This document shows, piece after piece, positions 1 through 64,000 of a stretch of DNA of 64,000 bases (positions within the stretch are counted from its first letter, which is position 1; each line of letters opens with the position of its first letter). The stretch spans positions 14,175-78,174 of the forward strand of contig CAZKJE010000002.1 in the NCBI GenBank assembly GCA_964553015.1. Direction: 5' to 3'. A program made the translations under genes and the position numbers. Under the pieces are notes generated by a model that made no database searches, was not told the DNA's origin, and saw nothing but the letters and a program-made list of their open reading frames with translations. This stretch comes from an uncultured Candidatus Saccharibacteria bacterium. Lineage in GTDB: Bacteria > Patescibacteriota > Minisyncoccia > Phycocordibacterales > UBA9973.

Positions 1-173
1 CCGGCAGTGACACTCTCTACAGTGTAGTTGTCATTATGCTTGTAAAACATTAAAAGAGTATAGCACTTGCTATGCGAAATTAAAATGCTATTATTGGTGC
101 ACATGTCCCGTACTAAATTTTTGATTACGGGATATAAACGATAAACATTATTAGTTAAAATTTTAGTACTGGG

Positions 174-530
174 ATGTTAGATAAGAAAAAAATAAAAGAA
201 AAATTGGAAAAAGAGCGCGATGTTTTGCTCGCCGAGATGAAAGACATGGGCAAGCTCAACACGGAGACTGAAGAATGGGAAGCAACTCCAGAAGAGCAGA
301 CTTTTCCTGAATCCGATCAGAATGATATGGCCGATCGCTTTGAAGATTTTGAAGCGCGAAGCTCCATGATGCGGACGCTCGAACCAAGGCTTAATAATAT
401 TTTAAAAGCGCTTAAGTCGCTAAACAACGACTCATTCGGCAAATGCAAAGTTTGTAAAAAAGATATTGAGATGGCGCGCCTCGAAGCGAATCCTGCGGCC
501 AGAACCTGTAAAAAACATTTAGAAGAGTAG
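174..530 (+). CDS. TraR/DksA-family zinc-finger protein
   Basis: 118 aa. Acidic coiled-coil N-half, then a C-terminal CKVC-x17-CKKH zinc-finger-like motif typical of the DksA/TraR family. Confidence 0.6.
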   Translation: MLDKKKIKEKLEKERDVLLAEMKDMGKLNTETEEWEATPEEQTFPESDQNDMADRFEDFEARSSMMRTLEPRLNNILKALKSLNNDSFGKCKVCKKDIEMARLEANPAARTCKKHLEE

Positions 531-547
531 AATAACAAAAAAATAAA

Positions 548-2140
548 GTGGCTTTTGCCAAAATATACTCAGCGCAAGTAAATTTACTTACCGGAGCTAT
601 CGTAACTATAGAAGTGGATCTCTCCCGAGGCCTGCATTCTTTTAGTGTCGTCGGCCTGCCGGACAAAGCAGTCGATGAATCTAAAGACAGGGTATCGGGC
701 GCGATAAAGAATTCCGGTTTCCAGTCCCCGAAGGCAAAAAATCAAAAAATAATTGTTTCTCTTTCACCGGCCGACTTAAAGAAAGAGGGGCCATTTTTTG
801 ATTTAGGAATTGCCATCTCGTACATGAAAGCAGCGGGAGATATTAAATTTGATTCCGAGAAAAAAATATTTTTAGGCGAGCTAGGCTTGGACGGCACACT
901 TCGCCCTATCCGCGGAGCTTTGCCTTTGGCGCAGGAAGCCAGACGGAAAGGATTTGAAGAAATATATCTGCCGAAAGAAAATGCCTCCGAGGCGGCCTTG
1001 GTGGAAGGTATTAAAATTTTTGGCGCTGAAAGTTTGCAGGAAGTCGTGGAGCATATCGATGAGTATAAAAGACCCCCTCTGTCCGATAAAAATAGGACAT
1101 CTCCCCCTTCGCAGGGGGCGAGGAATAAAATTCCGGTCCAGCCGCAGACAAAAGTAAATTACAAAAAAGAAACAAAGGGCGCAGACTTTTCTGATATTCG
1201 CGGACAGGAAGGCGCCAAGCGCGGGCTCGAGATCGCGGCCGCCGGCGGGCATAATATAGCGATGTATGGCCCGCCCGGCACAGGCAAGACGATGCTGGCC
1301 CGGGCTTTTTCGCAATTGTTGCCGGATCTGCCAATTGATGAAGTACTTGAGCTCACGGGAATACATTCTGTGTCCGGCAGCACGCAAGGGGAGCTTGTGT
1401 GCTTTCCCCCGTTTCGCGCCCCGCACCACACTTCTTCTTATGTTTCTATTATCGGCGGGGGAACGTATCCAAAGCCAGGAGAGGTTACACTCGCGCATCG
1501 CGGCGTTTTATTTCTAGACGAGTTTCCGGAATTTGAGAAGAGGGTTATAGAATCTTTACGGCAGCCGCTTGAAGACAATATCGTTTCCATTTCCCGCGCC
1601 AAGGGCACAGCAGTCTTCCCTTCAAATTTTATTTTAGTGGCCGCCATGAATCCCTGCCCGTGCGGAAACGCTGGGAACAAACAAAAGGCCTGCATCTGCA
1701 AGCCGTCCGATTTAGACAGATATAAAAGGAAACTTTCCGGTCCGATTATAGACCGTATTGACCTCTGGGTTTCAGTCGGCAACGTGGATTATAAAAAACT
1801 CGGCGCAAGTGACGATGAGCGGAACGCAGAGAAAAGTGAAAAAATAAAAGATAGAGTTACCCTAGCCAGAGAAATTCAAAAAAAGAGATTTCAAAAATTT
1901 ACAAAAAAAATCAGCACAAACAGTGAAATGAATGTGAAAGACTTAGGCACGATGGCAAAACTCGATGCAAAAGTTCGCGAACTCTTAGACAACAGTGCCG
2001 AAAATCTAGGCCTGTCCGCTCGCGCCTATCACCGCGTAATAAAAATAGCCCGCACTATTGCCGACTTGGAAAATTCTGAAAACGTAGAAGCGAATCATAT
2101 CTTAGAGGCCATTCAATATAGGCCAAAAGTTAACTCATAG
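548..2140 (+). CDS. comM: YifB/ComM-family Mg-chelatase-like AAA+ ATPase
   Basis: 530 aa. Walker A GPPGTGKT, Walker B LFLDEFPEF, and a ChlI-like C-terminal region ending ANHILEAIQYR. GTG start. Contains a GC-rich palindromic insert at 1101..1122. Confidence 0.85.
   Translation: MAFAKIYSAQVNLLTGAIVTIEVDLSRGLHSFSVVGLPDKAVDESKDRVSGAIKNSGFQSPKAKNQKIIVSLSPADLKKEGPFFDLGIAISYMKAAGDIKFDSEKKIFLGELGLDGTLRPIRGALPLAQEARRKGFEEIYLPKENASEAALVEGIKIFGAESLQEVVEHIDEYKRPPLSDKNRTSPPSQGARNKIPVQPQTKVNYKKETKGADFSDIRGQEGAKRGLEIAAAGGHNIAMYGPPGTGKTMLARAFSQLLPDLPIDEVLELTGIHSVSGSTQGELVCFPPFRAPHHTSSYVSIIGGGTYPKPGEVTLAHRGVLFLDEFPEFEKRVIESLRQPLEDNIVSISRAKGTAVFPSNFILVAAMNPCPCGNAGNKQKACICKPSDLDRYKRKLSGPIIDRIDLWVSVGNVDYKKLGASDDERNAEKSEKIKDRVTLAREIQKKRFQKFTKKISTNSEMNVKDLGTMAKLDAKVRELLDNSAENLGLSARAYHRVIKIARTIADLENSENVEANHILEAIQYRPKVNS
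1101..1122. repeat. GC-rich palindromic element, in frame in comM
   Basis: CTCCCCC-TTCGCA-GGGGGCGAG. The CCCCC/GGGGG stem and TTCGCA loop match the recG copy at 49493..49514. Encodes SPPSQGA. Confidence 0.6.
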
Positions 2141-2142
2141 AG

Positions 2143-2151
2143 TTATCCACA
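2143..2151 (+). promoter_or_regulatory. TTATCCACA motif (identical to the DnaA-box consensus), 9 bp upstream of a -35 box
   Basis: Perfect 9-mer preceded by G. Same motif and orientation at 18821, 19812 and 44720 (variant). Confidence 0.4.
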
Positions 2152-2160
2152 TCTGGCTTG

Positions 2161-2189
2161 TTGACAGTGAACGCTCGTTCACTTATACT
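2161..2189 (+). promoter_or_regulatory. Sigma70-type promoter with a LexA (SOS/Cheo-type) box in the spacer
   Basis: TTGACA (2161..2166), 17-nt spacer, TATACT (2184..2189). The spacer is the inverted repeat GTGAAC-GCTC-GTTCAC (2167..2182), which contains GAAC-N4-GTTC. A lexA homolog lies downstream. Confidence 0.7.
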
Positions 2190-2203
2190 AATTAAGTCGC
2201 AAA

Positions 2204-2253
2204 TACCCCTACCCGGCCTCTCCCTAAAGTAGGGGGAGGAGAAAGGAGGGGGT
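2204..2253 (+). repeat. GC-rich palindromic element in the 5' UTR of the SOS-controlled transcript
   Basis: CCTCTCCCT-AAAGT-AGGGGGAGG with an outer ACCCCT/AGGGGGT pairing. The core resembles part of the 40714..40852 element. Confidence 0.55.
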
Positions 2254-2278
2254 AAATTATAAAATTAAAAACAAAGCT

Positions 2279-2479
2279 ATGAGTCAAACACAATATTTAA
2301 AAATGCTGGAGAGAGAAATCCAAGCAATAAATAAGAGGATAGATCTTAAAATTCTCAAGGGTCAGAATTATCACAAAGAGGCGATAGAACACAAGCTCCT
2401 AATTAGGAAAGTGCGATATCATTCCCGAAGTAACTTTTTGCGTAAATTTTTTCCCACTTTTGCGCAGTTTTCTTTTTAG
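2279..2479 (+). CDS. Hypothetical small basic protein (66 aa), first ORF of the SOS-box transcript
   Basis: ORF lies between the SOS promoter and lexA. No convincing SD at proper spacing and no recognisable family. Confidence 0.35.
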   Translation: MSQTQYLKMLEREIQAINKRIDLKILKGQNYHKEAIEHKLLIRKVRYHSRSNFLRKFFPTFAQFSF

Positions 2480-2506
2480 TTTCTTTCTAAAAGATAAACA
2501 AAATAA

Positions 2507-3076
2507 ATGATAAGAAATCCCCATCAGATAAAAATAGAATCTTTCTACGGAGAGAATAAGAGGATGCCGACGTATTCGGAAATGATGAAGCTCTTCGGCT
2601 ACAAATCCAAGAATGCGGTTTTTAAAGTCGTGGAGAAATTGATTGACGCAGGGCTCGTCGCCAAAGATCATCTCGGCCGGTTAGTACCCACACAATCTTT
2701 TGGCGAAGTTCCGATGCTTGGGCTGGTGACTGCCGGTTTGCCTGCAAGTGTGGAAGAAGAGCTCGCAGATACTGTGAGCTTGGACGAATTTTTAATAGAA
2801 AAGAAAGCTTTTACATATATGCTAGAGGTGGACGGGGATTCTATGATAGATGCGCACATAGAAAAGGGGGATATGGTTCTCGTCGAGAAGGCAAACCAGG
2901 CTAAAGATATGCAGATAGTCATCGCCGAAGTGGATGGCGAATTTACGATGAAATATTTTAGGCGTGATGGGAATAAATGTTGGCTCGAGCCGGCCAACAA
3001 AAACTACAAACCGATCTATCCGGAACATTCTTTAAATATAAATGCAGTGGTGAAAGCGGTGATTAGGAAATACTAA
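2507..3076 (+). CDS. lexA: LexA repressor (S24 peptidase)
   Basis: 189 aa. N-terminal winged-HTH region (MPTYSEMMKLFGYKSKNAVFKVVEKLIDAGLV), a GLVTAG linker, and a C-terminal S24 domain with the Ser (GDSM) and Lys (TMKYF) dyad context. Confidence 0.85.
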   Translation: MIRNPHQIKIESFYGENKRMPTYSEMMKLFGYKSKNAVFKVVEKLIDAGLVAKDHLGRLVPTQSFGEVPMLGLVTAGLPASVEEELADTVSLDEFLIEKKAFTYMLEVDGDSMIDAHIEKGDMVLVEKANQAKDMQIVIAEVDGEFTMKYFRRDGNKCWLEPANKNYKPIYPEHSLNINAVVKAVIRKY

Positions 3077-3090
3077 ATAAGATAGGAAAT

Positions 3091-3120
3091 CAAAAAATCC
3101 CCCGAATGGGGATTTTTTGA
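3091..3120. terminator. Bidirectional intrinsic terminator between lexA and hup
   Basis: AAAAAATCCCC-(loop)-GGGGATTTTTT hairpin flanked by an A-run and a T-run, so it can act on both strands. Confidence 0.7.
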
Positions 3121-3166
3121 TTTCCTAATTTCTCTCGAGAGAACCCCACTTGGCGGGGCAGGAATA

Positions 3167-3439
3167 TTACGCAACCATATCCTTCAAACCTTTTGCAGGT
3201 CGGAATTTTGGCACTTTCTTTGCAGCCACTTTGACTTGCTCCCCAGTCTTTGGATTGCGAGCCATGCGAGCAGCGCGAGATTTTACTGAAAAGATTCCAA
3301 AGCCGGCGATCGATACTTCCTGTCCCTTTTTCAAGGTCTGGATGATAGCATCAAACATTCCGTCTACGAGCTCTTCAGCCTGCACTTTTGTGCCGCCTAG
3401 TTTTCCGTGTACCCATTCAGCTAATGCTTGTTTATTCAT
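3167..3439 (-). CDS. hup: DNA-binding protein HU
   Basis: 90 aa. GFGIFSVKSRAARMARNPKTGE beta-arm signature of the HU/IHF family. Confidence 0.9.
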   Translation of the reverse strand: MNKQALAEWVHGKLGGTKVQAEELVDGMFDAIIQTLKKGQEVSIAGFGIFSVKSRAARMARNPKTGEQVKVAAKKVPKFRPAKGLKDMVA

Positions 3440-3530
3440 AATGTAAAAAAATTATTTTTGTAATTCTTTCGACCTTTTAACCCTTATTTTTGATACCTAT
3501 TCATTATATATCAAGGGTTTTTTAGCGCAA

Positions 3531-5057
3531 CTACCGGGCGTATTCCACAATTCTTGTCTCTCGGATCATAGTGACCTTGATTTCTCCCGGATATTTTAGT
3601 TCCTGCTCTATTTTTATAGCTATATCGCGTGCCATTATTTTAGCTTCGGCGTCAGATATCTTTTCCGGAGTTACAAATATGCGGATTTCGCGTCCGGCCT
3701 GCAGAGCATATGATTTTTCAACAGCAGGGAACTGGTTTACCAGAGCTTCGAGCTCCTGCAACCTCTTTAGGTAATTTTCAACAGAGTCTCGACGGGCTCC
3801 CGGACGGCCTCCGGATATCGCGTCTGCGGTCTGCACGATGATGGATTCAATAGTTTCGTATGGATAGTCCTCGTGGTGCGATTTCATTGCAGTCACGATG
3901 CGTTCGTCAGCGCCGAATTTCTGAAGGATACGCATGCCTATCTCCACATGCGTGCCCTGTACTTCGTGGTCGAGCGCTTTTCCGATGTCATGCACCAAGG
4001 CTCCAGCCTTGGCAATCTGTACATCGGCGCCGAGCTCTTCGGCAATCATGCCGGCAATGTGAGACATTTCCGTAGAGTGCTGTAGAACGTTCTGGCCATA
4101 GCTTGTTCGGAAATATAATCGGCCGATAATCGCTACGATGCGCGGATCAAAGTTAAATATTCCGCATTCATACACCGCCTGTTCTCCTTTTTCCTTAATT
4201 ATTTTATTTATATCTTCCTTCGCTTTTTCTACGAGCTCTTCAATTTTTGCCGGCTGAATGCGTCCGTCTAAGATTAGGTTCTCAAGCGCCAAGCGGGCTA
4301 CCTGTCTTCGGATAGGATCGAAACAGGAGATAACAATAGAGCCAGGAGTATCGTCCACGATGAGCTCCACTCCCGCTGCCCGTTCAAATGCGCGGATATT
4401 GCGGCCTTCTTTTCCGATAATTTTTCCTTTAATTTCATTGTTTGGAATAGAAACAACTGTCGTCATGAGTTCGGAAGCTGTACTCGCGGCTAAACGCTGA
4501 ATAGAAGTCGCCAGGATATCTTTTGCGTGCCTATCAAGCTTTTCCTCGTTACTATTTTCCAATTTCTGAATACGAATCATGATGTCTTCTTCATATTTTT
4601 TTTCTACATCTCGAAGAAGTTCTTCTTTGGCTTCGTTTTCTGTCAGCTCTGCGACTCTCTCCAGCTCTATTCTTTTTTCATCTTCTATTTTTAATATTTT
4701 TTCCTGTATTTTTTTAACCTCCTCAACTTTTAGCTTGATCACTTCGGCTTCCTTGTTTACTTCCACCTGCCGCGCGTCCAAGAACTCATCTTTTTTTATG
4801 AGTCTTTTTTCGGTTTCTTTCCATTCATCAGTCTTTCTCTTCTCTTCTTCTTTTAAGTTGCCGACCAGCTCTTCGGATTTTTTCTTGGCTTCATCCGTGA
4901 TCCTTTGCGCTTCTTCTTTCGCGCCGACCATCATCTGTTTTATGTCTATCTCAATAGACCTGCGTTTTCCGAGCGCGACCAAAAGGCGCAGATAGTATCC
5001 GACTATCACGCCCAAAAGGAGCACTCCGACTCCGACTAGAATTATTATTATGCTCAT
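3531..5057 (-). CDS. rny: Ribonuclease Y
   Basis: 508 aa. N-terminal TM anchor, K/E-rich coiled coil, KH domain (GKIIGKEGRNIR) and HD domain (VHDIGKA, SHHEDYP). Confidence 0.9.
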   Translation of the reverse strand: MSIIIILVGVGVLLLGVIVGYYLRLLVALGKRRSIEIDIKQMMVGAKEEAQRITDEAKKKSEELVGNLKEEEKRKTDEWKETEKRLIKKDEFLDARQVEVNKEAEVIKLKVEEVKKIQEKILKIEDEKRIELERVAELTENEAKEELLRDVEKKYEEDIMIRIQKLENSNEEKLDRHAKDILATSIQRLAASTASELMTTVVSIPNNEIKGKIIGKEGRNIRAFERAAGVELIVDDTPGSIVISCFDPIRRQVARLALENLILDGRIQPAKIEELVEKAKEDINKIIKEKGEQAVYECGIFNFDPRIVAIIGRLYFRTSYGQNVLQHSTEMSHIAGMIAEELGADVQIAKAGALVHDIGKALDHEVQGTHVEIGMRILQKFGADERIVTAMKSHHEDYPYETIESIIVQTADAISGGRPGARRDSVENYLKRLQELEALVNQFPAVEKSYALQAGREIRIFVTPEKISDAEAKIMARDIAIKIEQELKYPGEIKVTMIRETRIVEYAR

Positions 5058-5248
5058 AAGCCTGTGTCAGCTTACAAGAACAAACCACTATATTTTAGAT
5101 TTTTCCTGCCTGCATGCCAAAGATTTGCAAACTTTCTCTTATCTTTTCTTTTGAAAACTTCATAATATATGGGATATTCCTGTGAACCAATGTAAAATAA
5201 ATTTTTAAAATTCAACGTACATAGTATAACAGAAAGGATAAAATTAGT

Positions 5249-5854
5249 CTAGTTTTCCTGTTTTGACCCTGGAGTTTTGGATTTGGTGACTATTTCGTCT
5301 ATTATTCCGTACTTCTGCGCCTCTTGCGCATCCATGAAGAAGTCCCTCTCCACGTCTTTTTCAATCTGGGTGAGGGATTTGCCGGTATTTTTTGCCAAAA
5401 GTTTGTTTAAATTATCTCTGGTCTTTAAAATATGCTTTGCCGTGATTGCAATATCGGTGGCTTGGCCTTCCACTCCGCCCAAGGGCTGGTGGATCATGAT
5501 CTCGGCGTTCGGCAAAATATAGCGCTTGCCACGCTTACCGGAAGACATGATGATAGCGGCGCCTGAAGCAGCGAGGCCGACACAGAAGGTAGAAATATCC
5601 GGACGGACATGATTCATGGTGTCCACTATGGCCATAGTAGAAGTCACCGATCCGCCCGGAGAATTTATATAAAGATGAATATCTTTTTTAGCATCTTCGG
5701 ATTCTAGAAATAGAAGCTGGGCGATGACGATATTTGCGGTGTTGTCGTCAATCGGTCCGGCTAAAAAGACTATCCGCTCGCGCAAAAGGCGGGAATATAT
5801 GTCGTAAGCGCGTTCTCCAAATTGCGATTTTTCTATTACTGTTGGTATTAACAT
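5249..5854 (-). CDS. clpP: ATP-dependent Clp protease proteolytic subunit
   Basis: 201 aa. ClpP family throughout ([29 protein letters not shown]). Confidence 0.95.
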
Positions 5855-5893
5855 GTAAATATTATATTCTAATTTTTAACTTTTTCAAGCTTG

Positions 5894-5922
5894 TTGACAT
5901 AAACCTACTTTAAGTGTATAAT
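5894..5922 (+). promoter_or_regulatory. Consensus promoter for the small ORF at 5964
   Basis: TTGACA (5894..5899), 17 nt, TATAAT (5917..5922). Confidence 0.65.
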
Positions 5923-5963
5923 ACCAAACGAATAAAAATTGAACCAAAAGGAGGATTCCAATC

Positions 5964-6143
5964 ATGAAGTTTATTTTCTTGCAGAATACATCTGACGGGT
6001 GCAAGCCCATGTGGCTTACGCCCCCGTTTGATGCCCCGTCCGTAGAAAGAGCGGATCAGATCACCAAAGAGCGATACCTCCACGAGGGCGAGCTCTACAA
6101 AAAGGTTGAAAAAACCGAGACGATCGTGAGAGGAATCTGGTAG
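5964..6143 (+). CDS. Unlisted small ORF (59 aa), hypothetical
   Basis: ATG at 5964 is preceded by AAAGGAGG at proper spacing. It has a consensus promoter upstream and tandem terminators downstream. Translation: MKFIFLQNTSDGCKPMWLTPPFDAPSVERADQITKERYLHEGELYKKVEKTETIVRGIW. It is below the 60-aa cutoff of the ORF track. G+C and codon choice are visibly richer than in neighbours. Confidence 0.5.
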   Translation: MKFIFLQNTSDGCKPMWLTPPFDAPSVERADQITKERYLHEGELYKKVEKTETIVRGIW

Positions 6144-6161
6144 AGTAGCACAACAACATCG

Positions 6162-6252
6162 CTCGCTCTGGGCAAGAAGACTCGTCTTCTGCTTCGGGCG
6201 AGTTTTCTTTTTACCTCCTTGCCCTGCTTAGCGGGGCTTGCTTCTCTTTTTT
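6162..6252 (+). terminator. Two tandem intrinsic terminators
   Basis: Long hairpin 6162..6202 followed by TTTTCTTTTT. Second hairpin GCCCTGC-TTA-GCGGGGC (6221..6237) followed by a T-rich tail. Confidence 0.6.
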
Positions 6253-6275
6253 AAAGTGCTACTATTTTACCTAAT

Positions 6276-7523
6276 GTGTCTAATGAAATACGTAAAAATA
6301 TGCCAAGAAAAATGATAAGTGTAGAAGGCAACATAGTAAATAAAGATAAAGTTTTCCGCGGAAGAATTGAAATTGATCAGAGCGGAATGATAGATAAAAT
6401 CGGCGAACCGAAAGGTGACGCCGATTTTATTTTTGAGGATGAATTAATTTTTCCCGGATTCATAGATCTGCATGTGCATGCGCGGGAAGATGCAAGCCAC
6501 ACGCAAGATTACAAAGAAGATTTTATCTCCTCGGGAGTTGCGGCGATAAGCGGCGGAGTGACAGCATTTGCAGAAATGCCGAACAATCCAGTACCGCCGA
6601 TTGATGATAAAAGTTACGCAGAAAAAAAAGAATTAACTAAGAAATCTCCAGTTCCAGTTTTACTTTATGCAGGCATCGGCCCTAAGACAAAACCGCTTTC
6701 ATCAAAAGTTCCGTACAAAGTTTTTATGGGTAAATCTGTCGGCGATCTTTTTTTTACAACACTGGAAGAATTAGAATCAGTAATAAAAAATTACAAGGGA
6801 CAATACGTGAGTTTCCACTGCGAGGATCCGGAAATTCTGGAAGAAAAAACTCATGAGTTAACTCATGAGTTACAGCGCCCCAGAGAAGCTGAAATTTCCG
6901 GAATAGATTTCGCGCTCAAATTAATAGAAAAATATAATATTTTTGGAAAAATTTGTCATGTATCTACGATAGGAGGAATACAAAAAATTATTGAAGCAAA
7001 AAAAAGAGGGGTAAATGTAACAGTAGAAGTAACTCCGCATCATTTGTATTTTGCGAAAGCAAATAAAAATTTACAAGTCAATCCGCCCATACGTGATGTA
7101 GAAGATTGTGCGGCTTTAATAAAACTTTTGAAACGAGGCGATATTGATTTTCTTGCTACCGACCATGCTCCGCACACAAAAGAAGAGAAGAAAAAAGGAG
7201 TTTCAGGCATGCCGCATTTAGATACTTACGGACCGTTTATCGCATGGCTTATAAAAGAACACGGTTTTACGCAGGAAGAAATTGCGAGAGTATGCGCATA
7301 TAATCCGGGTGTTTTTTTAAATAGTTTTATGCCTGAGAAATATGGAGAAACAAAAGAAGGCTACGTTGGCTCGCTTACAGTAATAAATATGAACAAGCCA
7401 GTAAGGATAAAAAAAGAAATGCTTAAAACGAAATGCGGCTGGTCGCCTTTTCTGGGGGTGACATTTCCGGGAAGCGTTACTATGACAATAGTAAAAGGAG
7501 AAATTTATGAAAACAGAAAATAG
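6276..7523 (+). CDS. pyrC: Dihydroorotase
   Basis: 415 aa. Amidohydrolase metal motifs DLHVHAR and ATDHAPH. First gene of the pyr cluster. The start is uncertain (GTG 6276 per track, or an internal ATG). Confidence 0.85.
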   Translation: MSNEIRKNMPRKMISVEGNIVNKDKVFRGRIEIDQSGMIDKIGEPKGDADFIFEDELIFPGFIDLHVHAREDASHTQDYKEDFISSGVAAISGGVTAFAEMPNNPVPPIDDKSYAEKKELTKKSPVPVLLYAGIGPKTKPLSSKVPYKVFMGKSVGDLFFTTLEELESVIKNYKGQYVSFHCEDPEILEEKTHELTHELQRPREAEISGIDFALKLIEKYNIFGKICHVSTIGGIQKIIEAKKRGVNVTVEVTPHHLYFAKANKNLQVNPPIRDVEDCAALIKLLKRGDIDFLATDHAPHTKEEKKKGVSGMPHLDTYGPFIAWLIKEHGFTQEEIARVCAYNPGVFLNSFMPEKYGETKEGYVGSLTVINMNKPVRIKKEMLKTKCGWSPFLGVTFPGSVTMTIVKGEIYENRK

Positions 7524-8565
7524 AACAGCAAAATTAATTCTGAAAGACGGTACTATTTTTGAGGCAAAAAGTTTCGGCGCTTCAAAATCTACTGCCGGCG
7601 AAGTGGTTTTTGCCACGGGAATGACCGGCTATCCCGAAGCGCTGACAGATCCATCCTTCAAGGGACAAATTTTAGTAATGACATATCCCTTGATCGGGAA
7701 TTATGGAGTTCCTAAAAAAGAAGACTGGGAATCGGACAAGATCCAAGTTTCCGGGCTTGTAGTGTGTAATTACATAGATACGCCGTCGCATCATGCAAGC
7801 GAGATGACTTTGGCCGAGTGGTTCAAAAAAGAAGGCGTGCCACTTCTTGAGATAAAAGACACAAGGCTGCTTACAGAAAAATTACGGGACGAGGGGGCAA
7901 CACTAGGCAAAATAATTATTGGAAGCAAAAATGTTAATTTTGCAGATCCGAATTTGAGAAACTTGGCTGGAGAAGTGAGTACGAAAGAAATTTATTTTAT
8001 GGGCGAGGGAAAAGATACGATTGTGCTTTTGGATTGTGGCGCCAAGAGGAATATAATTAGAAGCCTTGCAGAAAGAGGGCTTAGGGTTGCAGTAGTTCCG
8101 TGGAATACCGATGTAACCAAATTAGATTTTCAATTTAGCGCGGTAGTGATTTCAAACGGCCCCGGAGATCCAAAGAAAGTAACCGCTACTATCAATAATG
8201 TTAAAAAAATTATTGCTAAAAAAATCCCTACGCTGGGTATTTGTTTGGGAAACCAAATTTTAACTTTAGCCATGGGAGGCACAACGTATAAAATGAAATT
8301 CGGGCACCGAAGCCAGAATCAGCCAGTAGTGCAAACGGGTACAAATAAGTGTTATTTAACAACCCAAAATCATGGTTTTGCAGTTAAACAAATTCCCAAA
8401 AATTTCAGACAATGGTTTCATAATGCGAACGATAATACGAATGAGGGAGTTATTCATGAGACCCTGCCATTTATGTCTGTGCAGTTTCATCCGGAAAGTA
8501 CTCCGGGACCCGTGGACACTGATTGGGTATTTGATTATTTTTTGAAAAAAGCTGATGAAAAATAA
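7507..8565 (+). CDS. carA: Carbamoyl-phosphate synthase small (glutaminase) subunit
   Basis: 352 aa. GATase class I triad context (LGICLGNQ, VQFHPE). Overlaps pyrC and carB ends, suggesting translational coupling. Confidence 0.95.
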   Translation: MKTENRTAKLILKDGTIFEAKSFGASKSTAGEVVFATGMTGYPEALTDPSFKGQILVMTYPLIGNYGVPKKEDWESDKIQVSGLVVCNYIDTPSHHASEMTLAEWFKKEGVPLLEIKDTRLLTEKLRDEGATLGKIIIGSKNVNFADPNLRNLAGEVSTKEIYFMGEGKDTIVLLDCGAKRNIIRSLAERGLRVAVVPWNTDVTKLDFQFSAVVISNGPGDPKKVTATINNVKKIIAKKIPTLGICLGNQILTLAMGGTTYKMKFGHRSQNQPVVQTGTNKCYLTTQNHGFAVKQIPKNFRQWFHNANDNTNEGVIHETLPFMSVQFHPESTPGPVDTDWVFDYFLKKADEK

Positions 8566-27158: not shown

Positions 27159-28439
27159 ATGAAAAAAGATTTCAAAAAAATTAATAATCAGTCCCTGCCT
27201 GCCGGCCGGCAGGGCGGAGCAGCGATGCTGATAGCCGTAGTTTTTTTTCTGTTTATTTCTTTAGCAATAATTTCCGGCCTCGTGTCGCCGTCTGTGCGCG
27301 AATTCAAAAATGCCAATGATGCGGTCAGATCGAGACAAAGTTTATTTTTGTCCGAATCGGGAACAGAGGACGCCTATTTTAGATTGAAAAATGCAAAAAC
27401 TATAAGCTCTCCGGTGGTGCTGGTTTTAAACGGTAATACTGCGACAACCACTATCACAGATTCCGGATATAACGAAAAAACTGTAACGGCGCTTGGAGAT
27501 GTTTCAGCGCGGCAGAGAAAAAGTGAAATTGTTCTGACCACGGGCGACGGGGTTTCTTTCAGCTATGGTATCCAGTCAGGGGTCGGCGGATTTGTTATAG
27601 GTAACGCTGTCGTGAATGGTAATGTATATTCAAACGGAAATATCACAGGGGCTAATGGCGCTACTATTACCGGTTCGGCTTTTGCCGCCGGAGCGACGGG
27701 GGTTATTGATAATATAGATGTGGGACAGGGAGGCATAGGGGACATAAAAGCGCATACTGTGAATGATTCTACTGCTGCCGGCAATTTATATTGCCAAGTT
27801 GGCTCGAACAATAATAAATCCTGCAATACATCTCAGGCTGATCCGGAAATAGCGCCGATGCCAATCACGGAAGAGATGATTAATAAATGGAAAGCAGATG
27901 CAGAACTTGGCGGAATTTTTACTGGAAACATGATTATATCCGAGCAGACGAGCCTAGGGCCGAAAAAAATTACAGGCAATTTGTCTATTGAGGCTGATGT
28001 AGTTATTACGGGTACTGTTTATGTAACAGGGAATATTACGACTAATAACGGCGCAGAGGTTTCTTTGAGCAGTTCTTATGGGGCTCTCGGCGGAATTATT
28101 GTTGCTGACGGAAGAGTAACTCTTTCCAATAACGTTAAATTTTTTGGATCTGGCACTGCAGGCACATACATATTATTAGTCACTACAAGCGCGTGCCCGA
28201 CGGACTGTTCAGGCTTGAATGCTCTGGAAATTTTAAACAACGTAGGCGCAATACTGGTGAATGCTCAAAATGGCACGGTGCACCTCAACAATAATGTTAC
28301 CCTGAACGAAGTTGTGGGAAATACAATTATTGTAGACAATAGCGCGGTGATAAATTATCTTTCGGGGCTTGCTAACCAAAATTTTTCTTCCGGACCTTCG
28401 GGAGGATGGAACATTGATAGCTGGAAGGAGGTGGAATAA
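27159..28439 (+). CDS. PilX-N-like pilus-associated protein with a G/N-rich beta-helix-like C-region
   Basis: 426 aa. GGAAMLIAVVFFLFISLAIISGLV resembles a PilX N-terminal anchor. It is followed by repetitive GN..NGN.. segments. Carries a GC palindrome at 27198..27213. Confidence 0.55.
   Translation: MKKDFKKINNQSLPAGRQGGAAMLIAVVFFLFISLAIISGLVSPSVREFKNANDAVRSRQSLFLSESGTEDAYFRLKNAKTISSPVVLVLNGNTATTTITDSGYNEKTVTALGDVSARQRKSEIVLTTGDGVSFSYGIQSGVGGFVIGNAVVNGNVYSNGNITGANGATITGSAFAAGATGVIDNIDVGQGGIGDIKAHTVNDSTAAGNLYCQVGSNNNKSCNTSQADPEIAPMPITEEMINKWKADAELGGIFTGNMIISEQTSLGPKKITGNLSIEADVVITGTVYVTGNITTNNGAEVSLSSSYGALGGIIVADGRVTLSNNVKFFGSGTAGTYILLVTTSACPTDCSGLNALEILNNVGAILVNAQNGTVHLNNNVTLNEVVGNTIIVDNSAVINYLSGLANQNFSSGPSGGWNIDSWKEVE
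27198..27213. repeat. Perfect 16-bp GC palindrome near the 5' end of the PilX-like gene
   Basis: CCTGCCGGCCGGCAGG, encoding LPAGRQG just before the membrane anchor. Confidence 0.55.
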
Positions 28440-28458
28440 GGTGTGTTATACTGTACTC

Positions 28459-29229
28459 ATGGCAATGAAAAAGCTCGTAATAGGCAACTGGAAAATGAAT
28501 CCGCTCACCTTAAAAGAAGCGGAAAAACTTTTTAGTGATATCGCTTTTGGAGTATCGCGCACTAAACATACTGATGTCGTAGTATGTCCTCCAGTTTTAT
28601 ATCTTGAAAAATTAACCAAAATCAGAACGAGTAAAATAAAACTCGGCGCGCAGGACAGTTTTTGGGGAGATACTGGCGCTTTTACCGGCGAAGTTTCCTC
28701 GGAAATGCTGTATGAAATTGGAGCACGGTATGTGATATTAGGGCATTCAGAAAGGCGGGCCTTGGGTGAAAGCAATGTTGATGTAAATAAAAAATTAAAA
28801 GGCGCTCTGGCATCAGGTCTTCGCCCCGTGTTGTGCGTAGGTGAAACCGTTCGGGACGAGAATCACGGCTATTTCAGCTTGGTAAAAACACAGCTGGAAG
28901 AATGCCTTGCCGGCATTTCAAAAAACTCAATTTCTAAAATTGTTATTGCCTATGAGCCAGTGTGGGCGATATCCAGCACCGTAAATCGCAAAGATGCCAC
29001 CGCCGATGATTCCAGAGAAATGAGTATTTTTATTAAAAAAATTCTGTCAGACAAATTCGGGAAAGGAGCCTCGGCTGTGAAAATAATATACGGCGGATCT
29101 GCCAATGAAAAAGATGCGGAAGATTTTCTCTCAAACGGAGGAGTGGACGGACTTCTTGCGGGTCGGGCCAGCTTGAGTGCCAAAAAATTCACGGAAATTG
29201 TAAAAATATGCGAAACATTAAGTCGTTAA
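28459..29229 (+). CDS. tpiA: Triosephosphate isomerase
   Basis: Start moved to ATG 28459. VIGNWKMN, LGHSERR and AYEPVWAI motifs. Confidence 0.9.
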   Translation: MAMKKLVIGNWKMNPLTLKEAEKLFSDIAFGVSRTKHTDVVVCPPVLYLEKLTKIRTSKIKLGAQDSFWGDTGAFTGEVSSEMLYEIGARYVILGHSERRALGESNVDVNKKLKGALASGLRPVLCVGETVRDENHGYFSLVKTQLEECLAGISKNSISKIVIAYEPVWAISSTVNRKDATADDSREMSIFIKKILSDKFGKGASAVKIIYGGSANEKDAEDFLSNGGVDGLLAGRASLSAKKFTEIVKICETLSR

Positions 29230-30350
29230 AGTCTGCAAAAAATTTAAAAGGAAAAACAATACTCCTGCGGGTAGATTTTAATGTGCCGGTTAAGGATGGC
29301 AGAGTTCAGGATGACTTCAGAATCGCTAGAGCGCTCCCCACCATAAAATTTTTGCAGAAAAAAGGAGCGAAAATAATTTTAATCACCCACTTGGGCAGAG
29401 GCGGGGATACGCTTCTGCCCGTTCATAAAGTTTTAAATAAATATCTAAAAACAAAATTTATTCCCAAAATTCTTGGGCCGGAAGTTTCGGCTGCAATTTC
29501 AGGCATGAAAAATGGAGATGTGATTTTACTTGAAAATTTACGCAATAACACAGGCGAAAAAGAGTGCAGTAAAATTTTCGCTCTTGAGTTGTCAGAACTA
29601 GCTGAAATGTATGTGAATGAAGCTTTTCCCGTTTCCCACAGAGGAGACGCTTCAATTGTTCTATTGCCCAAAATATTACCTGCGTATGCAGGACTCCAGC
29701 TTGAAGAAGAAGTAAAAAATCTGTCTCACGCCTTGAAAAAGCCCAAGCATCCGTTTTTGTTTATCTTGGGCGGCGCAAAATTTTCAACTAAAATGCCGTT
29801 AATCAAAAAATACCTAAAACTTGCTGACCATGTTTTTATCGGCGGAGCTTTGGCAAATGACTTTTTGAAAGCTAAAGGCTATGAAATAGGGCAGTCTCTG
29901 GTAAGCGACACAAGTTTTGAAATTGCAGAAATTTTAAAAAGTAAACTTGCCCGCCATGGCGGAAAATTAATAATACCCTCCGATTTTTTGGTAAAATCCG
30001 GCGACAAGCTGATTAATAAAAAAGCTGATCAGGTAAAAAGCGATGAAATTATTTTAGATATTGGAAAAGAAACGATAGAAAATCTTGCCCCCCTGATTAA
30101 AAAGTCAAAACTTATTTTATGGAACGGACCACTGGGCAAATATGAAGATGGCGGCGCACAAGGCACAAAAGAAATACTAAAAATCACTGCAGCATCAAAA
30201 GCTGAGACAATCATAGGCGGAGGAGACACGGTCGCTTTAATTTCTGAAATGAAATTAGAAAAAAAGTTTTCCTTTGTTTCTACAGGGGGAGGCGCTACGC
30301 TGGATTTTCTTGCAAACGGAACCTTGCCGGGAATCAAAGCGCTTCTATAA
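29208..30350 (+). CDS. pgk: Phosphoglycerate kinase
   Basis: 380 aa. RVDFNVP N-terminal motif, GGGDT, STGGGA. Overlaps the tpiA end by 22 nt. Confidence 0.95.
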   Translation: MRNIKSLKSAKNLKGKTILLRVDFNVPVKDGRVQDDFRIARALPTIKFLQKKGAKIILITHLGRGGDTLLPVHKVLNKYLKTKFIPKILGPEVSAAISGMKNGDVILLENLRNNTGEKECSKIFALELSELAEMYVNEAFPVSHRGDASIVLLPKILPAYAGLQLEEEVKNLSHALKKPKHPFLFILGGAKFSTKMPLIKKYLKLADHVFIGGALANDFLKAKGYEIGQSLVSDTSFEIAEILKSKLARHGGKLIIPSDFLVKSGDKLINKKADQVKSDEIILDIGKETIENLAPLIKKSKLILWNGPLGKYEDGGAQGTKEILKITAASKAETIIGGGDTVALISEMKLEKKFSFVSTGGGATLDFLANGTLPGIKALL

Positions 30351-30693
30351 TCTTCTGTGCGTTTCCTGCTAAATCTTTTTCGTCGCCGACGGTTTCCGGC
30401 CAGACCCAGATATGCGCATGATGTATTTCTTCGCCGTATACTTGCGAGCGGACTATGTCCGCATTAAAAGCTTTCTTTTGCGCGAGCGCAATTTTTCTGG
30501 CAACTTCGAAATATTCTCCTATGTTTGGCACTTCCCATACCCAGCGGAAATGTTTCTTTGGAATGATCTGCACGTGCCCCGGAGCTATAGGCCGTATATC
30601 TAGAAAGGCTAAAAAATTGCTGTCTTCATATATCTTTGTAGCAGGTATCTCACCTTTTACAATTTTGCAGAAAATACAATTTTGTTCATTCAT
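30334..30693 (-). CDS. HIT-family nucleotide hydrolase/transferase
   Basis: 119 aa. Histidine triad EIHHAHIWVWP and HVQIIPKKH. Its 3' end overlaps the pgk 3' end by 17 nt (convergent). Confidence 0.85.
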   Translation of the reverse strand: MNEQNCIFCKIVKGEIPATKIYEDSNFLAFLDIRPIAPGHVQIIPKKHFRWVWEVPNIGEYFEVARKIALAQKKAFNADIVRSQVYGEEIHHAHIWVWPETVGDEKDLAGNAQKIIEAL

Positions 30694-30713
30694 AAGAATA
30701 TTATATCAAATTA

Positions 30714-30722
30714 TGCTAGAAT
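30714..30722 (+). promoter_or_regulatory. Extended -10 (TGcTAGAAT) 7 nt upstream of the recJ ATG
   Basis: The hexamer ends at 30722 and the ATG is at 30730. No SD is present. Confidence 0.5.
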
Positions 30723-30729
30723 TTCACCT

Positions 30730-32388
30730 ATGCATCAGTATGGCGAGCTGCTAAGGAGTCTTTTAGAGAAAAGGGGAATTTCTGATCTGGAAAAAGCGGA
30801 TATTTTCCTGAACCCCAGCTATGAACGCGATTTGCATGACCCTTTTTTAATGCGCGACATGGAGCGTGCCTGTGTTCGACTGCTTGAAGCCATTGAAAAA
30901 AAAGAGAAAATAGTGATATATGCAGACTACGACTGCGATGGCATACCGGGGGCTGTAATATTAAACGACCTGTTTAAATTACTGAATTATAAAAACTATG
31001 AAGTATATATACCACAGAGAAATTCTGAAGGCTATGGACTAAACATCGAAGCCATAGATAAGTTTAGAGATTCTGGCATCAAACTTATAATAACTATAGA
31101 CTTGGGGATCACGGCAGTAGAAGAAGTTGCTAAAGCAAAAACTTACGGCATTGATACGATAATAACCGATCACCATATTCCTCATGCGGTTCTGCCGGAG
31201 GCGTTTGCAATTCTAAATCCAAAAGTAGATGATTATCCGGAAAAAATGCTCTGTGGGGCGGGGGTAGCTTTTAAGTTTGCGCAGGGAATGATAAAGATGG
31301 CAAATGGTGATTTTGCCTTTAAAATAAAGCCCGGCGCCGAAAAATGGATGCTAGATATGGCAGGGCTCGCCACTCTTTCCGATATGGTGCCGTTAACGGG
31401 GGAGAACAGAGCTATTGCATATTTCGGAATGAAAGTTATGAAAAAATCTCCGCGCCCGGGTCTGCAAAAACTGCTTGCAAAAATGAATATTGATCAGCGA
31501 TATTTGTCTGAAGACGATATCGGTTTTATGGTTACCCCGAGATTAAACGCGGCCTCGCGCATGGATGATCCGATGCGGGCGTACGAACTTCTTTCCACTG
31601 ATGATGAGGTAGAAGCCGGAAGACTTGCTAGCCATCTGTCAAAAATAAACGACGACAGAAAAAGTTTGGTAAAAGGAATCATGCGGGAAGTTAATAAACA
31701 CTTTGAGGAGAGAAAGGAGACGGATGTGATAGTGATCGGGAATCCGGGGTGGCGCGTGGGCATACTCGGGCTTGTGGCCGGTAAAATATGCGACGAATAC
31801 GAAAAACCGGTTTTCGTGTGGGGGAAAGATGAAAATGACTGCATAAAAGGCTCCTGCCGAAGCGATGGATCGGTATCTGTGGTGGAGCTTATGACCGAAG
31901 CCAAAGATTCGTTCGTAGATTTTGGAGGACACGAGCTTGCCGGAGGATTTACAGTACGGAATGAAAAGATCCATTTTCTGGAAGAAGCATTGTCTGTATC
32001 TTTTCAAAAAGTAAAAAGGGCAGTAGCGGAAAATAAAGCTCTGCATGATGTTAAAACGGAATTAGGCGCGGTCAATATAAAAAACTGGAGAGATATAGAA
32101 AAAATGTCGCCCTTCGGACTCGCTAATCATAAGCCGGTTTTTCTATTTGAGAAAGCAAAAATTGAAAAAATAAAAAAATTCGGCAAAAATGGTTCCGGTG
32201 AGCATTTGGAAATAGTTTTTTCAGACGAAAGCAGCAAAAAAGCCACAGCCGTTTCTTTCTTTTCTGGGATTGATTCATTTGGCAAGCTATTGGAGGAAGC
32301 AAAAAATGTAAATGTTCTGGCGACTTTTGATCTGTCTAGGTTTAGAGGCAGAGAGGAGCTTCGTTTGAGAATTGTTGATATAATATAG
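30730..32388 (+). CDS. recJ: Single-stranded-DNA-specific exonuclease RecJ
   Basis: Start moved to ATG 30730. DHH motifs (DYDCDGI, ITDHH) and DHHA1 motif GGHELAGG. Confidence 0.9.
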   Translation: MHQYGELLRSLLEKRGISDLEKADIFLNPSYERDLHDPFLMRDMERACVRLLEAIEKKEKIVIYADYDCDGIPGAVILNDLFKLLNYKNYEVYIPQRNSEGYGLNIEAIDKFRDSGIKLIITIDLGITAVEEVAKAKTYGIDTIITDHHIPHAVLPEAFAILNPKVDDYPEKMLCGAGVAFKFAQGMIKMANGDFAFKIKPGAEKWMLDMAGLATLSDMVPLTGENRAIAYFGMKVMKKSPRPGLQKLLAKMNIDQRYLSEDDIGFMVTPRLNAASRMDDPMRAYELLSTDDEVEAGRLASHLSKINDDRKSLVKGIMREVNKHFEERKETDVIVIGNPGWRVGILGLVAGKICDEYEKPVFVWGKDENDCIKGSCRSDGSVSVVELMTEAKDSFVDFGGHELAGGFTVRNEKIHFLEEALSVSFQKVKRAVAENKALHDVKTELGAVNIKNWRDIEKMSPFGLANHKPVFLFEKAKIEKIKKFGKNGSGEHLEIVFSDESSKKATAVSFFSGIDSFGKLLEEAKNVNVLATFDLSRFRGREELRLRIVDII

Positions 32389-32390
32389 AA

Positions 32391-32882
32391 GTGACAGAGA
32401 AAACTATTAAAATTTATACTGACGGTTCAGCCAGAGGAAATCCGGGAAAAGCAGGCTGGGGAGCTGTTTTTCTTTTAGGCGATAAAGTTTTTGAAATGGG
32501 CGGGCGGTCCGATCACGCGACAAATAATCAGATGGAGCTCACTGCGCCAATAGAAGCGCTTAAATATTTAAAAAAATCCCCTAGGCAAGGTCTAGGGGAA
32601 AAAATTACACAGGGGAGTTCTGTGCAAATCGTGTCTGACTCAAAGTATGTTATTTTAGGTATTACCGAGTGGATCTTAAACTGGCAGAAAAATAATTGGC
32701 GAAATGCCGCAAAAAAGCCTGTTATGAATCGAGAACTTTGGGAAGAGCTGTACAAGCTTACGGAAGAATTAAAAACAACATGGGAATATGTAAAAGGCCA
32801 CAACGGCGACAAATATAATGACCGAGCAGATGAAATAGCGACAAGCTTTGCAGACAATGAGCCAGTGGAGTTGAAAAAATAA
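32391..32882 (+). CDS. rnhA: Ribonuclease HI
   Basis: 163 aa, GTG start. DGSARGNPG, NNQMEL, SDSKYV, KGHNGDKYNDRADEIA. Contains an in-frame palindrome at 32578..32598. Confidence 0.9.
   Translation: MTEKTIKIYTDGSARGNPGKAGWGAVFLLGDKVFEMGGRSDHATNNQMELTAPIEALKYLKKSPRQGLGEKITQGSSVQIVSDSKYVILGITEWILNWQKNNWRNAAKKPVMNRELWEELYKLTEELKTTWEYVKGHNGDKYNDRADEIATSFADNEPVELKK
32578..32598. repeat. GC-rich palindromic element, in frame in rnhA
   Basis: CCCCTAG-GCAAGGT-CTAGGGG (perfect 7-bp stem) encoding SPRQGLG. The ALK-to-VQIVSDS spacing is about 15 aa longer than in E. coli RNase HI as recalled from memory. Confidence 0.65.
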
Positions 32883-32890
32883 ATATTTCA

Positions 32891-34456
32891 ATGCAAGATA
32901 AAATTTTTCATACGGTTTGTTTTGGATTTTTATTCGGAGTGCTGTTGCGCTCCTTCTTTTTTATAAGTATATATTTTTCGCTATTAGCCGGAATTATAAC
33001 GCTCGCTTTAATTTTATTTTTTACTCTTATATCCTTCGGCCATAGCCCTACCCTCGGGCGTAGTCCTACGGGCGAGCCGGGTGAGGCAAAAAGCAAATGG
33101 GGAGTTCTGATATCTGTTTTTATTTTTGCCTTTAGTTTTGGAGTTTTTAGATTTGGTCTTGCAGATGTGCCAAATCCTGTCGCCTTTGAATCTCAAGTAG
33201 GCGAAAAAATAACTCTCTCTGGGGAAATTGTAGATGAGTCCAGTATTAGAGAAAATAATCAGCAATTGATTATCGAAACAGAAAAAGAAGCGAGTATAGA
33301 TAGTAAGACAGGAATTTTATTATCAGTAAGTTTGAGTGAGAGTTATAAATACGGTGATAAGATAAATTTTACAGGAACTCTGAAAAAACCGGAAAATTTT
33401 ATCACGGATACCGGCAAAGAGTTTGATTATATAAATTATCTGCGCAAGGACGGCATTTTATACGTCATGAGTTATCCCAAAGTTGAAATTATTTCGCGCG
33501 GCAATGGTAATTTAATAAAAAAATATTTATTTCTCATAAAAGAAAAATTTCTAAATAAAGTGAATTTAGTTATAGCAAGTCCGGAAAATTTATTAATGGG
33601 TGGATTGATCTTGGGGGAGAAATCATCTTTTAGCAAAGATCTCCGGCAGGATTTCGTAGACACCGGCACGATACACATCGTCGCTCTGTCTGGCTACAAT
33701 ATCACCATAGTCGCTGAATGGTTTATGAAACTTTTCGCTCAACTGCCATACCTGTCTAAAAATTTTGGCATAGGCATGGGTGTTTTTGCTATTATATTAT
33801 TTATTTTGATGACGGGCGGAAGTTCGACGGCAGTCCGCGCCGGCATTATGGCAACTCTCGCTCTCGTGGCTAGGGCGACGGGAAGAAATTATGATGTGGC
33901 GCGGGCATTAATTCTTGCCGGAGTCGGCATGATACTTATTAATCCATTTATTTTAGCCTTTGATGTTTCTTTCGAACTTTCTTTTATCGCAACCGTTGCC
34001 GTGATATTCCTAGCGCCAAGAATAGAAAAATATTTTCTATGGGTCACCGAAAGTTTTGGCCTGCGGGACATAGTGTCTGTAACTTGTGCTGCATACATTT
34101 TTGTCTTCCCTTTTATTCTATACAAAATGGGCAATTTATCTCTCGTAGCTCTGCCGGCAAACATTTTAATACTTCCCTTTATTCCGTTTACTATGATGCT
34201 TGGATTTCTGACTGGTATCGCCGGTCTTGTTTTGCCGATATTGTCCCTGCCCATTGGCTATATATCTTATCTTTTTTTACATTATGAGCTATGGGTTATT
34301 AAATTTTTTGCAAATTTGCCGTTTGCGTCATTTTCTTTTCCGAATTTCCCGCTTTTCCTCACTTTGCTAATTTATGCCTATTTTGTCTACTATCTTTTCG
34401 GCAGAAATATAAAAGATTTTTTTAATATGGATAAAGACGAAATAGAAATATTGTAA
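32891..34456 (+). CDS. comEC: ComEC/Rec2 DNA-uptake channel, membrane part
   Basis: 521 aa polytopic protein. DUF4131-like N-part and a Competence domain (TGTIHIVALSGYNITIV). Contains an imperfect GC palindrome at 33053..33076. Confidence 0.8.
   Translation: MQDKIFHTVCFGFLFGVLLRSFFFISIYFSLLAGIITLALILFFTLISFGHSPTLGRSPTGEPGEAKSKWGVLISVFIFAFSFGVFRFGLADVPNPVAFESQVGEKITLSGEIVDESSIRENNQQLIIETEKEASIDSKTGILLSVSLSESYKYGDKINFTGTLKKPENFITDTGKEFDYINYLRKDGILYVMSYPKVEIISRGNGNLIKKYLFLIKEKFLNKVNLVIASPENLLMGGLILGEKSSFSKDLRQDFVDTGTIHIVALSGYNITIVAEWFMKLFAQLPYLSKNFGIGMGVFAIILFILMTGGSSTAVRAGIMATLALVARATGRNYDVARALILAGVGMILINPFILAFDVSFELSFIATVAVIFLAPRIEKYFLWVTESFGLRDIVSVTCAAYIFVFPFILYKMGNLSLVALPANILILPFIPFTMMLGFLTGIAGLVLPILSLPIGYISYLFLHYELWVIKFFANLPFASFSFPNFPLFLTLLIYAYFVYYLFGRNIKDFFNMDKDEIEIL
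33053..33076. repeat. GC-rich imperfect palindrome, in frame in comEC
   Basis: CTCGGGCGTAG-tc-CTACGGGCGAG (9 of 11 positions pair), within the peptide HSPTLGRSPTGEPGEA between TM segments. Confidence 0.5.
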
Positions 34457-34457
34457 T

Positions 34458-35327
34458 ATGCCAAAAAATTCTAAAAACTACAACTTGCTGATCCTGACTA
34501 TTTTCCTCGTAGTAATAAATATTTTTCTCGCACATGCTGACTGGCAGAATTCGCACAGGGTTCTGACTTTTGCTATGCTTGATGTGGGGCAGGGGGATGC
34601 GCTTTTTATAGAATCACCAACGGGTACGCAAATTCTTTTTGACGCCGGATCTGTGCGGAAAATTTTAGGACCGCTTAAGCGCCTGATGTCTCCCATTGAT
34701 AAAACAATAGATGCTATCGTGATAACAAATCCAGATGCGGATCATATCGGCGGATTTTCTGATATTATAAAAAATTATAAAGTAGGGGCTGTCTTGGAGC
34801 CGGGGACGCTGAACGATTCAAAAACTTTTCAAAATTTAAAAGAAGAAATAGACAGGCAAAAAATTCCGAATATATTAGCAATGCGAGGCATGAGAATTGA
34901 TATGAGCGGGGGAGTAATGATAGAAATTTTATTTCCGGATCGCGAAGTGAGAGAATGGAGCACAAACGACGGCTCAATAGTCGCGCGCCTTACTTACGGC
35001 AATACTTCTATTATGCTTACCGGAGACTCTACTACAAAAACAGAAGAAATAATTCTAAAGAAAAATAATATTTCAGAGCTTAAAAGCGCGGTATTAAAAG
35101 TGGGGCATCATGGCTCGCGCACCTCTACTTCATCTTCATTTGCCGAAGCGGTTTTGCCCGCGTATGCTCTTATATCAGACGGCGTAGACAATAAATATGG
35201 TCATCCGCATAAGGAAACTCTGGACACATTAACGAAGGTTGGCGCAAAAATCTTGCGCACTGATTTGCTTGGCACGATAATCATGAAATCAGATGGTAAA
35301 AATGAGACCTTTTCATTCCACAAGTAA
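34458..35327 (+). CDS. ComEC-type metallo-beta-lactamase domain protein (separate ORF)
   Basis: 289 aa. Has its own N-terminal TM segment. LDVGQGDALFIE and ITNPDADHIGG motifs. Starts 1 nt after the comEC stop, in another frame. Confidence 0.8.
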   Translation: MPKNSKNYNLLILTIFLVVINIFLAHADWQNSHRVLTFAMLDVGQGDALFIESPTGTQILFDAGSVRKILGPLKRLMSPIDKTIDAIVITNPDADHIGGFSDIIKNYKVGAVLEPGTLNDSKTFQNLKEEIDRQKIPNILAMRGMRIDMSGGVMIEILFPDREVREWSTNDGSIVARLTYGNTSIMLTGDSTTKTEEIILKKNNISELKSAVLKVGHHGSRTSTSSSFAEAVLPAYALISDGVDNKYGHPHKETLDTLTKVGAKILRTDLLGTIIMKSDGKNETFSFHK

Positions 35328-35331
35328 CTTG

Positions 35332-35340
35332 TGATAGTAT
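35332..35340 (+). promoter_or_regulatory. Extended -10 (TGaTAGTAT) 6 nt upstream of the glyA ATG
   Basis: The hexamer ends at 35340 and the ATG is at 35347. No SD is present. Confidence 0.5.
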
Positions 35341-35346
35341 ATAAAG

Positions 35347-36591
35347 ATGAAAGATAAAAAAATAGAAATGCTAATTAAAGGGGAGGAAAAAAGGCAACGG
35401 GAAGGGCTGGAGTTGATACCTTCAGAAAACTATGTTTCAGAAGACGTGCTTAAGGCGAATGGGTCAGTTTTTACAAACAAATATTCAGAAGGCTATCCGG
35501 GCAGGCGGTATTATGGTGGGCAGGATTTTACCGATCAGGTGGAAAGGCTAGCTATAGAAAGGATTTGCAAGCTTTTTAAATGTAAATTTGCGAATGTGCA
35601 GCCTCATTCCGGCGCGCCGGCAAACTTGGCAGTATACGCTGCGCTTCTGGAACCGGGCGATACCGTCCTAGGCATGGATCTCTCTCACGGCGGACACCTG
35701 ACCCACGGCCACCCGATGACTCTGCCGGCAAAGATATATAAATTCGTCACCTATAAAATGAAAAATCCGGATACCGGAGAAATTGATTACGAAGATATGC
35801 GAAAAGTGGCGCTTGCGACCAAACCGAAATTAATTATCGCCGGATTTTCTGCATATCCAAGAACTCTGGACTACAAAAAATTCGTGGATATTGCGCATGA
35901 AGTAGGGGCGATAACCATGGCCGACATGGCGCACATCGCCGGACTCATTGCTGCAGGCGTACTTCGTAATCCTTTTGATGATGGTTTTGATATTATTACT
36001 TCCACGACACACAAAACTCTCCGTGGTCCGCGCGGAGGAATAATTCTTACCCGCGAGAGCGAAGAAATAGCAAAGAAAATAGATAAATCAATTTTCCCCG
36101 GTATTCAGGGCGGCCCGCACATGCACACAATCGCGGCCAAAGCTGTCGCCTTTGGAGAAGCTATGACTCCAAAATATAAAACATATGCCAAGCAGATTCT
36201 GAAAAATGCGAAAGCCATGGCAGAAATTTTCAAGAAAAATAAAGTTCGCATGATCGGCGGCGGCACGGATAATCACCTAATTTTGGCAGATGTGTTTGGC
36301 TCGCTCGGAGTAACCGGCAAAGAAGCGCAGACTGTGCTGGACGAAGTAGGCATTACTTTGAACATGAATTCCATTGCGGGGGATACCAGAAAACCGCTTG
36401 ATCCTTCCGGTATCAGGTTTGGAACTCCGGCTATAACAACCAGAGGATTTAAAGAAAAAGAATGCAAAAAAGTTGCAGAAATGATGATCACAGTGCTAAA
36501 AAATAAAGACGATAAAAAGATAAAAGAATCAATCCACCAAGAAATCAAAAAACTTGCCAAAAAGTTTCCGATCCCAAAGAAGTTTGTATAA
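35347..36591 (+). CDS. glyA: Serine hydroxymethyltransferase
   Basis: 414 aa. SHGGHLTHG and the PLP-lysine context TSTTHKTLRGPRGG. Confidence 0.95.
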   Translation: MKDKKIEMLIKGEEKRQREGLELIPSENYVSEDVLKANGSVFTNKYSEGYPGRRYYGGQDFTDQVERLAIERICKLFKCKFANVQPHSGAPANLAVYAALLEPGDTVLGMDLSHGGHLTHGHPMTLPAKIYKFVTYKMKNPDTGEIDYEDMRKVALATKPKLIIAGFSAYPRTLDYKKFVDIAHEVGAITMADMAHIAGLIAAGVLRNPFDDGFDIITSTTHKTLRGPRGGIILTRESEEIAKKIDKSIFPGIQGGPHMHTIAAKAVAFGEAMTPKYKTYAKQILKNAKAMAEIFKKNKVRMIGGGTDNHLILADVFGSLGVTGKEAQTVLDEVGITLNMNSIAGDTRKPLDPSGIRFGTPAITTRGFKEKECKKVAEMMITVLKNKDDKKIKESIHQEIKKLAKKFPIPKKFV

Positions 36592-36595
36592 AATT

Positions 36596-37003
36596 ATGGA
36601 ATTACAAGTCGGAGTGAAAATTTTATTGAAGAATAAAGACGGCAAGTATCTCACAGTTTGTCGTAGTGCAGAGAAATACCCCGATGCTGGCCGGCAATGG
36701 GAAATTCCCGGCGGACGCATAAATCCGGGCGTATCTTTAATGGAAAATTTAAGGAGGGAAGTACTTGAAGAAACTGGACTTGAAATTACAGATGAACCAA
36801 AGTTGGTAGCTGCGCAAGATATCCCAAGACCACAGAGAAACAGACACATTGTTCGCTTGACCTATTTAGGCTTTGCAAACGGGGAAGTGAAATTGAGCGA
36901 CGAGCATACAGAGTACAAATGGCTGAGCCTAGAAGAAATTTCTAAACTGGATCCAATAGATTTATATTTCAAAGAAGTTTTAGCACATTTTGATCTAGAT
37001 TAA
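36596..37003 (+). CDS. NUDIX hydrolase
   Basis: Start moved to ATG 36596. Nudix box GGRINPGVSLMENLRREVLEETGL. Confidence 0.8.
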   Translation: MELQVGVKILLKNKDGKYLTVCRSAEKYPDAGRQWEIPGGRINPGVSLMENLRREVLEETGLEITDEPKLVAAQDIPRPQRNRHIVRLTYLGFANGEVKLSDEHTEYKWLSLEEISKLDPIDLYFKEVLAHFDLD

Positions 37004-37006
37004 TTT

Positions 37007-37564
37007 ATGATTGAAGTTGAAAAACAATTTCAGCCAACAGAAGAACAACTTAGGGTTCTAATTGAAAATGCGAAGTTTGTGAATGAAGTTATAAATCATG
37101 ATGTTTATTATGACTATCCAGATTACAGGCTTTTTAAAAAAGATATAAGATTGCGCATTAGAAATGGAACTTTCGAATTAAAGATTGGAAAATCTTCAGG
37201 GGTAAGTCAAGAATTAGAAATAAAAGAGGAAATAGCGAAATATTTTAACGTTAATTCTCTGGAAGAATTTATAAAAAATAACCTTATTGTAATAATAGAT
37301 TTTAATAATAAAAGAAAAAAGTACAAAAAAGAAAATTTTAATATTGATATAGATGAAACAAGTTTTGGATATAAACTTTGCGAAATTGAGCTTATGGTTG
37401 AGACAGAAGATAAAGTAAAAGAGGCCGAAGGTAGAATAATTGATTTAGCAAAAAAATATAATTTTGAGATTAAAAGAATACCATCTAAGCGCTCTGAATA
37501 TTTTCGTTTAGTTAAACCAGAAGTGTACAAGCAACTGTATGGAGAAAGAAACCTAGACTCGTAA
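37007..37564 (+). CDS. CYTH-domain protein (triphosphate tunnel metalloenzyme)
   Basis: 185 aa. N-terminal EVEKQF (ExExK motif) and alternating charged beta-strand pattern. Confidence 0.65.
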   Translation: MIEVEKQFQPTEEQLRVLIENAKFVNEVINHDVYYDYPDYRLFKKDIRLRIRNGTFELKIGKSSGVSQELEIKEEIAKYFNVNSLEEFIKNNLIVIIDFNNKRKKYKKENFNIDIDETSFGYKLCEIELMVETEDKVKEAEGRIIDLAKKYNFEIKRIPSKRSEYFRLVKPEVYKQLYGERNLDS

Positions 37565-37591
37565 CAAAAAATCCCCGTTACTGGGATTTTA
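37565..37591. terminator. Bidirectional intrinsic terminator
   Basis: AAAAAATCCC-(cgttact)-GGGATTTT hairpin with an A-run and a T-run on either side. Confidence 0.55.
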
Positions 37592-37608
37592 TTATGTATT
37601 CATAACTT

Positions 37609-37950
37609 TTAGAAACTAATGCCAGGAGTGGTGTTGGTAGTCCAAAAGAAAACTGGGAAAAATAGAAAGATAATTATTGACAGTACTAAAAGTAATATAT
37701 AAGTATTTCTTAAAATACCAGGATTGTCTTTTCTGTAAAGTTTCTTAACTGATAAAAAAGTTCCAATCATTCCAAATAATAGAGATGAAGGTAAACATAT
37801 GAATAATAGATAAGCTGCTTCATCTATATATTCCATACTTTTTGGGAGAAGAATTAAAGTAACAGAACCACCAAAAATAATAATTTCTAAAATAAATAAA
37901 AGAGTTAATGACGAAATACTATCTTTTGTTTGAGGTGGTGTTGATTCCAT
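37609..37950 (-). CDS. Integral membrane protein, hypothetical
   Basis: 113 aa with three predicted hydrophobic helices. Confidence 0.45.
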   Translation of the reverse strand: MESTPPQTKDSISSLTLLFILEIIIFGGSVTLILLPKSMEYIDEAAYLLFICLPSSLLFGMIGTFLSVKKLYRKDNPGILRNTYILLLVLSIIIFLFFPVFFWTTNTTPGISF

Positions 37951-37978
37951 TAATTTATTTGCAATTCATTACGATTTT

Positions 37979-38323
37979 TTATCTTACAGTTTCCAGAATT
38001 CTTTTGAAAGTTGCGGGATGATGTTCTGCAAAGTCGGCCATAATCTTTCTATCAAGCATTATATTTTTCTTTTTGAGGGCATCAATAAGTTTGGAATAAG
38101 TCATGCCGAGCTCTCTACTTCCAGCATTTATTTTTATATTCCAAAGCTTTCTGTTGTGAGATTTTTTATCCTTTCTATGCGCGAAAGAGTAATTTCCTGC
38201 GTGCAGAAGCGCATCTTTTGCCTGGCGCTCTTTCTTGCTTCTGCCGTGGCGCATTCCCTTTGTCTGCTTCAATACGCTTCTCCTTCTCTTTAACGCATGT
38301 ACCCCCTTTTTTACTCTGGTCAT
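37979..38323 (-). CDS. rplT: 50S ribosomal protein L20
   Basis: 114 aa. MTRVKKGVHALKRRR N-terminus and L20 family sequence throughout. Confidence 0.95.
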   Translation of the reverse strand: MTRVKKGVHALKRRRSVLKQTKGMRHGRSKKERQAKDALLHAGNYSFAHRKDKKSHNRKLWNIKINAGSRELGMTYSKLIDALKKKNIMLDRKIMADFAEHHPATFKRILETVR

Positions 38324-38365
38324 AAAATCAATTACGAATTATAGATTATTAATTACAAATTTAAA

Positions 38366-38560
38366 TTAACTGAAAGGCAGCAAGTAACTCTTTGGCTTGT
38401 TTTTGATCACGAAGTTTACTCCCTTTCGCCCTGCAAGCTGTGAATTTCGCGACTGTTTTGCATTAAAATGGTTAAAGCCAGCCTTGCGAGAAAGAACCTT
38501 GCCGTTTTTGGTAAGCTTTAATCTTTTGCTGTATGACTTGTTTGTCTTCATTCCTTTCAT
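38366..38560 (-). CDS. rpmI: 50S ribosomal protein L35
   Basis: 64 aa basic protein lying between infC and rplT. KTNKSYSKRLKLTKNGKV. Confidence 0.9.
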   Translation of the reverse strand: MKGMKTNKSYSKRLKLTKNGKVLSRKAGFNHFNAKQSRNSQLAGRKGVNFVIKNKPKSYLLPFS

Positions 38561-38566
38561 AAAATT

Positions 38567-39070
38567 TTATTTTTTCTCTATTGTTATGGTTAAACCCTTC
38601 GGACCCTTTTTATAACTGTCTGAAACTTTGTAATCTTCGGTAATTAAATGCAATACTCTATCTAAGCGCTCCCTTAAAAATTTTTCATCCATATACTTCG
38701 CGCGTCCCGCGAGGAAAAGTTCTACTTTGATCCTATGGCCTTCCTTGATCCACCTGGATGCCGTTTTGGCTTTTAGTTCGAGGTCGTGATCTCCGGTGCC
38801 TATTTTTATCTGAATGGATTTCGTCTCGGTCTTGTTTGCTCCGGCTTTGGCCTTTTTTAATTTCTTTGCGGCTTCGTACTGATATTTGCCAAAATCCATT
38901 ATCTTGGCAACCGGCGGATTGCCGGTAGGACCAATCTCAATTAAGTCTAAACCCTTACTTTGCGCTAATTCCAAAGCATCTCTTATGCTTAAAACACCTA
39001 AATTTTTATTTTCACTATCCAGAACCCGAAGTTCCTTGGCCCGTATTTGGTTGTTTATTCGTTCGCGCAA
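38567..39070 (-). CDS. infC: Translation initiation factor IF-3
   Basis: 167 aa. INNQIRAKELRVLD N-domain and a C-domain. The start codon on the DNA is TTG. Confidence 0.9.
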   Translation of the reverse strand: MRERINNQIRAKELRVLDSENKNLGVLSIRDALELAQSKGLDLIEIGPTGNPPVAKIMDFGKYQYEAAKKLKKAKAGANKTETKSIQIKIGTGDHDLELKAKTASRWIKEGHRIKVELFLAGRAKYMDEKFLRERLDRVLHLITEDYKVSDSYKKGPKGLTITIEKK

Positions 39071-39145
39071 TTGATATTAGTAGCAAAATAGACTTATGAA
39101 ACTACAAGAAGGATAATAGCGTAACTAAACCATAAAGTCAATTTG

Positions 39146-39535
39146 TGGAGATGGGGGAAATTGAATCCCCGTGCAGAAGGTTTTTGCAAAGAAGTCTACA
39201 TGCGTAGCGCGCTTTTTGTTTTAAATTAAAAAATTATGAAACGCGCCAAATATTTTTTAACCGAGTTCTTTTGTTTTGCGAGAGCGTCAGAACAGGCGTT
39301 CAAGCTATCCCGATAATGTTATGCCTCGTCTTATATATCGGAAGTCTATAAGAGAGACACCACCTCAGGCTTACGCGAAAGATGGAGCGAAAGCGAGCGC
39401 ATTACCGAAGTAAGGCGAACGCATTGCTGTGAAAGCTGATTTTGCAATTAGCTGTTGAACGAATTTTTACGAGATTACGTTCATTCTCGGCATGCATCAA
39501 TAACAAATGGCCAACTGTCTATGCCTTGCATCCCC
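39146..39535 (-). ncRNA. ssrA: tmRNA (SsrA)
   Basis: The 5' GGGGATG pairs with the 3' CATCTCC, including the G3:U pair. T-arm GGGGA-TTCAATT-TCCCC, discriminator A, and CCA not encoded. Immediately downstream of smpB. The candidate tag frame ends ...GNALAFAPSFA-TAA, but the resume codon was not determined. Confidence 0.85.
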
Positions 39536-39546
39536 ATATTTACTTT

Positions 39547-39993
39547 TCAACGTCCTTTAAAATCTCGGCGAATCTCGCGATCAGTGTCACGCTTTTTTAG
39601 AGTTTCGCGTTTATCAAATTTTTTCTTGCCTTTCACCAGGGCAATTTCCAATTTGATTTTCCTGCCTTTATTATACACTGAAATCGGCACTATTGTCAAA
39701 CTTTTATTCTTCTCGCTGCCTTGTAGCTCATTAATTTCTTTTTTGGTCAGCAAAAGTTTCCTATTGCGCAGAGGATCATAATCTTTTGGCGCATTTTTTG
39801 CCTGATATGGAGGTATGTTGGCATTGATCAGGTATGCTTCGCCGCCGCGTATAATTACAAAAGCCCCCTCGAGCGACATCTGACCCGTTCGTACAGCTTT
39901 TACTTCTGTTCCCAAAAGCTCAATACCGGTTTCGTGCTTTTCTAGGAATTCATAATTGAATCGCGCTTTGCGGTTTTCTGTATAACTAGCCAT
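39547..39993 (-). CDS. smpB: SsrA-binding protein SmpB
   Basis: 148 aa. NRKARFNYEF N-terminus and a basic C-terminal tail. Confidence 0.95.
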   Translation of the reverse strand: MASYTENRKARFNYEFLEKHETGIELLGTEVKAVRTGQMSLEGAFVIIRGGEAYLINANIPPYQAKNAPKDYDPLRNRKLLLTKKEINELQGSEKNKSLTIVPISVYNKGRKIKLEIALVKGKKKFDKRETLKKRDTDREIRRDFKGR

Positions 39994-40064
39994 AGCTTTA
40001 TCTTAACATAACTTTTCTTTATTTTATGATGACTATGATTCTATGTGCTTAATTGATAGTAAAT

Positions 40065-40092
40065 TTGACTCAAATTTTCTAAAGTGTATAAT
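40065..40092 (+). promoter_or_regulatory. Near-consensus promoter for the 40130 gene
   Basis: TTGACT, 16 nt, TATAAT, with TG upstream of the -10 box. Confidence 0.55.
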
Positions 40093-40129
40093 CTAGGTAT
40101 TATTTTTATAATTAAATCTTGAAAAAACT

Positions 40130-40642
40130 ATGAAAAATATAGAGAACGCGGGGCGTCTTTCCGAGGAAAAAGCTCAAAAGGAAGCCAAAGCAATTCAAGG
40201 TATGTCAGAGTTTAGGTCTTACGAGGAAGGCTACAAGAATCCAACAGCAGAACATTATGAAAAATCCTCAAAACATTTGGATAATCTAAAAGGGATAAGT
40301 TCTAAAGTTGCAGAGCTTTTTATAGAAGCAGCCGGACTAGGAAAGGATTTGAGAGATGAAATGGGTCCTGAAACACATAGGATATTTGAAATAGCCCAAA
40401 GAGATATTGTCCAACGCCTCAGATTAGAGGGTCTTTTTCTAAGATTGGGTAGTGAAGATCCAGAAGAAGAAAAAGAGAATATGGATTATATTCTTTCCAG
40501 ATGGGACAATGAGATTCGTTCAGATGAACGCATTAAGGATGTTTTCTTAGGGAAAGAGGAATTACTTAATAGGACAATAGAGTTTACTAAAAAGCACACC
40601 TTTCAACTTCTTGCTGGTATTAAGATAGAGATAGGAGAGTAA
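40130..40642 (+). CDS. Hypothetical cytoplasmic protein
   Basis: 170 aa. Helical and charged, with no recognised family. Confidence 0.5.
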   Translation: MKNIENAGRLSEEKAQKEAKAIQGMSEFRSYEEGYKNPTAEHYEKSSKHLDNLKGISSKVAELFIEAAGLGKDLRDEMGPETHRIFEIAQRDIVQRLRLEGLFLRLGSEDPEEEKENMDYILSRWDNEIRSDERIKDVFLGKEELLNRTIEFTKKHTFQLLAGIKIEIGE

Positions 40643-40713
40643 TATAAAAATTTTATAATTAAATCTCGCTTTTCGGTGTAATGAGACATAACTTTATATT
40701 AACATAGATTTTT

Positions 40714-40852
40714 ATTCCCCTCTTGAGGGGTGGCTCGCGTGCAAGACGGGGTGGATAATTTACCTCACCCTGCTGCCCTCTCCTGTAAAGGGGAGGGGAA
40801 AATTCATCCACCTCCCTCCGACCCATGTCGGAGTACTCCTCAAGAGGAGAAT
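40714..40852. mobile_element. MITE-like GC-rich element with terminal inverted repeats
   Basis: The left end ATTCCCCTCTTGAGGGGT and the reverse complement of the right end (ATTCTCCTCTTGAGGAGT) match at 16 of 18 positions. T-runs flank the element. The interior holds further hairpins (CCCTCTCC-TGTAAA-GGGGAGGG and CTCCGAC-CCAT-GTCGGAG). It is non-coding. Confidence 0.5.
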
Positions 40853-40926
40853 TTTTTACTCATATACTACTCTAATCCTATAAATAAGGGTTTTTTGACT
40901 TTGCTAGCAACAAAGTGTAAAAATGC

Positions 40927-40954
40927 TTGACAAAAAATGTAGATATGCTATGAT
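40927..40954 (+). promoter_or_regulatory. Promoter of the candidate structured RNA
   Basis: TTGACA, 16 nt, TATGAT, with TGc immediately upstream of the -10 box. Confidence 0.5.
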
Positions 40955-40960
40955 ATAAGC

Positions 40961-41250
40961 ATCTCATAGATTTTATTTGATTTAATATGAGGTCAAGAGA
41001 TTGTTTCGTATAGTCTCTTGCATATCCCTAAATCAAATGTAGTTTCTCAAAAACGATTAGCGAATTGAGAGATTTTCGCTAAAAACGCTTGAGAAATGAA
41101 GAGCTGAAATCTCTCTGGGTCTGGAGCGCTCGGGTTACCTTTAGCTCTTTGATCCATCTGTTGGTAAAAACCCGAACATCATCGCCGTCGGTTCGAAACA
41201 ACCCTCGGCACCCCACCCAAAGCTTCGGCCGCGGGTGGGTTTTTATTTTT
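40961..41250 (+). ncRNA. Candidate structured non-coding RNA of unknown class (about 290 nt)
   Basis: It has its own promoter. It contains three long perfect-stem hairpins (40975..41038, 41043..41096, 41099..41149). It ends in the intrinsic terminator CCCACCC...GGGTGGG plus TTTTTATTTTT (41212..41250). The only ORF across it is the implausible N-extension of ftsH. Confidence 0.35.
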
Positions 41251-41286
41251 ATACTGAATTTTTTATTTCACATTTTGGGTTTTTTG

Positions 41287-41295
41287 TGCTATTAT
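41287..41295 (+). promoter_or_regulatory. Extended -10 (TGcTATTAT) 6 nt upstream of the ftsH ATG
   Basis: The hexamer ends at 41295 and the ATG is at 41302. No SD is present. Confidence 0.5.
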
Positions 41296-41301
41296 CTCAA
41301 A

Positions 41302-43230
41302 ATGGATTTAAATTTTCTTAACAATAAAACTGGCGACAAAGGGCGAAAGAAACTTCCGAAGCCGACGAAGTTCAGTGGGAATATTTTAGGCGCGATAATT
41401 TTTTTCATGCTCATCACTGCGCTTTACTTGGTGGTAGCAGGAGACCAAAAAACGGTTCCAGAAATTCCAATTTCCGACCTGGCGCAAAGCGTATCTGCGG
41501 GAGAGGTAAAAAATATTTTAGTTTCCGGAGACAAGCTCACCATCACGTACAAAAACGATCAAGTTAAGACATCCAAGAAAGAAGTGGGCTCGGCGCTGTC
41601 GCAGACACTTTTTAATTATGGGGTGCCGCCGGAAGCACTTGCGCAGACAGAAATAGAAATAAAAAACGAAAGTGGATTTGCGTACTGGCTCGTAAATATT
41701 CTGCCGTTTCTTCTGCCGGTAATTTTTATTCTGTTGTTTTTCTGGTATTTATCACGCCAGGTAAAAGGCGCAGGCATGCAGGCGTTTACTTTCGGACAAT
41801 CCAAGGCCCGCATCACAGATCCGAATGATAAAAATAATAAAGTTACTTTCAAAGACGTGGCCGGAGCCAAAGAAGCGAAGGAAGAATTGAAAGAGATTGT
41901 AGACTTTTTGAAAAGTCCGAAAAAATTTCTGGATATTGGCGCAAGGATTCCAAAAGGTGTAATGCTGACAGGAGCCCCGGGTACAGGAAAGACGCTGCTC
42001 GCTCGCGCTGTAGCAGGCGAGGCCTCCGTGCCGTTCTTTCATTTATCCGGCAGCGAATTCGTGGAAATGTTCGTTGGTGTCGGGGCTTCGCGTGTGCGTG
42101 ACCTATTTAAAATGGCTAAAAAAGCTGCACCGGCCATCATATTCGTGGATGAAATAGACGCTATCGGGCGCACGAGAGGGGGAGGCTTTGGCGGCGGGAA
42201 TGATGAACGCGAGCAAACCTTGAACCAGATTTTGGTGGAGATGGACGGCTTTGAACCGAACGATAAAGTGATAGTCATGGCGGCTACAAACAGGCCGGAC
42301 GTCCTCGATCCGGCGCTCATTCGCCCGGGACGTTTTGATAGAAAAGTAATGATAGATCTTCCGGATCGCGCTGACCGCGAAGAAATTTTAAAAATTCACG
42401 CTGTTAAAAAACCTCTCGCCGAAGATATAAATTTGAAATTAATTGCCGAACGTACACCTGGTTTTTCTGGCGCCGACCTGTATTCGCTCATGAACGAAGG
42501 TGCGATACTCGCCGCACGCGAGAACCGCAAGAAAGTTTTTCAATTTGATCTCATACGCGCGATAGAAAAAGTAATGCTCGGTCCTGAGAGGAAGAGCCAT
42601 TTGCTTTCCAAAAAAGAAAAAGAAATTACTGCGTACCATGAAGCGGGTCATGCGATCGTCGCATCAGTTTTACCTCACGCAGATCCCGTTCATAAAGTTT
42701 CTATCATCTCCCGCGGAAACGCCGGAGGATACACTTTGAAGCTTCCGCTTGAAGAAAGGCGATTGCAATCTAAAAAAGAATTTATAGATGACATTGCGAT
42801 GTCGCTCGGAGGATATGTGGCCGAGCAGATGATGTTCGGAGATATCACGACTGGTCCGTCAAGCGATTTGCAGGCAGCAACAAACATTGCGCGCGCCATG
42901 GTGACGCGCTGGGGCATGTCGGACATTATCGGACCGATAGCCTTGAACGATTCTCCCGGCCGTTCTATGTATGGAGGAGAAACAGTAGAAAAAGAATTTT
43001 CCGAAAGTGTTTCTACTAAAGTAGATGCTGAAGTTTCAAGAATAATTAGTGATGGGCTAAAGTCTGCGCAAATCGTAATTACCGAAAACAAAAAAGCCTT
43101 TGAGGCTATAGCACAAAAACTCATAGAAGTTGAAACCATAGAACAGGAGGAATATGAAAAAATTCTCATAGCGCACGGAATTATCTTAAAAAAGAAAGAA
43201 GTCATAGCTCCACCGGAAGGTACAAAGTAA
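41302..43230 (+). CDS. ftsH: ATP-dependent zinc metalloprotease FtsH
   Basis: Start moved to ATG 41302 (MDLNFLNN...). Two TM segments, Walker [12 protein letters not shown], the SRH region and the HEAGHA zinc site. Confidence 0.95.
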
Positions 43231-43323
43231 AAACCAAAGCGCTTTTCTGACTGTTTATATTATATGCGAACTATGGTATGCTATACTAGTACTAACTATT
43301 TGTAAGTTCATAAATAAAAAGAA

Positions 43324-43998
43324 ATGGCGAGAAAACAAGATAAACAAAGCGTTTTGGCTATGCGCAAGAGAGGAATGAGCTACAGCCAGATCAAAGGGAA
43401 AATAAAAATAAGCAAAAGCACTTTGAGTGTCTGGCTTAAAGATTTACCACTCGATGAAAAACGGATAAGAGAATTAAGAGACAATAGCCCTATTCGTATT
43501 GAAAAATTCAGAAATACAATGCGAGCAAAAAAAGAGATGAGACTTTATGAGGTATATAAAAAAGTCGCAAATGATATTTGTGATCTCTCAAAAAGAGATT
43601 TATTTTTAACAGGCTTGTTCTTATATTGGGGAGAAGGCACGAAATCACAAAATTCTTTAGTTGCCCTCACAAATACAAATCCAGCCATGGTTAAGTTTTT
43701 CATACAATGGCTAAAATTGTTTGGAGTAAAAAGCAAAGATTTGAAAATTAAACTACATTTATACTCCGATATGAAAATTAAAGAAAGTCTTGATTTTTGG
43801 TCAAAAGAGCTTAATATTCCGATAAGCCAGTTTTATAAGCCGTATGTTAAGAAAAATACTCTCAAATCTATCTCGTATAAAAATGGCTTTGGAAAAGGAA
43901 CATGTAGTGTTATATTTGGGAGTAGAGATCTTTGGGAATATATAACAATGGGATTGAAATATATTTCTGAAATTAGTAATGAAAATTTCCGCCCCTAG
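43324..43998 (+). CDS. HTH plus LAGLIDADG-like (homing-endonuclease-like) protein
   Basis: 224 aa. N-terminal resolvase-type HTH (RGMSYSQIKGKIKISKSTLSVWLK). A single LAGLIDADG-like motif (LTGLFLYWGEGTK). The last 10 nt, including the TAG stop, lie inside the tRNA gene. Confidence 0.45.
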   Translation: MARKQDKQSVLAMRKRGMSYSQIKGKIKISKSTLSVWLKDLPLDEKRIRELRDNSPIRIEKFRNTMRAKKEMRLYEVYKKVANDICDLSKRDLFLTGLFLYWGEGTKSQNSLVALTNTNPAMVKFFIQWLKLFGVKSKDLKIKLHLYSDMKIKESLDFWSKELNIPISQFYKPYVKKNTLKSISYKNGFGKGTCSVIFGSRDLWEYITMGLKYISEISNENFRP

Positions 43999-44061
43999 CT
44001 CAGTTGGTAGAGCAATCCGCTTATACCGGATCGGTCCTTGGTTCGAGTCCAAGGGGGCGGA
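43989..44061 (+). tRNA. tRNA-Ile with anticodon UAU
   Basis: Cloverleaf read by hand: acceptor CCGCCCC/GGGGCGG, D-arm GCTC-AGTTGGTA-GAGC, anticodon arm ATCCG-CTTATAC-CGGAT, variable loop CGGTC, T-arm CTTGG-TTCGAGT-CCAAG, discriminator A. CCA is not encoded. Confidence 0.8.
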
Positions 44062-44063
44062 CA

Positions 44064-44624
44064 ATGAAAGATAATTTGAACGAAAAATTAATTTCTGTTC
44101 CCCAACCACCCGTATTCCATACCTCAAGCCGTTTTTTATACGACGAATGGGTGCGCCTGAGTAAGCGTCTGGAAATAGAAGAGTTAAACGAAGAGGAGCG
44201 TGTTATAATAGAACAAAAGAGATCTGCGCTATTTAAAGAATATGAAGTTGCGTCTAATCGTGAGCAAGCCGAACCCGAAGCCATAGGCTTAGAATTTCTA
44301 GAAAACTTGAAATACGCTATTAAACAGAAAGACAAAGCTTTGTTACGAAAAACAATCCTTATGATTCAAGAGTTTGTTAATCGCCCTAACTTTTATAAAG
44401 ATTTAGATTTTATCAGATTTGCTGATGATGAATTAGATAAGATTTTAAATAATCGAATTGCCGCTATTATTGTCGGATCAGGTACTTATGGTCAAAGAAT
44501 TTTGATTTCTTCCAGCCGCTTGCGCATGAGCGGAGATAGACACGGACAGGAGTATAGAAACCGTTTTGCTAAACTTTTCGGTCTCAAATTCGATCCTAAC
44601 ATTGATTTAAGTATTGAATTTTAA
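44064..44624 (+). CDS. Hypothetical protein
   Basis: Start moved to ATG 44064, 3 nt after the tRNA, because the track start lies inside the tRNA. 186 aa with no recognised family. Confidence 0.5.
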   Translation: MKDNLNEKLISVPQPPVFHTSSRFLYDEWVRLSKRLEIEELNEEERVIIEQKRSALFKEYEVASNREQAEPEAIGLEFLENLKYAIKQKDKALLRKTILMIQEFVNRPNFYKDLDFIRFADDELDKILNNRIAAIIVGSGTYGQRILISSSRLRMSGDRHGQEYRNRFAKLFGLKFDPNIDLSIEF

Positions 44625-44719
44625 ATCTAATCCAGCTTATAGATACTCGGTTTCTGGAAGTCGCTCTTGTGTTCTCTTTTTCGGTGTTTTCTTTTGCGAA
44701 ATTTGCAAAAAAATGGCGG

Positions 44720-44728
44720 TTATCCACT
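44720..44728 (+). promoter_or_regulatory. TTATCCACT motif (one mismatch to TTATCCACA) abutting a -35-like TTGCTA upstream of nrdJ
   Basis: Preceded by G, like the other copies. TTGCTA at 44728..44733, 17 nt, then TTATTA. Confidence 0.35.
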
Positions 44729-44829
44729 TGCTATGGGTGTGTAAAATGGATTATTATTATAGTCCAACCAAGCTGAACAAAAATTATCTAAAATGTTCAC
44801 TTTTAATCCAAAAATAATTTAAAAAACTC

Positions 44830-47124
44830 ATGAAACCAACTGCAAAAATTTCAAAAAGCGAATTAGCAAAAATAAAAACTATCCGAAGGAGAACCGGAGA
44901 AGTGGTTCCGTTTGATCTCGACAGGGTAGCCCGCGCTACATTCAAGGCTTTTGAAGTTACCAGAGAGGGGGGAGAAAAGGAATCGGAAAAAGTTGCTACG
45001 AATGTTTTCAAAATGCTGCTTGACCTTCGGGAAGGCCTTTTGAAATCAAACAAGAGCGCAAAATTTCTGCCGACCGTGGAACTTGTGCAGGATTTTGTTG
45101 AAAAAGAATTGATGAAAGACGGGTTTACGGATACCGCGAAAAAATATATTTTATACCGAAACAAGCGTTCAGAGCTTCGCGCTACTTTCGGGCCGGTGTC
45201 AGAAGCAGTCCGCACCGCGGTTGAAGAATCCAGTAAATATTTCGGAAGCGCGTACTCTGAATATATTTTCTATCAATTTTATTCGCGCTGGGTGCCGGAG
45301 CTTGGCCGCCGCGAGACATGGATAGAAACTGTTGATCGCTACATGGCTTACATGAAAGAAAATCTGGCAAATAAACTTACCGCAAAAGAATATTCAGATG
45401 TGAGACAAGCTATCTTAAATCAGGATATTTGTCCTTCCATGAGGCTTCTCTGGTCTGCGGGCAAGGCCTGCAGACAATCGAACGTCTGGGCATACAACTG
45501 TTCCTACATCGCGCCTACGTGTCCGCAAGATCTAGGAGAGATAATGTATGTTTCAATGTGCGGAGCAGGCTTGGGGTTTGCCGTTGAATGGGAAAATGTT
45601 CAGCAGTTTCCGCAAATCCAAAAGCAAACAAATGAAAAGCCGATCACTCACGTAGTTATAGACAGCAAAGAAGGCTGGGCAGATGCTTTTGTTCTCGGGC
45701 TAACATCTTGGTTTGACGGCAAGGATGCAAAATTTGATTATTCGGGGATCAGGCCGGCCGGCGCACGACTGGAAACAGCAGGCGGTAAAGCATCCGGACC
45801 GCAGCCGCTGATGGATCTAATGGAGTTTGCAAAAAGAAAAATTTTAGCAAAACAGGGACGCAGACTTTCAAACATAGACATGCATGACATCATCTGCCAG
45901 ATCGGCATGATCGTCGTAGCCGGCGGAGTTCGCCGAAGCGCCCTCATCTCCTTGTCAGAACTGGAGGACACAGAGATGCGCGACGCAAAGAAGGGACAAT
46001 TTTATCTGACCGAAGGTCAGCGCAGCATGGCAAACAATTCTGCGGTGTACAACGCAAAGCCGGGAGCAGAAGAATTTCTTGATGAATGGACTTCTCTTGT
46101 AAAATCAAAATCCGGCGAACGCGGAATTTTCAATCGCGCGGGGCTGGAAAAACAAGTGCCGGCTCGCAGATGGGCAGCGATCAAAAATGAAAGACAGATG
46201 GGATTAAATCCTTGCGGAGAAATTTATCTTCGTTCAAAACAATTTTGTAATTTGACCAGCATTGTAATCCGTCCGAAGGACACCGCGGAAACTCTGAAGA
46301 GAAAAATGGAGCTGGCGACACTTCTCGGAACGTATCAGTCCACCCTTACCAATTTCGGATATCTTTCAAAGAAGTGGAAAGAGAACTGCGAAGAAGAAAG
46401 ATTGCTCGGCGTATCGCTCACTGGCTACTATGACAATCCTCTTATACGAACCGATAAAGTTTTGGATATGTTAAAAAAGGATTCAGTAGAAACAAATAAA
46501 AAATATGCAAAACGCTTTGGCATAAATCCTTCTACGGCTATCACCTGCGTAAAACCTCATGGAAATTCCGGGCAGCTCCTCGGCGTCGGCTCCGGCATGC
46601 ACCCTTGGTTTGCTCCTTATTTCATCCGCCGTGTGCGCATTTCTCACACTGATACTCTTTTAAAGATGGCCCGAGATCAGGGAGTGCCATGTGTCCCAGA
46701 AGTAGGACAGGCAGAAGGAAGCGCCACTACGTATGTACTCGAATTTCCAGTCAAGGCGCCGCAGGGAGCAATATTCAAAGATGAAGTTTCCGCTCTTGAT
46801 CTCATGAAAGAATGGAAGAGGCTAAAAGAGCATTTTGTGGAGCACAATCCTTCGGCTACCATATATGTCGGCCCTGACGAATGGATCGCCGTAGGAAACT
46901 TTGTCTACGAAAATTGGGACTGGATCGGCGGACTTTCCTTTCTTCCTCGCTCGGAACACGTGTATCAGCTCGCTCCATACGAGCCCATAACAAAAGAACA
47001 GTACGAACGCCGCACAAGGGCAATCGGCAAGATTGACTTCTCAAAACTTTCTCAATATGAGGCGCAGGATAATACTACCGGCGCCAAAGAATTCGCGTGC
47101 GTTTCAGGCGTCTGTGAAATATAA
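44830..47124 (+). CDS. nrdJ: Class II (adenosylcobalamin-dependent) ribonucleotide reductase
   Basis: 764 aa. N-terminal ATP-cone, active-site NPCGEI and FCNL motifs, and a C-terminal redox pair CVSGVCEI. Confidence 0.85.
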   Translation: MKPTAKISKSELAKIKTIRRRTGEVVPFDLDRVARATFKAFEVTREGGEKESEKVATNVFKMLLDLREGLLKSNKSAKFLPTVELVQDFVEKELMKDGFTDTAKKYILYRNKRSELRATFGPVSEAVRTAVEESSKYFGSAYSEYIFYQFYSRWVPELGRRETWIETVDRYMAYMKENLANKLTAKEYSDVRQAILNQDICPSMRLLWSAGKACRQSNVWAYNCSYIAPTCPQDLGEIMYVSMCGAGLGFAVEWENVQQFPQIQKQTNEKPITHVVIDSKEGWADAFVLGLTSWFDGKDAKFDYSGIRPAGARLETAGGKASGPQPLMDLMEFAKRKILAKQGRRLSNIDMHDIICQIGMIVVAGGVRRSALISLSELEDTEMRDAKKGQFYLTEGQRSMANNSAVYNAKPGAEEFLDEWTSLVKSKSGERGIFNRAGLEKQVPARRWAAIKNERQMGLNPCGEIYLRSKQFCNLTSIVIRPKDTAETLKRKMELATLLGTYQSTLTNFGYLSKKWKENCEEERLLGVSLTGYYDNPLIRTDKVLDMLKKDSVETNKKYAKRFGINPSTAITCVKPHGNSGQLLGVGSGMHPWFAPYFIRRVRISHTDTLLKMARDQGVPCVPEVGQAEGSATTYVLEFPVKAPQGAIFKDEVSALDLMKEWKRLKEHFVEHNPSATIYVGPDEWIAVGNFVYENWDWIGGLSFLPRSEHVYQLAPYEPITKEQYERRTRAIGKIDFSKLSQYEAQDNTTGAKEFACVSGVCEI

Positions 47125-47157
47125 GCGCGAAATAGGAAAGCTCTAAAATAAAAGTTT

Positions 47158-47715
47158 ATGCTTTATACCAGAAAAGGGGATGGAGGCACGACCAAGACTT
47201 TTGGATGCGATCAGCGCATTTCAAAAAGCTCTTTGGTGGCGGAAGCACTCGGTTCGCTGGATGAGACTAATTCTTTTTTAGGCATTGCGCGAGCTAAAAC
47301 TGAAGGCTTGAGTTTTAAAGTTGGAACAGGGGAAATAAAATTTTCAGAACTGATTTTAGAAACCCAGCAGAATTTATTTATCGTGCAGGCAGAAGTCGCA
47401 GGTTCTACTCTTTTCATCACGCAGGATAAAATAACTCGAGTTGAAAATATAGTTGATGAAATAGAAAAAGTTCTACCGCCGATTAAAAGTTTCTTCATCA
47501 GCGGGGCGACAGAGCTAGGTGGAATTTTTGATTTCGCGCGAACGCTTTCAAGGCGGGCGGAGAGGAGAGTAGTCGCCGCCAAAGAAGAAGGTAAAATAAC
47601 TGTGAGCGCAGAAACAATGTCTTATTTAAACAGACTTTCAAGTTTACTGTATGCTCTAGCAAGAATCTCAAGCCACATTGAGGGCGTAGAAGAAGTAAAA
47701 CCAGAATATAAATAA
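47158..47715 (+). CDS. PduO-type ATP:cob(I)alamin adenosyltransferase
   Basis: 185 aa. N-terminal YTRKGDGGTT motif and the PduO/MMAB helical bundle pattern. Confidence 0.85.
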   Translation: MLYTRKGDGGTTKTFGCDQRISKSSLVAEALGSLDETNSFLGIARAKTEGLSFKVGTGEIKFSELILETQQNLFIVQAEVAGSTLFITQDKITRVENIVDEIEKVLPPIKSFFISGATELGGIFDFARTLSRRAERRVVAAKEEGKITVSAETMSYLNRLSSLLYALARISSHIEGVEEVKPEYK

Positions 47716-47749
47716 CACTATATTTTGACGGCCGTCTAAAAGTGACGCT

Positions 47750-49957
47750 TTACTCGAAGTGAAACTCTCCGGCTTTGGTGCGGACTTTTTGTTTTAGGAG
47801 AGGATATTTACTTAGTTCGGGGTCAGATTCTATCATGCTAATAGCTTCAGTTCTAGCCGCTTCTACCATTTTTATATTTTTTATAGCTTCCATGCCGAGA
47901 TCAGTGATGCCCCACTGCTTTGTACCGCCAAGCTCTCCGGCGCCTCGGAGTGTGAGATCTAGCTCTGCCAATTCAAAACCATTTTTTGCAGTCTTGAGCG
48001 CTTTAAGGCGGTCTACGGTTTTTGCGCTTTTGGCTTCAGCAAAAATATAACAATATGCCTGATGCGAACTTCGGATCACCCGTCCGCGGAGCTGATGCAA
48101 TTGGGCCAATCCAAAACGCTCCGCACCTTCTATGATAATTATTGTCGCATTTGGAACATTCACTCCGACTTCTACCACGGACGTAGCGCATAAGATATGT
48201 ATCTTGCCTTCGGTAAATTCCTGCATTACCTCTTCTTTTTTTTCTCTGCTCATCTTGGAATGAAGTACGCCTATTTCATACTCTTTGAACACTCGCTCTT
48301 TTAATATTTTAGCTTCAGCTACGGCAGATTTTACATTTAAAGCCATTTCTTTTTCAGGATCAGGCTCAAAAATTCGCGGGCAGATGACGTAGAGCTGTCT
48401 ACCGGCCTCCAATTCTTTTCTGATTGCTTCGTAAGTGTTAGTCCTCTTGTCCGGAGTAATAATCTCTGTAATTATTTGTTTTCTTCCTACCGGCATTTCG
48501 TCTAAAAGCGACAGATCCAAATCTCCGTATATCGTGAGCGCGAGCGTGCGGGGGATAGGAGTTGCGGTCATGGATAGCAGGTGCGGAGCGATGTTATCTT
48601 TGCGCACTAACTTTCTTCTTTGTGCTGTGCCGAAGCGATGCTGTTCGTCTATCACCACAAGTGCAAGATTTTTAAATTTAACAGTTTTTTGAATGAGCGC
48701 ATGTGTACCGATAAGTATAGGTATCTCGCCGTTTCCGATCCATTTCAAAAGTTGTGCTCGGGAAATTGTTGTCCAGCTTGCCCCGTCCTTGGCGGGACCG
48801 ATTGTTTTTGATGGAAATTTTCTGCAGCCACTTCCAGTGATCAAGCCTATGTTTATCGGCAAATGCTTGAAATATTCTATGAAAGATTCAAAATGTTGCG
48901 TTGCTAATATTTCTGTCGGCGCCATGTATGCCACTTGCAAATTACCAAAATTTTGTGGTTTACCCTGGGTGTAATCGAAGGGCCTTTGCTGTACTGTCAC
49001 ATAGCTTGCAGTCGCAGCTACAGCAGTTTTACCGGAGCCGACATCGCCTTCGAGTAATCGCGACATCGGAAAATTCTTTGCCAGATCAGCAAGTATCGTT
49101 GCGATGGATTTTTCTTGTGATTTTGTCGGTTTAAAAGGGAAGCGCTTCAGAAATTCTTCTGCACTTTTCTTTTCAGGTTTTATTTGAAAAGATTTATTTT
49201 TTCTATATTCAAATTTATCATGCTGGCGTTCCAGCTGAATACAGAATACTTCTTCAAAAGCGAATCGTTTGCGTGCCGACTGCGCATCGGCTTTATTTTT
49301 CGGTTTGTGTATCCAAATAAGCGCGGTTTTCAGAGTAGGCAAATGATATTTTTTTAAAATTTCGGCCGGAATATAATCTTCAATATTATCCAAAGTTTTT
49401 TCTTTAAATATTTTTTCAATTGCGTGGTAAAACCATTTGGAAGTGATACCTCGCGTCTCCGCATAAATTGGATAAGACAGACCCTCCCCCAACCCCTCCC
49501 TTCGCAGGGCGGGGCTTTTAAATAATGTGTCGTGCGAATCTATCGGCATATTCGGCAATTTTTCAAATTCCGGATTAGCAAGATACATGCCATTTTTGCC
49601 TTGCGTGACTTTGCCCGTCAGCTTCACATTTTCGCCGTCATGGATCATTTTTGCCAAGTAAGTCTGATTGAACCATGTGATTTTTATTTTTCCAGATAAA
49701 TCTTCTATTTCGCCTTCGCCCATGGGCATTTTTGAACGAAATCCTTTTTTGGTTTTCAATTTTGAAACTTTGCCATATACAGTAGCCATATCTCCGGCAA
49801 CTAATTCAGCAATATTCTTTACCTCGCTGATATCGCTGTAGCGGACAGGGAAGTGAAACAAGAGATCAGCCACAGAAAAAATCTTGAGCTTATGCAAAGC
49901 CCTTTTCTGGCTTTCATCCAGCCTGAATTTTAGTTCAAGCTTATCGCTTAAATTCAT
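47750..49957 (-). CDS. recG: ATP-dependent DNA helicase RecG
   Basis: Start moved to ATG 49957, because the track extension overlaps the pilin gene. Wedge domain and helicase motifs GDVGSGKT and VIDEQHRFG. Contains an in-frame GC element at 49481..49516. Confidence 0.9.
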   Translation of the reverse strand: MNLSDKLELKFRLDESQKRALHKLKIFSVADLLFHFPVRYSDISEVKNIAELVAGDMATVYGKVSKLKTKKGFRSKMPMGEGEIEDLSGKIKITWFNQTYLAKMIHDGENVKLTGKVTQGKNGMYLANPEFEKLPNMPIDSHDTLFKSPALRREGLGEGLSYPIYAETRGITSKWFYHAIEKIFKEKTLDNIEDYIPAEILKKYHLPTLKTALIWIHKPKNKADAQSARKRFAFEEVFCIQLERQHDKFEYRKNKSFQIKPEKKSAEEFLKRFPFKPTKSQEKSIATILADLAKNFPMSRLLEGDVGSGKTAVAATASYVTVQQRPFDYTQGKPQNFGNLQVAYMAPTEILATQHFESFIEYFKHLPINIGLITGSGCRKFPSKTIGPAKDGASWTTISRAQLLKWIGNGEIPILIGTHALIQKTVKFKNLALVVIDEQHRFGTAQRRKLVRKDNIAPHLLSMTATPIPRTLALTIYGDLDLSLLDEMPVGRKQIITEIITPDKRTNTYEAIRKELEAGRQLYVICPRIFEPDPEKEMALNVKSAVAEAKILKERVFKEYEIGVLHSKMSREKKEEVMQEFTEGKIHILCATSVVEVGVNVPNATIIIIEGAERFGLAQLHQLRGRVIRSSHQAYCYIFAEAKSAKTVDRLKALKTAKNGFELAELDLTLRGAGELGGTKQWGITDLGMEAIKNIKMVEAARTEAISMIESDPELSKYPLLKQKVRTKAGEFHFE
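49481..49516. repeat. GC-rich palindromic element, in frame in recG, opposite orientation to the carB copy
   Basis: CCCCTCCC-TTCGCA-GGGCGGGG (49493..49514) with a CCCTCCCCCAA leader. Read on the minus strand as SPALRREGLGEGL. Confidence 0.7.
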
Positions 49958-49971
49958 AAAACCATTATACC

Positions 49972-50424
49972 CTATCTGGTCAGTGTAATAGATTGGCCAA
50001 GTTCCGCATTTGGAGCGGCTATAGTGTAGCGGCCATTTGAATCCACTAATACAGTGTATTGCGTGTCTGCCGCTGTTCCCGCAGTCAATCCAGCTCCGCC
50101 GGGGTCCATAGGAATTACTGAAGGAATATATGTAGGTACCAGGCAGCTCAAGTCCATATTCCCTGCGCCGGTTCCAATATTTTCGGCAGTGGAAGTTATG
50201 GTAACGCCGGCACAAGTAAATATACCTTTGTTATCGGCAAGATTTTGCCCGATTGCATTTAAAATAGTCTCGACGTTGCTAATGCGTTGGCTGTTTCTCG
50301 CCTGCGCAAACTGACGAGCGGGATTTATAGCTACTACCACGATAGATGCCAATATCGCGATAATACCGATCACAACTAAAATTTCAATAAGCGTGAAACC
50401 TCTTTTCCTCGCAACTTTTTTCAT
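49972..50424 (-). CDS. pilA: Type IV major-pilin-like protein
   Basis: 150 aa. Classic prepilin N-terminus KRG/FTLIEILVVIGIIAILASIVV and a C-terminal Cys pair. Confidence 0.85.
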   Translation of the reverse strand: MKKVARKRGFTLIEILVVIGIIAILASIVVVAINPARQFAQARNSQRISNVETILNAIGQNLADNKGIFTCAGVTITSTAENIGTGAGNMDLSCLVPTYIPSVIPMDPGGAGLTAGTAADTQYTVLVDSNGRYTIAAPNAELGQSITLTR

Positions 50425-50448
50425 ATTTAATTTTTGAAAACATTAGAG

Positions 50449-50460
50449 AACGTCGACGTT
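50449..50460. promoter_or_regulatory. Perfect 12-bp palindrome AACGTCGACGTT 25 bp upstream of the pilin ATG
   Basis: Lies in the short leader/promoter-proximal region of the pilin gene. It could be an operator or a 5' UTR hairpin. Confidence 0.3.
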
Positions 50461-50547
50461 AATATAATTATAATTTTACGCTTCAATAATTATCTTGTAA
50501 AGATAAAATGTTTATAACTTAATCAATTTTTCATTTCTATCTTTTTC

Positions 50548-50556
50548 TGGTATATT
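50548..50556 (+). promoter_or_regulatory. Extended -10 (TGgTATATT) 6 nt upstream of the tmk ATG
   Basis: The hexamer ends at 50556 and the ATG is at 50563. No SD is present. Confidence 0.5.
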
Positions 50557-50562
50557 TCCTGT

Positions 50563-51273
50563 ATGGCAAAAAAGTCAAAACGAGGTAAACTCATAGTCAT
50601 AGATGGCACGGACGGCAGCGGAAAAGCGACACAGATAGGCCTCCTCATAAAACATCTAAAAAAAGACGGCAAAAAAGTAAAGCTTGTCGATTTTCCGGAA
50701 TACTATTCAAACTTTTTTGGCGCATTCATAGGGCATTGTCTTTCCGAGCAATATTATAATTTCGTAAAAGTGCATCCCAAAATTGCTTCCGTGCTTTACG
50801 CCGCAGACCGCTTTGAATCAAAAGATAAAATACAAAAATGGCTAGCAGAGGGAAACATCGTAATTGCAAACAGGTACGCGAGCGCGAATCAGATCCATCA
50901 GGGCGGAAAGATTGCTAATACACAAAAAAGAGAAAATTTTTTAAAATGGCTTGCCGAGATGGAGTACGAGGTCTTTAAAATTCCAAGGCCGGATGCAGTT
51001 TTTTATTTAAGCGTGCCGATCCCGATAGTTATGAAGCTGATAAAAGAAAGAAATAAGGAAAGTAGGCGCGCCTACCTCGGCAAGAAAAAAGATGTGGTGG
51101 AAAAAGATAAAAATTATATGGAAAATTCCAGAAAAAGCGCACTCTGGCTCGCCAAGACCCAGAGGGGCTGGATAAAAATTGAATGCCTAAAAAATAGCGA
51201 ACTAGAAAGCCGTGAAGTTATTCACGATAAGATTTATGAAAAAGTTAAAAATATTTTGCTTGCCCGTCCATAG
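50563..51273 (+). CDS. tmk: Thymidylate kinase
   Basis: 236 aa. P-loop IVIDGTDGSGKATQ and a DRF/DRY-type motif (AADRFES). Confidence 0.9.
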   Translation: MAKKSKRGKLIVIDGTDGSGKATQIGLLIKHLKKDGKKVKLVDFPEYYSNFFGAFIGHCLSEQYYNFVKVHPKIASVLYAADRFESKDKIQKWLAEGNIVIANRYASANQIHQGGKIANTQKRENFLKWLAEMEYEVFKIPRPDAVFYLSVPIPIVMKLIKERNKESRRAYLGKKKDVVEKDKNYMENSRKSALWLAKTQRGWIKIECLKNSELESREVIHDKIYEKVKNILLARP

Positions 51274-51299
51274 CTTTAGCGAAGGAGGGGAATAAACCA

Positions 51300-51722
51300 A
51301 TGAAAATCAAAGTTAAAAAATTAAAAGAAAATGCAAAGCTGCCTACATATCATCACCCCGGAGATGTGGGCATGGATTTGTATTCTATGGAAGAAGTGAC
51401 AGTAAAACCCGGAGAGCACTATCGTTTCTGGCATGGCTTTGCTCTTGAATTTCCGGAAGGCTATGCGGCTCTTATAATGGATAAAGGAAGTATTTCCAGG
51501 GCTGGATTTGCGCATATGGGCGGAGTATATGATGCAGGCTACAGAGGCGAATACAATACACTATTGGTAAATTTGTCCGATCAGCCGTATACTTTTGAAG
51601 TAGGTGATAAAGTTTCCCAGCTTGTCATCACGCCGGTAGAAATTGCAGAATTGGAAGAAACAGATACTTTGAGCGAGTCTGCTCGCGGGGAAGGTAAATT
51701 TGGAAGTACCGGAAGAAAATAA
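51300..51722 (+). CDS. dut: dUTP diphosphatase
   Basis: 140 aa. GVYDAGYRGE and the C-terminal RGEGKFGSTG motif. Preceded by AGGAGGGG. Confidence 0.9.
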   Translation: MKIKVKKLKENAKLPTYHHPGDVGMDLYSMEEVTVKPGEHYRFWHGFALEFPEGYAALIMDKGSISRAGFAHMGGVYDAGYRGEYNTLLVNLSDQPYTFEVGDKVSQLVITPVEIAELEETDTLSESARGEGKFGSTGRK

Positions 51723-51770
51723 GCGCCGCGCTTTAATTGACGATTACGCGGCATGATTTCGTAAAATCAT

Positions 51771-53486
51771 ATGCAAACCAGAATAAAAAATTTAATAAGA
51801 GATGCGCTGAAAAATCTCAACATTGAAGTGAGCGAAATTTCCCTGGAGCATCCGGAAGATTTGAAAAACGGGGATTATTCTACAAATGTTGCCCTAGCTA
51901 TTGCAAAAAATATGGGAGAAAAACCGAAACATCTTGCCGAAAAAATAGTAAAAGAATTAGAAAGATTAAATACAGACAAAAATATAGAAAAATTTCAAGT
52001 TGCAGGCGCTGGATTTATAAATTTTTATTTATCGCGCAGATATTTTGCCGGCAGCATAGAGGAAATTGTAAACAAAGGGGGTAATATCGGCAAAAACGAC
52101 GTGCTTTCTGGAAAAAAAATAATGGTGGAATACACCGACCCAAATCCTTTTAAGCCTTTTCATATAGGCCACCTCATGACAAATGCCATCGGTGAATCTT
52201 TGGCAAGAATCTTAGAACACTCGGGCGCCGAAATTTCCCGCGCAAATTATTATGGAGATGTGGGGTTGCATGTGGCAAAAGCGATCTACGGCCTATTAAA
52301 AGATACTGATCTTCAAAGCAAAGCAGGTTCACACAACGAACAGGCTTCTAATATAGGCAAAGCATACGTTCTCGGCGCGGAAGTCTATGATAGTAATGAT
52401 TTTTCTAAAAAAGACATTGATGAAATAAATAAAAAAATTTATGCTCGAAGCGACCAGGAAATAAATGACATATATGACTGGGGATATAAAGTGACGATGG
52501 AGGCGTTTGAAGATTTATATAAAATGCTTGGCACGAAGTTTGATTTTTATTTTCCAGAAAGCCAAATGGCGCCCATTGGTGAAGATATTGTTCGTGCTAA
52601 TGTTGGTAAAATTTTTGACAAATCGGACGGCGCTATTGTGTTTAAAGCTGAAAAACATGACCCAAAACTGCATACTAGAGTTTTTATAACCTCCCAGGGA
52701 CTACCTACTTACGAGACAAAAGAATTCGGGTTAACTGAAGAAAAATTTAAAACGGAGCCAGATATGGATATTTCTGTTGTGGTTACGGCAAACGAGCAGG
52801 CAGATTATATGAAAGTTGTTGCCAAAGCCATTTCTCTTATTAAACCCGAACATGAGAAAAAAATGCTGCATATAACTCACGGCATGATGCGCTTGGAAGG
52901 CGGCAAAATGAGTTCCAGAAAAGGAAATGTAGTAACGGGTGAATCTCTAATTCGCGATACCATAGCCCTCATAGGTGAAAAAATCAAAGATAAAGACTGG
53001 AATAATGCAGAAAAAAATAAAATTGCCGAGATTGTCGGCGTCGCAGCGATAAAATATTCCATACTTCGCTCCAGAGCGGGAAGTGATATTGTGTATAACG
53101 CCGAAGAATCAGTTTCCACCGAAGGGGACTCTGGTCCATACCTGCAATATTCCTATGCCCGCGCAAATTCTGTCTTAGAAAAAGCGCAAAAGGAAAACAT
53201 ACTGCCGGATTTTGAAAAATTGCCGGAAGAAATTTTTGAAATAGAAAAATTTCTGTACAAATTTCCAGAAGTTGTCCTGCGCTCTTCATCGCTGTATGAG
53301 CCGCATCATATTACAGGCTACTTAGTAGAAATCGCTCGCGCATTTAACAGTTTTTATGGCAACAATTTGATCGTAAAAAAAGAAGACGACACCTCTCCGT
53401 ACAAAGTCGCCCTGACGTACGCCTTTTCTTTTGTAATGAAAACCGGTCTGCACCTCCTCGGCATCGAAGCCCCGAAGCAAATGTAG
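51771..53486 (+). CDS. argS: Arginine--tRNA ligase
   Basis: 571 aa. HIGH-type PFHIGHLM, a KMSK-like GKMSSRKGN, and a DALR anticodon-binding C-terminus. Confidence 0.95.
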   Translation: MQTRIKNLIRDALKNLNIEVSEISLEHPEDLKNGDYSTNVALAIAKNMGEKPKHLAEKIVKELERLNTDKNIEKFQVAGAGFINFYLSRRYFAGSIEEIVNKGGNIGKNDVLSGKKIMVEYTDPNPFKPFHIGHLMTNAIGESLARILEHSGAEISRANYYGDVGLHVAKAIYGLLKDTDLQSKAGSHNEQASNIGKAYVLGAEVYDSNDFSKKDIDEINKKIYARSDQEINDIYDWGYKVTMEAFEDLYKMLGTKFDFYFPESQMAPIGEDIVRANVGKIFDKSDGAIVFKAEKHDPKLHTRVFITSQGLPTYETKEFGLTEEKFKTEPDMDISVVVTANEQADYMKVVAKAISLIKPEHEKKMLHITHGMMRLEGGKMSSRKGNVVTGESLIRDTIALIGEKIKDKDWNNAEKNKIAEIVGVAAIKYSILRSRAGSDIVYNAEESVSTEGDSGPYLQYSYARANSVLEKAQKENILPDFEKLPEEIFEIEKFLYKFPEVVLRSSSLYEPHHITGYLVEIARAFNSFYGNNLIVKKEDDTSPYKVALTYAFSFVMKTGLHLLGIEAPKQM

Positions 53487-53544
53487 TAATTATCCCCCTT
53501 TTGTCTGGCTATTGTTTTCAATCCTGTTATTATTAAGGATAGTT

Positions 53545-55965
53545 ATGAATCTCCGGCAAAACTTGTCGATTTTATTTATTCTAGCTATTTTTTCGTTTCT
53601 AGTATTTTTAGGCAGTTTCCCTTCTCTGGTTTTTGCCACTGTGTATACAGGATCTACGGGTATTGTGTACTCAGATTTTGATGAGGTTGGGTTAGGGCCT
53701 CATGGCTTTAAGGATGTAATTGCGGAATGTCCTCCCGGCATTGGGGCAGTAAACTCTTTGAAAGATAATATTACTCTCGGCAGTGCTGCTTCCTGCAGCA
53801 ATTCGTATTTTTGGTTACAAAATAACATGGCCGTGAATGGTAACAATAACGACGAGCAGATTGCGGACGGGCATTACTGTATTTATGTAAATGGTGGAAA
53901 CCAGAGTGAATGTACGCATGGAGAATTTGATATAGTAAACGGTCTTCTTGTAGGTTCGCCTTGCTTAGAAAATTGTTTCTCAAATGTGCTTTTCTTGCCG
54001 GGGCTTGAATCAAGCCGTTTGTATACCCAAAGAACTGATGGCAGCGAAGACCAGCTCTGGGAGCCAAATGGCAATAGCGATGTTGAAGACATATATTTAA
54101 ATACAGACGGCACAAGCAAAAATCCTGATATTTACACACGAGATATTATTAAAGAAACAAATACGCCATTTCCATCAGGCTCTGCCGGCCAAAATATTTA
54201 TAAAAGCTTTTCCGACACTATGAATCAGCTTGTCGATGATTTTAAAATTGCGGACTGGCAACCTTACGCCTATGACTGGCGGCAAGATGTAAATGATATT
54301 GTGAATAACGGAACAAAATATCAGGATGGCAGTAAATCTCTCATTGAAACCCTGCAGTCGCTTGTCGATTCGTCAAAAAATGGAAAGGTGACAATAGTAG
54401 CTCACAGCAACGGCGGACTTTTAGCGAAAGCTCTGCTCAAAAAATTACAGAATGATAAAGCTGCCGGAATTAATAATTTAATTGATAGTGTAGATGTGTT
54501 GATTTTAGTCGCTGTTCCGGAAATAGGGACGGCAAAATCAGTGTCAGCAATACTGCATGGATACGATCAGCAAATATTGGGAGGTCTGCTCATGAATGAA
54601 ACTCATGTGCGCGAACTCGGCAGAAATATGAACGGAGCTTACGGACTTTTGCCAAGCCGGGAATATATAAATAGAGTGAGTGCGTCGCCGGCGACTTTCG
54701 TGGATACAGCGCTTCCTTCAAATGTCACAACTTCATTTGTGCAAAAATATGGGAATGTAATAGATTCGTATGCTGAATACAAAGATTTTCTCTTTGGCGC
54801 AGAAGGCAGGACAGATCCAGCGATAAGCCAAACAAATTTACCGATTAATTTATCTCAAAATTTATTTTCAAAAGCTGAAAATTTGCACGACAGCATAGAC
54901 AACTTTACTCCACCCACAAGCTTGCGAGTGATAGAAGTAGCCGGTTGGGGCTTGGACACGGTGGCGAGTTTTGAATACTATCCGAAAAAACAACAATGCG
55001 GGCAATTGATTTGTCCTTTCACTTTAGACGAAAGACCTCGTTTTACGTCGGATGGAGATAAAACTGTTGTGGTGCCGAGTGCACATTATATGAGCCTTGG
55101 CGGGGCGGAGAAATATTGGGTAAATCTTCCATTTTATAATGATGGATTAACGAAAAATAGAGAACATAAAGATATATTGGAAGTTGATCCAATTTTGAAT
55201 TTAATATCAAGTACAATTCAGAATTTGTCGTTAGATAATTCACCTTATTTATCTTCCGCGGCACCAACAGATTCTTCAAATCGTTTTCGAATTTCAATTC
55301 ACTCGCCCGTAACCATAGATGCATACGATGAAGAAGGAAATCACACCGGGAAAATTTGTCCTCAAAATTCTGACTTCTGTTATGCAGAAGAAAATATACT
55401 AAATAGCTCATATCTTGAATTCGGAGAAGGGAAGTACATTAATCTGCCAGAAGACCAAATGGCAAAAGTCATACTTCAGGGAACCGATATTGGAACTTTT
55501 ACCTATGAATCTGAAAAAGTTTTACCCGACGAAACATCAACCACTTCTTCCTTTATAGATATTCCAGTGACGACGCAGACACAAGGAGAAATAACGCTTG
55601 ATCAAGATGGTATGCCACAACTGGCATTAGACGTGACAGGAGATGGGGTTATTGATTTCAATATTTTACCAAATACTGCTTTTGACCCTGTTTTATATTT
55701 ACAGATCATGAAAACTACCATTGATTCCCTTGATTTAAACCAAGGCCAGATCAAAGCCTTTGATAATCGGGTTGATATCATAATTAAATCCATACAAGAA
55801 GGAAAATCTGACAACACTAAACTAAAAGCAGAGATATTCAAATCTGCTATTCAAAAGACATTATCTAAACCCGATTTGAAAACTCCAAAACCCAAAAAGT
55901 TATCTAAAACAGACGCACAATTATTGCTTGATATAATGAATAAATTATTAGATAATATTAGTTAA
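53545..55965 (+). CDS. Secreted alpha/beta-hydrolase (lipase/esterase-like) protein
   Basis: Start moved to ATG 53545, giving the signal peptide MNLRQNLSILFILAIFSFLVFLGSFPSLVFA. Nucleophile elbow VAHSNGG (GxSxG-type). Confidence 0.55.
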   Translation: MNLRQNLSILFILAIFSFLVFLGSFPSLVFATVYTGSTGIVYSDFDEVGLGPHGFKDVIAECPPGIGAVNSLKDNITLGSAASCSNSYFWLQNNMAVNGNNNDEQIADGHYCIYVNGGNQSECTHGEFDIVNGLLVGSPCLENCFSNVLFLPGLESSRLYTQRTDGSEDQLWEPNGNSDVEDIYLNTDGTSKNPDIYTRDIIKETNTPFPSGSAGQNIYKSFSDTMNQLVDDFKIADWQPYAYDWRQDVNDIVNNGTKYQDGSKSLIETLQSLVDSSKNGKVTIVAHSNGGLLAKALLKKLQNDKAAGINNLIDSVDVLILVAVPEIGTAKSVSAILHGYDQQILGGLLMNETHVRELGRNMNGAYGLLPSREYINRVSASPATFVDTALPSNVTTSFVQKYGNVIDSYAEYKDFLFGAEGRTDPAISQTNLPINLSQNLFSKAENLHDSIDNFTPPTSLRVIEVAGWGLDTVASFEYYPKKQQCGQLICPFTLDERPRFTSDGDKTVVVPSAHYMSLGGAEKYWVNLPFYNDGLTKNREHKDILEVDPILNLISSTIQNLSLDNSPYLSSAAPTDSSNRFRISIHSPVTIDAYDEEGNHTGKICPQNSDFCYAEENILNSSYLEFGEGKYINLPEDQMAKVILQGTDIGTFTYESEKVLPDETSTTSSFIDIPVTTQTQGEITLDQDGMPQLALDVTGDGVIDFNILPNTAFDPVLYLQIMKTTIDSLDLNQGQIKAFDNRVDIIIKSIQEGKSDNTKLKAEIFKSAIQKTLSKPDLKTPKPKKLSKTDAQLLLDIMNKLLDNIS

Positions 55966-55966
55966 T

Positions 55967-56344
55967 ATGAAGAAAATTATTAGTTTGTCCTTGTTTATAT
56001 TATCCTTAGCAATATTCTTTTGGTTGTCATCTTATACTAATGAATGGCCATTTAATTACCATGTATCAGAATTTGTTAGCTACTTGTTTTATTGGAGTAG
56101 CGTGTTATTTATAGTAAGTCTACTAGCCTTAACTCTTAATCAAAAAAAATATAAAATTTGGCTTTTTGTAACTATTATTTATATTGCAATATCTGTTTTA
56201 ATTGCTTGGGCTACAGGAGATGGAAATGGTGCTATTGTAAGCTTTGACGGAGAATTAACTACATGGTTTTTAATAGGGTTGTATTCTTTAATTTCAATAA
56301 TTTATTTTATTGCTCAATTCTTCAAGGAAAACAAATCCAACTAA
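55967..56344 (+). CDS. Integral membrane protein, hypothetical
   Basis: 125 aa with four hydrophobic helices. Confidence 0.5.
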   Translation: MKKIISLSLFILSLAIFFWLSSYTNEWPFNYHVSEFVSYLFYWSSVLFIVSLLALTLNQKKYKIWLFVTIIYIAISVLIAWATGDGNGAIVSFDGELTTWFLIGLYSLISIIYFIAQFFKENKSN

Positions 56345-56396
56345 TTACGTAGCAAATTACGTAATTAAATAATTACATAGAGCGGCGTTAGTTTTC

Positions 56397-56600
56397 TTAG
56401 TCGTCTCCTACGTGATCGTTATGGTCTATGGGCGTGATATCGTATGGTGATTTTGGTTTTTCGCCGGGTGGCGGTGGTTCGGGAAGAATACCTATTCGTA
56501 GTTCTTCCTGTATCTCTCGGAACGGCTTTCTCTGGGGAGTTGGTTCCCATTCTTCTTGGTGGTTTTTCATGTTTTTATTATAGCACAAAAAGTTATGCAC
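56397..56600 (-). CDS. Small Pro/Glu-rich hypothetical protein
   Basis: ORF of 67 aa (or 57 aa from the internal ATG at 56570). No recognised family. Confidence 0.35.
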   Translation of the reverse strand: MHNFLCYNKNMKNHQEEWEPTPQRKPFREIQEELRIGILPEPPPPGEKPKSPYDITPIDHNDHVGDD

Positions 56601-56644
56601 TTTGGCAAGTACTTGACTTTGTTTATAGGTATATAATTATAGTG

Positions 56645-56920
56645 GAGTCAAATTGCACGCCTGAGTAGTTTGAAAGGAAATCCAAATGAGCTCTGAGTCA
56701 CGGTCACCCAATTTCCCAAGGCAGATGAAGCGGTATTGGTGGATGCGAAGGACACCACCGCCTCCATACCCCGTTCTCCGGCGCTTGCGCCTAGTGTTTC
56801 AGAACCACAACAGCGCAGTGTCACTTTCGGTCAAGGGAGTGATTCAGAGACATCTCGTGCGAGGCTAATCACTCCGCAGACCCGCGGGCACACCCGAGTG
56901 CCCGCTTCGTTTTTTCTTTT
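56645..56920 (+). ncRNA. GC-rich structured RNA or leader of unknown class upstream of ileS
   Basis: A non-coding stretch, visibly GC-richer than its flanks. It contains several strong local helices, for example GGAGTGATT/AATCACTCC and GGTGG/CCACC. It ends in the intrinsic terminator at 56884..56920. Confidence 0.3.
56884..56920 (+). terminator. Intrinsic terminator preceding the ileS promoter
   Basis: GCGGGCAC-ACCCGA-GTGCCCGC followed by TTCGTTTTTTCTTTT. Confidence 0.7.
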
Positions 56921-56947
56921 GATATATGGTATATTTTCTTTACATAT

Positions 56948-59900
56948 ATGCAGAAGCATGAAAACAATAACTCCAAATCAGAAGCAGCTTTGCGCGAAGA
57001 GCGAGTTTTGGAATTTTGGAAAGAAAATAAGATATTTAAAAAGTCGCTGGAGAAAAAATCCCCAAAGGGAGAATTTGTGTTTTATGATGGTCCAGTTACG
57101 GCAAACTCAAAGCCAGTTTTGCATACAATGCTACCTTTTTCTTTCAAAGATGTTATTCCCAGATATAAAACTATGCGCGGATATCATGTACGAAGGAAAG
57201 GCGGTTGGGATACGCATGGGCTTCCGGTAGAACTGCAAATAGAAAAAAAACTTGGGTTCAATTCAAAAGCAGATATTGAAAATTATGGTATTGCAGCTTT
57301 CAATAAATTATGTAAGGACAGTGTTTGGGAGTACGTTGGGGCATGGAAAAGTTTTACCGAACGAATGGGCTACTGGGCAGATCAAGATAATGCATATGTC
57401 ACATATTATAATAATTATATTGAATCTGTTTGGAATATAGTAAAAAAAATAAATGAGCAGAATCTGCTTTATAAAGATTACAAAGTGGTGCCGTGGTGCC
57501 CGAGGTGCGGTACAGCACTGTCTTCGCATGAGCTCGCACAGGGATACGAAGATGTAAAAGATCTGTCAGTGTATGTAAAGTTTAAGATAACTACGCCAGT
57601 GCAGGAAAATTCTGCCGCTTTACCCGCAAGCGGGCTCCGACACGGACAAAATTTTCCCGCATTGGCTCCGCAGTATATCCTCGCCTGGACGACGACGCCG
57701 TGGACCCTGCCCGGGAACGTTGCCTTAGCCGTCGGCGAAAATATTGATTATGTAAAGGTAAAGAGTGGAGAAGAGTTTTATATTCTCGCCAAAGAGAAGC
57801 TTTCAATCATAACCGAACCATATGAGATAGTGGAAGAGGTCAAGGGCGCGGGGCTAGTAGGGCTCGAATACGAGCCGTTGTATCCATATCTTGCAAATAC
57901 GGTTTCGGATACAGAAAAACCAAAATTAGAAAAGGCATACAAGGTGCACAAGGCAAACTTTGTGACCACAGATGACGGCACCGGCGTGGTGCATACGGCT
58001 GTGATGTATGGGCAAGATGACTTTATGCTCGGAACAGAAGTCGGCCTGCCGAAGCACCACCTCGTAGGTCTCGATGGCAAATTTTTAGCAGGCACAGGTA
58101 TTTTTGAAGGACGATTTGTAAAAGATGAAGAAGTCGCCGTAGATATCATTAAAGACTTGGCGCACCGCGGGCTTCTTTTCAAAAAAGAAAAATACGAGCA
58201 CTCGTATCCGCACTGCTGGCGCTGTAAAACTCCGCTCATATATTACGCGCGGGATTCTTGGTATATCCGGATGTCTGATCCTAGAATAAAAGCCGAAATG
58301 ATAAAGGAGAATAAAGAAATAAACTGGGAGCCGGAGCATATTCGCGACGGGCGGTTTGGGCAGTGGCTGGAAGAAATAAAAGACTGGGCAATATCCCGCG
58401 AACGGTACTGGGGCACGCCGCTGCCGGTCTGGGCCTGCGAAGCGTGTAAAAAAATTGAAGTAGTAGGAAGCGTAGAAGATCTAAAAAGTAGAACCAAAAA
58501 GTCTGGCAATAAATATTTTGTGATGCGGCACGGCGAGGCTGTCGATAACGCCAAGCATTTGGGTGATCCGAAAGGCGATCCAAATAATCACCTGACTGAT
58601 AAAGGGAAAAAAGAAATAATTCTTACCGCAGAAGAATTAAAAAATAAAAAAATTGATTTTATCTTTACGTCTTCTTTTCTGCGAACCAAAGAAACAGCAG
58701 AGGTCTTGAGAAAAGAACTAGGTTTGGAGCAAGAAAAAGTAATAGTTGAAGATAGATTGCATGAACACAATGAGGGAGACACTAAGCTCGTTCGCAAAAG
58801 GATGGCCGACTTTATTTATGAAATAGAAAAAAATTACGAAAATAAAAATATCTTAATAATTTCGCACGGAAATCCTATCTGGATCCTGCAGAAAACCGCT
58901 TTGGGCTTGTCTATAAATAATTTTACAGAAGGCGAGATGCTGCATACCGGCGAAGTCAAAGAATTAGATTTTATACCGCTACCGCATAATGAAAATTATG
59001 AGCTTGATCTGCACAAGCCTTATATAGATGAAATAAATCTTGTTTGTTCATGTGGTGGAAAATTAACACGCACGAAAGAAGTCATGGACGTGTGGTTTGA
59101 TTCGGGAGGCATGTCTTTTGCGCAGGATCATTACCCTTTCGATAACGCTTCCGGTAAATCTTTTGACGGCAAAGAACTTTTATATCCGGCGGATTTTATT
59201 TCAGAGGGCATAGATCAGACGCGCGGATGGTTTTACACCTTGCATGCTGTTGGAATTCTCTTGGGGCGGGGCAAGGCTTACAAAAACGTAATCTGCCTTG
59301 GCCATCTTCTCGACGCTAAGGGCAAAAAAATGTCCAAATCTCTCGGCAACGTCGTCGAGCCGTTTCTTGCGATGGATACATATGGCGTGGATACTTTGCG
59401 TTTGTGGATGTATTCCATAAATCAGCCGGGCGAATCCAAGAATTTTGATGAGAAAACAGTAGCGCTTCTTTCTCAGCAGATTTTTGGCTTGCTTTACAAT
59501 GTGCTTGCGTTTTATGAACTTTATCGCGATGTTTCGCTAGAGCCTAGAGCCTATGGCCTAAAGCCCAGCAATATTTTAGATAAATGGATCTTGGCGCGTC
59601 TAGATGAGTTGACAGAGCTTGCAACCAAAAATTTAGATAACTACAAATTGCTGGAGCCAGTGCGGGGCATGAGAGACTTTATCGGCGATCTTTCTACTTG
59701 GTATTTGCGCCGTTCGCGCGACAGGATAAAATCCTCCTCCGCACAAGGCTCCGGTGGAACAAGGGAAGGAGATGAAGCGAAGGAAACTCTGTACTATGTG
59801 CTAAAAACCTTGGCAAAACTCATGGCTCCGCTCGCGCCGTTTGCCGCTGAAGACATCTGGCTTAAGTTAAAAAATGAAGATGATGAAGAAAGCGTGCATT

Positions 59901-60448
59901 TGGCGAGCTGGCCGGAAGTAAAAAAGACATCTTTTATCTCCAAGTTGCTTAAAAATGATCCAAGCAAAAAAATAATTGAAAATATGGAGAGCGTCAGAAG
60001 AGTAGTCACACTCGGACTCGAAGCTCGACAGAAAACCGGAATAAAAGTCCGCCAGCCTCTTAATCAATTACGAATTAAAAATTACGAATTAGGAATTGAG
60101 TATGCAGACTTGATTAGAGAAGAGCTGAATGTCAGAGAAGTTATTTTTGATAATTCTATTGAAGGCGAGGTGTGGCTCGATATAAGAATAAACGAAGAGC
60201 TCAAAGCTGAAGGGGATTACAGGGAGTTTGTCCGCGCGCTGCAGGATATGAGAAAGAAAACCGGACTGACGCCGAGCGACGTGGTCTCTGTTACTTTTGA
60301 AACAAACAAAGCAGGCAAGGAACTTATTAAAAAATTCGAAGCTGAAATGAAAAAAACAGTGCTTGTCTCTACGATAGAATTTTCGGAAAATGAAGGAGAA
60401 AAAATAAAAATCGACAATCTTCACTTCAGGATAAAAATTGATAAATAA
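56948..60448 (+). CDS. ileS: Isoleucine--tRNA ligase with a nested histidine-phosphatase domain
   Basis: 1166 aa. IleRS hallmarks: WDTHGLPVE, editing-domain [10 protein letters not shown] and [13 protein letters not shown], KMSKS. An extra domain of about 163 aa lies at residues 522-684. Confidence 0.9.
   Translation: [1166 protein letters not shown]
58511..58999 (+). other. Histidine-phosphatase (PGAM-like) domain inserted within ileS
   Basis: Ordered motifs [43 protein letters not shown] and LIISHGNPI. Flanked by IleRS CxxC (ACEACKK) and CxC (VCSCGG) segments. Confidence 0.75.
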
Positions 60449-60452
60449 AAAT

Positions 60453-61055
60453 ATGAAGCTCGTTATTTTTGATTTTGATGGGGTGCTGGTTGATACGCTC
60501 ATAATGCATTATGAGATCAGTAAAAAAATCAATAAAAATATGTCTCTTGACATGTTTCGTTCCATTTTTAGTGGGAATATCTACGATTCATTAAAAAATA
60601 ATCCTGCCATAAAACAACATCCTCAGTTTTTCGAGCAATATGAAGACAAATCACGAGAGCTCAAAGTGCCTCAATCGTTGAAGGGTTTGATAGGTAAATT
60701 AAGCAAAGAACATACCCTTGCGATTGTTTCATCAACTCCATCTGCGCTCATTAGAAAAATTCTAAAACAAGAAGCTGTTTTAAATTATTTTTCTGATGTA
60801 CTTGGGGCAGATGTTAATACAAGTAAAGTTATTAAAATAAGAATGCTTTTGGGAAAATATAAAATTAAACAAGAAGATGCAGTTTTTATTACAGATACCA
60901 CAGGGGACATTTTTGAGGCCCTAGAATGCGGAGTAAAAGCCATAGCTGTCACATGGGGTTTTCACGAAGAAAAAACATTAGAAAAATCAAATCCAGCGAA
61001 AATTGTTAGGAGCCCCGAAGAATTATTTGAAGCTGTGAAGCAAATTTTGTGTTAA
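60453..61055 (+). CDS. HAD-superfamily hydrolase
   Basis: Start moved to ATG 60453. Motif I is IFDFDGVLVDT. Motifs II (SST) and IV (TDTTGD) are also present. Confidence 0.8.
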   Translation: MKLVIFDFDGVLVDTLIMHYEISKKINKNMSLDMFRSIFSGNIYDSLKNNPAIKQHPQFFEQYEDKSRELKVPQSLKGLIGKLSKEHTLAIVSSTPSALIRKILKQEAVLNYFSDVLGADVNTSKVIKIRMLLGKYKIKQEDAVFITDTTGDIFEALECGVKAIAVTWGFHEEKTLEKSNPAKIVRSPEELFEAVKQILC

Positions 61056-61064
61056 AATAGAAGG

Positions 61065-61703
61065 ATGAAGATAACAAAGCTGGGGCACTCTTGTTTTATC
61101 GCAGAGCCAAAACAGGGAGTGCGAGTGATGACAGATCCTGGGGCATTTTCGCCTTTGGCAACAGAAATAAAAAATATTTCTGCAATTTTAATTACCCATG
61201 AACATTCGGATCATCTGCATATTGAAACCTTAAAAAAAGTTTTAGATAACAATCCTGATGCAGTCGTTATAACAAATACTGAAGTAGGCAAACACCTTGA
61301 AGAAGCCGGAATCAAGTATATAAAAATTGAAAACGGTCAAAAATATGATTTAAACGGAGTAATTATCGTCGGTTTTGGAAATACTCATGCCGAAATTTAT
61401 CCAACAATTGGTCCGTTTCAAAATACTGGATATATAATTGAGGGCCTCTGTTATCCGGGAGACGCCCTAGAGAACCCTGATTCAAAAGTAAACATAATAG
61501 CTCTTCCTATTATTGGACCATGGATGAGACTAAGAGACGCGATTGATTACGCAAAAGCATTAAAACCAAAAGCCGTATTTCCAATTCATGATGCAATACT
61601 GCAGAACTGGGCGACTTTCGTGTCGGCTACTTCAGAGAAATTACTAAAAGAAGCTGGTATAGAATTTAAAAAATTGGAACTAGGTAAGGAAGAAGACCTG
61701 TAA
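61065..61703 (+). CDS. MBL-fold metallo-hydrolase
   Basis: 212 aa. THEHSDH metal-binding motif. Confidence 0.8.
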   Translation: MKITKLGHSCFIAEPKQGVRVMTDPGAFSPLATEIKNISAILITHEHSDHLHIETLKKVLDNNPDAVVITNTEVGKHLEEAGIKYIKIENGQKYDLNGVIIVGFGNTHAEIYPTIGPFQNTGYIIEGLCYPGDALENPDSKVNIIALPIIGPWMRLRDAIDYAKALKPKAVFPIHDAILQNWATFVSATSEKLLKEAGIEFKKLELGKEEDL

Positions 61704-61712
61704 AAATCAGAA

Positions 61713-62294
61713 ATGCACCACATTTATCATACTGAAGGCATAATATTGGGCAGTAGAGGCTACGGCGAAACGGGGAAGTACTATTCTATTTTTACTAAAG
61801 ATTTAGGCATGATATACGCGTGCGCACAAGGCGTGCGCAAGATGTCTTCCAAGCTGCGTTTTATTCTGCAGGATTTTGCTTATCTAAAAATTGATCTGGT
61901 GCAGGGGAAGGATTTTTGGCGGGTGACCAGCGCTTCTAAAACTAATATACTTGAAAATGTTTCTAAAAATTCTTCAACCCTAAAGGTATTTTTCAACATC
62001 GCAAGCCTGCTCAAAAGACTGCTCGCCGGCGTAGAGCCAAATCCCGCTTTATTTTCTGATTTAATCAATGGTCTTGCAGTGTTGGAAAAAATAGAAAAGG
62101 AAGCGGACTTGCGAAATGTTGAAGCAGTCATGGTCTTGCGAATTCTTAACAACTTGGGGTATATAGGCGGAGATAAAATTCTGGAAAATCTTATCACGTC
62201 TCCTTTTGAGCAAGAGCTTATATATGAAGCCTCAAAGCAGAGGCGCGATGTTCTCAAAGAAATCAATAAAGCGTTAAAAGAAACGCATTTGTAA
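61713..62294 (+). CDS. recO: DNA repair protein RecO
   Basis: 193 aa. N-terminal OB-fold pattern (EGIILGSRGYGETGKYYSIFTKDLGMIYACAQGVRK) typical of RecO. Confidence 0.75.
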   Translation: MHHIYHTEGIILGSRGYGETGKYYSIFTKDLGMIYACAQGVRKMSSKLRFILQDFAYLKIDLVQGKDFWRVTSASKTNILENVSKNSSTLKVFFNIASLLKRLLAGVEPNPALFSDLINGLAVLEKIEKEADLRNVEAVMVLRILNNLGYIGGDKILENLITSPFEQELIYEASKQRRDVLKEINKALKETHL

Positions 62295-62298
62295 AATA

Positions 62299-62307
62299 TG
62301 CTATAAT
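62299..62307 (+). promoter_or_regulatory. Extended -10 (TGcTATAAT) 6 nt upstream of the ATG at 62314
   Basis: The hexamer ends at 62307 and the ATG is at 62314. No SD is present. Confidence 0.5.
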
Positions 62308-62313
62308 TGCTGA

Positions 62314-64000: not shown

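Follow-up and report, generated by a model that had tools for sequence, protein, structure and literature searches.

In-frame insertions of short G+C-rich palindromic repeats in comM, comEC and a PilX-like gene of a CPR bacterium

The G+C-rich palindromes of comM, comEC and a PilX-like gene in the window (the whole stretch of 64,000 nucleotides analysed here) are independent, lineage-specific, in-frame insertions from three families of palindromic repeats of 18-36 nt. They lengthen comM by 11 codons, the PilX-like gene by seven and comEC by 18. Repeats of this kind populate the genomes of Candidatus Nomurabacteria (CPR/Patescibacteria), within and between genes alike. A sequence-only reading of the window had presented the three palindromes as further copies of one element, to be counted together with those of carB, recG, tig and rnhA. 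This view is not retained: the three belong to unrelated sequence families, and comM alone shares a core (CCCTTCGCAGGG) with carB and recG. The comparisons are based on the 64-kb window, on sequence from about 160 relatives in pieces of some 20 kb (2.5 Mb; about 2% of each genome), and on about 400 orthologues of the three genes.

The names of comM and comEC are supported by Pfam (table 1), as are those of carB, tig, rnhA and recG. No Pfam or NCBIfam family matched the PilX-like ORF, so that its name rests on its operon position (PilB, PilC and three minor-pilin-like genes lie upstream) and on an N-terminal hydrophobic segment. All three genes keep full-length ORFs, with complete Pfam domains where Pfam covers them. 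The sequences and coordinates reported earlier for the three sites are exact, and the translations SPPSQGA (comM), LPAGRQG (PilX-like) and HSPTLGRSPTGEPGEA (comEC) are correct. The sites had also been called G+C islands in AT-rich genes; islands they are, at 71-88% GC against about 38-45% in the host regions, but 'AT-rich' overstates the case for a window of 41.6% G+C.

Table 1. Positions of the genes, inserted segments and hairpins discussed in the text.
Feature	Position	Strand	Sequence	Remarks
comM	548-2140			Pfam ChlI / Mg_chelatase / Mg_chelatase_C
comM inter-domain linker	1058-1138	+		81 nt; 39-51 nt in short A+T-rich alleles
comM solo C-rich arm	1073-1080			in linker, besides the F1 hairpin
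comM small A+T hairpin	1080-1099			in linker, besides the F1 hairpin
comM F1 hairpin	1100-1123	+	TCTCCCCCT-TCGC-AGGGGGCGAGG	encodes SPPSQGAR; includes the next row
comM sequence reported earlier	1101-1122		CTCCCCCTTCGCAGGGGGCGAG	
carB F1-type hairpin	9425-9444	+	CCTCCCCT-TGGC-AGGGGAGG	same family as comM; +6 codons relative to orthologues
pyrB copy of the core	12198		CCCTTCGCAGGG	not an insertion
PilX-like ORF	27159-28439			no Pfam or NCBIfam match
PilX-like F2 element	27194-27213	+	CCTGCCTGCCGGCCGGCAGG	one base off the perfect 20-mer CCTGCCTGCCGGCAGGCAGG
PilX-like extra codons	27195-27215			+7 codons, LPAGRQG
PilX-like perfect 16-mer	27198-27213		CCTGCCGGCCGGCAGG	
pgk hairpin	29393-29420			not an insertion
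pgk in-frame 18-nt insertion	29946-29963	+	CTTGCCCGCCATGGCGGA	LARHGG; absent from the earlier list of sites
rnhA hairpin	32577-32599	+	TCCCCTAG-GCAAGGT-CTAGGGGA	+8 codons (SPRQGLGE)
comEC	32891-34456			Pfam DUF4131 + Competence
comEC insertion, TM2-TM3 loop	33035-33088	+		54 nt (18 codons); two nested F3 units
comEC outer F3 unit	33035-33051 and 33079-33088		TTCGGCCATAGCCCTAC and GGGTGAGGCA	
comEC inner F3 unit	33052-33078		CCTCGGGCGTAGTCCTACGGGCGAGCC	
comEC palindrome	33053-33076	+	CTCGGGCGTAG-tc-CTACGGGCGAG	core of the inner F3 copy
recG F1-type hairpin	49493-49514	+	CCCCTCCCT-TCGC-AGGGCGGGG	gene on - strand; core as in comM

By its ComM homologues, the window is assigned to Candidatus Nomurabacteria/Paceibacterota, a CPR lineage. 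The 120 homologues compared are 81-91% identical to the window protein and differ sharply only between the motifs EVVEHI(D/N) and QPxTK(V/I)NY, that is, in the linker. At 80 further loci the linker DNA occurs as 68 distinct alleles of 39-117 nt, whose length is correlated with G+C content (rho 0.68, p = 1.5e-10) and inversely with the hairpin z-score (rho -0.55, p = 1e-6). On average, linkers of at most 51 nt have 27.5% GC and -2.2 kcal/mol, and those of at least 60 nt have 41% GC and -19.4 kcal/mol. The extra length thus consists of self-complementary G+C-rich DNA of many unrelated kinds, including the window type (with a perfect 10-bp stem at loci L081 and L082), CCCGAC..GTCGGG hairpins, GGACCGTCC..GGACGGTCC and a 36-mer encoding PARNA(S/T)HS(D/V)AGG. 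Aligned with the solved ComM structure 8rxd, the cassette appears as gaps (+10, +6 and +4 residues) in the linker that leads from the N-terminal domain to the AAA+ module; this alignment was used in place of an AlphaFold2 model, whose mean pLDDT of 50.7 is too poor for an assessment of linker disorder. On a neighbour-joining tree of ComM with the linker masked, the window-type cassette is scattered among lineages, and a cassette-free protein (P0003) is the sister of the window protein. As one composite unit, the cassette has a patchy distribution that old ancestry with repeated loss, or recombination, fits equally with transposition.

The usual N-terminus of the PilX-like protein, ..K(I/V)NNQS-GAAMLI.., is free of the insert, and ..NNQS-GAAML.. 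is the ancestral state. The insert is present in six of about 105 orthologues with complete N-termini. Three of these six have the identical peptide at just 52-53% overall identity, and the other three have decayed forms (LPADRQS, FANRQG and PPSMRQG); the insert is absent from the approximately 50 closest relatives (66-80% identical). The one base by which the window element departs from the perfect 20-mer is a synonymous A->C difference (AGG->CGG).

For comEC, about 60 of 80 species have no insert and read simply LIS-KNKW in the loop that joins hydrophobic helices two and three. A single 27-nt unit, CTCGG(C/T)CATAG-NN-CTA(T/C)GGGCGAGGCA, is found in comEC of L006 and L022. Other species carry other palindromes at the same codon or four codons downstream: CCCCGTCGCT-TGCG-AGCGACGGGG, the 36-mer CCTGCCCGCAATGCTACGCATAGCGTTGCAGGCGGG and the 18-mer CCTGTCTGCGCAGGCAGG. 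In comEC of L007, a second 36-nt relative sits exactly at the dyad of the resident 36-mer. About 22 of 120 further homologues have an insert at this loop; one of them (P0258) carries the nested double of the window, and the closest ComEC (P0242, 78% identical) has none. The palindrome described earlier, whose arms pair at nine of 11 positions, is the inner of the two nested 27-nt copies of the window, a nesting that had been overlooked.

Each of the three loops is an indel hotspot across Nomurabacteria. The closest relative is apparently the same for all three genes, a single JGI contig (156,499 nt), and lacks every one of the three insertions when proteins are compared, so the presence/absence polymorphism that the sequence-only reading had proposed to look for exists. 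Its description of the segments as in-frame, P/G/R/S/Q-rich filler holds as well: they lie in true linkers or loops and are inserted relative to orthologues. All are in frame and free of stops, and the simplest reading is that they would be translated as such filler. Peptides predicted to span the junctions include ..NNQSLPAGRQGGAAML.. and ..ISFGHSPTLGR...

All three sites have relatives elsewhere. The core of family F1 (comM), CCCTTSGCAGGG, recurs exactly in recG, with one mismatch in carB, and exactly in pyrB, where it is not an insertion. The window contains three exact copies and one near copy of this core, against 0.18 expected; the F1 motif may also be written CCTCTCCCCCTTCGCAGGGGGAGAGG. 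Family F2 (PilX-like), CCTGCCTGCCGGCAGGCAGG, is found in genes of 585 and 166 aa and at a short ORF or intergenic site; its 20-mer is present in four unrelated genes. The 27-nt unit of family F3 (comEC), which encodes LGHSPTGEA, recurs in a 715-aa protein (100% identical, L139 and L140), a protein of about 305 aa, a protein of about 600 aa (in reverse orientation, with the peptide LA(H/R)GATAEG) and the ComM of P0064. Two further families, one of a 36-mer and one of a 30-mer, include 100%-identical copies in different genes from different species and in non-coding DNA. Units measure 18-36 nt with arms of 8-16 bp; those at the three sites measure 20-27 nt, or 54 nt for the nested pair. The ends of the elements read CCTC.., CCTG.. 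or CCCG.., and CTAC/ATAG is confined, in F3 and in the family of the 36-mer, to positions beside the loop. A terminal tag shared by all elements, comparable to GTAG, was considered and rejected: a CARG tail is about fourfold enriched but marks just 19 of 158 G+C-rich hairpins, a sub-class. A scan of IMG/VR with the F2 20-mer gave 35 stretches, mostly on high-GC phage contigs unrelated to CPR; it is therefore uninformative as to origin, and so short and low in complexity a palindrome may arise or be favoured independently.

Among the other sites of the window, carB and recG have an upstream C-rich arm in common, as read from the sequence. The insertion loop of rnhA carries other palindromes in other species.

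The ends of the elements are sharp across copies, and the flanks are unrelated except for being A-rich, with no conserved target motif beyond this A-richness. No target duplication was visible in filled-versus-empty comparisons. Orientation relative to GC skew, which single-strand transposition would be expected to bias, is mixed and shows no consistent preference for one strand; the comparison is confounded by orthologous copies. Nesting is seen both for the 36-nt copy within the 36-mer of L007 and for the F3 copy within an F3 copy in the window comEC. Coding DNA is not avoided, since 143 of the 173 G+C-rich inverted repeats detected in 2.5 Mb are inside ORFs of at least 100 aa. Multiples of three make up 63-72% of coding indels of 12-60 nt, compared with about 35% of non-coding ones (the placement of BLAST gaps is noisy), and an intergenic hotspot beside TTCTCTCGAGAGAA has inserts of 19, 20 and 21 nt. 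No recent movement was detected in 15 pairs of near-identical contigs, none of which differ by a palindrome.

We consider it probable that the segments are REP/RPE-like, non-autonomous palindromic elements that inserted in frame at the three sites and were filtered by reading frame, stops and loop tolerance. New copies would land widely in the genome; within genes, the survivors would be those with a length that is a multiple of three, without a stop in the frame read, and in a loop tolerant of extra residues, in this case the domain linker of ComM, the TM2-TM3 loop of ComEC and the PilX-like leader. After insertion, copies would decay by point mutation or be deleted. Such a filter would explain why the same few loops are recurrent hotspots across species, and copying from place to place under selection would explain the mix of perfect and decayed copies. 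With low confidence, we suggest that movement may take place as hairpin DNA, copied by a trans-acting enzyme as in REP/RAYT systems or in single-strand transposition of the IS200/IS605 type. No transposase was identified by Pfam among the approximately 50 ORFs of the window, and a tblastn search with an approximate IS200 TnpA sequence gave no match in 2.5 Mb (about 2% of each genome).

A local mutational origin, by which palindromes would arise or be perfected through template switching or hairpin-primed repair in indel-prone A-rich linkers and then spread among related genomes by same-locus homologous recombination after natural transformation, appears unlikely. These organisms carry comEC, comM and type IV pilus genes, and both the PilX-like insert and the comM cassette are patchy among orthologues, as recombination would give; such an origin does not account, however, for units of 27-36 nt that are 100% identical and occur, in either orientation, in non-homologous genes and in intergenic DNA across species. 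The repeated striking of the same loops, the failure to find either a transposase or a target duplication, and a strong hairpin in conserved pgk sequence that seems sharpened by point changes alone are all compatible with it. It nevertheless leaves unexplained how a complete foreign unit came to lie within another, and the inserts are unrelated to their A+T-rich flanks.

Less probable still is a selected function, in which the hairpin (as mRNA or DNA) or the flexible peptide is useful, for example in mRNA stabilization, inter-domain translational pausing or as a protein-binding site. Most orthologues, including the closest relative, are without the segments, many unrelated sequences fill the same loop, and decayed copies are common (L019, L079, L043 and L059). 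No Rfam family overlaps the sites. DNA uptake sequences are formed by one 9-12-mer repeated roughly once in every kb; here the commonest G+C-rich 12-mer has just three copies in 64 kb, so no uptake-signal-like k-mer is abundant and this interpretation was rejected. On the other side, the identity of copies across species suggests sequence constraint, a conserved A.C mismatch next to CTAC/ATAG is common to F3 and the 36-mer family (read from the sequences), the sites are located between domains or helices, and REPs elsewhere have been proposed as RNA elements (PMC3733652).

Perfect G+C-rich hairpins (stem of at least 8 bp, arm GC of at least 75%) number five in the window, compared with 0.43 expected from dinucleotide shuffles, an excess of about 12-fold, and 0.41 from shuffles of 30-nt blocks. 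The folding energies are -15.5 kcal/mol for the PilX-like site, -12.5 for comM and -11.1 for comEC. In 30-nt folding windows there are 14 clusters at or below -15.5 kcal/mol (2.3-3.5 expected from shuffles), 43 at or below -12.5 (20-25 expected) and 98 at or below -11 (52-58 expected). Judged by these counts, the PilX-like hairpin is unusual in energy and those of comM and comEC are not; folding energy was dropped as the sole test, as about half of the matches of comEC or comM strength are due to chance. Nor is a palindrome by itself diagnostic, as shown by two look-alikes in the window that did not arise by insertion. The one in pgk, which folds more strongly than any other coding hairpin here (-23.7 kcal/mol in the 30-nt scan), lies within the conserved peptide HLG(K/R)GGDTLLPV. 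The other, the core copy in pyrB, encodes the conserved HPSQ active-site motif of aspartate carbamoyltransferase and was on that ground rejected as an element copy.

The decisive evidence for the three sites is comparative: insertion relative to most orthologues, and repeat relatives elsewhere. A DNA-level rather than peptide-level origin is modestly backed by synonymous-codon resampling, with P values for palindromy of 0.026 (comM), 0.033 (PilX-like), 0.11 (comEC), 0.0185 (carB) and 0.0035 (rnhA). Modest support is to be expected, since a translated palindrome, with Pro opposite Gly, is partly self-complementary whatever the codons. That the three are ordinary short hairpins of any 64-kb sequence of such composition, spotted for their G+C richness, is extremely improbable: the energies of comEC and comM and the look-alikes in pgk and pyrB would suit it, but the orthologue alignments already contradict it, all three sites being indels with family members elsewhere, and perfect hairpins far exceed the shuffles. 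Density is above that of shuffles and each site has sequence relatives elsewhere, so that the outcome named in the sequence-only reading as refuting its proposal did not occur.

The preferred reading, that of mobile REP/RPE-like elements, invites comparison with known systems. REPs with GTAG or CGTC tags are G+C-rich stem-loops of 20-40 bp, with several families per genome (Di Nocera et al. 2013, PMC3733652). Some intragenic REPs are in frame, many of the intragenic ones are in genes for DNA synthesis or repair, and they have been argued to form flexible linkers or loops; no transposase is known for the CGTC type (PMC3733652). The window elements are likewise short, repeated G+C-rich stem-loops, in frame in linkers or loops. 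No RAYT was found among the approximately 50 window ORFs, and the survey of PMC3733652 did not include CPR bacteria, the group of the present host. The window elements differ from REPs in bearing no unpaired terminal GTAG or CGTC tag. REPs are mainly extragenic, downstream of ORFs, whereas window-type elements are equally frequent in coding and non-coding DNA, and head-to-head dimers (REPINs) are not the rule for them, nesting being seen instead.

Rickettsia palindromic elements (RPE) are reportedly selfish palindromic repeats inserted in frame in still-functional genes of a small, reduced genome. The likeness extends to in-frame palindromes in genes otherwise intact and to RPE peptides in surface or linker positions. 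RPE-1, however, is about 100-150 bp long, compared with 18-36 nt here (54 nt when nested); the present elements, probably unrelated to RPE in sequence, form many coexisting families that recur across species. PMC3733652 and PMC10969869 also summarize RPE, and RPE-4 and RPE-6 of Rickettsia are among the REPs inside genes known from a few bacteria (PMC3733652).

Short G+C-rich palindromes of compact, A+T-richer genomes are also represented by the G+C clusters of yeast mitochondria (PMC4478555) and the RHE of sponges (PMC2800124), which are mobile without an encoded transposase, fall into several classes and occasionally lie within coding sequence. These differ from the window elements in being organellar/eukaryotic and of other sequence classes. 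Some yeast G+C clusters are described as having target-site features, which are not seen at window-type elements. IS200/IS605 elements recognize hairpins and insert without duplication and with a strand bias 3' of a fixed tetra- or pentanucleotide, a process that requires the Y1 transposase TnpA. The sharp, duplication-free junctions of window-type elements are similar, but no flank conserved beyond A-richness was seen and no TnpA was found among the window ORFs or, with the approximate query, in 2.5 Mb. MITEs have terminal inverted repeats of 15-30 bp around a core of 70-300 bp and produce target-site duplications; in contrast, the window-type unit is wholly palindrome and no duplication is visible.

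Full-text literature with incomplete journal coverage yielded no account of elements of this kind from CPR bacteria. Tentatively, Nomurabacteria, and perhaps CPR bacteria generally, may harbour a hitherto undescribed super-family of mobile palindromes, ultra-short at 18-36 nt and without REP tags or a dedicated transposase, which would insert without target duplication, also in or close to the dyad of copies already present. The conservation of their sequences across species would then point to mobilization by a conserved host enzyme. Such genomes are an estimated 90% or so coding, so the surviving families would be the translation-compatible ones.

If such a super-family exists, its members would be a main source of the indels by which loops of essential proteins vary in minimal genomes. 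Should the preferred reading hold, many of the odd additional loops of CPR proteins, a large share of them, would be footprints of selfish DNA and not adaptations. This would bear on annotation, structure prediction and alignment-based phylogeny of CPR lineages, and on the question of RAYT-independent movement of REP-like elements. The loops of the ComM linker, ComEC TM2-TM3, RNase H and PGK, struck independently dozens of times, would constitute a natural test system in which the rates of insertion, decay and loss of REP-like elements could be measured, and the hotspots would provide ready-made strain markers for Nomurabacteria in metagenomes.

An in-frame G+C-rich palindrome in pgk adds an eighth affected gene, outside the seven (comM, comEC, the PilX-like gene, carB, recG, tig and rnhA) listed by the sequence-only reading. 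This palindrome is missing in most orthologues; at the matching site, two of the compared DNA fragments, L019 and L016, encode PARGGG and PARRGG, respectively. The coordinates of this and the other features are collected in the table.

Table. Palindromes, hairpins and other features of the window and of two compared fragments (L007 and L025).
Feature	Position	Strand	Description
pgk palindrome	29946-29963		18 nt, in frame; CTTGCCCGCCATGGCGGA, encodes LARHGG
pgk hairpin	29393-29420		GGGCAGAGGCG-GGGATA-CGCTTCTGCCC; strongest intragenic hairpin in the window
pyrB F1 core	12198-12209		exact CCCTTCGCAGGG; encodes HPSQ
Intergenic palindrome	3130-3143		TTCTCTCGAGAGAA, followed by 21-nt G+C insert CCCACTTGGCGGGGCAGGAAT; whole site 3130-3165
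Intergenic hairpin	2207-2250		C-rich/G-rich, CCTCCCC..GGGGAGG type
Intergenic hairpin	40771-40832		same type
Intergenic hairpin	51260-51290		same type; unit TTGCCCGTCCATAGCTTTAGCGAAGGAGGGG
Interrupted comEC 36-mer	L007 10157-10230		CCTGCCCGCAATGCTACG and CATAGCGTTGCAGGCGGG, separated by second 36-nt relative
Uninterrupted comEC 36-mer	L025 10157-10192		same 36-mer as in L007
Isoleucyl-tRNA synthetase-like protein	56948-60448		class I synthetase and Anticodon_1; insertion at residues 524-611
tmRNA	39143-39535	-	Rfam, 119.6 bits
224-aa ORF	within 43324-44062		weak HTH_23/HTH_28 matches; ends inside tRNA-Ile(TAT), 43989-44062

Two other candidates were rejected as insertions. The pgk hairpin (-23.7 kcal/mol in the 30-nt scan and -23.9 kcal/mol when the exact span is folded) sits in conserved PGK sequence and is ruled out as an insertion; weaker forms of it occur in orthologues. 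In the window, a K to R change (AAA to AGA) is paired with TTG to CTG on the opposite arm, and the value of -23.7 for the codon-aligned segment was never attained by synonymous resampling. The copy in pyrB of the core of F1, the palindrome family of the comM site, codes for a conserved motif and reflects either coincidence or conversion.

In the comEC loop of fragment L007, the second 36-nt relative is placed exactly at the dyad of the first 36-mer. The ComEC protein deposited for the source contig (P0241) has 503 amino acids, versus 521 for the ORF starting from MQDKIF (window 32891-34456). The longer start is probably the correct one, because M(Q/R)D(K/R)(I/V)F begins all the orthologues.

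Outside the window, the IMG/VR contig L192 carries at 499-550 the 20-mer of F2, the palindrome family of the PilX-like site, exactly between GGTAGCTCAGTTGGTA and GAGCGG. Together, these flanks resemble a tRNA D-arm split in two; at 499-550, no tRNA is called by ARAGORN. On inspection of its translation, the ORF following this site appears GIY-YIG-like. The perfect 54-nt palindrome at the extreme start of a metagenome contig (L090, 1-54) is probably an assembly artefact and not an element.

The domain inserted in the isoleucyl-tRNA synthetase-like protein is a histidine phosphatase (His_Phos_1). The tmRNA is missing from the ARAGORN output, despite its Rfam match. HTH_23 and HTH_28 domains are frequent at transposase N-termini; beyond the weak matches in the 224-aa ORF, no further mobile-element sign was seen in that region.

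Among the intergenic hairpins, the unit TTGCCCGTCCATAGCTTTAGCGAAGGAGGGG has a second occurrence, in fragment L004 at 15712. At the same intergenic point as the 3130-3165 site, six fragments (L105, L110, L150, L108, L097 and L088) carry differing hairpins of 19-21 nt with CAGG at the end. This site is a non-coding insertion hotspot.

Follow-up and report, generated by a model that had tools for sequence, protein, structure and literature searches.

The region upstream of lexA in a Nomurabacteria/Paceibacteria (Patescibacteria) genome holds a strong promoter, an inverted repeat, a GC-rich hairpin and a small ORF, raising the question of which of these control the repressor gene and through which protein. 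We addressed it within the window (the whole stretch of DNA analysed, 64,000 nucleotides, or 64 kb) and by comparison with related genomes. On the evidence of sequence comparison, we read the site as the autoregulated promoter of a two-gene operon encoding a small protein and LexA, with a probability of about 0.85. All elements described in the original prediction were located where it had placed them (Table 1), and its overall interpretation is partly supported.

Table 1. Features of the lexA operon and its control region, with positions in the window
Feature	Position	Strand	Remarks
GTTATCCACA, DnaA-box-consensus element	2142..2151	+	TTATCCACA at 2143-2151, 9 nt 5' of the -35 box
-35 hexamer TTGACA	2161..2166	+	kept in 78/81 relatives including the window
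Putative LexA operator AGTGAACG-CT-CGTTCACT	2166..2183	+	perfect 8+8 inverted repeat filling the -35/-10 spacer
-10 hexamer TATACT	2184..2189	+	76/81 relatives; always one base past the palindrome
AAGTCG at predicted transcription start	2194..2199	+	
GC-rich palindromic insertion element, stable hairpin	2204..2254	+	in the 5' UTR
Small ORF, 66 aa, pI 10.4, uncharacterised family	2279..2479	+	directly upstream of lexA in 80/80 loci
lexA, 189 aa	2507..3076	+	Peptidase_S24 + TIGR00498
Bidirectional terminator-like hairpin closing the operon	3083..3127	.	20-pair stem, T-runs on both strands

The repressor gene and the end of the operon

Domain content and alignment identify the gene product as a genuine LexA, with both the cleavage site and the catalytic dyad. 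Its C-terminal domain matched Peptidase_S24 (PF00717, E = 5.4e-27, residues 69-181), and the protein scored 118 bits against the NCBIfam lexA equivalog TIGR00498 (cut-off 110.95). Residues 18-186 aligned with E. coli LexA 23-196, placing VTAG on VAAG, GDSM on GMSM and TMK on TVK, the three E. coli motifs that contain Ala84-Gly85, Ser119 and Lys156, respectively. In the N-terminal domain, phmmer aligned residues 18-60 with E. coli LexA 23-65, helix 3 included; the Pfam LexA_DNA_bind model gave no match to the window LexA at E <= 0.01, and PF01726 was found in some of the relatives. The public record starts lexA at an internal Met (2564), giving a product of 170 aa. The terminator-like hairpin at the end of the operon is common to lexA and a convergent HU gene (3167-3439, - strand).

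A conserved promoter module precedes the operon

The TTGACA-TATACT pair at 2161-2189 was the strongest promoter-like site within 1500-3700. To place it in context, we assembled a set of 81 sequences consisting of the window and 80 GTDB species representatives, whose LexA proteins are 73-86% identical. All 80 related species share a common module, reading (G)TTATCCACA(G), 8-10 nt, TTGACA, GTGAACG-NN-CGTTCAC and TATACT, followed downstream by a variable 5' UTR, an ORF of 62-75 aa and then lexA. The box, the -35 hexamer, the palindrome and the -10 hexamer are in register in 81/81 promoters, and the flanks carry no information content. The module is not a product of chance, since it is conserved in 81 sequences amid flanks without information. 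The near-perfect promoter proposed originally was found at its position, with a spacing of 17 nt and 11 of 12 consensus positions matched, and is conserved in the relatives. From the distance to the -10 box we infer a transcription start at about 2195-2196; the motif GTC[GA] occurs 6-14 nt past the -10 box in 58/80 relatives, compared with 13% in shuffles.

The palindrome co-varies with the LexA recognition helix

The core of the palindrome is GTGAAC-N4-GTTCAC at 2167-2182, with GAAC-N4-GTTC at 2169-2180. The repeat claimed in the original prediction was confirmed, and it proved longer than the 6+6 reported there, being a perfect 8+8. The sequence GTGAACGNNCGTTCAC was present in 80/81 relatives with either CT or AG at its centre, i.e. 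in either orientation, as expected for a site bound by a symmetric dimer. A GAAC-N4-GTTC repeat lies over the lexA core promoter in 81/81 promoters plus six distant loci; in the distant loci (LexA 54-65% identical) GTGAAC-N4-GTTCAC is kept, with TCTA, GATT, GAAC and GATC as N4. GAAC-N4-GTTC is the experimentally established LexA motif in Firmicutes and Actinobacteria (PMC4951493).

Comparison of repressor and site was possible across a sister lineage. Two sister species whose LexA helix 3 reads KSKNAVFKL, identical to that of the window, have the operator GTGAAC-N4-GTTCAC, and three species with KSINSV(T/S)KL at this helix have the operator GTGTAC-N4-GTACAC. Both half-sites change symmetrically in the KSINSV lineages (GTGTAC/GTACAC), and the remaining promoter is unaltered. 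Given this co-variation of half-sites and recognition helix, LexA very probably uses the palindrome as its operator, at a position where it would occlude RNA polymerase. Occlusion of the polymerase by bound LexA had already been proposed for this site; the position in the spacer fits that proposal, and the co-variation of helix and half-site adds to it. Half-sites that go from GTGAAC to GTGTAC along with three substitutions in the recognition helix, in promoters that are otherwise identical, would constitute a natural specificity switch, one that assigns bases to the residues reading them and is directly testable in vitro.

A small gene inseparable from lexA

Codon variation in the small ORF is highest at third positions (0.55, compared with 0.25 and 0.17 for the first two), and by this measure the ORF is a real gene under purifying selection. 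It adjoins lexA in 7/7 distant members of the family as well, making 87/87 loci in all, and its order relative to the repressor gene is small-lexA or lexA-small depending on the lineage, with the genes overlapping or nearly touching. In most species the stop codon of the small ORF overlaps or abuts the lexA start, and the terminator lies 3' of lexA. The original prediction had proposed a small ORF transcribed with lexA and had asked for its conservation upstream of lexA in related genomes; both the codon-position variation and its presence at all 80 related loci bear this out. As the small ORF is predicted to be co-transcribed with lexA, it would be induced together with lexA.

At 50% identity, the small-protein family falls into at least 282 clusters. 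The first 50 residues of the protein are as conserved as LexA. An AlphaFold2 model (pLDDT 86) predicted helices at residues 3-27 and 32-57 in the form of a helical hairpin, i.e. two amphipathic helices followed by a hydrophobic C-terminal tail of at most 12 residues. Searches of Pfam, NCBIfam, PHROG and PDB returned no family match, a sequence profile run against all PDB sequences retrieved nothing with E < 0.8, and PDB and viral fold searches yielded generic helical hairpins only (E > 0.5). No transmembrane segment was apparent by inspection, the hydrophobic tail being too short to span a membrane.

Two roles were weighed for this protein. The first, a serious possibility somewhat short of even odds, is that of a LexA accessory factor, i.e. 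a co-repressor or a modulator of self-cleavage that is made in fixed proportion with LexA and acts on LexA. Adjacency to lexA at every locus, in both gene orders and with overlapping or near-touching genes, is typical of interacting partners, and the parallel conservation with LexA and the compact helical hairpin, which in the model has no enzymatic features, point in the same direction. There are also precedents: DdrR (78-81 aa) is always found beside umuDAb and acts as a corepressor with the LexA-like UmuDAb in Acinetobacter (PMC7273328), and gp7 of phage GIL01 binds LexA, enhances its DNA binding and inhibits its cleavage (PMC4551915). On the other hand, none of the small LexA partners of solved structure resembles the protein in sequence or fold, and adjacency to lexA fits an effector gene equally well.

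The second role, which we regard as rather unlikely, is the one suggested originally, namely an SOS effector such as an inhibitor of cell division or replication. Like yneA and sosA (PMC6851548, PMC13396833), the gene lies under a LexA operator and adjoins lexA; in Nomurabacteria the operator is followed by no gene other than this one and lexA, so that the small protein would be the main induced product. Its product is basic (pI 10.4) and ends in a short hydrophobic tail that could serve in membrane targeting or as a degradation signal. In contrast to YneA and SosA, however, the protein has neither a transmembrane segment nor a domain of the LysM type, and it matches no family; its one-for-one synthesis with its own repressor would be unusual for a checkpoint effector, and the genes of known inhibitors are usually divergent from lexA rather than co-translated with it. 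Division inhibition in particular is still speculation; the protein lacks a membrane-spanning segment and resembles none of the known inhibitors. Whichever role applies, the small protein is widespread, unannotated and inseparable from lexA, and should it prove to be a modulator of LexA or the main output of the SOS response, it would fill a gap in the DNA-damage response of bacteria with reduced genomes.

A DnaA-box consensus lies one helical turn from the promoter

A motif 9 bp 5' of the -35 box had been noticed in the original prediction. Its position stood, whereas its identity had gone unrecognised: the 9-mer TTATCCACA is exactly the bacterial DnaA-box consensus, and it is as conserved as the operator. 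A perfect copy is present in 77/81 related lexA-operon promoters. Box and -35 hexamer are separated by 9 nt in 57 sequences, by 8 nt in 16 and by 10 nt in 5; distant lineages have spacings of 0, 9-10 or 19-20 nt. Elsewhere in the window TTATCCACA lies just 5' of other promoters, at 18821 and 19812 and, with one mismatch, at 44720, upstream of ribonucleotide reductase (RNR). About 28 non-lexA copies were counted in 1.48 Mb. The dnaA-dnaN spacer of one related locus (L059) contains GAGTTATCCACTTATCAACAG, i.e. two boxes with one mismatch each, a count that at a single locus is not significant alone. RNR is a classical DnaA-regulated gene in E. coli.

TTATCCACA is most probably a DnaA box and, as such, a second, independent protein site. 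It is possible, though doubtful, that the element is instead bound by an activator specific to this lineage, or is an upstream promoter element that RNA polymerase itself recognises. Its distance to the -35 box is fixed and phased at many unrelated promoters, and in some promoters the box occupies the place of the -35 hexamer, which would be the behaviour of a general activator or promoter element. The exact match to the consensus, the near-consensus tandem copies between dnaA and dnaN and the RNR operon among the targets all speak for DnaA, however, and the non-lexA copies are too few for a general promoter element. A conserved, helically phased DnaA-box consensus at both the lexA and RNR promoters suggests that replication initiation and the damage response are linked, a connection testable with purified proteins although the organisms cannot be grown.

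The GC-rich hairpin is probably a dispersed insertion element

The hairpin at 2204-2254 has a predicted folding energy of -30.3 kcal/mol (z = -3.1), and 2 of 200 shuffles fold as well. Its presence agrees with the original prediction; its place there as an intrinsic part of the control region did not hold, as only about 9/81 relatives carry this element at the lexA UTR. Some GC-rich hairpin is found in the lexA-operon UTR of about 40% of the relatives, falling into at least 8 unrelated hairpin families, while the UTRs of many relatives are 30-50 nt long without a hairpin and some are leaderless. Leaving the inserted block aside, the 5' UTR in the window can be aligned with the short one of another relative (L007). 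A further organism (L155/L156) has a member of this hairpin family, 94% identical over 34 nt, situated in frame within its recG. Since few relatives carry the element and recG holds an in-frame copy, the hairpin is, judged by its distribution, one member of a family of dispersed palindromic insertions and not a conserved regulatory RNA. This family has one copy in the 64-kb window, which contains several other GC-rich palindromes. Palindromes of other families occupy the UTR of HU, the tail of the gene that precedes RNR, and tig in the window, and the type C hairpin family forms a hairpin-plus-start-codon module shared with the UTR of the HU gene. LexA is too conserved among the relatives to give a reliable tree on which hairpin types could be mapped.

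A functional cis-regulatory RNA at this position, be it an attenuator, a stability element, a sensor or a protein-binding site, is improbable. The fold is very stable, and the frequency of GC-rich hairpins among the relatives may mean that structured leaders are tolerated or favoured. Yet the hairpin is not conserved, being replaced by unrelated families, hairpin-free UTRs and leaderless variants; the window UTR corresponds to a short UTR plus an inserted block; the in-frame recG copy belongs to a different organism; and the element has neither an Rfam match nor a U-tract. At gathering score, Rfam gave no match to the UTR of the window or of 15 related loci, and permissive E-values over 2100-2520 gave only chance-level matches at E <= 5.

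Two further functions of the hairpin sequence were considered. A terminator was rejected, as a U-tract is absent on both strands, and GGAGG within the hairpin was rejected as a ribosome-binding site, as it lies about 30 nt from the ATG. An SD-like sequence is absent in 36/39 window genes.

Search for further operator copies

GAAC-N4-GTTC occurs only twice in the window, at 2169 and 39290, and the latter copy was dismissed as a chance match lying inside the tmRNA gene. No second operator copy was detected in the window even with 3 mismatches allowed, both matches of this relaxed search lying inside ORFs. Likewise, the 622 kb surrounding lexA in 80 species, the 795 kb surrounding RNR and the 20-kb sister-lineage loci contained no second copy. 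Altogether the sample amounts to about 1.5-1.6 Mb and includes recJ, recG, comM and RNR; recA, uvrA and the Nomurabacteria dinB fall outside it, dinB, ygjP and nudix being absent from the sampled Nomurabacteria loci and recA from all sampled loci. The original prediction had named the palindrome at other SOS genes as its test, and the sequence sampled from the clade (about 1.6 Mb) contained 0 further sites. A regulon beyond the operon itself is not demonstrated, because a second operator copy was not found. In the sister lineage, the corresponding promoter heads lexA-small-nudix-rarA-ygjP-dinB, a recognisable SOS operon, so that dinB and rarA sit behind the operator within the lexA operon.

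RNR is reportedly among the SOS targets named by Sanchez-Osuna et al. in 2017. We rejected it here, as an upstream operator is absent both in the window and in 80 related loci, with a lone GTTCACT half-site only.

That the palindrome serves a regulator other than LexA, with the LexA of this lineage binding elsewhere or at another motif, is very improbable: further SOS genes carrying the palindrome were not found in the sampled sequence, and a later paper puts the Patescibacteria study among direct-repeat LexA motifs, whereas the half-sites follow the recognition helix of LexA, the site is restricted to lexA operons, the palindrome agrees with the established Gram-positive motif (PMC4951493), and the operon encodes no DNA-binding protein besides LexA.

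Proposed mechanism

In the mechanism that we propose, a LexA dimer would occupy the 16-bp GTGAAC-N4-GTTCAC, a palindrome that takes up the spacer separating a consensus -35 from a near-consensus -10 hexamer, and LexA bound there would keep RNA polymerase off the promoter. Upon DNA damage, RecA-stimulated self-cleavage of LexA, for which the Ala-Gly site, Ser and Lys are present, would free the promoter, and the small protein and new LexA would then be made together from one mRNA lacking an SD sequence. DnaA, as the presumed ligand of the second protein site TTATCCACA, one helical turn 5' of the -35 box, would probably modulate the same promoter, and the GC-rich hairpin in the 5' UTR would be a passenger.

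A broader picture is conceivable, although we consider it unlikely. In this large Patescibacteria clade of ultra-small organisms, the SOS response may have shrunk to LexA and one obligate helical-hairpin partner of 62-75 residues, both produced from a single promoter. The partner would be either a new LexA co-factor, acting as co-repressor or modulator of cleavage, or the sole SOS effector, and the promoter may be tied to replication via the phased DnaA box, with DnaA and LexA jointly setting the repressor level.

Comparison with known systems

The SOS network of Patescibacteria was reportedly the subject of a 2017 study by Sanchez-Osuna, Barbe and Erill (Environ Microbiol 19:3465), which probably already describes a LexA motif for these organisms. 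A later paper from the same laboratory cites that study among examples of direct-repeat LexA motifs, and part of the superphylum may therefore use a different LexA motif; no quotation of the 2017 Patescibacteria motif was found in other papers. The novelty of the palindrome, the small partner gene and the TTATCCACA element depends on the content of the 2017 study, in which lexA self-repression is probably covered.

The small gene resembles two classes of known neighbours of repressor genes. In DdrR/UmuDAb and gp7/LexA, a small (50-81 aa), lineage-restricted protein is likewise always encoded beside an S24 repressor gene under the same operator (PMC7273328; PMC4551915). The protein described here has no sequence or fold match to gp7 or DdrR, as judged via PDB profile and fold searches in which DdrR was not compared directly, and the genes here are predicted to be co-transcribed and often overlap, whereas those of DdrR and gp7 are divergent. 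YneA, SosA, DivS and ChiZ of Gram-positive bacteria are likewise products of small LexA-controlled genes adjoining lexA (PMC6851548, PMC13396833). Unlike these division inhibitors, the small protein has no transmembrane or LysM segment and no homology to them, and its gene lies in the lexA transcript while theirs are divergent. SulA and SidA are further SOS division inhibitors, encoded elsewhere; SidA, like YneA and SosA, has a membrane anchor.

The hairpin element has its counterparts in the Rickettsia palindromic elements (RPE) and in REP/MITE sequences, which likewise are short GC-rich palindromes situated between genes and in frame and shared across organisms at unrelated sites. It differs from them in belonging to other sequence families and in its low copy number (one in 64 kb).

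DnaA boxes serve as transcription-factor sites at E. coli dnaA and nrdAB and in the B. subtilis dnaA regulon. In common with such sites, the element found here is a perfect 9-mer just 5' of or abutting the -35 hexamer, and it also occurs at an RNR promoter and, as near-consensus copies at one locus, before dnaN. To our knowledge, no conserved DnaA box has been described for lexA promoters.

That lexA is self-repressed via a box of the GAAC-N4-GTTC type is textbook, and our reading extends this mechanism to another uncultivated lineage. The closest counterpart is the Gram-positive SOS box (Cheo box), in which the same GAAC-N4-GTTC inverted repeat overlaps the lexA core promoter and the repressor has the same Ala-Gly site and Ser/Lys self-cleavage machinery. 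In contrast to Gram-positive SOS systems, further regulon members have so far not been found in the loci sampled here. The flanks also differ, being GTGAAC/GTTCAC here and CGAAC/GTTCG in the Cheo box, and a single site exactly fills the 17-18-nt spacer where the Cheo-box lexA promoters have tandem sites. Finally, and again in contrast to the Cheo box, one sister lineage has switched to GTGTAC-N4-GTACAC, and its recognition helix has changed as well.

Promoter layout and conservation

The elements of the original prediction (promoter, palindrome, GTTATCCACA, hairpin and small ORF) all lie where it had placed them, in a window of about 42% G+C. LexA and the small protein are matched best by MAGs named Candidatus Nomurabacteria, Paceibacterota or Minisyncoccia, which makes the window part of a Patescibacteria (CPR) genome. 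No promoter-like site of the region is better than the TTGACA/TATACT pair, which matches at 11 of 12 positions, and GAAC-N4-GTTC recurs only once in the 64 kb, within the tmRNA gene. Farther along, the isoleucyl-tRNA synthetase gene (56948-60448, 1166 aa) carries a His_Phos_1 (histidine-phosphatase) domain inserted in the catalytic domain at residues 524-611.

Features around lexA and elsewhere in the window
Feature	Position	Remarks
DksA-like zinc-finger protein	174-530	
ComM/YifB	548-2140	
GTTATCCACA	2142-2151	
-35 box	2161-2166	TTGACA
Palindrome	2166-2183	AGTGAACG-CT-CGTTCACT, perfect 8+8 inverted repeat in spacer
-10 box	2184-2189	TATACT, 17 nt after TTGACA
GC-rich hairpin	2204-2254	-30.3 kcal/mol, z = -3.1
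Small ORF	2279-2479	
lexA	2507-3076	
Bidirectional terminator	3083-3127	
HU, RNase Y, ClpP		convergent, beyond the terminator
Class II ribonucleotide reductase (RNR)	44830-47124	
Pyrimidine genes, trigger factor, NusA, type IV pilus genes, recJ, comEC, tmRNA/smpB, ftsH, recG, argS, ileS		farther along the window

Scanning the LexA protein against one genome per GTDB species yielded 80 loci with LexA 73-86% identical, and the elements were counted in 81 sequences, window included, anchored on the palindrome. GAAC-N4-GTTC lies between the -35 and -10 hexamers, 5′ of the small ORF, in 81/81; its longer form GTGAACG-NN-CGTTCAC is found in 80, TTGACA in 78, TATACT in 76 and a perfect TTATCCACA in 77. 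The spacer measures 17 nt in 55 sequences and 18 nt in 25, and the gap from TTATCCACA to the -35 box is 9 nt in 57, 8 nt in 16 and 10 nt in 5. Information content drops to near zero between and outside the conserved blocks, which read together as a clean four-element phylogenetic footprint. The centre dinucleotide of the palindrome is either CT or AG, so the site is present in both orientations, as a symmetric dimer site permits.

LexA and the putative operator

The window LexA contains a Peptidase_S24 domain, scores over the curated NCBIfam lexA equivalog cut-off and can be aligned lengthwise with E. coli LexA, the Ala-Gly site and the catalytic Ser/Lys dyad among the shared positions; by these features the protein is a genuine LexA. 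Its public record (P0121) starts at an internal Met (2564), giving 170 aa. The upstream start at 2507, supported by both the relatives and the E. coli LexA alignment, gives 188-189 aa and takes in helix 1 of the DNA-binding domain.

The strongest evidence for the palindrome as the LexA operator came from distant relatives. All seven placeable distant members of the small-protein family adjoin a LexA gene (LexA 49-65% identical to that of the window). Six of these loci, with the order small-lexA, retain the layout of TTATCCACA, -35 box, GTGAAC-N4-GTTCAC and TATACT with differing N4 (TCTA, GATT, GAAC, GATC). The seventh (L161), with the order lexA-small, reads GTTATTCACA-TTGACG-GTGTAC-GGAT-GTACAC-C-TATACT: the identical base is altered in each half-site, and recognition helix 3 of its LexA is KSINSVSKL, as against KSKNAVFKV. 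L161 led to the prediction that helix 3 would divide the operators of close relatives into two kinds, which was checked in four of them. The relatives encoding P0392 and P0402 (both KSINSVTKL) carry GTGTAC-GAAC-GTACAC and GTGTAC-AATT-GTACAC, respectively, and those encoding P0398 and P0419 (KSKNAVFKL) carry GTGAAC-GATC-GTTCAC, with the surrounding promoter alike in all four. The KSINSV/GTGTAC pairing occurs in three independent species, and KSKNAV/GTGAAC in two sister species and all Nomurabacteria. A symmetric operator change accompanied by substitutions in the base-reading helix is the pattern predicted by a change in LexA specificity. On comparative evidence, the interpretation first proposed, in which LexA represses a consensus promoter of the small ORF and lexA, is well supported.

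Because the putative operator fills the spacer and stands one base from the -10 box in every species, a bound LexA dimer would, by this geometry, exclude RNA polymerase.

Extent of the regulon

The search for further operators covered a few genomic neighbourhoods, with recA, uvrA and dinB of Nomurabacteria outside them. No further convincing operator was found in the window, even with three mismatches allowed, in 622 kb around lexA from 80 species, in 795 kb around RNR from 80 metagenome loci, or in the 20-kb sister-lineage loci. The original prediction had named a lack of the palindrome at other SOS genes as a refuting condition; in the sampled loci recJ, recG, comM and RNR are without a site. 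The operon of Nomurabacteria consists of the small ORF and lexA alone, followed by a terminator. In the sister lineage a longer operon follows the operator, lexA-small-nudix-(nudix)-rarA-ygjP-dinB, with intergenic gaps of 10 nt or less in one locus (L168), which would place classical damage-tolerance genes under the putative operator by operon membership. A 2017 paper reportedly deals with the SOS network of Patescibacteria.

Transcription start and translation

We infer a transcription start at about 2195-2196, where A(A/G)GTCG occurs in 58/80 relatives compared with 13% in shuffles (window copy 2194-2199). About a dozen species have the motif as the loop of a small hairpin whose stem differs from one species to another (GACC/GGTC, AGCC/GGCT, AACC/GGTT), and a similar GGTCGAA is present in the HU leader of the window (3460-3470, - strand).

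A Shine-Dalgarno-like sequence was detected in the start regions of just 3 of 39 window genes; several genes have a -10-like hexamer 6-7 nt ahead of the start codon (e.g. 19866, 50563 and 12722 on the - strand). This suggests that leaderless or SD-independent translation is widespread in the organism. Among the relatives, some begin the small ORF or lexA 6 nt past the -10 box.

GC-rich hairpin and dispersed palindromes

The GC hairpin, which the original prediction described in the 5′ UTR, proved incidental: a dedicated regulatory structure is made unlikely by the unrelated hairpin families, or none, among relatives and by an in-frame copy in recG. Across relatives the 5′ UTR of the lexA operon is anywhere from 6 to 139 nt long. 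Its GC-rich hairpins fall into eight or more unrelated families, and some UTRs have none; the family of the window occurs there in about nine loci. On either side of the hairpin, the window UTR agrees with the short UTR of L007, and recG of another organism (L155, 8340-8390) holds an in-frame copy, 94% identical over 34 nt, whereby RecG gains YPYPASPYIGGGALSFSKGGGG, absent from window RecG. These observations identify the window hairpin as one copy of a palindromic insertion element dispersed among genomic sites; stabilising the mRNA may be a side effect.

Such GC-rich elements were found both between genes and in frame within conserved genes. A palindrome in tig (13251-13310 within 12722-13810, - strand; -40.9 kcal/mol) is translated as a Pro/Gly-rich linker, giving trigger factor TPPQTPPQEGGAPSPSGKAGE, and another hairpin family is common to the UTRs of the lexA operon and the HU gene. 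More GC-rich palindromes lie at 40690-40870 and at 41181-41240, the latter inside ftsH. A hairpin-plus-start module, GCGTCGCGCC...GGCGCGACGTGATTCGCAAAATC-ATG (about 95% identity), serves as HU leader in some species (L001 5420-5465, - strand) and as lexA-operon leader in others (L006, L068, L043, L048, L051), and is perhaps a leader or translation-initiation cassette capable of transfer. The palindromes behave comparably to Rickettsia palindromic elements; we know of no earlier account of such a distribution, between and within genes, in these bacteria.

The small ORF

The small ORF (66 aa, pI 10.4) is, on comparative evidence, a real gene. The original prediction had asked for a check of its conservation upstream of lexA, and this came out positive, with a homologue directly 5′ of lexA in 80/80 loci and an unbroken frame in 81/81 (62-75 aa). 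Differences concentrate at third codon positions (0.55, against 0.25 at first and 0.17 at second), synonymous changes outnumber non-synonymous ones (1499 to 1123), and in most species its stop codon touches or overlaps the start of lexA. Residues 1-50 are strongly conserved (MSQxQYLKMLEREIQKINKKIDLKILxGExYxKEAREHKLLLxKVRYH), followed by a variable, hydrophobic or aromatic tail, and AlphaFold2 folds the protein with confidence (pLDDT 86) into an antiparallel hairpin of helices 3-27 and 32-57. Searching 1.84 billion representatives with a profile returned 282 clusters of the family; Pfam, NCBIfam, PHROGs and PDB sequences gave no match, and fold searches gave generic hairpins alone (E > 0.5).

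That the gene accompanies lexA in every lineage, in either gene order, points to a role connected with LexA or with the SOS response. Adjacency whatever the order, translational coupling with lexA and the lack of a membrane anchor lead us to prefer slightly a LexA partner, for which DdrR with UmuDAb is a precedent (PMC7273328), as is gp7 with LexA (PMC4551915). The other candidate is an SOS effector, for instance a division inhibitor as originally suggested, with YneA and SosA, encoded beside lexA, as precedents.

The DnaA-box-like element

TTATCCACA, which is the DnaA-box consensus, is conserved to the same degree as the operator. Its gap to the -35 box (8-10 nt in Nomurabacteria; 0, 9-10 or 19-20 nt in distant lineages) varies by whole helical turns, as expected of a protein obliged to face RNA polymerase. 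Beyond lexA promoters, 1.48 Mb hold only about 28 distinct perfect copies, most of them (G)GTTATCCACA directly 5′ of promoter-like sequence of varied genes, where at some promoters it replaces the -35 box. Targets include the transporter-RNR operon (L137, L141, L146, L155), the dksA-like/comM operon, carA, argH and a csoR-like gene; in the window, copies precede two surface-protein genes (18820-18830, 19811-19820) and another, with one mismatch, lies upstream of RNR at 44719-44728. These sites look like a small regulon of a box-binding factor, probably DnaA, and the one dnaA-dnaN spacer in the sample contains two adjoining near-consensus boxes. On balance we lean towards a DnaA box serving as a transcription-factor site, with a lineage-specific activator as its rival.

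In L081-L160, RNR mostly stands second in an operon, after the gene of a small membrane protein (motif PFRPPNIEPI) that may belong to a vitamin or cobalamin transporter; the window lacks this gene, and its RNR has its own promoter. A csoR/frmR-like repressor gene (L150 12344-12390) shares the lexA promoter layout: TTATCCACA, TTGACA, a palindromic spacer operator GTATACCCCC-A-GGGGGGTATAC and the -10 box.

Comparison with known lexA promoters

Among known systems, the arrangement described here varies on the autoregulated lexA promoter of the Gram-positive type. Three features stand out: a small partner gene that is obligate, a DnaA-box-like site in phase with the promoter and, in the sister lineage, a natural switch in operator/recognition-helix specificity.

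What the first reader, a model, noticed from the sequence alone, without database searches (positions are those of the whole stretch)
5894..6252. Unannotated 59-aa ORF with a consensus promoter, strong SD and double terminator between clpP and the pyr operon
The unit is self-contained. It has a promoter (TTGACA, 17 nt, TATAAT) and an AAAGGAGG SD before ATG 5964. The 59-codon ORF is richer in G+C than its flanks and uses CTC, TAC, GAG and ATC codons. Two tandem intrinsic terminators follow. It falls below the ORF-track cutoff. Its expression signals are the strongest in the window and differ from the leaderless, SD-less host style. That resembles the other foreign-looking gene at 18958. The function is unknown.
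Basis: seen in the sequence. Interest (0 to 1): 0.5.

Follow-up and report, generated by a model that had tools for sequence, protein, structure and literature searches.

The report
Strain-specific orphan mini-gene beside clpP
A roughly 310-base block found only in this one uncultivated groundwater bacterium carries a complete promoter, ribosome-binding site, 59-codon gene and terminator, but the protein resembles nothing known, so it is a credible yet ordinary orphan small gene of unknown role.

Summary
TTGACA-17-TATAAT lies at 5894-5922 and is the only 12/12 promoter match in the window. AAAGGAGG lies at 5947-5954, ATG at 5964, and a 59-codon ORF runs to 6143. A strong hairpin with a U-tract follows (T1, 6161-6212), then a second hairpin (T2, 6221-6237).

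The genome is a Candidatus Nomurabacteria (Patescibacteria) MAG. About 27 related lineages keep clpP and pyrC divergent and adjacent. In 24 of them the gap is 77-338 nt and holds no gene. The window carries an extra block of about 310 nt (about 5890-6198) that none of them has.

T2 and the pyrC promoter belong to the host and are shared with relatives that lack the ORF. The ORF has no homologue in 15 billion proteins, Pfam, PHROGs, NCBIfam, PADLOC, PDB, phage, plasmid or IMG/VR data, and it matches no Rfam family.

Codon statistics modestly favour coding. The transcript is predicted to be unusually structured (z about -3.3 to -3.9), with the start codon paired to codons 54-58.

The "foreign" gene at 18958 is a conserved family, GC-rich and SD-led in two of the three relatives' loci inspected.

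Best reading: an expressed, lineage-specific small-protein gene. Function unknown; interest modest.

The parts
5894..5922 (+). Sigma-70-type promoter: -35 TTGACA (5894-5899), 17-nt spacer, -10 TATAAT (5917-5922). It sits back-to-back with the clpP promoter, 5 nt from the clpP -35 (5883-5888 on the minus strand).
   Evidence: the only 12/12 match in the window
5929..5963 (+). Inferred 5' UTR of about 35 nt. The transcription start is inferred 7-9 nt after the -10 box. The leader is A-rich and predicted to be unstructured, and it contains the SD AAAGGAGG at 5947-5954, 9 nt before the ATG.
   Evidence: (47-nt leader: MFE -2.1 kcal/mol, z = +1.2)
5964..6143 (+). 59-codon ORF (MKFIFLQNTSDGCKPMWLTPPFDAPSVERADQITKERYLHEGELYKKVEKTETIVRGIW). 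The product is 7.0 kDa, pI 6.6, hydrophilic, with no transmembrane segment or signal peptide. It is an orphan.
5989..6033 (+). Strong 17-bp hairpin inside the ORF (codons 9-24). It is the largest contributor to the excess predicted RNA structure.
6124..6138 (+). 3' arm of a predicted fold-back helix. Positions 6124-6129 pair with 5962-5967, which includes the AUG. Positions 6132-6137 pair with 5954-5959, the last SD base and the spacer. Pairing probability is about 1.0 once the RNA extends past about 6138.
   Evidence: (inverted repeat I2); only weakly significant
6161..6212 (+). T1, the unit's own intrinsic terminator. The stem-loop spans 6161-6203 (or a shorter form 6174-6209) and the U-tract spans 6203-6212. 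It starts 17 nt after the stop codon.
6221..6252 (+). T2: a hairpin at 6221-6237 plus a T-rich run. It is a host feature, not part of the inserted block. The hairpin abuts the pyrC -35 and the T-rich run overlaps it. A homologous hairpin is present in L019 and L025 (aligned). A similarly placed hairpin occurs in L028.
6238..6276 (+). Conserved pyrC promoter, given as context. It comprises -35 TTGCTT at 6238-6243, a TGn-extended -10 TACTAT at 6260-6265, and a conserved ATG at 6274-6276, 8 nt after the -10. The pyrC ATG is at 6312.
5890..6198 (+). Approximate extent of the lineage-specific block, absent from all relatives. The boundaries are uncertain by about 10 nt because the flanking intergenic DNA is diverged.

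Best explanation
The block is a monocistronic, lineage-specific small-protein gene. It lies in the divergent clpP/pyrC promoter region of one Candidatus Nomurabacteria lineage.

Inferred mechanism:
- RNA polymerase starts at about 5929 from a consensus sigma-70 promoter.
- The 35-nt unstructured leader presents a strong SD to the ribosome.
- A 59-aa soluble protein is made.
- Transcription stops at T1, and the pre-existing host hairpin T2 acts as a backstop, so the strong promoter does not override the pyr promoter.
- The full-length mRNA is predicted to be compact. It is predicted to pair its own start codon with the last codons of the ORF. If so, initiation would occur mainly on nascent transcripts and the mature RNA would be stable but poorly re-initiated.

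Shown by the data: the signals, their geometry, the absence of the block from relatives, and the absence of homologues.

Inferred: transcription, translation, the fold-back, and any function.

My best guess is an accessory, strain-specific binding or modulator protein. No biochemical activity can be assigned.
For: - Signals and spacing are exactly those of a mini-gene: a 12/12 promoter unique in the window, an SD with a 9-nt spacer in an unstructured leader, and the first in-frame start at 5964.
- The ORF fills the transcript, and T1 begins 17 nt after the stop codon.
- The ORF frame scores best of six with host codon statistics: +9.8 bits against -4 to -40 for the others. It lies in the top 4% of 335 spurious stop-free runs. 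GC3 minus GC2 is 0.29, in the top 3%.
- An SD followed by an ATG and a 59-codon open frame that ends just before a terminator is very unlikely by chance in a non-coding RNA.
- The plus strand folds better than the minus strand (z = -3.9 against -2.1), which agrees with the direction of the signals.
- Two independent assemblies give the same sequence.
- The same slot holds a different, conserved gene in two other lineages (L028 and Parcubacteria GW2011_GWA1_47_11). That gene is 149-151 aa, G+C-rich and strongly promoted, with the same architecture of consensus promoter, ORF and terminator, plus a hairpin before the pyrC -35 in L028. The site therefore tolerates and maintains expressed genes.
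Against: - There is no homologue anywhere. The 5.8-billion-cluster word search found only the ORF itself. The exhaustive HMMER search over 1.84 billion representatives gave only translated tandem-repeat junk. Pfam, PHROGs, PADLOC, NCBIfam and PDB gave nothing. Phage, plasmid and IMG/VR searches gave nothing. The 76 related loci gave nothing. Purifying selection on the protein therefore cannot be shown.
- The coding statistics are only modest (p about 0.03-0.04), and the per-codon score (0.17) is below that of host genes (0.28 +/- 0.06).
- AlphaFold2 without an alignment gives a poor model (pLDDT 57, pTM 0.20).
- The transcript body is the most structured 232-nt stretch among the 128 sampled across the window. 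That would also suit a functional RNA.
Confidence: 0.57

Rival explanations
1. The product is a structured small RNA of about 275 nt (5929 to T1), or a dual-function RNA. On this view the ORF is fortuitous or secondary, and the G+C-rich hairpins are the functional part.
For: - With dinucleotide shuffles, z = -3.9. My own run gave -3.3, against 128 windows across the 64 kb with mean -0.2, sd 1.0 and minimum -2.8.
- With the UTRs attached, none of 600 synonymous-codon permutations folds as well (z = -3.5).
- The plus strand is more structured than the minus strand.
- The unit has a strong promoter and a strong terminator, and no protein homologue.
Against: - No Rfam family matches at E <= 1.
- With the CDS alone, the synonymous-permutation z is only -1.9, against controls of -0.13 +/- 0.94.
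- A consensus SD at correct spacing, an ATG and a 59-codon frame ending 17 nt before the terminator are not expected in a pure sRNA.
- The codon periodicity favours the ORF frame.
- No relative carries the sequence, so there is no covariation support either.
- A native protein gene in the same window (18958) shows the same excess structure (z = -6.0 and -4.45), so structured mRNAs do occur for coding genes here.
Confidence: 0.15
2. The block is non-functional or decaying DNA. It could be a recently captured foreign fragment. It could also be the eroded remnant of a former occupant of the clpP/pyrC slot, such as the 150-aa gene of L028 and GWA1_47_11. On this view the ORF is not under selection.
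For: - The ORF is a singleton seen in one genome only.
- The slot is empty in 24 of about 27 related lineages and holds a different gene in two, which shows turnover at this site.
- The coding statistics are only modest.
- The AlphaFold model has low confidence.
Against: - All four expression signals are intact and near-optimal, which is not expected of decaying DNA.
- There is no similarity to the 150-aa slot gene at the protein, profile or DNA level. hhalign gives probability 0.2%, Smith-Waterman scores sit at the shuffle mean, and tblastx E is at least 11.
- There is no similarity to any larger protein of which it could be a fragment.
Confidence: 0.2
3. The block is a type I toxin-like module: a small toxic protein whose mRNA is kept translationally inert by a 5'-3' fold-back, as in hok mRNA.
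For: - Once the 3' end of the ORF is transcribed, the AUG and spacer are predicted to pair with ORF positions 6124-6137 at probability about 1.0. Before that the AUG is about 60% unpaired.
- The unit has a strong constitutive promoter, is small, is lineage-specific and sits in an intergenic region.
Against: - The protein is hydrophilic, with GRAVY -0.59 and a maximum 15-residue Kyte-Doolittle value of 0.05, so it has no membrane segment.
- No antisense promoter lies within or next to the unit.
- AUG occlusion arises in 5.5% of synonymous permutations, so the fold-back is not statistically compelling.
- PADLOC gives no hit.
Confidence: 0.05
4. The block is a leader peptide or attenuator that regulates the downstream pyr operon, like E. 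coli pyrL.
For: - It lies immediately upstream of pyrC-carA-carB.
- Terminators lie between it and the operon.
- Many relatives do have a leader peptide plus terminator in front of pyrC.
Against: - The pyr operon keeps its own conserved promoter downstream of T2.
- The ORF stops 17 nt before T1 rather than reading through it.
- The attenuator in relatives lies downstream of the pyrC promoter and is unrelated in sequence.
- The unit is absent from all relatives.
- Rfam's PyrR element does not match.
Confidence: 0.03

Closest known systems
Phage 'morons' (autonomous promoter-gene-terminator units inserted between conserved genes; from my own knowledge of the Hendrix-lab lambdoid phage work)
   Same: The unit has its own sigma-70 promoter, a single small ORF and its own intrinsic terminator. 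Its base composition differs from that of its neighbours. It is present in one genome and absent between the same two genes in relatives.
   Different: It lies in a chromosomal housekeeping region (RNase Y, ClpP, PyrC, CarAB), not in a prophage. No phage or IMG/VR similarity was found. How it was inserted is unknown. No target duplication or terminal repeats were found.
The 149-151-aa 'slot gene' between clpP and pyrC in L028 and in Parcubacteria GW2011_GWA1_47_11 (hypothetical protein UX77_C0004G0003)
   Same: It occupies the same position and orientation. Its consensus promoter begins a few nt from the clpP -35. Its ORF is G+C-rich at third positions (GC3 0.66-0.72, against 0.67 here). It has its own terminator, followed in L028 by the hairpin in front of the pyrC -35.
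   Different: No detectable sequence relationship exists. That gene is conserved across two lineages at 52% aa identity, whereas ORF59 is a singleton. Its mRNA is not unusually structured (z = -0.27).
hok-type type I toxin mRNAs (fold-back inhibition)
   Same: The unit encodes a small protein from a strong promoter. A predicted long-range 5'-3' pairing covers the translation start.
   Different: The protein has no hydrophobic segment, no antisense RNA gene is evident, and the statistical support for the fold-back is weak.
E. coli pyrL / pyrBI attenuator
   Same: A short ORF and a terminator lie upstream of pyrimidine biosynthesis genes.
   Different: The ORF does not overlap the terminator, the unit lies upstream of the pyr promoter, and it is not conserved. 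The real pyrL-like element of this clade is a different sequence that this window lacks.

Membership tests
Any curated protein family (Pfam-A, PHROGs, NCBIfam, PADLOC) or solved structure | Significant profile or sequence match | tested here: not met
   No family matched at E <= 10 (Pfam, PHROGs) or E <= 1 (NCBIfam, PADLOC), and no PDB chain matched at E <= 10.
Any Rfam RNA family | Covariance-model match | tested here: not met
   No match overlaps 5894-6252 at E <= 1. At gathering threshold the window yields only tmRNA and one tRNA.
Moron-like autonomous cassette | Own promoter, single ORF and own terminator, with composition unlike the neighbours | tested here: met
Moron-like autonomous cassette | Present or absent between the same conserved genes in related genomes | tested here: met
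   The block is absent from all of about 27 related lineages with clpP-pyrC adjacency.
Moron-like autonomous cassette | Resides in a phage or prophage | tested here: not met
   The neighbours are RNase Y, ClpP, PyrC and CarAB. No phage or IMG/VR similarity was found.
Type I toxin-antitoxin | Small hydrophobic, membrane-active toxin | tested here: not met
   GRAVY is -0.59 and the maximum 15-residue hydropathy is 0.05.
Type I toxin-antitoxin | Overlapping or adjacent antisense RNA gene | tested here: not met
   No minus-strand promoter-like site lies within 5900-6300. This is a consensus scan only.
Type I toxin-antitoxin | Long-range mRNA fold-back that occludes the translation start | tested here: inconclusive
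   The fold-back is predicted with probability about 1.0. However, it also arises in 5.5% of synonymous permutations.
pyrL-type leader-peptide attenuator | Leader ORF reads through the terminator, downstream of the operon promoter | tested here: not met
   The stop codon at 6143 lies 17 nt before T1, and the pyrC promoter lies downstream of both hairpins.
MITE or insertion sequence | Terminal inverted repeats, target-site duplication, multiple copies | tested here: not met
   No terminal inverted repeats or convincing direct repeats were found. No second copy exists in the window or in 76 loci.
Integron gene cassette | attC recombination site and a nearby integrase | not tested
   No integrase is present among the called genes near the unit. 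attC was not modelled.

The most novel reading that the evidence does not exclude
The clpP/pyrC divergent promoter region may be a gene 'slot' in Nomurabacteria and Parcubacteria. Unrelated, strongly promoted, G+C-rich genes would turn over in it. ORF59 would be one occupant, and its RNA would be a self-locking message. Its start codon would be sequestered by the end of its own ORF, so translation would be confined to the nascent transcript. ORF59 and the native 18958 family would then represent a distinct expression class in an otherwise leaderless, SD-poor host: 5' UTR, SD, high GC3 and excess mRNA structure.
Probability: 0.12. Interest if true: 0.55.

Novelty: new member of a known kind. 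Interest (0 to 1): 0.3.

Why it matters
If the gene is expressed, it adds one more strain-specific small protein to a candidate-phyla-radiation genome. In these organisms most accessory biology is unknown and small ORFs are routinely overlooked.

The more useful general points are contextual:
- This host initiates most genes without an SD, and apparently often without a leader.
- It nevertheless keeps a few G+C-rich, SD-led genes with highly structured mRNAs.
- The divergent clpP/pyrC promoter region is a site where different genes come and go.

None of this changes current understanding unless the predicted self-occluding mRNA or the protein's function is demonstrated.

Tried and rejected
1. 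Known RNA. Rfam at E <= 1 over 5000-7000 and at gathering threshold over the whole window found nothing relevant. ARAGORN also found nothing here.

2. Protein homology. The word-indexed search of 5.8 billion clusters found only the ORF itself. The exhaustive HMMER search gave three hits that are translations of tandem-repeat DNA, which I rejected as spurious. Pfam, PHROGs, PADLOC, NCBIfam and PDB gave nothing. Phage and plasmid tblastn and blastn gave nothing. IMG/VR gave nothing by back-translated patterns or by two exact 22-26-mers.

3. Structure prediction. AlphaFold2 on the single sequence gave pLDDT 57 and pTM 0.20, too poor for a fold search.

4. Promoter duplication. I tested whether the ORF59 promoter is a duplicate of the pyrC promoter, which would mean the insertion duplicated its target. 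The local alignment score was 17, against shuffles of 15.2 +/- 2.6, so this is not significant and I dropped it.

5. Shared promoter/leader module with the L028 cassette. The score was 18 against 16.0 +/- 2.8, which is not significant.

6. ORF59 as a diverged or frameshifted remnant of the 150-aa slot gene. hhalign gave probability 0.2%, Smith-Waterman scores sat at the null mean, and tblastx E was at least 11. I rejected this as undetectable.

7. Paralogue elsewhere in the window. None was found.

8. Mobile-element ends. None was found.

9. Literature search for leaderless or SD usage in the candidate phyla radiation. Nothing usable was found.

10. One sliding-window folding run timed out. 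I repeated it at lower density.

Full report
**What is in the sequence**

The region contains a perfect sigma-70 consensus: TTGACA at 5894-5899, a 17-nt spacer, and TATAAT at 5917-5922. It is the only 12/12 match on either strand of the 64-kb window. Allowing one mismatch gives 2 sites, against 0.64 expected.

AAAGGAGG lies at 5947-5954, 9 nt before ATG 5964. That ATG is the first start codon of its frame and opens a 59-codon ORF ending at TAG 6141-6143. The 47-nt stretch that holds the inferred 35-nt leader is predicted to be unstructured (MFE -2.1 kcal/mol, z = +1.2).

Seventeen nt after the stop codon, a long imperfect hairpin (6161-6203) is followed by UUUUCUUUUU. This is T1 (-19 to -26 kcal/mol, z = -2.8 to -3.3). 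The simple scan missed it because of its internal loops. A second hairpin, T2 (6221-6237), is followed by a T-rich run.

ORF G+C is 0.50 and GC3 is 0.667. The host values are 0.43 and 0.408, and the flanks are 0.27-0.39.

**Where the window comes from, and what relatives have**

PyrC-based searches of species-representative genomes and of metagenomes returned Candidatus Nomurabacteria / Paceibacterota (Patescibacteria) MAGs. PyrC identity to the window is 57-77%.

About 27 distinct lineages keep clpP and pyrC divergent and adjacent. In 24 of them the gap is 77-338 nt and has no ORF. The window's gap is 457 nt.

None of the 76 loci contains anything similar to the ORF or to the 5925-6215 core, by blastn, tblastn or tblastx.

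A multiple alignment shows two things:
- Window DNA from just after the clpP -35 (about 5890) to about 6198 has no counterpart in relatives.
- The stretch from about 6199 onward aligns with relatives. It reads TTTTCTTTTTACCTCC-TTGCC-hairpin-GGGGCTTGCTTC...TTTTTTAAAGTGCTACTAT. In L019 and L025 the alignment includes the same hairpin, although neither has an ORF.

T2 and its T-run therefore belong to the conserved pyrC promoter region (-35 TTGCTT 6238-6243; TGn-extended -10 TACTAT 6260-6265). They are not part of the inserted unit. The lineage-specific block is about 310 nt: promoter, leader, ORF and the T1 stem-loop.

**Is the assembly trustworthy?**

The same sequence, flanks included, occurs in the 84-kb NCBI contig and in an independent Logan assembly of SRR12113420 (L001, 100% identical). 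Both sources call the ORF as a gene, with no name attached.

**Host expression style**

I examined 41 host ORFs in the window.
- Only 4 have any SD-like motif within 20 nt of the start. The one strong example is at 51300; carA at 7507 has AAAGGAGA.
- Twelve have a TAnnnT box ending 5-9 nt before the start codon, the geometry of leaderless mRNAs. clpP itself is one of these, with TATAAT 6 nt before its ATG.

First, SD sites are used by a few native genes. Second, consensus -10 boxes are common in the host, so the promoter itself is not exotic.

**The comparison gene at 18958**

This gene resembles ORF59 in several ways. It has the SD GAAAGGAGGG, a G+C of 0.54, its own terminator, and a very structured mRNA (z = -6.0 by dinucleotide shuffle; z = -4.45 by synonymous permutation, against -1.5 to +2.2 for eight host genes).

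It is not foreign, however.
- It has six homologues at 52-62% identity.
- In the loci inspected, the homologues sit upstream of a ~900-aa protein gene. In the two longer loci a PilB-type ATPase gene follows.
- Those homologues are also G+C-rich (0.51-0.58 in 0.38-0.41 genomes). The P0008 homologue (L077 and its duplicate place L078) has a clear SD, GAAGGAGG, before its start. The L080 homologue shows none in the 70 nt upstream.

High GC3, an SD and a structured mRNA are therefore a maintained, native style for a minority of genes in this clade. They do not by themselves show horizontal acquisition.

**Homology**

ORF59 is an orphan.
- The word-indexed search of 5.8 billion clusters returned only the ORF itself: one member on one contig.
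- The exhaustive HMMER search of 1.84 billion representatives returned three further proteins. On inspection all are translations of tandem-repeat DNA. I reject them.
- Pfam, PHROGs, PADLOC, NCBIfam and PDB gave nothing.
- Phage and plasmid collections and IMG/VR gave nothing.
- Rfam gave nothing.
- AlphaFold2 without an alignment was uninformative (pLDDT 57).
- The product is 7.0 kDa, pI 6.6, hydrophilic, and has no membrane segment.

**Coding or not?**

I scored the ORF with a log-odds codon model trained on 23 host genes against their off-frames.
- The ORF frame scores +9.8 bits. The other five frames score -4 to -40.
- Per codon it scores 0.17. This is in the top 4% of 335 spurious stop-free runs found inside host genes. 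It is below real host genes (0.28 +/- 0.06), as expected for atypical codon usage.
- GC3 minus GC2 is 0.29, in the top 3% of the spurious runs.

These are modest statistics. The geometry adds much more weight. A consensus SD at proper spacing, an ATG, and an open frame that ends 17 nt before a terminator would be a large coincidence in a non-coding RNA.

**RNA structure, an unexpected feature**

- The transcript body (5929-6160, without terminators) folds at -66.8 kcal/mol with z = -3.9.
- In my own run z was -3.3. The 128 windows sampled across the 64 kb had mean -0.2, sd 1.0 and minimum -2.8.
- The minus strand gives only z = -2.1.
- I permuted synonymous codons, keeping the protein and the codon usage, with the UTRs attached. 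This gave z = -3.5, and none of 600 permutations was as stable.
- For the CDS alone the value is -1.9, against 115 host-gene controls at -0.13 +/- 0.94. Much of the excess therefore comes from UTR-ORF pairing, together with a 17-bp hairpin at 5989-6033.

Partition-function analysis predicts a progressive change.
- While the RNA ends before about 6125, the AUG is about 60% unpaired.
- Once it extends past about 6138, the AUG (5964-5966) pairs with 6125-6127, and the spacer pairs with 6132-6137, at probability about 1.0.
- This is a fold-back of the translation start onto the last codons of the ORF.

The fold-back is suggestive only. AUG occlusion also arises in 5.5% of synonymous permutations.

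**The slot is used elsewhere**

L028 (PyrC about 75% identical to the window over the 119 aa available) has a 745-nt gap. It contains TTGACA-16-TATAAT with an extended -10, a G+C-rich 151-aa ORF, a terminator, and a hairpin abutting the pyrC -35.

Its only homologue (52% identity in the MAFFT alignment, 49% by BLASTP) is in Parcubacteria GW2011_GWA1_47_11. There it lies at exactly the same place: RNase Y, ClpP, then divergently the 149-aa gene, PyrC and CarAB. By eye, its promoter region is almost identical to that of L028.

The site therefore maintains an expressed gene in at least two lineages. ORF59 shows no detectable relationship to that gene at the protein, profile or DNA level.

**Interpretation**

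The best-supported reading is an expressed, lineage-specific small-protein gene of unknown function (confidence about 0.57). T1 is its terminator and the host hairpin T2 is a fortuitous backstop.

In E. coli, terminators closer than about 20-30 nt to a stop codon can be partly repressed by the terminating ribosome (PMC4824070, read). With T1 at 17 nt, a second hairpin 77 nt downstream could matter. This step is inference.

The rivals are listed separately with their weights: a structured or dual-function RNA, a decaying relic or captured fragment, a type I toxin-like module, and a pyr leader. No membership in any known protein or RNA family can be claimed.

**Verdict**

The feature is real and the unit is correctly delimited, apart from T2. 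It is lineage-specific and an orphan. It is a new member of a familiar kind: an autonomous small-ORF cassette. Interest is modest unless expression, the self-occluding mRNA or a function is demonstrated.

Noticed in passing
Related loci, e.g. L003:5886-6000, L016, L019, L023, L024, L026, L064 (not present in the window): Downstream of the conserved pyrC promoter, most relatives carry a 100-170-nt T-rich leader that ends in an intrinsic terminator (for example AAAGCCCCTGTCGGGGTTATTTTTTTG). A mini-ORF of 34-53 codons starts at the conserved ATG 8 nt after the -10, so it is apparently leaderless. It reads through the hairpin and T-run in one fixed frame (...APVGVIFL...). In 17 of 17 cases with a recognisable terminator, the ATG-to-hairpin offset is 1 mod 3 (offsets of 73, 76, 79, 82, 85 and 91 nt). 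This looks like a pyrL/pyrBI-type, translation-coupled, UTP-sensing attenuator with a leaderless leader peptide. It has no Rfam match.
   Followed up: partly
window 6260-6312: In the window the conserved ATG 8 nt after the pyrC -10 lies at 6274-6276. It opens only a 13-codon ORF (MCLMKYVKICQEK) that overlaps the pyrC start at 6312. The window, L002, L004, L005, L009, L012 and L014 lack the attenuator leader.
   Followed up: partly
L028:5256-6000 and L082:2856-3583: A conserved 149-151-aa orphan gene (UX77_C0004G0003 in Parcubacteria GW2011_GWA1_47_11) occupies the same clpP/pyrC slot in two lineages. It has a near-identical consensus promoter in both, GC3 of 0.66-0.72 and only 52% aa identity, while ClpP is 94.5% identical and PyrC about 70%. 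It is a fast-evolving, strongly promoted gene of unknown function.
   Followed up: partly
window 18958-19707: A G+C-rich, SD-led gene encodes a 249-aa protein with a signal peptide and no family assignment. It belongs to a small family conserved upstream of a ~900-aa protein gene, followed in the two longer loci by a PilB-type ATPase gene. Its mRNA is predicted to be exceptionally structured (z = -6.0; synonymous-permutation z = -4.45), with the SD paired to 19655-19662 at probability about 0.66.
   Followed up: partly
window 2142-2151, 18820-18829, 19811-19820 (also L080 downstream of its 18958-homologue): GTTATCCACA, which resembles a DnaA box, occurs three times exactly. With at most one mismatch there are 8 sites, against 2.6 expected. 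The three exact copies each lie near a promoter-like site; at 2142 and 19811 the motif sits just upstream of the -35. A related AGTTTTCCAC precedes the pyrC -35 in several relatives. This may be a transcription-factor binding site.
   Followed up: partly
window 2161-2500: A second near-consensus promoter (TTGACA-17-TATACT) is followed by a G+C-rich hairpin region (about 2205-2255, containing AAGGAGG) and a 66-aa ORF (2279-2479). It lies just upstream of a LexA-like gene at 2507-3076.
   Followed up: no
window-wide: Most genes lack an SD (4 of 41 have one). Many have a -10 box 5-9 nt before the start codon (12 of 41, including clpP), which suggests widespread leaderless translation in this Nomurabacteria genome.
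   Followed up: partly
L006:5502-5814: A partial duplication of clpP (residues 1-99, 92% identical) lies between the full-length clpP and pyrC. This is further evidence that the intergenic region is plastic.
   Followed up: no
window 43989-44062 and 39143-39535: The only tRNA in the window is tRNA-Ile with anticodon TAT (UAU). A tmRNA gene lies on the minus strand.
   Followed up: no
L019:5790-5860, L025, L026, L008, L023, L024 intergenic regions: Several relatives carry different G+C-rich hairpins or palindromes in the clpP/pyrC gap and after the pyr attenuator. Examples are GCCCGCCAAGGGCGGGC and the 70-nt palindrome in L026. Their origin and role are unknown.
   Followed up: no

What the first reader, a model, noticed from the sequence alone, without database searches (positions are those of the whole stretch)
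32578..32598. Perfect 7-bp-stem palindrome inserted in frame in RNase HI
CCCCTAG-GCAAGGT-CTAGGGG encodes SPRQGLG within ...EALKYLKKSPRQGLGEKITQGSSVQIVSDSKY. E. coli RNase HI, as recalled from memory, reads ...EALKEHCEVILSTDSQY here. The local region is therefore about 15 residues longer, centred on the palindrome. This is another housekeeping enzyme carrying a GC hairpin in an otherwise AT-rich gene.
Basis: partly seen in the sequence, partly recalled or inferred. Interest (0 to 1): 0.5.

Follow-up and report, generated by a model that had tools for sequence, protein, structure and literature searches.

The report
Small palindromic repeat inside RNase HI
A 23-base hairpin-forming DNA repeat, one copy of a family scattered through the genes of these small-genome (CPR/Nomurabacteria-type) bacteria, sits in frame in a surface loop of an otherwise intact RNase HI gene and adds eight probably harmless amino acids; it is a REP/RPE-like 'passenger' palindrome of a known general kind, in a lineage where I found no earlier description.

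Summary
The palindrome is real: TCCCCTAG-GCAAGGT-CTAGGGGA at 32577-32599, an 8-bp perfect stem (10 pairs as RNA). It lies in frame in an RNase HI gene with an intact catalytic tetrad and encodes SPRQGLGE at the start of a disordered loop between helix αA and strand β4.

The loop is 12 residues longer than in solved RNase HI structures. It is 8 residues (24 nt) longer than in the two nearest relatives, which lack the palindrome.

This is not a one-off. Of 80 Nomurabacteria-type orthologs, 31 carry a perfect hairpin of at least 7 bp at this loop, against 3.8% elsewhere in the gene. These fall into several unrelated sequence families.

The window's copy belongs to family "F1" (core CTAGG-CAAGR-YCTAG). 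F1 also occurs in frame in other genes, at a stop codon, and in intergenic DNA. A second family of 51 nt sits at different sites in two genomes that are 85% identical, which shows mobility. Copies also decay through GC-to-AT changes.

The stems end sharply and show no wobble bias. There is no Rfam match, no REP tag and no nearby transposase gene.

Best reading: a neutral, untagged, REP/RPE-like miniature palindromic element tolerated in a permissive loop. How it spreads is unknown. This is a new variant of a known kind and of moderate interest.

The parts
32577..32599 (+). The palindromic element: TCCCCTAG (5' arm), GCAAGGT (spacer), CTAGGGGA (3' arm). It is a member of family F1, core CTAGG-CAAGR-YCTAG, and the window copy differs from the consensus core at 2 of 15 positions.
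   Evidence: sequence, uniqueness, 8-bp stem; folding, z = -3.4 and -2.8; family membership.
32574..32600 (+). Indel relative to the nearest relatives. MAFFT places a single 24-nt gap at window 32574-32597. blastn places a 22-nt insertion starting at 32577. Codons 63-70 (32577-32600) encode SPRQGLGE.
   Evidence: DNA alignments with L081 and L082; protein alignment, relatives 8 aa shorter.
32391..32882 (+). Host gene rnhA (RNase HI, 163 aa, GTG start). The catalytic residues D11, E49, D83 and D147 are conserved.
   Evidence: Pfam 3.4e-39; PDB matches down to 1e-35; these four residues are invariant in 34 orthologs.
32577..32618 (+). Codons 63-76: an extended, low-confidence surface loop between helix αA (residues 45-62) and strand β4 (77-82). 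The element encodes its first 8 residues.
   Evidence: AlphaFold2 model, pLDDT below 60 for residues 61-70 and below 50 for 65-67; 12-residue gap in solved structures.
32570..32576 (+). An A7 run from the Lys-Lys codons immediately 5' of the stem. It creates a T-tail on the minus strand and an A_AAA_AAA heptamer. Judged incidental.
   Evidence: terminator-like call on the minus strand; not conserved among the hairpin-bearing orthologs.
9425..9444 (+). Same class, different family (C-run type): CCTCCCCT-TGGC-AGGGGAGG, in frame in carB (PPLGRGG), lying within a clean 10-residue insertion relative to solved CPS structures.
13261..13302 (-). Same class, C-run type: two adjacent hairpins (13261-13279 and 13282-13302) in frame in the trigger-factor gene, in the linker between the Trigger_N and Trigger_C domains. 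The second has the same CAAGA loop on the coding strand as family F1.
27193..27214 (+). Same class, third type: CCCTGCC-TGCCGGCC-GGCAGGG near the N-terminus of an uncharacterised 426-aa ORF (SLPAGRQG). Related stems (ACCTGCCT-GCGC-AGGCAGGT) recur in L005 and L087, and a related indel (CCTGC-GCAG-GCAGG) is polymorphic between L098 and L116.

Best explanation
The palindrome is one copy of a dispersed family of very short (about 23-33 nt) REP/RPE-like palindromic DNA elements that live in Nomurabacteria-type CPR genomes. I call this family F1; its core is CTAGG-CAAGR-YCTAG with a variable but self-complementary outer stem. This copy sits in the only reading frame of the element that has no TAG stop. 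Its length keeps the frame, and it lies in a surface turn at the opposite end of helix αA from the active site. It is therefore translated as eight extra loop residues and tolerated.

It does nothing for RNase HI. It is a neutral or selfish passenger. Shown: the element class is dispersed, at least one sister family moves between sites, copies sit only in permissive hypervariable loops, and copies decay or are absent in close relatives. Inferred: the copy-and-paste step itself. No transposase, target duplication or REP tag was found, and filled sites often replace resident codons rather than simply adding to them. I therefore favour a polymerase template-switch or short-patch templated-repair route over classical transposition, but with low confidence.
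For: The hairpin is real and non-random. It lies in frame in an intact rnhA and in a disordered αA-β4 loop.

The nearest relatives lack 24 nt that coincide with it. The same loop carries perfect hairpins of 7 bp or more in 31 of 80 CPR orthologs, against 3.8% of same-length windows elsewhere in the gene. These belong to at least five unrelated sequence families.

The F1 core recurs at non-homologous places. It occurs in frame in an MBL-fold gene with about 33 nt shared including flanks (peptide KxTARQxLAGI), as inverted pairs in the ComEC-like gene of at least 7 loci, at a stop codon (L005:701), and in intergenic DNA (L126:640).

The sister C-run family is a 51-nt unit found at rnhA site 1 in L126 and at site 2 in L003. 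The two copies are 47/51 identical although the genomes are only about 85% identical. It also occurs in RecJ in a different reading frame.

Perfect hairpins with stems of 8 bp or more are about 4-fold enriched in 387 kb of CPR DNA (171 against 41). Stems end abruptly and show no sense-strand G.T excess (23 G.T against 29 A.C), so they are DNA palindromes and do not look like evolving RNA helices.

Copies decay: L098 has a perfect F1 copy, whereas L116 and L091 have the same length with six GC-to-AT changes. Intragenic REPs and RPEs with the same behaviour are documented (PMC3733652; PMC10969869).
Against: Only one F1 copy is present in the 64-kb window, so copy number in this genome is unknown. 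The rnhA tree is too poorly resolved to say whether the window lineage gained the element or L081/L082 lost it. L081 retains CCTAGAGGGGA, which resembles the 3' arm, so a partial deletion or a local origin is not excluded.

No mobilising enzyme, target-site duplication or defined termini were found for F1. Strong covariation in the F1 stem (8 of 12 pairs change on both sides, 0 of 500 shuffles reach this) is also what selection for a functional hairpin would produce. I explain it instead by distinct source sub-families and/or arm homogenisation.
Confidence: 0.7

Rival explanations
1. Local, non-mobile origin. The hairpin was created in place by intra-strand template switching during replication, in which a quasi-palindrome is converted to a perfect one, within a loop that tolerates any sequence. 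Repeated arm homogenisation then kept it perfect.
For: The arms are perfect with sharp boundaries and no wobble bias. Stem pairs flip on both sides without intermediates. There are possible spacer inversions, cgg against ccg (L117 vs L114, L113 vs L107). L081 carries CCTAGAGGGGA, which resembles one arm. Template switching is documented to create and homogenise hairpins, including in coding DNA (PMC8794818; PMC8604942). Some filled sites replace resident codons without changing length, for example L005 and L092.
Against: The same core and flanks occur at non-homologous sites and in other genes. The same family is present in many scattered orthologs. The cgg/ccg difference equals a single point change, so it is weak evidence. 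F2 and F4 stems bear no resemblance to the ancestral loop sequence. Copies do decay (L116, L091), so homogenisation is not universal.
Confidence: 0.12
2. A functional nucleic-acid hairpin kept by selection. Candidates include an mRNA structure that modulates rnhA translation or decay, an RNase III-type processing site, or an intrinsic terminator for antisense transcripts.
For: Hairpins are enriched about 10-fold at this site. Covariation is strong. The RNA fold is stable. On the minus strand the hairpin followed by TTTTTTT is the best terminator-like site in the region.
Against: Unrelated hairpin sequences occupy the site, and 49 of 80 orthologs have none, including the two nearest relatives. 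There is no G.U enrichment, and pairing stops dead at the stem ends. Decayed copies exist. There is no Rfam match. Among the orthologs' 6-nt upstream flanks, only the window and L157 are A-rich enough to give the minus-strand T-tail. The same elements sit in many unrelated genes and in both orientations.
Confidence: 0.1
3. A protein-level adaptation. The extra loop residues are selected for RNase HI function or interactions in CPR bacteria, and the palindromy is a by-product.
For: CPR orthologs have a slightly longer baseline loop (22-23 residues against 19-20). The insertion preserves the reading frame.
Against: The loop peptides are unrelated between families (RQDL, MSKxxFD, TQATPVY, YPYP..RGRS). 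The model gives a disordered loop. The nearest relatives lack it. The same DNA element is read in different frames in different genes. A perfect 8-bp palindrome is not expected from selection on the peptide.
Confidence: 0.03
4. A programmed -1 ribosomal frameshift cassette: the slippery A_AAA_AAA heptamer followed by a stimulatory hairpin, with a -1-frame TAG inside the stem giving a truncated product.
For: The sequence shows A_AAA_AAA at 32570-32576 directly before the stem, and the -1 frame reads AAA AAA ATC CCC TAG.
Against: The spacer is 0 nt, whereas established frameshift sites place the structure about 5-9 nt downstream. Only 5 of 31 hairpin-bearing orthologs have any slippery heptamer upstream, and at varying distances. 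The truncated product would lack two catalytic residues.
Confidence: 0.01

Closest known systems
Intragenic REPs (repetitive extragenic palindromes found inside ORFs; Di Nocera et al. 2013, PMC3733652)
   Same: Both are 20-40-bp palindromic stem-loops (REP stems 5-13 bp) forming multi-family dispersed repeats. Some units lie wholly inside ORFs of known proteins, notably replication and repair genes; here they lie in rnhA and recJ. They sometimes supply a TAG stop to the flanking ORF, as the F1 copy at L005:701 does. They often occur as inverted dimers, as in the ComEC pair, and are argued to be neutral in flexible loops.
   Different: No unpaired GTAG or CGTC tag is present (1 and 1 of 62 hairpins, equal to chance). 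The elements are not preferentially extragenic (86% lie in ORFs, in DNA that is about 96% open frame). No RAYT gene was seen. The host phylum is Patescibacteria/CPR, which is not among the lineages I saw named for tagged REPs in that paper's abstract. The outer stems vary between copies around a conserved centre.
Rickettsia palindromic elements (RPEs)
   Same: Both are palindromic repeats inserted in frame in unrelated housekeeping genes of a reduced genome. They are translated and predicted to be compatible with the protein fold (PMC10969869).
   Different: RPEs are about 100-150 bp and encode a conserved peptide of tens of residues. The elements here are 23-51 nt (8-17 residues). The sequences are unrelated and the host phylum differs.
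Bacterial MITEs
   Same: Both are non-autonomous, hairpin-forming and dispersed, and occasionally give in-frame fusions.
   Different: MITEs are usually 70-500 bp, AT-rich and intergenic, with terminal inverted repeats plus target-site duplications. Here the elements are GC-rich and several-fold shorter, no target duplication is detectable, and many sites are replacements.
Hairpins made and homogenised by replication template switching (PMC8794818; PMC8604942)
   Same: Both show perfect arms, short spacers, two-sided stem changes without wobble intermediates, multi-codon replacements in coding DNA, and possible spacer inversion.
   Different: Template switching alone copies neighbouring sequence. 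It does not explain the same 23-51-nt unit appearing at non-homologous sites, unless the switch is to an ectopic template.
Coding palindromes and GC clusters of mitochondrial genomes (Nematomorpha, PMC6649704; yeast GC clusters, from my own knowledge)
   Same: Both are perfect inverted repeats embedded in translated genes of an AT-rich, reduced genome.
   Different: In Nematomorpha both arms encode conserved protein regions, and the repeats reach 284 bp. Here the elements sit only in non-conserved loops and are tiny.

Membership tests
REP superfamilies (GTAG- or CGTC-tagged) | Small palindromic stem-loop of 20-40 bp | tested here: met
   The element is 23 nt with an 8-bp stem and 7-nt spacer. 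Other F1 copies are 19-33 nt.
REP superfamilies (GTAG- or CGTC-tagged) | Unpaired GTAG or CGTC motif at one end of the hairpin | tested here: not met
   1 of 62 GC-rich hairpins has GTAG adjacent and 1 of 62 has CGTC, against 1.2 and 1.0 expected. One of 17 aligned F1 copies contains GTAG anywhere in its 33 nt, and the window copy has neither tag.
REP superfamilies (GTAG- or CGTC-tagged) | Many dispersed copies per genome, mostly extragenic | tested here: inconclusive
   The family is dispersed across genes and genomes, but only one F1 copy lies in the 64-kb window. Overall, 86% of hairpins lie in ORFs. No complete genome was available.
REP superfamilies (GTAG- or CGTC-tagged) | Associated RAYT (Y1/HUH tyrosine transposase) gene in the genome | not testable with these tools
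   No transposase domain was found among about 50 window ORFs.
Rickettsia palindromic elements (RPE) | In-frame insertion in ORFs of functional housekeeping genes, at sites compatible with the fold | tested here: met
   The element is in frame in rnhA with an intact catalytic tetrad and lies in a disordered surface loop. The same holds for CarB.
Rickettsia palindromic elements (RPE) | Length of about 100-150 bp with a family-specific conserved peptide, and sequence similarity to RPE-1 to RPE-10 | tested here: not met
   The element is 23-24 nt (8 codons), and the largest related family here is 51 nt. Sequence similarity to RPEs was not searched directly.
MITE | Terminal inverted repeats flanked by a direct target-site duplication | tested here: inconclusive
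   The whole element is an inverted repeat. Comparing filled with empty sites shows no consistent duplication, and codons are often replaced. The window copy is flanked by A-runs that are also ordinary Lys codons.
Template-switch-generated hairpin | One arm pre-exists at the locus and the other is its reverse-complement copy | tested here: inconclusive
   L081 has CCTAGAGGGGA resembling the 3' arm, but the F1 core is shared with non-homologous sites.
Template-switch-generated hairpin | Arm homogenisation (two-sided changes, no wobble intermediates) and spacer inversion | tested here: inconclusive
   There are 26 two-sided cells against 7.6 in shuffles, with few one-sided changes. The cgg/ccg spacers are compatible with inversion but equal a single substitution.
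Known structured RNA (Rfam) | Match to a curated covariance model | tested here: not met
   The window-wide gathering-threshold scan finds only a tmRNA and one tRNA.
Intrinsic terminator | GC-rich hairpin followed by a T-run on the transcribed strand, conserved in relatives | tested here: not met
   On the plus strand the tail is A-rich. On the minus strand a T7 tail exists, but the A-rich upstream flank that produces it is seen only in the window and L157 among the orthologs' hairpins.

The most novel reading that the evidence does not exclude
Nomurabacteria-type CPR genomes may harbour currently active families of the smallest known coding-region mobile elements: 23-51-nt perfect palindromes. 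These would spread between permissive protein loops without a dedicated transposase, for example by ectopic template switching at hairpins or through recombination of DNA taken up by natural transformation. They would then be a continuing source of new surface loops in essential enzymes. The repeated occupation of the same loop by unrelated families would reflect a real insertion hot spot, in addition to selection filtering out harmful insertions.
Probability: 0.2. Interest if true: 0.65.

Novelty: new variant of a known kind. Interest (0 to 1): 0.45.

Why it matters
If the reading is right, it matters in four ways.

- **Reach of the phenomenon.** 'Selfish palindromes in protein-coding genes', known from Rickettsia RPEs and intragenic REPs, would extend to the Candidate Phyla Radiation. 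The elements here are several-fold smaller and lack the REP tags.
- **Practical marker.** Perfect short GC-rich palindromes mark lineage-specific, non-functional loop insertions in CPR proteins. This helps annotation, structure modelling and alignment trimming for phylogenies of these divergent organisms.
- **A small natural experiment.** One enzyme loop is occupied by at least five unrelated hairpin families, alongside empty, perfect and decayed states in close relatives. This makes element gain, decay and loss, and the possible role of template switching, directly countable once complete genomes or population data are used.
- **RNase HI itself.** The enzyme looks ordinary and functional.

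Tried and rejected
1. **Source record.** Exact look-ups of the window's RNase HI found no contig or name.
2. **RNA-level structure.** I tested for a sense-strand G.T excess at stem borders of 153 in-CDS hairpins. There is none (23 G.T against 29 A.C), and pairing stops at the stem ends.
3. **Gene tree.** I tried to decide gain versus loss, but the 150-aa NJ tree is star-like and uninformative.
4. **Target-site duplications and defined ends.** Filled-versus-empty comparisons in rnhA site 1, rnhA site 2 and RecJ show replacements plus expansion and no consistent duplication.
5. **TTAC (IS608-type target) at element starts.** It is 14 against 7.1 expected, not significant after multiple testing. 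The enriched flank words are C-runs, reflecting nested outer arms.
6. **REP tags GTAG/CGTC.** Absent.
7. **Spacer inversion as a template-switch signature.** cgg against ccg is seen twice, but this equals one point mutation.
8. **Antisense terminator.** The T-tail is not conserved.
9. **-1 frameshift cassette.** The spacer is 0 nt and the arrangement is not conserved.
10. **DNA-uptake-sequence idea.** The core occurs once in 64 kb, far too rarely.
11. **Peptide probe.** I searched 5.8 billion proteins with the translated 51-nt element to list host proteins.
12. **ComEC N-terminal GC-rich patch (33040-33110).** No significant fold (z = +1.06).
13. **Transposase or HUH gene in the window.** None among about 50 ORFs.
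14. **Literature.** Searches combining CPR, Patescibacteria or Parcubacteria with palindromes or hairpins in coding genes found no prior description.
Full report
**1. The observation**

The reported sequence is present at exactly the stated place: CCCCTAG (32578-84), GCAAGGT (32585-91), CTAGGGG (32592-98). The pattern occurs once in the window, and none of 100 dinucleotide-preserving shuffles produced it. The perfect stem is one pair longer than reported (TCCCCTAG/CTAGGGGA, 32577-32599).

Folded as RNA, the segment forms 10 pairs. An inner G.U and C-G close an AAG triloop, giving -16.7 kcal/mol, z = -3.4, with no shuffle folding as well. As single-stranded DNA it gives -7.9 kcal/mol, z = -2.8.

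It lies in frame in ORF 32391-32882 (+), between recJ (30682-32388) and a comEC-like gene (32891-34456). The ORF matches Pfam RNase_H at 3.4e-39 and solved RNase HI chains down to 1e-35. Codons 63-70 read SPRQGLGE.

**2. The insertion at protein level**

HMMER alignments to E. coli RNase HI and to PDB 3h08 both open a 12-residue gap between ...EALKxxK and the β4 strand. The excess is 12 residues, not about 15, and the palindrome encodes the first 8 of them.

The four catalytic carboxylates correspond to D11, E49, D83 and D147 here. All four are invariant in an alignment of 34 close orthologs, so the gene looks functional.

An AlphaFold2 model (mean pLDDT 80, pTM 0.81) gives helix 45-62, an unstructured low-confidence loop 63-76, and strand 77-82. 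From the established RNase HI topology, E48 (E. coli numbering) sits at the N-terminal end of αA and D70 at the C-terminal end of β4. The αA-β4 turn is therefore at the far end from the active site. That last step is inference from known structures and was not measured on the model.

**3. Who the organism is, and what its relatives have**

The closest proteins are annotated Candidatus Nomurabacteria, Paceibacterota or Parcubacteria. The window is about 41% G+C and almost wholly housekeeping genes, with no transposase domain among about 50 ORFs.

I fetched DNA for about 90 Nomurabacteria-type rnhA loci, together with non-CPR orthologs.

The two nearest relatives (L081 and L082; mean column identity 89% in the three-way DNA alignment) lack 24 nt that coincide with the palindrome. 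MAFFT gives a single gap at window 32574-32597, and blastn a 22-nt insertion at 32577. L081 keeps a CCTAGAGGGGA that resembles the 3' arm, so I cannot tell an insertion in the window lineage from a deletion in the sister lineage. The 150-residue gene tree is too star-like to help.

**4. The key result: this loop is a hairpin hot spot**

Between the conserved NNQMEL and SDSKY motifs, non-CPR orthologs have 19-20 residues and no such hairpins. CPR orthologs have 21-35 residues in the fetched loci and up to 36 among the 120 closest proteins.

Among 80 unique CPR orthologs:

- 31 have a perfect stem of 7 bp or more in this segment, 24 have 8 bp or more, and 17 have 9 bp or more.
- Only 3.8% of same-length windows elsewhere in the same genes have such a stem.
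- 25 of 36 loops of 24 residues or more have one, against 6 of 44 shorter loops.

The hairpins fall into unrelated sequence families:

- **F1:** ..CTAGG-CAAGA-CCTAG.. (peptides RQDL/RQGL). The window belongs here, with 2 mismatches to the 15-nt core.
- **F2:** ATGTCAAAG-n3-5-CTTTGACAT (MSKxxFD).
- **F3:** ATACACAGGC-AAC-GCCTGTGTAT.
- **F4:** CCTCCCCCTA-CAG-TAGGGGGAGG (YPYP..SRGRS).
- **F5:** CCACAGGT-CGG-ACCTGTGG.
- Several singletons.

All are in frame. Among the 120 closest proteins, 19 have F1-type peptides, 5 an LPRLGK-type degenerate version, 6 F2, 3 F3 and 3 F4.

**5. The elements are dispersed, and at least one family moves**

The F1 core is not confined to rnhA. It occurs:

- in frame in an MBL-fold ORF (L005:6220), where about 33 nt including flanks match the rnhA copy of L159 (K[Q/K]TARQ[G/D]LAGI in two unrelated proteins);
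- as an inverted pair about 23 nt apart in the comEC-like gene of at least 7 loci;
- at the end of an ORF, where its TAG is the stop codon (L005:701);
- in an intergenic region (L126:640).

The C-run hairpin is the centre of a 51-nt nested palindrome (TACCCCYACCCWACCTCCCCCTACAGTAGGGGGAGGAGYAAGRAGGGGGTA). This unit is found at two different rnhA sites and in RecJ, where its 5' part is read in a different frame.

L003 and L126 are about 85% identical over 4.4 kb. L126 has this unit at the β2-β3 turn, whereas L003 has it at the αA-β4 turn. The two copies are 47/51 identical. L126's αA-β4 site holds an F2 hairpin instead, and L003's β2-β3 site is empty. This is an insertion-site polymorphism between close relatives.

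RecJ and ComEC have their own hypervariable loops that collect these elements. The window's copies of both genes are empty there.

In 387 kb of CPR DNA, perfect hairpins (stem of 8 bp or more, loop 3-8) number 171 against about 41 in block shuffles. In non-CPR loci the figures are 88 against 43. Their 5' flanks are enriched in C-runs, consistent with nested outer arms.

**6. DNA palindrome or RNA structure?**

At the borders of 153 in-CDS hairpins, G.T (23) does not exceed A.C (29). Watson-Crick pairing just outside the stems (0.16-0.22) is no higher than background (0.24). The palindromes are sharply bounded and show no strand-specific wobble, unlike conserved RNA helices.

In a gapless alignment of 17 F1 copies, 8 of 12 stem pairs change on both sides: 26 such cells against 7.6 in shuffles, with none of 500 shuffles reaching the observed value. 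One-sided changes are rare. The outer stem columns played no part in choosing the copies.

Two readings fit this: distinct source sub-families that are each perfect palindromes, or arm homogenisation by template switching, as documented in PMC8794818 and PMC8604942. Sub-families do recur at non-homologous sites. The ACG-YTAGG..CCTAA-CGCAGA type is found both in rnhA and in the intergenic region of L126.

Copies also decay. L098 has a perfect F1 stem, while its relatives L116 and L091 have the same length with six GC-to-AT differences and broken pairing. There is no Rfam match in the window apart from a tmRNA and one tRNA.

**7. Other copies in the window**

- carB has CCTCCCCT-TGGC-AGGGGAGG (9425-9444), lying within a clean 10-residue insertion relative to solved CPS structures.
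- The trigger-factor gene has two adjacent C-run hairpins (13261-13302) in the linker between its N- and C-terminal domains. One has the same CAAGA loop as F1.
- An uncharacterised ORF has CCCTGCC-TGCCGGCC-GGCAGGG (27193-27214), related to a stem type that is polymorphic between L098 and L116.

These are the same class as the rnhA copy but different sequence families.

**8. Mechanism, and how sure I am**

Shown:

- The element is a dispersed DNA palindrome.
- It is in frame and stop-free. F1 has TAG in two of its three frames, so only the RQDL frame is usable, and one copy's TAG serves as a real stop.
- It sits in a disordered surface loop of an intact enzyme.
- Sister elements change sites between close relatives.
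- Copies decay or are absent in neighbours.

Inferred:

- It is a neutral or selfish passenger with no role in RNase HI.
- It spreads by a copy-and-paste step.

I found no transposase, no REP tag (GTAG and CGTC at chance level), no significant TTAC or other target word and no target duplication. Several filled sites replace resident codons, some without changing length. I therefore lean towards polymerase template switching to an ectopic hairpin, or short-patch templated repair, over classical transposition. This step is a hypothesis.

I put 0.7 on 'dispersed REP/RPE-like passenger element'. The rivals are purely local template-switch origin (0.12), a selected functional hairpin including an antisense terminator (0.10; searches show the T-tail is not conserved), a protein-level adaptation (0.03) and a -1 frameshift cassette (0.01; spacer 0 nt, not conserved).

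**9. Comparison with what is known**

The closest kind is the intragenic REP (PMC3733652). These are 20-40-bp palindromes, some wholly inside ORFs and notably in replication and repair genes. They sometimes donate a TAG stop, often occur as inverted dimers, and are argued to be neutral in loops.

The elements here behave the same way, but they fail the defining GTAG/CGTC tag test and are not preferentially extragenic. So I do not file them in those superfamilies.

Rickettsia RPEs share the in-frame lifestyle but are about 100-150 bp. MITEs are longer, AT-rich and bounded by target duplications. Nematomorpha mitochondrial coding palindromes are much longer and encode conserved regions.

Searches of the paper library found no description of such elements in CPR bacteria. 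This is absence of evidence in an incomplete library.

**10. Verdict**

The feature is a new variant of a known kind: very small, untagged REP/RPE-like palindromes in the coding regions of CPR genomes. The single copy in rnhA is itself ordinary.

Interest is 0.45. It is a useful and fairly striking comparative pattern, with one loop holding five hairpin families and showing filled, empty and decayed states. But the general phenomenon is established elsewhere, and no function is indicated.

Noticed in passing
window 56948-60448 (+): The 1166-aa class-I tRNA synthetase (isoleucyl-type by its Pfam domains) has a histidine-phosphatase (His_Phos_1) domain at residues 524-611, inserted inside the catalytic tRNA-synt_1 domain.
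   Followed up: no
window 56884-56905 (+): The GC-rich hairpin GCGGGCAC-ACCCGA-GTGCCCGC is followed by TTCGTTTTTT, just upstream of the synthetase gene. It looks like an intrinsic terminator or attenuator, not a coding-loop element. No T-box or other Rfam family was found there.
   Followed up: partly
window 6848-6871 (+), inside the amidohydrolase ORF 6276-7523: AACTCATGAGTT occurs twice in tandem. The unit is its own reverse complement, so this is a 24-bp perfect palindrome with no spacer inside a coding region.
   Followed up: no
L005:2549, L084:357, L130:1350, L147:2617, L135:2582, L008:2591/2626, L117:452/482, L129:2555; window recJ 30682-32388: RecJ orthologs have their own hypervariable loop (about residue 480 of 610) that holds C-run palindromic elements in about 10 lineages. 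The window's RecJ is 'empty' there (...KVKRAVAENKALHDVK...).
   Followed up: partly
L092:1594-1636, L130:3846-3888, also L008, L105, L146, L149, L157; window comEC-like gene 32891-34456: The ComEC-like gene of many relatives carries an inverted pair of F1-like cores (AAGGTCTTGCCTT ... AAGGCAAGACCTT; peptide PQGLALGSFKARPF), resembling a REP dimer. The window's gene lacks this segment.
   Followed up: partly
window 33040-33110 (+), ComEC-like N-terminus: There is a local GC-rich patch encoding GHSPTLGRSPTGEPGEAK between predicted membrane segments. It has no significant secondary structure (z = +1.06) and may be a decayed element or simply a Gly/Pro-rich loop.
   Followed up: partly
rnhA β2-β3 turn in L113:721, L126:3101, L129:3101, L143:716 (window equivalent about 32460-32490): RNase HI has a second insertion site that holds the 51-nt C-run element or related hairpins in some genomes. 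The window and 104 of the 112 closest proteins in which this segment could be measured have the short 10-residue form.
   Followed up: partly
window 3083-3127 and 13847-13880: There are long perfect hairpins in intergenic positions: a 20-bp stem after the S24-peptidase/LexA-like gene, and a 16-bp stem next to the trigger-factor gene. They are probably terminators and are distinct from the coding-loop elements.
   Followed up: no
window 16949-18109 (-), NusA: The NusA N-terminal domain match spans residues 6-155 for a 119-position profile, so it carries about 30 extra residues. This may be another lineage-specific loop insertion. It was not checked for palindromes.
   Followed up: no
window 39143-39535 (-) and 39547-39993 (-): A tmRNA gene (Rfam 119.6 bits) lies immediately downstream of smpB on the same strand. 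A tRNA at 43989-44061 (+) overlaps the mechanical ORF 44004-44624, which is therefore probably not a gene.
   Followed up: no

What the first reader, a model, noticed from the sequence alone, without database searches (positions are those of the whole stretch)
40714..40852. 139-bp MITE-like element with 18-bp terminal inverted repeats built from the same GC hairpin vocabulary
The left end is ATTCCCCTCTTGAGGGGT. The reverse complement of the right end is ATTCTCCTCTTGAGGAGT. These match at 16 of 18 positions, and the two differences are compensatory within each end's own palindrome. T-runs flank the element. The interior contains CCCTCTCC-TGTAAA-GGGGAGGG, which is closely similar to CCTCTCCCT-AAAGT-AGGGGGAGG in the lexA 5' UTR at 2215..2237. 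It also contains CTCCGAC-CCAT-GTCGGAG and a TTATCCACC motif on the minus strand (40750..40758). The element is non-coding and lies in an AT-rich intergenic region. It could be the full-length, or composite, form of the shorter elements found inside genes.
Basis: seen in the sequence. Interest (0 to 1): 0.6.

Follow-up and report, generated by a model that had tools for sequence, protein, structure and literature searches.

The report
Gene-less palindromic mobile element, nested copy
The 139-bp sequence is a real copy of a short hairpin-forming repeat found across ultra-small (Patescibacteria) and other bacteria; longer relatives with the same ends carry a small nuclease gene, and copies often sit in-frame inside essential genes.

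Summary
The 18-nt arms at 40714-40731 and 40835-40852 match 16/18, with 0 matches expected by chance.

The element is single-copy in this window but belongs to a large dispersed family. An exact-pattern scan hit more than 120 genomic stretches.

The canonical Patescibacteria form is 80-98 nt: module A (ATTCCCCTCTTGAGGGGT, a variable covarying hairpin, then CGGGGTGGA), a short loop, and an inverted variant, module B. The window copy is this form plus about 40 nt nested in the central loop. The nested piece is a second, smaller hairpin family, the same one that lies inside carB, tig and recG in this window.

Family copies sit in-frame in KsgA, PheT, Tgt and RNase R. The KsgA site is filled, empty or differently filled among proteins about 92% identical outside the site.

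The same ends (up to 45/45 nt) bracket compact cassettes of about 470-770 bp that encode only a DUF559 (Vsr-like) endonuclease. The window element therefore looks like a gene-less derivative of such cassettes.

Not shown: that DUF559 mobilises the family, an empty site for this copy, or a target duplication.

There is no Rfam match, and I found no published description.

The parts
40714..40852 (+). Whole element. It is a family-1 A-B palindromic doublet, canonical length about 95 nt, plus about 44 nt from a nested insertion.
   Evidence: Searches confirm the sequence and fold. It is collinear with 20+ canonical 80-98-nt copies. It is the only family-1 match in the window by nhmmer.
40714..40731 (+). 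H1: left terminal palindrome of module A (ATTCCCCTCTTGAGGGGT; local hairpin CCCCT-CTTG-AGGGG).
   Evidence: Invariant in 17/17 aligned doublets. The same 18-mer is found in many phyla. It also forms the ends of DUF559 cassettes L056 and L137.
40732..40747 (+). P2: the variable hairpin of module A (GGCTCGCGTGCAAGAC). It carries one C/A mismatch relative to L111's CTCGC/GCGAG stem.
   Evidence: Across the family, 108 distinct middle segments nearly all fold as hairpins (MFE/nt -0.30 versus -0.09 for shuffles). The window variant differs by 2 nt from L111.
40748..40755 (+). Conserved tail block GGGGTGGA, the 5' arm of central stem P3.
   Evidence: Invariant block. It pairs with 40807-40815 in the predicted folds.
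40761..40800 (+). Nested family-2 unit in the central loop: ACCTCACCC (40762-40770), spacer TGCTG, and hairpin CCCTCTCC-TGTAAA-GGGGAGGG (40776-40797). Its boundaries are ambiguous by about 8 nt.
   Evidence: It is absent from the 20 canonical copies aligned, whose loops are about 2-12 nt, and pairwise alignment to L111 and L116 gives one 44-nt gap. The same family occurs at 2205-2240, 9409-9449, 13246-13312 and 49476-49518, and in L009, L076 and L131.
40753..40760 (+). GGATAATT: left copy of an imperfect 8-nt direct repeat flanking the nested unit.
   Evidence: Read directly from the sequence; it matches 7/8 with 40797-40804. This fits a duplication or a microhomology junction.
40797..40804 (+). 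GGAAAATT: right copy of the imperfect direct repeat.
40807..40815 (+). Conserved block TCCACCTCC, the 3' arm of P3 and part of module B.
40816..40833 (+). P4: the variable hairpin of module B (CTCCGAC-CCAT-GTCGGAG).
   Evidence: Perfect 7-bp stem. The same stem with a different loop occurs in L116, and the position covaries across the family (CCC/GGG, CCCGC/GCGGG, CTCTGC/GCAGAG).
40835..40852 (+). H5: right terminal palindrome of module B (ACTCCTCAAGAGGAGAAT; local hairpin CTCCT-CAAG-AGGAG).
   Evidence: Invariant in the aligned doublets. Followed by a T-run, it is scored as terminator-like.
40853..40857 (+). T-run directly after the element. Together with the element's stem it forms an intrinsic-terminator-like site on the + strand.
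40130..40642 (+). Upstream ORF (170 aa, no Pfam family). The element lies 71 nt past its stop codon.
40927..40954 (+). Sigma-70-like promoter (TTGACA, 16-nt spacer, TATGAT; 11/12 with an extended TG) lying between the element and ftsH.
41089..43230 (+). ftsH, the downstream gene (AAA plus Peptidase_M41 domains).

Best explanation
The 139-bp sequence is a non-autonomous copy of a selfish, hairpin-forming palindromic repeat family.

Anatomy. Each end is a module made of:
- a fixed terminal palindrome (TTCCCCTCTTGAGGGG, or TTCTCCTCTTGAGGAG in the variant end);
- a structurally conserved but sequence-variable GC hairpin;
- a fixed G-rich tail (GGGGTGGA or GGAGGTGGA).

Two modules in inverted orientation around a short loop give the 80-98-nt doublet typical of Patescibacteria. 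The window copy is such a doublet, about 95 nt. It later received a roughly 40-nt unit of a second, smaller hairpin family in its central loop.

Origin. Full-length relatives have the same two modules, but the loop holds a single small gene for a DUF559 (Vsr-like, PD-(D/E)xK) endonuclease. The doublets are therefore best read as internal-deletion, MITE-like derivatives of these cassettes.

Mechanism (inferred, not shown). I infer that the modules are recognised as folded hairpins, probably in single-stranded or cruciform DNA, by an enzyme supplied in trans. The DUF559 nuclease is the leading candidate. Copies are inserted without a clear target duplication into A/T-rich sites. In tiny genomes the survivors are in intergenic spacers or in permissive protein loops, where they are translated in-frame.

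Local effect. At this locus the copy is probably neutral. It may serve as the intrinsic terminator of the upstream 170-aa gene and so insulate the ftsH promoter.

What is shown: family membership, composite structure, hairpin covariation, in-frame genic copies, filled and empty alleles, and identical ends on DUF559 cassettes. What is inferred: derivation from the cassettes, the DUF559 role, the single-stranded intermediate, and the terminator role.
For: Family membership:
- The pattern scan found more than 120 stretches holding 157 hits, many as +/- pairs 80-132 bp apart.
- 24 A-B doublets are collinear with the window copy. The four conserved blocks are invariant, while P2, the loop and P4 vary.

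Hairpin constraint:
- 108 distinct middle segments nearly all fold.
- 37 of 102 distinct modules have c(GNA)g triloops.
- Positions 5 and 16 of the terminal palindrome covary (128/23 concordant versus 6 discordant).

Nested insertion: a single 44-nt gap against L111 and L116, flanked by GGAWAATT repeats.

Mobility and turnover:
- Copies lie in-frame in KsgA (5 genomes, same site), PheT (3 genomes, same site), Tgt and RNase R.
- Of the 120 best KsgA homologues, 40 are filled with family 1, 29 are empty, and 51 carry other hairpin inserts or remnants.
- Filled and unfilled pairs are about 92% identical in protein outside the site, and the coding DNA is about 87% identical overall.
- The same P2 subtype recurs at different loci within one lineage.

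Cognate cassettes:
- In L056 a DUF559 ORF lies exactly between inverted module-A copies.
- In L137 the two ends match 45/45 nt. L138, L144, L166, L193 and others show the same architecture.
- 30 of 66 DUF559 loci have a flanking inverted repeat of at least 12 nt, against 3.5% in cross-locus controls.
- L067, from the same MAG as L056, has solo modules of the same subtype as L056's right end.
- Family-2 units likewise bracket DUF559 genes in L089, L079 and L195.
- The DUF559 proteins match Pfam PF04480 (E to 8e-36) and PDB 3hrl.

Terminator-like context.
Against: - Only one family-1 copy lies in the 64-kb window, and there is no DUF559 gene there.
- No orthologous empty site for this copy could be obtained. 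The flanking 170-aa protein has only one distant homologue, in different synteny.
- No target duplication is evident for the window copy or for 6 cassettes.
- DUF559 has no demonstrated transposase or mobilising activity. It could equally be a homing endonuclease that invades the loop of pre-existing doublets.
- No cassette with A-B (heterodimer) ends was seen; those found are A-A'.
- Modules flank DUF559 in both tail-inward and tail-outward arrangements, which a simple one-element model does not explain.
- Near-identical conserved blocks across phyla could reflect a host function rather than selfish spread.
Confidence: 0.6

Rival explanations
1. The palindromic modules are an independent REP/REPIN-like or CGTC-tagged REP family, mobilised by some other enzyme such as a RAYT/HUH tyrosine transposase or a host factor. 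On this reading the DUF559 genes are homing-endonuclease-type parasites, or cargo, that preferentially lodge in the loop of the doublets. The window copy is then an ordinary REPIN-like doublet.
For: - The architecture matches REPINs: two imperfect palindromic units inverted around a spacer (PMC3116915, PMC3337134).
- On the C-rich strand, 52 of 102 distinct modules have AC before the G-run, read on the other strand as CCCCGT next to the hairpin; most also have GG after H1, read as CCA with the preceding T. This resembles the CGTC head and CCA tail of Di Nocera's CGTC REPs.
- Those REPs form head-to-head dimers, occur inside genes, lack a linked transposase, and are reported in Bacteroidetes, Chlorobi, Thermotogae, Sulfurovum and alpha-proteobacteria (PMC3733652). 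These taxa overlap our hits.
- cGNAg triloops suggest single-stranded DNA hairpins.
- Vsr-like enzymes include a proven homing endonuclease, I-Bth0305I (PMC3424549, PMC3239194).
- Both module orientations occur around DUF559 genes.
Against: - No Y1/HUH gene was seen next to any module, and the only ORF family bracketed by modules in about 0.9 Mb of loci is DUF559. This was not a systematic domain scan.
- The stems (3-11 bp) and the extra terminal palindrome do not fit the published CGTC families, which have 8-9 bp stems.
- Independent DUF559 clades are bracketed by different hairpin families. That is more economical if gene and ends travel together.
Confidence: 0.25
2. It is a classical IS-derived MITE, mobilised by a DDE transposase of an insertion sequence that shares its 18-bp terminal inverted repeats.
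For: Its size, terminal inverted repeats, A/T-rich flanks and dispersal fit a MITE. A at position -1 in 92 of 131 copies gives AATT-like junctions that could hide a 2-4-bp palindromic duplication. In-gene copies read in the module B to module A orientation are 2 mod 3 in length in all 8 clear cases.
Against: - No DDE transposase-sized ORF was found between or beside modules in 120 loci.
- There are no direct repeats beyond the palindromic A/T in doublets or cassettes.
- The cassette termini reduce to TTCCCC...GGGGAA with variable flanks, which also explains the 2 mod 3 rule without any duplication.
- The conserved compensatory changes favour folded-hairpin recognition.
Confidence: 0.07
3. It is a functional structured RNA or cis-regulatory element of this locus, such as the 3' terminator or stabiliser of the upstream gene or a leader for ftsH, rather than selfish DNA.
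For: The fold is strong (z = -6.0). A T-run follows immediately on the + strand, and the scan scores it terminator-like. The conserved blocks with covarying hairpins look like an RNA family.
Against: - There is no Rfam match even at E <= 10.
- The ftsH promoter-like site lies downstream of the element.
- Other copies have no T-run and sit in both orientations, in unrelated intergenic sites, and translated inside KsgA, PheT, Tgt and RNase R.
- The element is present or absent among near-identical genes.
- A terminator role here would be a by-product of landing in a T-tract.
Confidence: 0.15
4. It is a chance palindrome in an AT-rich spacer with no relatives.
For: It is single-copy within the window.
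Against: None of 100 shuffles gave a match, and there are dozens of collinear copies elsewhere.
Confidence: 0.01

Closest known systems
REPINs / REP-RAYT systems (Bertels & Rainey 2011, PMC3116915; PMC3337134)
   Same: Short imperfect palindromic units are paired in inverted orientation around a spacer and can form a long hairpin. Singlets and doublets are dispersed. The single enzyme gene is itself flanked by the repeat units in inverted orientation. There is no obvious target duplication. Recognition of a folded single strand is likely.
   Different: The flanked gene here is a DUF559/Vsr-like PD-(D/E)xK endonuclease, not an HUH Y1 transposase. There is no GTAG head. Each unit has two hairpins plus a G-rich tail. 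Copies are common inside genes and translated. The conserved blocks are nearly identical across phyla, whereas REPINs are reported as lineage-specific and vertically inherited.
CGTC-tagged REPs, including Rickettsia RPE-4/RPE-6 and Neisseria dRS3 (Di Nocera et al. 2013, PMC3733652)
   Same: A CGT(C)-like head and a CCA-like tail flank the variable hairpin on the C-rich strand. Head-to-head dimers predominate. Intragenic copies encode 20-30 residues. No dedicated transposase is known. The host phyla overlap (Bacteroidetes, Chlorobi, Thermotogae, Sulfurovum, alpha-proteobacteria). From my own memory, dRS3 has ATTCCC...GGGAAT ends; this was not checked here.
   Different: The published families have 8-9-bp stems and 4-5-nt loops. 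Here stems are 3-11 bp, often with triloops, and there is an additional invariant terminal palindrome and a GGGGTGGA tail. Membership could not be tested because the consensus sequences are in figures not held by the library.
Rickettsia palindromic elements, RPE-1 type (selfish DNA in protein-coding genes; cited in PMC3733652 and PMC1779305)
   Same: Hairpin-forming repeats of about 100 bp are inserted in-frame in housekeeping genes of a reduced genome and translated as extra loops. The mobilisation mechanism is unknown.
   Different: The lineage and the sequence differ. The present family also has gene-carrying cassettes with the same ends and is spread over many phyla.
Bacterial MITEs such as Correia or Nezha (review PMC10969869)
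   Same: Small, non-coding, bounded by terminal inverted repeats, dispersed, and derived from a longer element by internal deletion.
   Different: There is no DDE transposase partner and no demonstrable target-site duplication. The ends are self-folding hairpins with compensatory substitutions.
Vsr-like homing endonucleases (I-Bth0305I; Dassa 2009 PMC2677866; Taylor 2011 PMC3239194); DUF559 structure 3hrl
   Same: The cassette protein belongs to the VSR/DUF559 group of PD-(D/E)xK nucleases. The same sites in conserved genes are occupied repeatedly. One cassette lies in-frame in a host gene (L137 in hsdS).
   Different: The known members reside in group I introns or between split inteins and have no structured inverted-repeat ends or gene-less derivatives.

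Membership tests
MITE | Small (under about 600 bp), non-coding | tested here: met
   139 bp and intergenic. The two ORFs overlapping it (55 and 66 aa) have no Pfam family.
MITE | Terminal inverted repeats | tested here: met
   18-nt arms matching 16/18, with 0 matches expected by chance.
MITE | Target-site duplication of fixed length | tested here: inconclusive
   The flanks are T-runs on both sides, which is uninformative. Other doublets and 6 cassettes show no direct repeats. A at -1 in 92/131 copies gives palindromic AATT-like junctions that cannot be told apart from an extension of the inverted repeat.
MITE | Multiple dispersed copies with presence/absence polymorphism | tested here: met
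   Met for the family: 157 hits in 120 stretches, several per assembly, and KsgA alleles that are filled, empty or differently filled at about 92% identity outside the site. Not met within the window (single copy), and the window copy's own empty site was not obtainable.
MITE | Ends shared with an autonomous element that encodes its transposase | tested here: inconclusive
   The ends are shared (up to 45/45 nt) with single-gene DUF559 cassettes. DUF559 is not a known transposase, and its activity on these ends is untested.
REP / REPIN-RAYT | Doublet of inverted imperfect palindromes forming a long hairpin | tested here: met
   Module A, a loop, and inverted module B. Both the long-stem and local-hairpin folds are predicted.
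REP / REPIN-RAYT | GTAG (or CGTC) tag next to the palindrome | tested here: inconclusive
   There is no GTAG. 52 of 102 distinct modules have ...AC before GGGG (CCCCGT on the other strand), and GG follows H1 (CCA on the other strand with the preceding T). Stem and loop sizes differ from the published CGTC families.
REP / REPIN-RAYT | Cognate RAYT (Y1 HUH transposase) gene flanked by the repeats | tested here: not met
   The only ORF family found bracketed by modules is DUF559. No systematic HUH scan of whole genomes was possible.
Rickettsia palindromic elements | In-frame insertion in protein-coding genes | tested here: met
   Met for the family: KsgA, PheT, Tgt and RNase R, always in the N/D-S-P-L-E reading frame. 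The window copy itself is intergenic.
Rickettsia palindromic elements | Sequence similarity to RPE consensus sequences | not testable with these tools
   No RPE sequences were available in the tools or in the paper's supplements.
Any Rfam RNA family | Covariance-model match | tested here: not met
   The gathering-threshold scan found only tmRNA and a tRNA in the window. An E <= 10 scan of 40600-41150 gave only chance-level miRNA/snoRNA hits.
Intrinsic terminator | GC-rich stem followed by a U-run on the transcribed strand downstream of a gene | tested here: met
   The 40836-40849 stem plus AATTTTTT is scored terminator-like on the + strand, 71 nt after the upstream stop at its start. Actual termination is not testable here, and the feature is not shared by other family copies.
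Homing-endonuclease element (Vsr-like family) | Endonuclease gene occupying a fixed site in a conserved host gene, with intron or intein context | tested here: not met
   The cassettes are free-standing with hairpin inverted repeats. No intron or intein signatures were seen. One cassette is in-frame in hsdS.

The most novel reading that the evidence does not exclude
The hairpin modules and the DUF559 gene together form a previously unrecognised class of bacterial mobile element.

On this reading, a Vsr-like PD-(D/E)xK endonuclease recognises its own folded terminal hairpins. It may exploit the conserved G·T and C·A mismatches that the A-B arms form when paired with each other. It then drives copying of both the roughly 0.5-kb cassettes and their gene-less 80-140-nt derivatives.

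Such elements would spread across phyla, and in Patescibacteria they colonise permissive loops of essential proteins in-frame.
Probability: 0.3. Interest if true: 0.85.

Novelty: new variant of a known kind. Interest (0 to 1): 0.7.

Why it matters
- It would assign a role, and a testable substrate, to DUF559, a common domain of unknown function.
- It would explain a source of peptide insertions and length variation in essential proteins of ultra-small Patescibacteria (KsgA, PheT, Tgt, RNase R, CarB, trigger factor, RecG).
- It would extend the REP/RPE/MITE world to a nuclease family not known to mobilise DNA.
- Practically, these elements confound gene calling and protein alignment in CPR genomes assembled from metagenomes. 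They could also serve as strain-level markers.

Tried and rejected
- Rfam scans at the gathering threshold and at E <= 10 found no family.
- Self-BLAST and nhmmer profiles found no second family-1 copy in the window.
- Exact-product look-ups of the flanking proteins found nothing on record. The only homologue of the 170-aa neighbour lies in different synteny, so no orthologous empty site was obtained.
- A tandem-peptide query for in-frame copies in the protein database recovered only one hit, because of the word index.
- BLASTN against cultured phages and plasmids gave no match.
- Literature searches by sequence string and by topic found no description.
- Most viral-contig hits to the 18-mer (8 of 11) belong to one recurring phage sequence context that shares nothing with the element beyond the 18-mer, probably a coding region. 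Only L009 carries related modules.
- The DnaA-box reading of TTATCCACC was rejected: it is part of the invariant GGGGTGGA block plus loop.
- The long inter-arm stem as the selected structure was rejected in favour of local end hairpins. All 17 aligned doublets keep the same C·A and G·U inter-arm mispairs, while each arm stays self-complementary.
- Clustering all ORFs of at least 110 codons in 120 loci found no recurrent DDE- or HUH-like neighbour. The recurrent clusters were syntenic housekeeping genes plus DUF559.
- A fixed target duplication is not supported.
Full report
**1. Observation**

The left arm ATTCCCCTCTTGAGGGGT and the reverse complement of the right arm, ATTCTCCTCTTGAGGAGT, match at 16/18. 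No match arose in 100 dinucleotide-preserving shuffles.

T-runs abut both ends. The two internal hairpins are present. The whole stretch folds much better than shuffles on either strand (z = -6.0 and -4.4).

The element is intergenic. It lies 71 nt after the stop of a 170-aa ORF with no Pfam family (40130-40642) and 74 nt before the -35 hexamer of a good sigma-70-like promoter (TTGACA, 16-nt spacer, TATGAT; 40927-40954). That promoter-like site precedes ftsH (41089-43230). smpB, tmRNA and infC lie just upstream on the other strand.

There is no Rfam family, even at E <= 10. There is no second copy in the 64-kb window by BLAST or nhmmer profiles.

**2. Relatives elsewhere**

These held 157 hits.

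In Patescibacteria (Nomurabacteria, Paceibacteria/Paceibacterota, Parcubacteria, Saccharibacteria and unclassified members) the hits often come as +/- pairs 80-98 bp apart. I collected 24 such doublets that are collinear with the window element. Their plan is:

- H1: ATTCCCCTCTTGAGGGGT
- G, then a variable hairpin P2, then (A/C)C
- GGGGTGGA
- a short A/T-rich loop
- TCCACCTCC
- a variable hairpin P4
- H5: TACTCCTCAAGAGGAGAAT

The second half, read on the other strand, is a variant of the first: ATTCTCCTCTTGAGGAGT, A, hairpin, GGAGGTGGA. I call the halves module A and module B.

Module A alone (about 45 nt) is dispersed and multi-copy in many other lineages. These include Bacteroidota, Ignavibacteriota/Kapabacteria, two termite-gut Bacillota MAGs, a Thermotogaceae MAG, Nitrospirota, Desulfobulbaceae, Sulfurovum, Hyphomicrobiales and Gracilibacteria. 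Symmetric A-A' doublets also exist (L027, L114, L103, L115). One viral contig carries two related modules (L009).

A window gene segment is 77% identical in DNA to a Paceibacterota contig. The window therefore most likely comes from a Patescibacteria genome.

**3. What is conserved**

The four fixed blocks are invariant in 17 aligned doublets. P2, the loop and P4 vary in sequence and length.

Across all modules there are 108 distinct middle segments, and almost all fold into a hairpin (mean MFE/nt -0.30 versus -0.09 for shuffles). Of 102 distinct modules, 37 have c(GNA)g triloops (CGAAG, CGTAG, CGCAG and similar). From general knowledge, d(GCGAAGC)-type mini-hairpins are unusually stable in DNA. 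This hints at a single-stranded DNA form, but it is not proof.

Positions 5 and 16 of the terminal palindrome covary (C..G 128, T..A 23, discordant 6). When the two arms are paired with each other, all 17 doublets keep the same C·A and G·U mispairs. The local end hairpins are therefore what is maintained, not the long inter-arm stem.

**4. The window copy is composite**

Alignment with its closest relatives shows the following:

- The left half differs from L111 by 2 nt.
- P4 has the same stem as L116.
- There is a single 44-nt gap in the central loop.

Canonical loops are about 2-12 nt; here 51 nt separate the P3 arms. The extra DNA (about 40761-40800) reads ACCTCACCC-TGCTG-CCCTCTCC-TGTAAA-GGGGAGGG. 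It is flanked by the imperfect direct repeat GGATAATT / GGAAAATT (40753-40760 and 40797-40804).

This insert is a unit of a second, smaller family (family 2). On the other strand it reads as a hairpin followed by a GGGTGAGGT-type tail. The same family occurs at 2205-2240 upstream of a LexA-like gene. It also occurs in-frame inside carB (9409-9449), trigger factor (13246-13312, as a doublet) and recG (49476-49518), and possibly comEC. L131 and L076 also carry family-2 units next to a family-1 module.

But the outer element is a different family from the short in-gene elements of this window.

**5. Copies inside genes, and turnover**

Many doublets lie inside long ORFs and are read through in-frame:

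- KsgA/RsmA: the same site in five genomes spanning Nomurabacteria, Paceibacterota and Saccharibacteria.
- PheT: the same site in three genomes.
- Tgt and RNase R: one genome each.

All nine clear cases use the reading frame N/D-S-P-L-E. Eight give (N/D)SPLEEYP...ATPQEGN. All eight of those are 2 mod 3 in length, whereas intergenic copies fall in every length class.

At the KsgA site (NISRKNF | ... | EEKFWEI), the 120 best homologues divide as follows:

- 40 carry family 1, some with further nested inserts.
- 29 are empty.
- 51 carry other hairpin families or remnants.

Proteins about 92% identical outside the site differ in occupancy. The coding DNAs of three such genes are about 87% identical overall. 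They carry at this site, respectively, the 80-nt element, almost nothing, or a different hairpin element.

The same P2 subtype recurs at different loci within a lineage. Examples are CTCGGTAATCCGAG in several Nomurabacteria loci, and near-identical copies in Tgt of one genome and KsgA of others.

For the window copy itself no orthologous locus could be obtained. Its neighbouring protein has a single distant homologue, in other synteny.

**6. A gene-carrying form**

Clustering all ORFs in the 120 loci revealed no recurrent DDE- or HUH-like neighbour. One small family stood out and proved to be DUF559 (PF04480, E = 2e-24 to 8e-36). Its closest solved structure is 3hrl, and it falls in the VSR/DUF559 group of PD-(D/E)xK nucleases, which also contains the homing endonuclease I-Bth0305I (PMC3424549).

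In L056 the DUF559 ORF lies exactly between two inverted module-A copies, a unit of 523 bp. Another contig of the same MAG (L067) carries solo modules of the same P2/tail subtype. In L089, L079 and L195, DUF559 genes are bracketed by family-2 units, and in L122 module-A copies lie immediately upstream of the gene.

An independent sample gave the same picture. I took 80 metagenomic loci chosen only by DUF559 homology. In 30 of the 66 with enough flank, an inverted repeat of at least 12 nt links the two flanks, against 3.5% in cross-locus controls.

The two closest homologues (60% identity) have module-A ends, and in L137 the ends match 45/45 nt. Other loci show the same plan with variant palindromes: TTCCCC...GGGG-TGGC, hairpin, GACGGGGT (L144, L142, L166, L193). 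The units are 470-770 bp and contain only the DUF559 gene. L137 sits in-frame inside an hsdS gene.

The A-A' doublets are collinear with these cassettes minus the gene. The simplest reading is that doublets, including the window element, are internal-deletion derivatives of DUF559 cassettes.

Several cautions apply:

- Both tail-inward and tail-outward arrangements occur.
- No A-B cassette was seen.
- No DUF559 gene lies in the window.
- No flanking direct repeats are visible.
- Nothing shows that DUF559 mobilises the modules. It could instead be a homing-type parasite of pre-existing doublets.

**7. Local consequence**

On the + strand the element's stem is followed at once by TTTTT(T). The scan scores this as terminator-like. 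It lies after the 170-aa gene and before the ftsH promoter.

A terminator or insulator role is plausible, but it looks incidental. Other copies lack a T-run and occur in any context.

**8. Comparison with known systems**

The architecture and the enzyme-gene-between-repeats arrangement parallel REPIN-RAYT systems (PMC3116915, PMC3337134), but the enzyme family differs.

The family shares several features with the CGTC-tagged REPs of Di Nocera et al., which include Rickettsia RPE-4/6 and Neisseria dRS3 (PMC3733652):

- a CGT(C)-like head and a CCA-like tail around P2;
- head-to-head dimers;
- intragenic copies;
- no known transposase;
- an overlapping phylum range.

Stem and loop sizes and the extra terminal palindrome differ, however. 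The published consensus sequences could not be compared.

In-frame colonisation of housekeeping genes recalls Rickettsia RPE-1. Classical MITE criteria are met for size, inverted repeats, dispersal and polymorphism. They are not met for target duplication or for a transposase partner.

I found no description of this family, or of DUF559 cassettes with hairpin ends, in the searchable literature. That library is incomplete.

**9. Verdict**

The element is a composite, non-autonomous member of a widespread palindromic repeat family, best filed as a new variant of the REP/RPE/MITE kind.

The most interesting open point is whether the DUF559 nuclease is its mobilising enzyme. Limits of this work:

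- the genome scan was truncated;
- most evidence comes from MAG contigs;
- the covariation counts are not corrected for relatedness;
- all mechanism steps are inferred.

Noticed in passing
window 9409-9449 (carB), 13246-13312 (tig), 49476-49518 (recG), 33037-33088 (comEC?), 2205-2240 (intergenic, upstream of LexA-like 2507-3076): Units of a second small GC-hairpin family ([A]CCYCWCCC, 2-5 nt, hairpin; on the other strand a hairpin plus GGGTGAGGT) lie in-frame inside housekeeping genes. In carB the unit encodes NPTSPNPPLGRGGAL. The tig copy is a tails-outward doublet. The same family brackets DUF559 genes in L089, L079 and L195.
   Followed up: partly
L093/L036/L106/L062/L059 and proteins P0004-P0123 (KsgA site NISRKNF|...|EEKFWEI): A single loop of KsgA is an extreme insertion hotspot. 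Of the 120 best homologues, 40 carry the family-1 element, 29 are empty, and 51 carry other hairpin families, nested inserts or remnants. Occupancy differs between proteins about 92% identical outside the site.
   Followed up: yes
L137 491-1077 (also L138): A DUF559 cassette with perfect 45-nt module-A inverted repeats sits in-frame inside a type I restriction specificity (hsdS) gene. The open frame runs through both repeats and the nuclease.
   Followed up: partly
L056 1-21, 565-585 and 593-611: The DNA flanking the L056 cassette is repeated directly (CCAAGTTTTTGGTGTTGGAGT). The second repeat is followed by a short palindrome, ATTCCCAAAAGAGGGGAAT, which might be an unfilled or degenerate version of the terminal palindrome.
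   Followed up: no
window 56948-60448: The isoleucyl-tRNA synthetase-like ORF (1166 aa) has a histidine-phosphatase (His_Phos_1) domain match at residues 524-611, inside the class I synthetase domain. This is an unusual domain insertion.
   Followed up: no
window 43989-44062: ARAGORN calls a tRNA-Ile with anticodon TAT, which is an uncommon way of reading AUA in bacteria.
   Followed up: no
window 3083-3127 and 13847-13880: Two long perfect hairpins (20 bp and 15 bp) are flanked by A/T runs on both sides. They look like bidirectional terminators, after the LexA-like gene and after tig. They are unrelated in sequence to the GC-hairpin families.
   Followed up: no
L036 (KsgA, residues about 60-75): The same KsgA gene that carries the family-1 element has a second small insert (STPLPQAGAPLKRG), encoded by a CCCCTCAAGAGGGG-type palindrome. 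One gene can therefore hold several elements.
   Followed up: no
L016 5200-5295: A canonical Patescibacteria-type A-B doublet occurs on a 14-kb contig binned as Simkania (Chlamydiota). This is either cross-phylum transfer or a binning error.
   Followed up: no
L003, L005-L008, L010, L012, L013 (viral contigs): The 18-mer ACCCCTCAAGAGGGGAAT also occurs in one recurring sequence context shared by eight viral contigs, probably a phage coding region. Nothing beyond the 18-mer resembles the element. It is a potential source of false positives in pattern scans.
   Followed up: partly

Follow-up and report, generated by a model that had tools for sequence, protein, structure and literature searches.

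Small RNA (sRNA) genes borne by genomic islands and prophages typically possess a sigma-70-type promoter of their own, contain no ORF, form stem-loops and end in a terminator with a U-run, and they lie on inserted DNA that is specific to a strain or lineage and situated by a conserved gene. The candidate described here, a predicted non-coding transcript of about 285-290 nt upstream of ftsH (40961-41250, plus strand, of the window, i.e. of the whole 64-kb stretch of DNA that was analysed), resembles these genes in such features. It differs from them in being long (~285 nt) and almost fully base-paired, and neither a seed region nor a target was found for it. To our knowledge very few sRNAs have been described in CPR/Patescibacteria, and we know of no chaperone context for sRNAs in CPR bacteria. 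These organisms have tiny genomes with very little non-coding DNA, and a strongly promoted, structured unit of 285 nt is therefore unusual among them.

Other well-known systems invite comparison as well. Riboswitch and attenuator leaders (e.g. the T-box) share with the candidate the order of promoter, structured region, terminator and gene, and likewise display competing helices. However, in the present locus the downstream gene has its own promoter behind the terminator, the competing helices are clear of the terminator, no Rfam match exists, and relatives show no conserved counterpart of the element in front of ftsH. Intergenic repeats such as REP/BIME, Correia, BOX and MITE-like elements are, like the candidate, composed of adjacent imperfect palindromes, possibly with short direct repeats at the edges, but the candidate is single-copy in everything searched and is equipped with a first-rate promoter and a terminator, which are normally absent from such repeats. 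6S RNA and Ms1 are highly structured, independently transcribed RNAs of 200-300 nt, and the same is predicted for the candidate; in contrast to them it has neither a rod-like closing stem nor a central bubble, and it is not conserved in close relatives.

The reading that we tentatively prefer, with somewhat less than even confidence, is that the unit represents a stand-alone, lineage-specific candidate sRNA gene of ~285 nt on 1.25 kb of accessory DNA at the junction between smpB and the ftsH promoter. The more solid result of this analysis is a negative one: the unit is not a conserved regulator of ftsH.

The insertion upstream of ftsH

The genome from which the window derives is a member of the Nomurabacteria/Paceibacterota (CPR), and its FtsH is 85-88% identical to that of Nomurabacteria MAGs and 91-92% identical to that of three metagenomic relatives. 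The loci used for comparison comprised 80 ftsH loci of GTDB species and 80 from JGI metagenomes, and the two closest relatives, L163 and L164, were added via a protein database and compared with the window by blastn. L163 is the closest relative with DNA at hand (FtsH 92% identical), and L164 has an FtsH of 91% identity. Across 152 loci, ftsH is preceded by a median of 64 nt of non-coding DNA, and in the relatives the ftsH promoter is directly abutted by smpB or tmRNA.

L163 is collinear with the window, with rplT, rpmI, infC, tmRNA and smpB (minus strand) followed by ftsH and a 224-aa ORF (plus strand). The left flank of the junction (37977-40016 of the window) aligns with 1392-3450 of L163 and the right flank (41265-44064) with 3464-6240, each at 81% nucleotide identity. 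As both flanks align, the 1,248 bp at 40017-41264 replace 13 nt found at the same position in L163; the right boundary of this lineage-specific insertion is identical in the comparison with L164. The insertion holds ORF170, a 5' fragment of smpB, a structured element (element 1) and the candidate RNA, and in other genomes the slot upstream of ftsH is occupied by unrelated cargo. The tie to ftsH that headed the preliminary description proved to be positional only: the unit is part of the 1,248-bp insertion and is absent from the related loci examined.

ORF170 (40130-40642, plus strand) encodes a hypothetical protein and has its own promoter (TTGACT-16-TATAAT, 40065-40092). It has a single homologue, with 57% identity, located beside adk/map and having no such RNA nearby, and comparisons with Pfam, PHROG and PADLOC yielded no significant match (DUF1048, E 0.064, is below the cut-off). 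A linkage of the RNA to ORF170 was considered and rejected. Next to ORF170 lies a degenerate second copy of the 5' end and upstream region of smpB (40647-40712, minus strand), whose identity is 72% with 39949-40016 of the window, 77% with L010 and 70% with L163. The presence of this smpB fragment on the insertion implies a donor in which smpB (minus strand), element 1, this RNA and ftsH follow one another.

Element 1 (40714-40852, plus strand; -70.4 kcal/mol, z -5.5) is a second, very stable structured element, GC-rich and closed by an 18-nt inverted repeat that is followed by a T-run; it is probably the terminator or a 3' structure of ORF170. Its modules ACCTCACC, CCCTCTCC-loop-GGAGAGGG and GGTGGATRA occur also in short hairpins of L018 (1040-1110, minus strand) and L126 (2105-2160), which are located between the smpB stop and the 5' end of tmRNA, and a hairpin similar to element 1 is present at 2205-2255 of the window. 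GC-rich hairpins of this kind may form a small family in Nomurabacteria.

The surroundings of the RNA contain two short direct repeats. The 10-nt GAATTTTTTA (40849-58 and 41256-65) brackets promoter and RNA, is AT-rich and may be due to chance, and CATAGATTTT is found at 40703-12 and 40965-74. No terminal inverted repeats were detected on the RNA unit.

Promoter, fold and terminator of the RNA unit

The unit opens with a sigma-70-type promoter with an extended -10 (40927-40954, plus strand; TTGACA-16 nt-TGcTATGAT). A base-by-base check assigned TTGACA to 40927-40932, TG to 40946-40947 and TATGAT to 40949-40954, so that the near-consensus promoter reported earlier is verified in every base. In a promoter scan it scores 11/12, plus the TG. 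With quality defined as 6/6 matches at -35, a spacer of 16-18, TGn and at least 5/6 matches at -10, this promoter is the only one of its kind in the 64-kb window (128 kb, both strands); the chance expectation is 0.023 per shuffle, such promoters having been seen in 7 of 300 shuffles. Transcription is predicted to start near A40961. The -10 of the unit has the form TGCTATnAT, which recurs in the conserved ftsH promoter and in promoters of L049 and L055, and in its extended form it is the -10 consensus of the clade.

As judged by eye, the plus-strand ORFs inside the unit have only 8, 1, 3 and 13 codons, and tblastx of the unit against related ftsH loci gave no match, which agrees with the earlier statement that a credible ORF is lacking. 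A TTG-initiated frame from 41089 (713 aa) is merely the frame that stays open upstream of the conserved ftsH ATG. The 291 nt of the plus strand fold at -91.9 kcal/mol, compared with -68.0 +/- 5.1 kcal/mol in 200 dinucleotide shuffles (z -4.72), none of which folded as well, and this z is the most extreme among the 17 intergenic regions of the window. The opposite strand reaches -85.4 kcal/mol (z -3.96), the plus strand being the better one. It is confirmed that promoter and fold of the unit are real and more than chance would provide.

Hairpin 1 (40975-41038, plus strand as all structures below; -20.5 kcal/mol) is an interrupted helix of 22-26 bp. Base checks established an outer helix ATTTGATTTA/TAAATCAAAT (40975-84/41029-38), a middle helix ATATG/CATAT (40985-89/41021-25) and an inner helix CAAGAGA/TCTCTTG (40994-41000/41014-20), with pair probabilities of 0.94-1.0 for the outer and inner helices and ~0.6 for the middle one. 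The 22 bp originally proposed hold base by base, can be extended to 26 bp and are robust in the ensemble. Hairpin 2 (41043-41096; -15.8 kcal/mol) consists of two 8-bp helices around a 6x6 internal loop, the outer being TTTCTCAA/TTGAGAAA (41043-50/41089-96) and the inner TTAGCGAA/TTCGCTAA (41057-64/41075-82), both base-checked, and it carries the apical loop TTGAGAGATT (also given as UUGAGAGAUU). Both helices are perfect, as first drawn, and the hairpin is robust in the ensemble with pair probabilities of 0.84-0.99. The two strands of its internal loop, 5'-AAACGA and 5'-AAACGC, had also been correctly noted: they read alike within arms that are otherwise inverted, a pattern that would not be expected from simple palindrome decay.

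Alternative pairings involve the same region. A pairing of the hairpin 2 loop with the 5' arm, suggested previously, is possible with 7 Watson-Crick pairs and one G-U. A stronger option, absent from the preliminary description, is a 14-nt helix of 41067-80 with 41102-15 (86% complementary), which includes 9 contiguous Watson-Crick pairs (GAGAGAUUU/AAAUCUCUC). This helix uses the loop and the inner 3' arm of hairpin 2, so that it and the inner helix of hairpin 2 cannot form together; when forced, it yields -89.6 versus -91.9 kcal/mol, a cost of +2.3 kcal/mol. Constrained folding thus bears out the idea of mutually exclusive helices, in the sense that near-isoenergetic alternative pairings exist. 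The helix is the only strong alternative in the unit and lies ~100 nt upstream of the terminator, which is not the arrangement of an antiterminator.

The middle region (41099-41156) is poorly defined, and the third hairpin proposed there competes with other pairings. Its helix AAGAGCT/AGCTCTT (41099-105/41143-49) exists and has -17.0 kcal/mol in isolation, but in the full-length ensemble the pair probability of the outer helix is a weak 0.24 and the GAGCGCTC palindrome is unused (0.0). The least structured stretch of the unit is found at ~41150-41183. Downstream of it, a further hairpin, GCCG-UC-GGUU-CGAAAC-AACC-CU-CGGC (41184-41209; -10.6 kcal/mol), is robust with pair probabilities of 0.81-1.0 and had not been listed before; it contains the T-loop-like sequence GGUUCGAAAC, and comparison with the 3' end of tmRNA revealed no similarity.

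The unit ends in an intrinsic terminator (41212-41250; -16.2 kcal/mol) that combines a 7-bp GC stem, CCCACCC/GGGTGGG (41212-18/41233-39, base-checked), with an inner C(UUCG)G and a T-run at 41240-50 (TTTTTATTTTT; also given as UUUUUAUUUUU). All three components had been recognized at the outset and are robust in the ensemble (pair probability 0.74-0.93), and L007 has a UUCG-capped terminator of like style. The stretch thus shows what is expected of an sRNA gene, namely a promoter of its own and an intrinsic terminator that bracket a non-coding sequence.

Behind the end of the terminator, 16 nt separate the unit from the -35 of the ftsH promoter (TTCACA-17 nt-TGCTATTAT, 41267-41295, plus strand), which lies outside the RNA and sets its limit on the right. 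The start of ftsH is the ATG at 41302, 7 nt after the -10. This promoter is conserved nearly base for base in L001-L018, L163 and L164, again with the ATG 7 nt after the -10, and ftsH is therefore leaderless in this clade. The leaderless promoter formerly claimed for ftsH is therewith confirmed, and since it is located 3' of the terminator and retained by relatives devoid of the RNA, the latter forms a unit of its own and is no ftsH leader. In the window, the -10 ends 7 nt before the start of several leaderless-looking genes: ftsH (41302; site 41267-41304), the gene at 50563 (50528-50565) and, as judged by eye, infC (~39070-39135, minus strand).

Searches for relatives and rival explanations

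Similarity to 40700-41262 was found in none of the 162 ftsH loci L001-L162 (~1 Mb) by blastn, nhmmer, tblastx or covariance models. The latter were single-sequence models of the 5' half (R1) and the 3' half (R2), run over these loci and the window, and they recovered nothing beyond the UUCG-capped terminator of L007, a generic one, and a poor match in L018. The unit has no blastn similarity in L163 and L164, exact-pattern scans of metagenome and viral contigs gave 0 hits, blastn against phages and plasmids gave no match, and neither the 64-kb window nor ~1 Mb of related DNA contains a second copy of any hairpin. A search for targets found 12-nt complementarities at the chance rate, none of them convincing, and the output of RNAduplex target prediction consisted mostly of artefacts; a 23-nt match (78%) of the unit to the start region of ORF170 is AT-rich.

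With Rfam 15 at gathering thresholds there was no match in the candidate, and the window yielded only tmRNA (39143-39535, minus strand, 119.6 bits) and one tRNA (43989-44061). At E<=10, a search of 40600-41350 still matched no family in the candidate and returned two opposite-strand noise hits at the terminator end of the unit (41211-41329 and 41209-41266, E 1.9-7.8), with scores far below threshold. The initial failure to recognize RNase P, SRP, 6S or any riboswitch in the RNA is hence reproduced by covariance search. BLAST of the candidate against the tmRNA of the window recovered only 6-7-nt words, and a tmRNA relic or attachment-site remnant was rejected because of the lack of similarity to this tmRNA or its 3' end. 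The candidate likewise shows neither a tRNA-like domain built from its 5' and 3' ends nor a tag reading frame. A retron ncRNA was considered as well, and no reverse-transcriptase gene is adjacent, the neighbours being ORF170 and ftsH.

Elsewhere in the window, a stretch of ~1.86 kb (22677-24533) contains no ORF >73 aa, has 35-49% GC and bears promoter-like sites on both strands. Its first 269 nt gave z -6.3 in a rough estimate with 25 shuffles, whereas 22677-22960 gave only z -3.0 with 200 shuffles, and Rfam at gathering thresholds showed no family match in 22677-24533.

The case for a stand-alone sRNA gene is built on the unique promoter, the terminator, the fold (z -4.72), the non-coding nature of the unit, its separation from ftsH and its position on an accessory insertion. 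If this reading is correct, RNA polymerase would produce a discrete RNA insulated from ftsH, in which the two stable 5' hairpins and the 3' hairpins might serve as structural or protective modules. The RNA would act in trans through protein binding or through base-pairing via ~41150-41183, and the hairpin 2 loop and 41102-41115 could engage in a pseudoknot-like contact or a two-state switch; the unit is probably a recent acquisition or construction that arose together with ORF170 or beside it. On the other hand, homologues were not found in any collection searched, and the long helices of the preliminary description are perfect Watson-Crick inverted repeats, with a minus strand that itself reaches z -3.96. 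Perfect inverted repeats fit young palindromic or inserted DNA equally well, and the patchwork of short duplications and a pseudogene fragment around the unit makes a fortuitous promoter beside junk possible. The unit may instead be a functionless relic, i.e. a 1.25-kb scar of recombination or mobile DNA rich in young palindromes (MITE/REP-like or products of template switching), with a chance promoter, a structure that is not under selection and a transcript that, if made, is a by-product; we regard this as a serious though doubtful possibility. A relic would fit the absence of the unit from all 164 related loci and the mere 13 nt in the closest collinear relative, the degenerate smpB 5' fragment, the short direct repeats GAATTTTTTA and CATAGATTTT at the edges, the perfectly inverted helix arms that let both strands fold well, and the neighbouring slot being an insertion hot spot in relatives (e.g. 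the TIR-flanked GIY-YIG element in L009 and L106). It accounts less readily for a promoter that is the best in the window and very unlikely to have arisen by chance, for a proper terminator at a sensible distance from it, for the lack of a second hairpin copy in the window and ~1 Mb of related DNA, and for a hairpin 2 loop that reads 5'-AAACGN-3' on both strands, unlike simple palindrome decay. From its sequence, the candidate would at present count as an orphan that is not yet separable from a transcribed insertion scar.

The candidate sRNA gene could also be the first member of a new class of structured ncRNA that is mobile among CPR genomes on small accessory cassettes, which we consider unlikely. 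The architecture of such a class would comprise two long 5' hairpins, the pseudo-symmetric AAACGN/AAACGN loop, a 9-bp contact or switch between a loop and downstream sequence and the T-loop-like hairpin, and it would function in trans, e.g. by sequestering a protein or in defence or inter-element competition. Still more improbable is that the unit regulates ftsH in cis as a leader (riboswitch, attenuator or thermosensor), with conditional read-through of the terminator adding to ftsH expression. Promoter, structured region and terminator do immediately precede ftsH and share its strand, and there are alternative helices of near-equal energy; however, behind the terminator ftsH is served by a conserved leaderless promoter of its own, an mRNA produced by read-through would carry a long leader lacking a Shine-Dalgarno before the ATG, the element is missing from 164 related loci, the alternative helix is clear of the terminator with no antiterminator pairing >5 bp seen by eye, and riboswitch and T-box models give no match, not even at E<=10. 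The sequence comparisons already largely refute this reading. An origin as a highly diverged duplicate or relic of a known housekeeping RNA (tmRNA, 6S, RNase P or SRP RNA) is very hard to credit: the position matches that of tmRNA in relatives with smpB-tmRNA-ftsH on one strand, and the GGUUCGAAAC hairpin recalls a T-arm, but the true tmRNA is located at 39143-39535, shares only 6-7-nt words with the candidate and has a dissimilar 3' end, and the candidate is matchless at E<=10, has no 6S-like long closing stem or central bubble, and lacks, as judged by eye, the CR-I/CR-IV motifs of RNase P and the domain IV motif of SRP. An equally slight chance is given to a small protein or leader peptide such as the 13 codons from UUG 41001 to UAG 41040. 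By eye, GAGG (40990-93) is indeed placed 7 nt before the UUG within hairpin 1, yet the frame spans only 13 codons, is hidden within the most stable helix and is without a homologue, and the strong promoters here drive a leaderless ATG 7 nt after the -10, which is missing at this promoter. If the candidate sRNA is expressed, it would mean that reduced episymbiont genomes still gain RNA genes on accessory DNA.

The junction between smpB-tmRNA and ftsH

A by-product of the comparison concerns the junction itself. The smpB-tmRNA module between infC (minus strand) and ftsH (plus strand), at 39143-39993 of the window, differs in orientation from one close relative to another. The window, L163, L005, L007 and L010 carry it on the minus strand, and L164, the P0123 contig, L001-L003, L006 and L016 carry it on the plus strand. 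As the flanks are fixed and the orientation varies, the module has been flipped in place repeatedly. The outward-facing infC promoter (minus strand, ~39085-39135; TTGACT-17-cGCTATTAT, with a TTG start 7 nt later) resembles that of ftsH, and the two promoters could act as inverted repeats for the flip. The smpB-tmRNA/ftsH junction in Nomurabacteria is shown to be a hot spot of rearrangement and insertion. L164 has an rve-family integrase/transposase gene (92-973) right upstream of smpB, which is further evidence for a recombination-prone junction.

In L009, an insertion at 2690-3000 contains an 84-aa GIY-YIG nuclease gene (Pfam E 2.9e-18) flanked by 12-nt inverted repeats CCCGTTAGAGAT/ATCTCTAACGGG; it is situated right after the ATGGAT that opens ftsH and is followed by a restored start, ATGAAT. 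At the identical site, L106 (~2900-3000) possesses a miniature of ~95 nt whose ends are those of the L009 insertion. The two represent a small mobile element with the first ftsH codons as its target.

A more distant relative within Paceibacteria, L031, has ~815 nt of non-coding DNA (2092-2907) between smpB (minus strand) and ftsH (plus strand), with three promoter-hairpin-terminator units, the last of which measures ~210 nt (fold z -4.1), a (GGTTA)n repeat and two TTATCCAC boxes. In position and layout the three units are analogues of the RNA unit of the window, but they are not homologous to it; homology between the promoters of the candidate and of the third L031 unit was rejected, their resemblance being the promoter consensus of the clade (also in L049, L055 and ftsH). 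The TTATCCAC boxes prompted us to consider a replication origin, which was dismissed because the window has no DnaA-box cluster in this slot and its GC skew follows the gene strand.

On the other side of ftsH and directly behind it, the 224-aa ORF (43324-44062) has an N-terminal HTH_23 match (E 3e-4, below the cut-off) and a weak LAGLIDADG_3 match. It is conserved at the same position in L163 and L164, and a tRNA-Ile (anticodon TAT, 43989-44062) overlaps the 3' end of this ORF.
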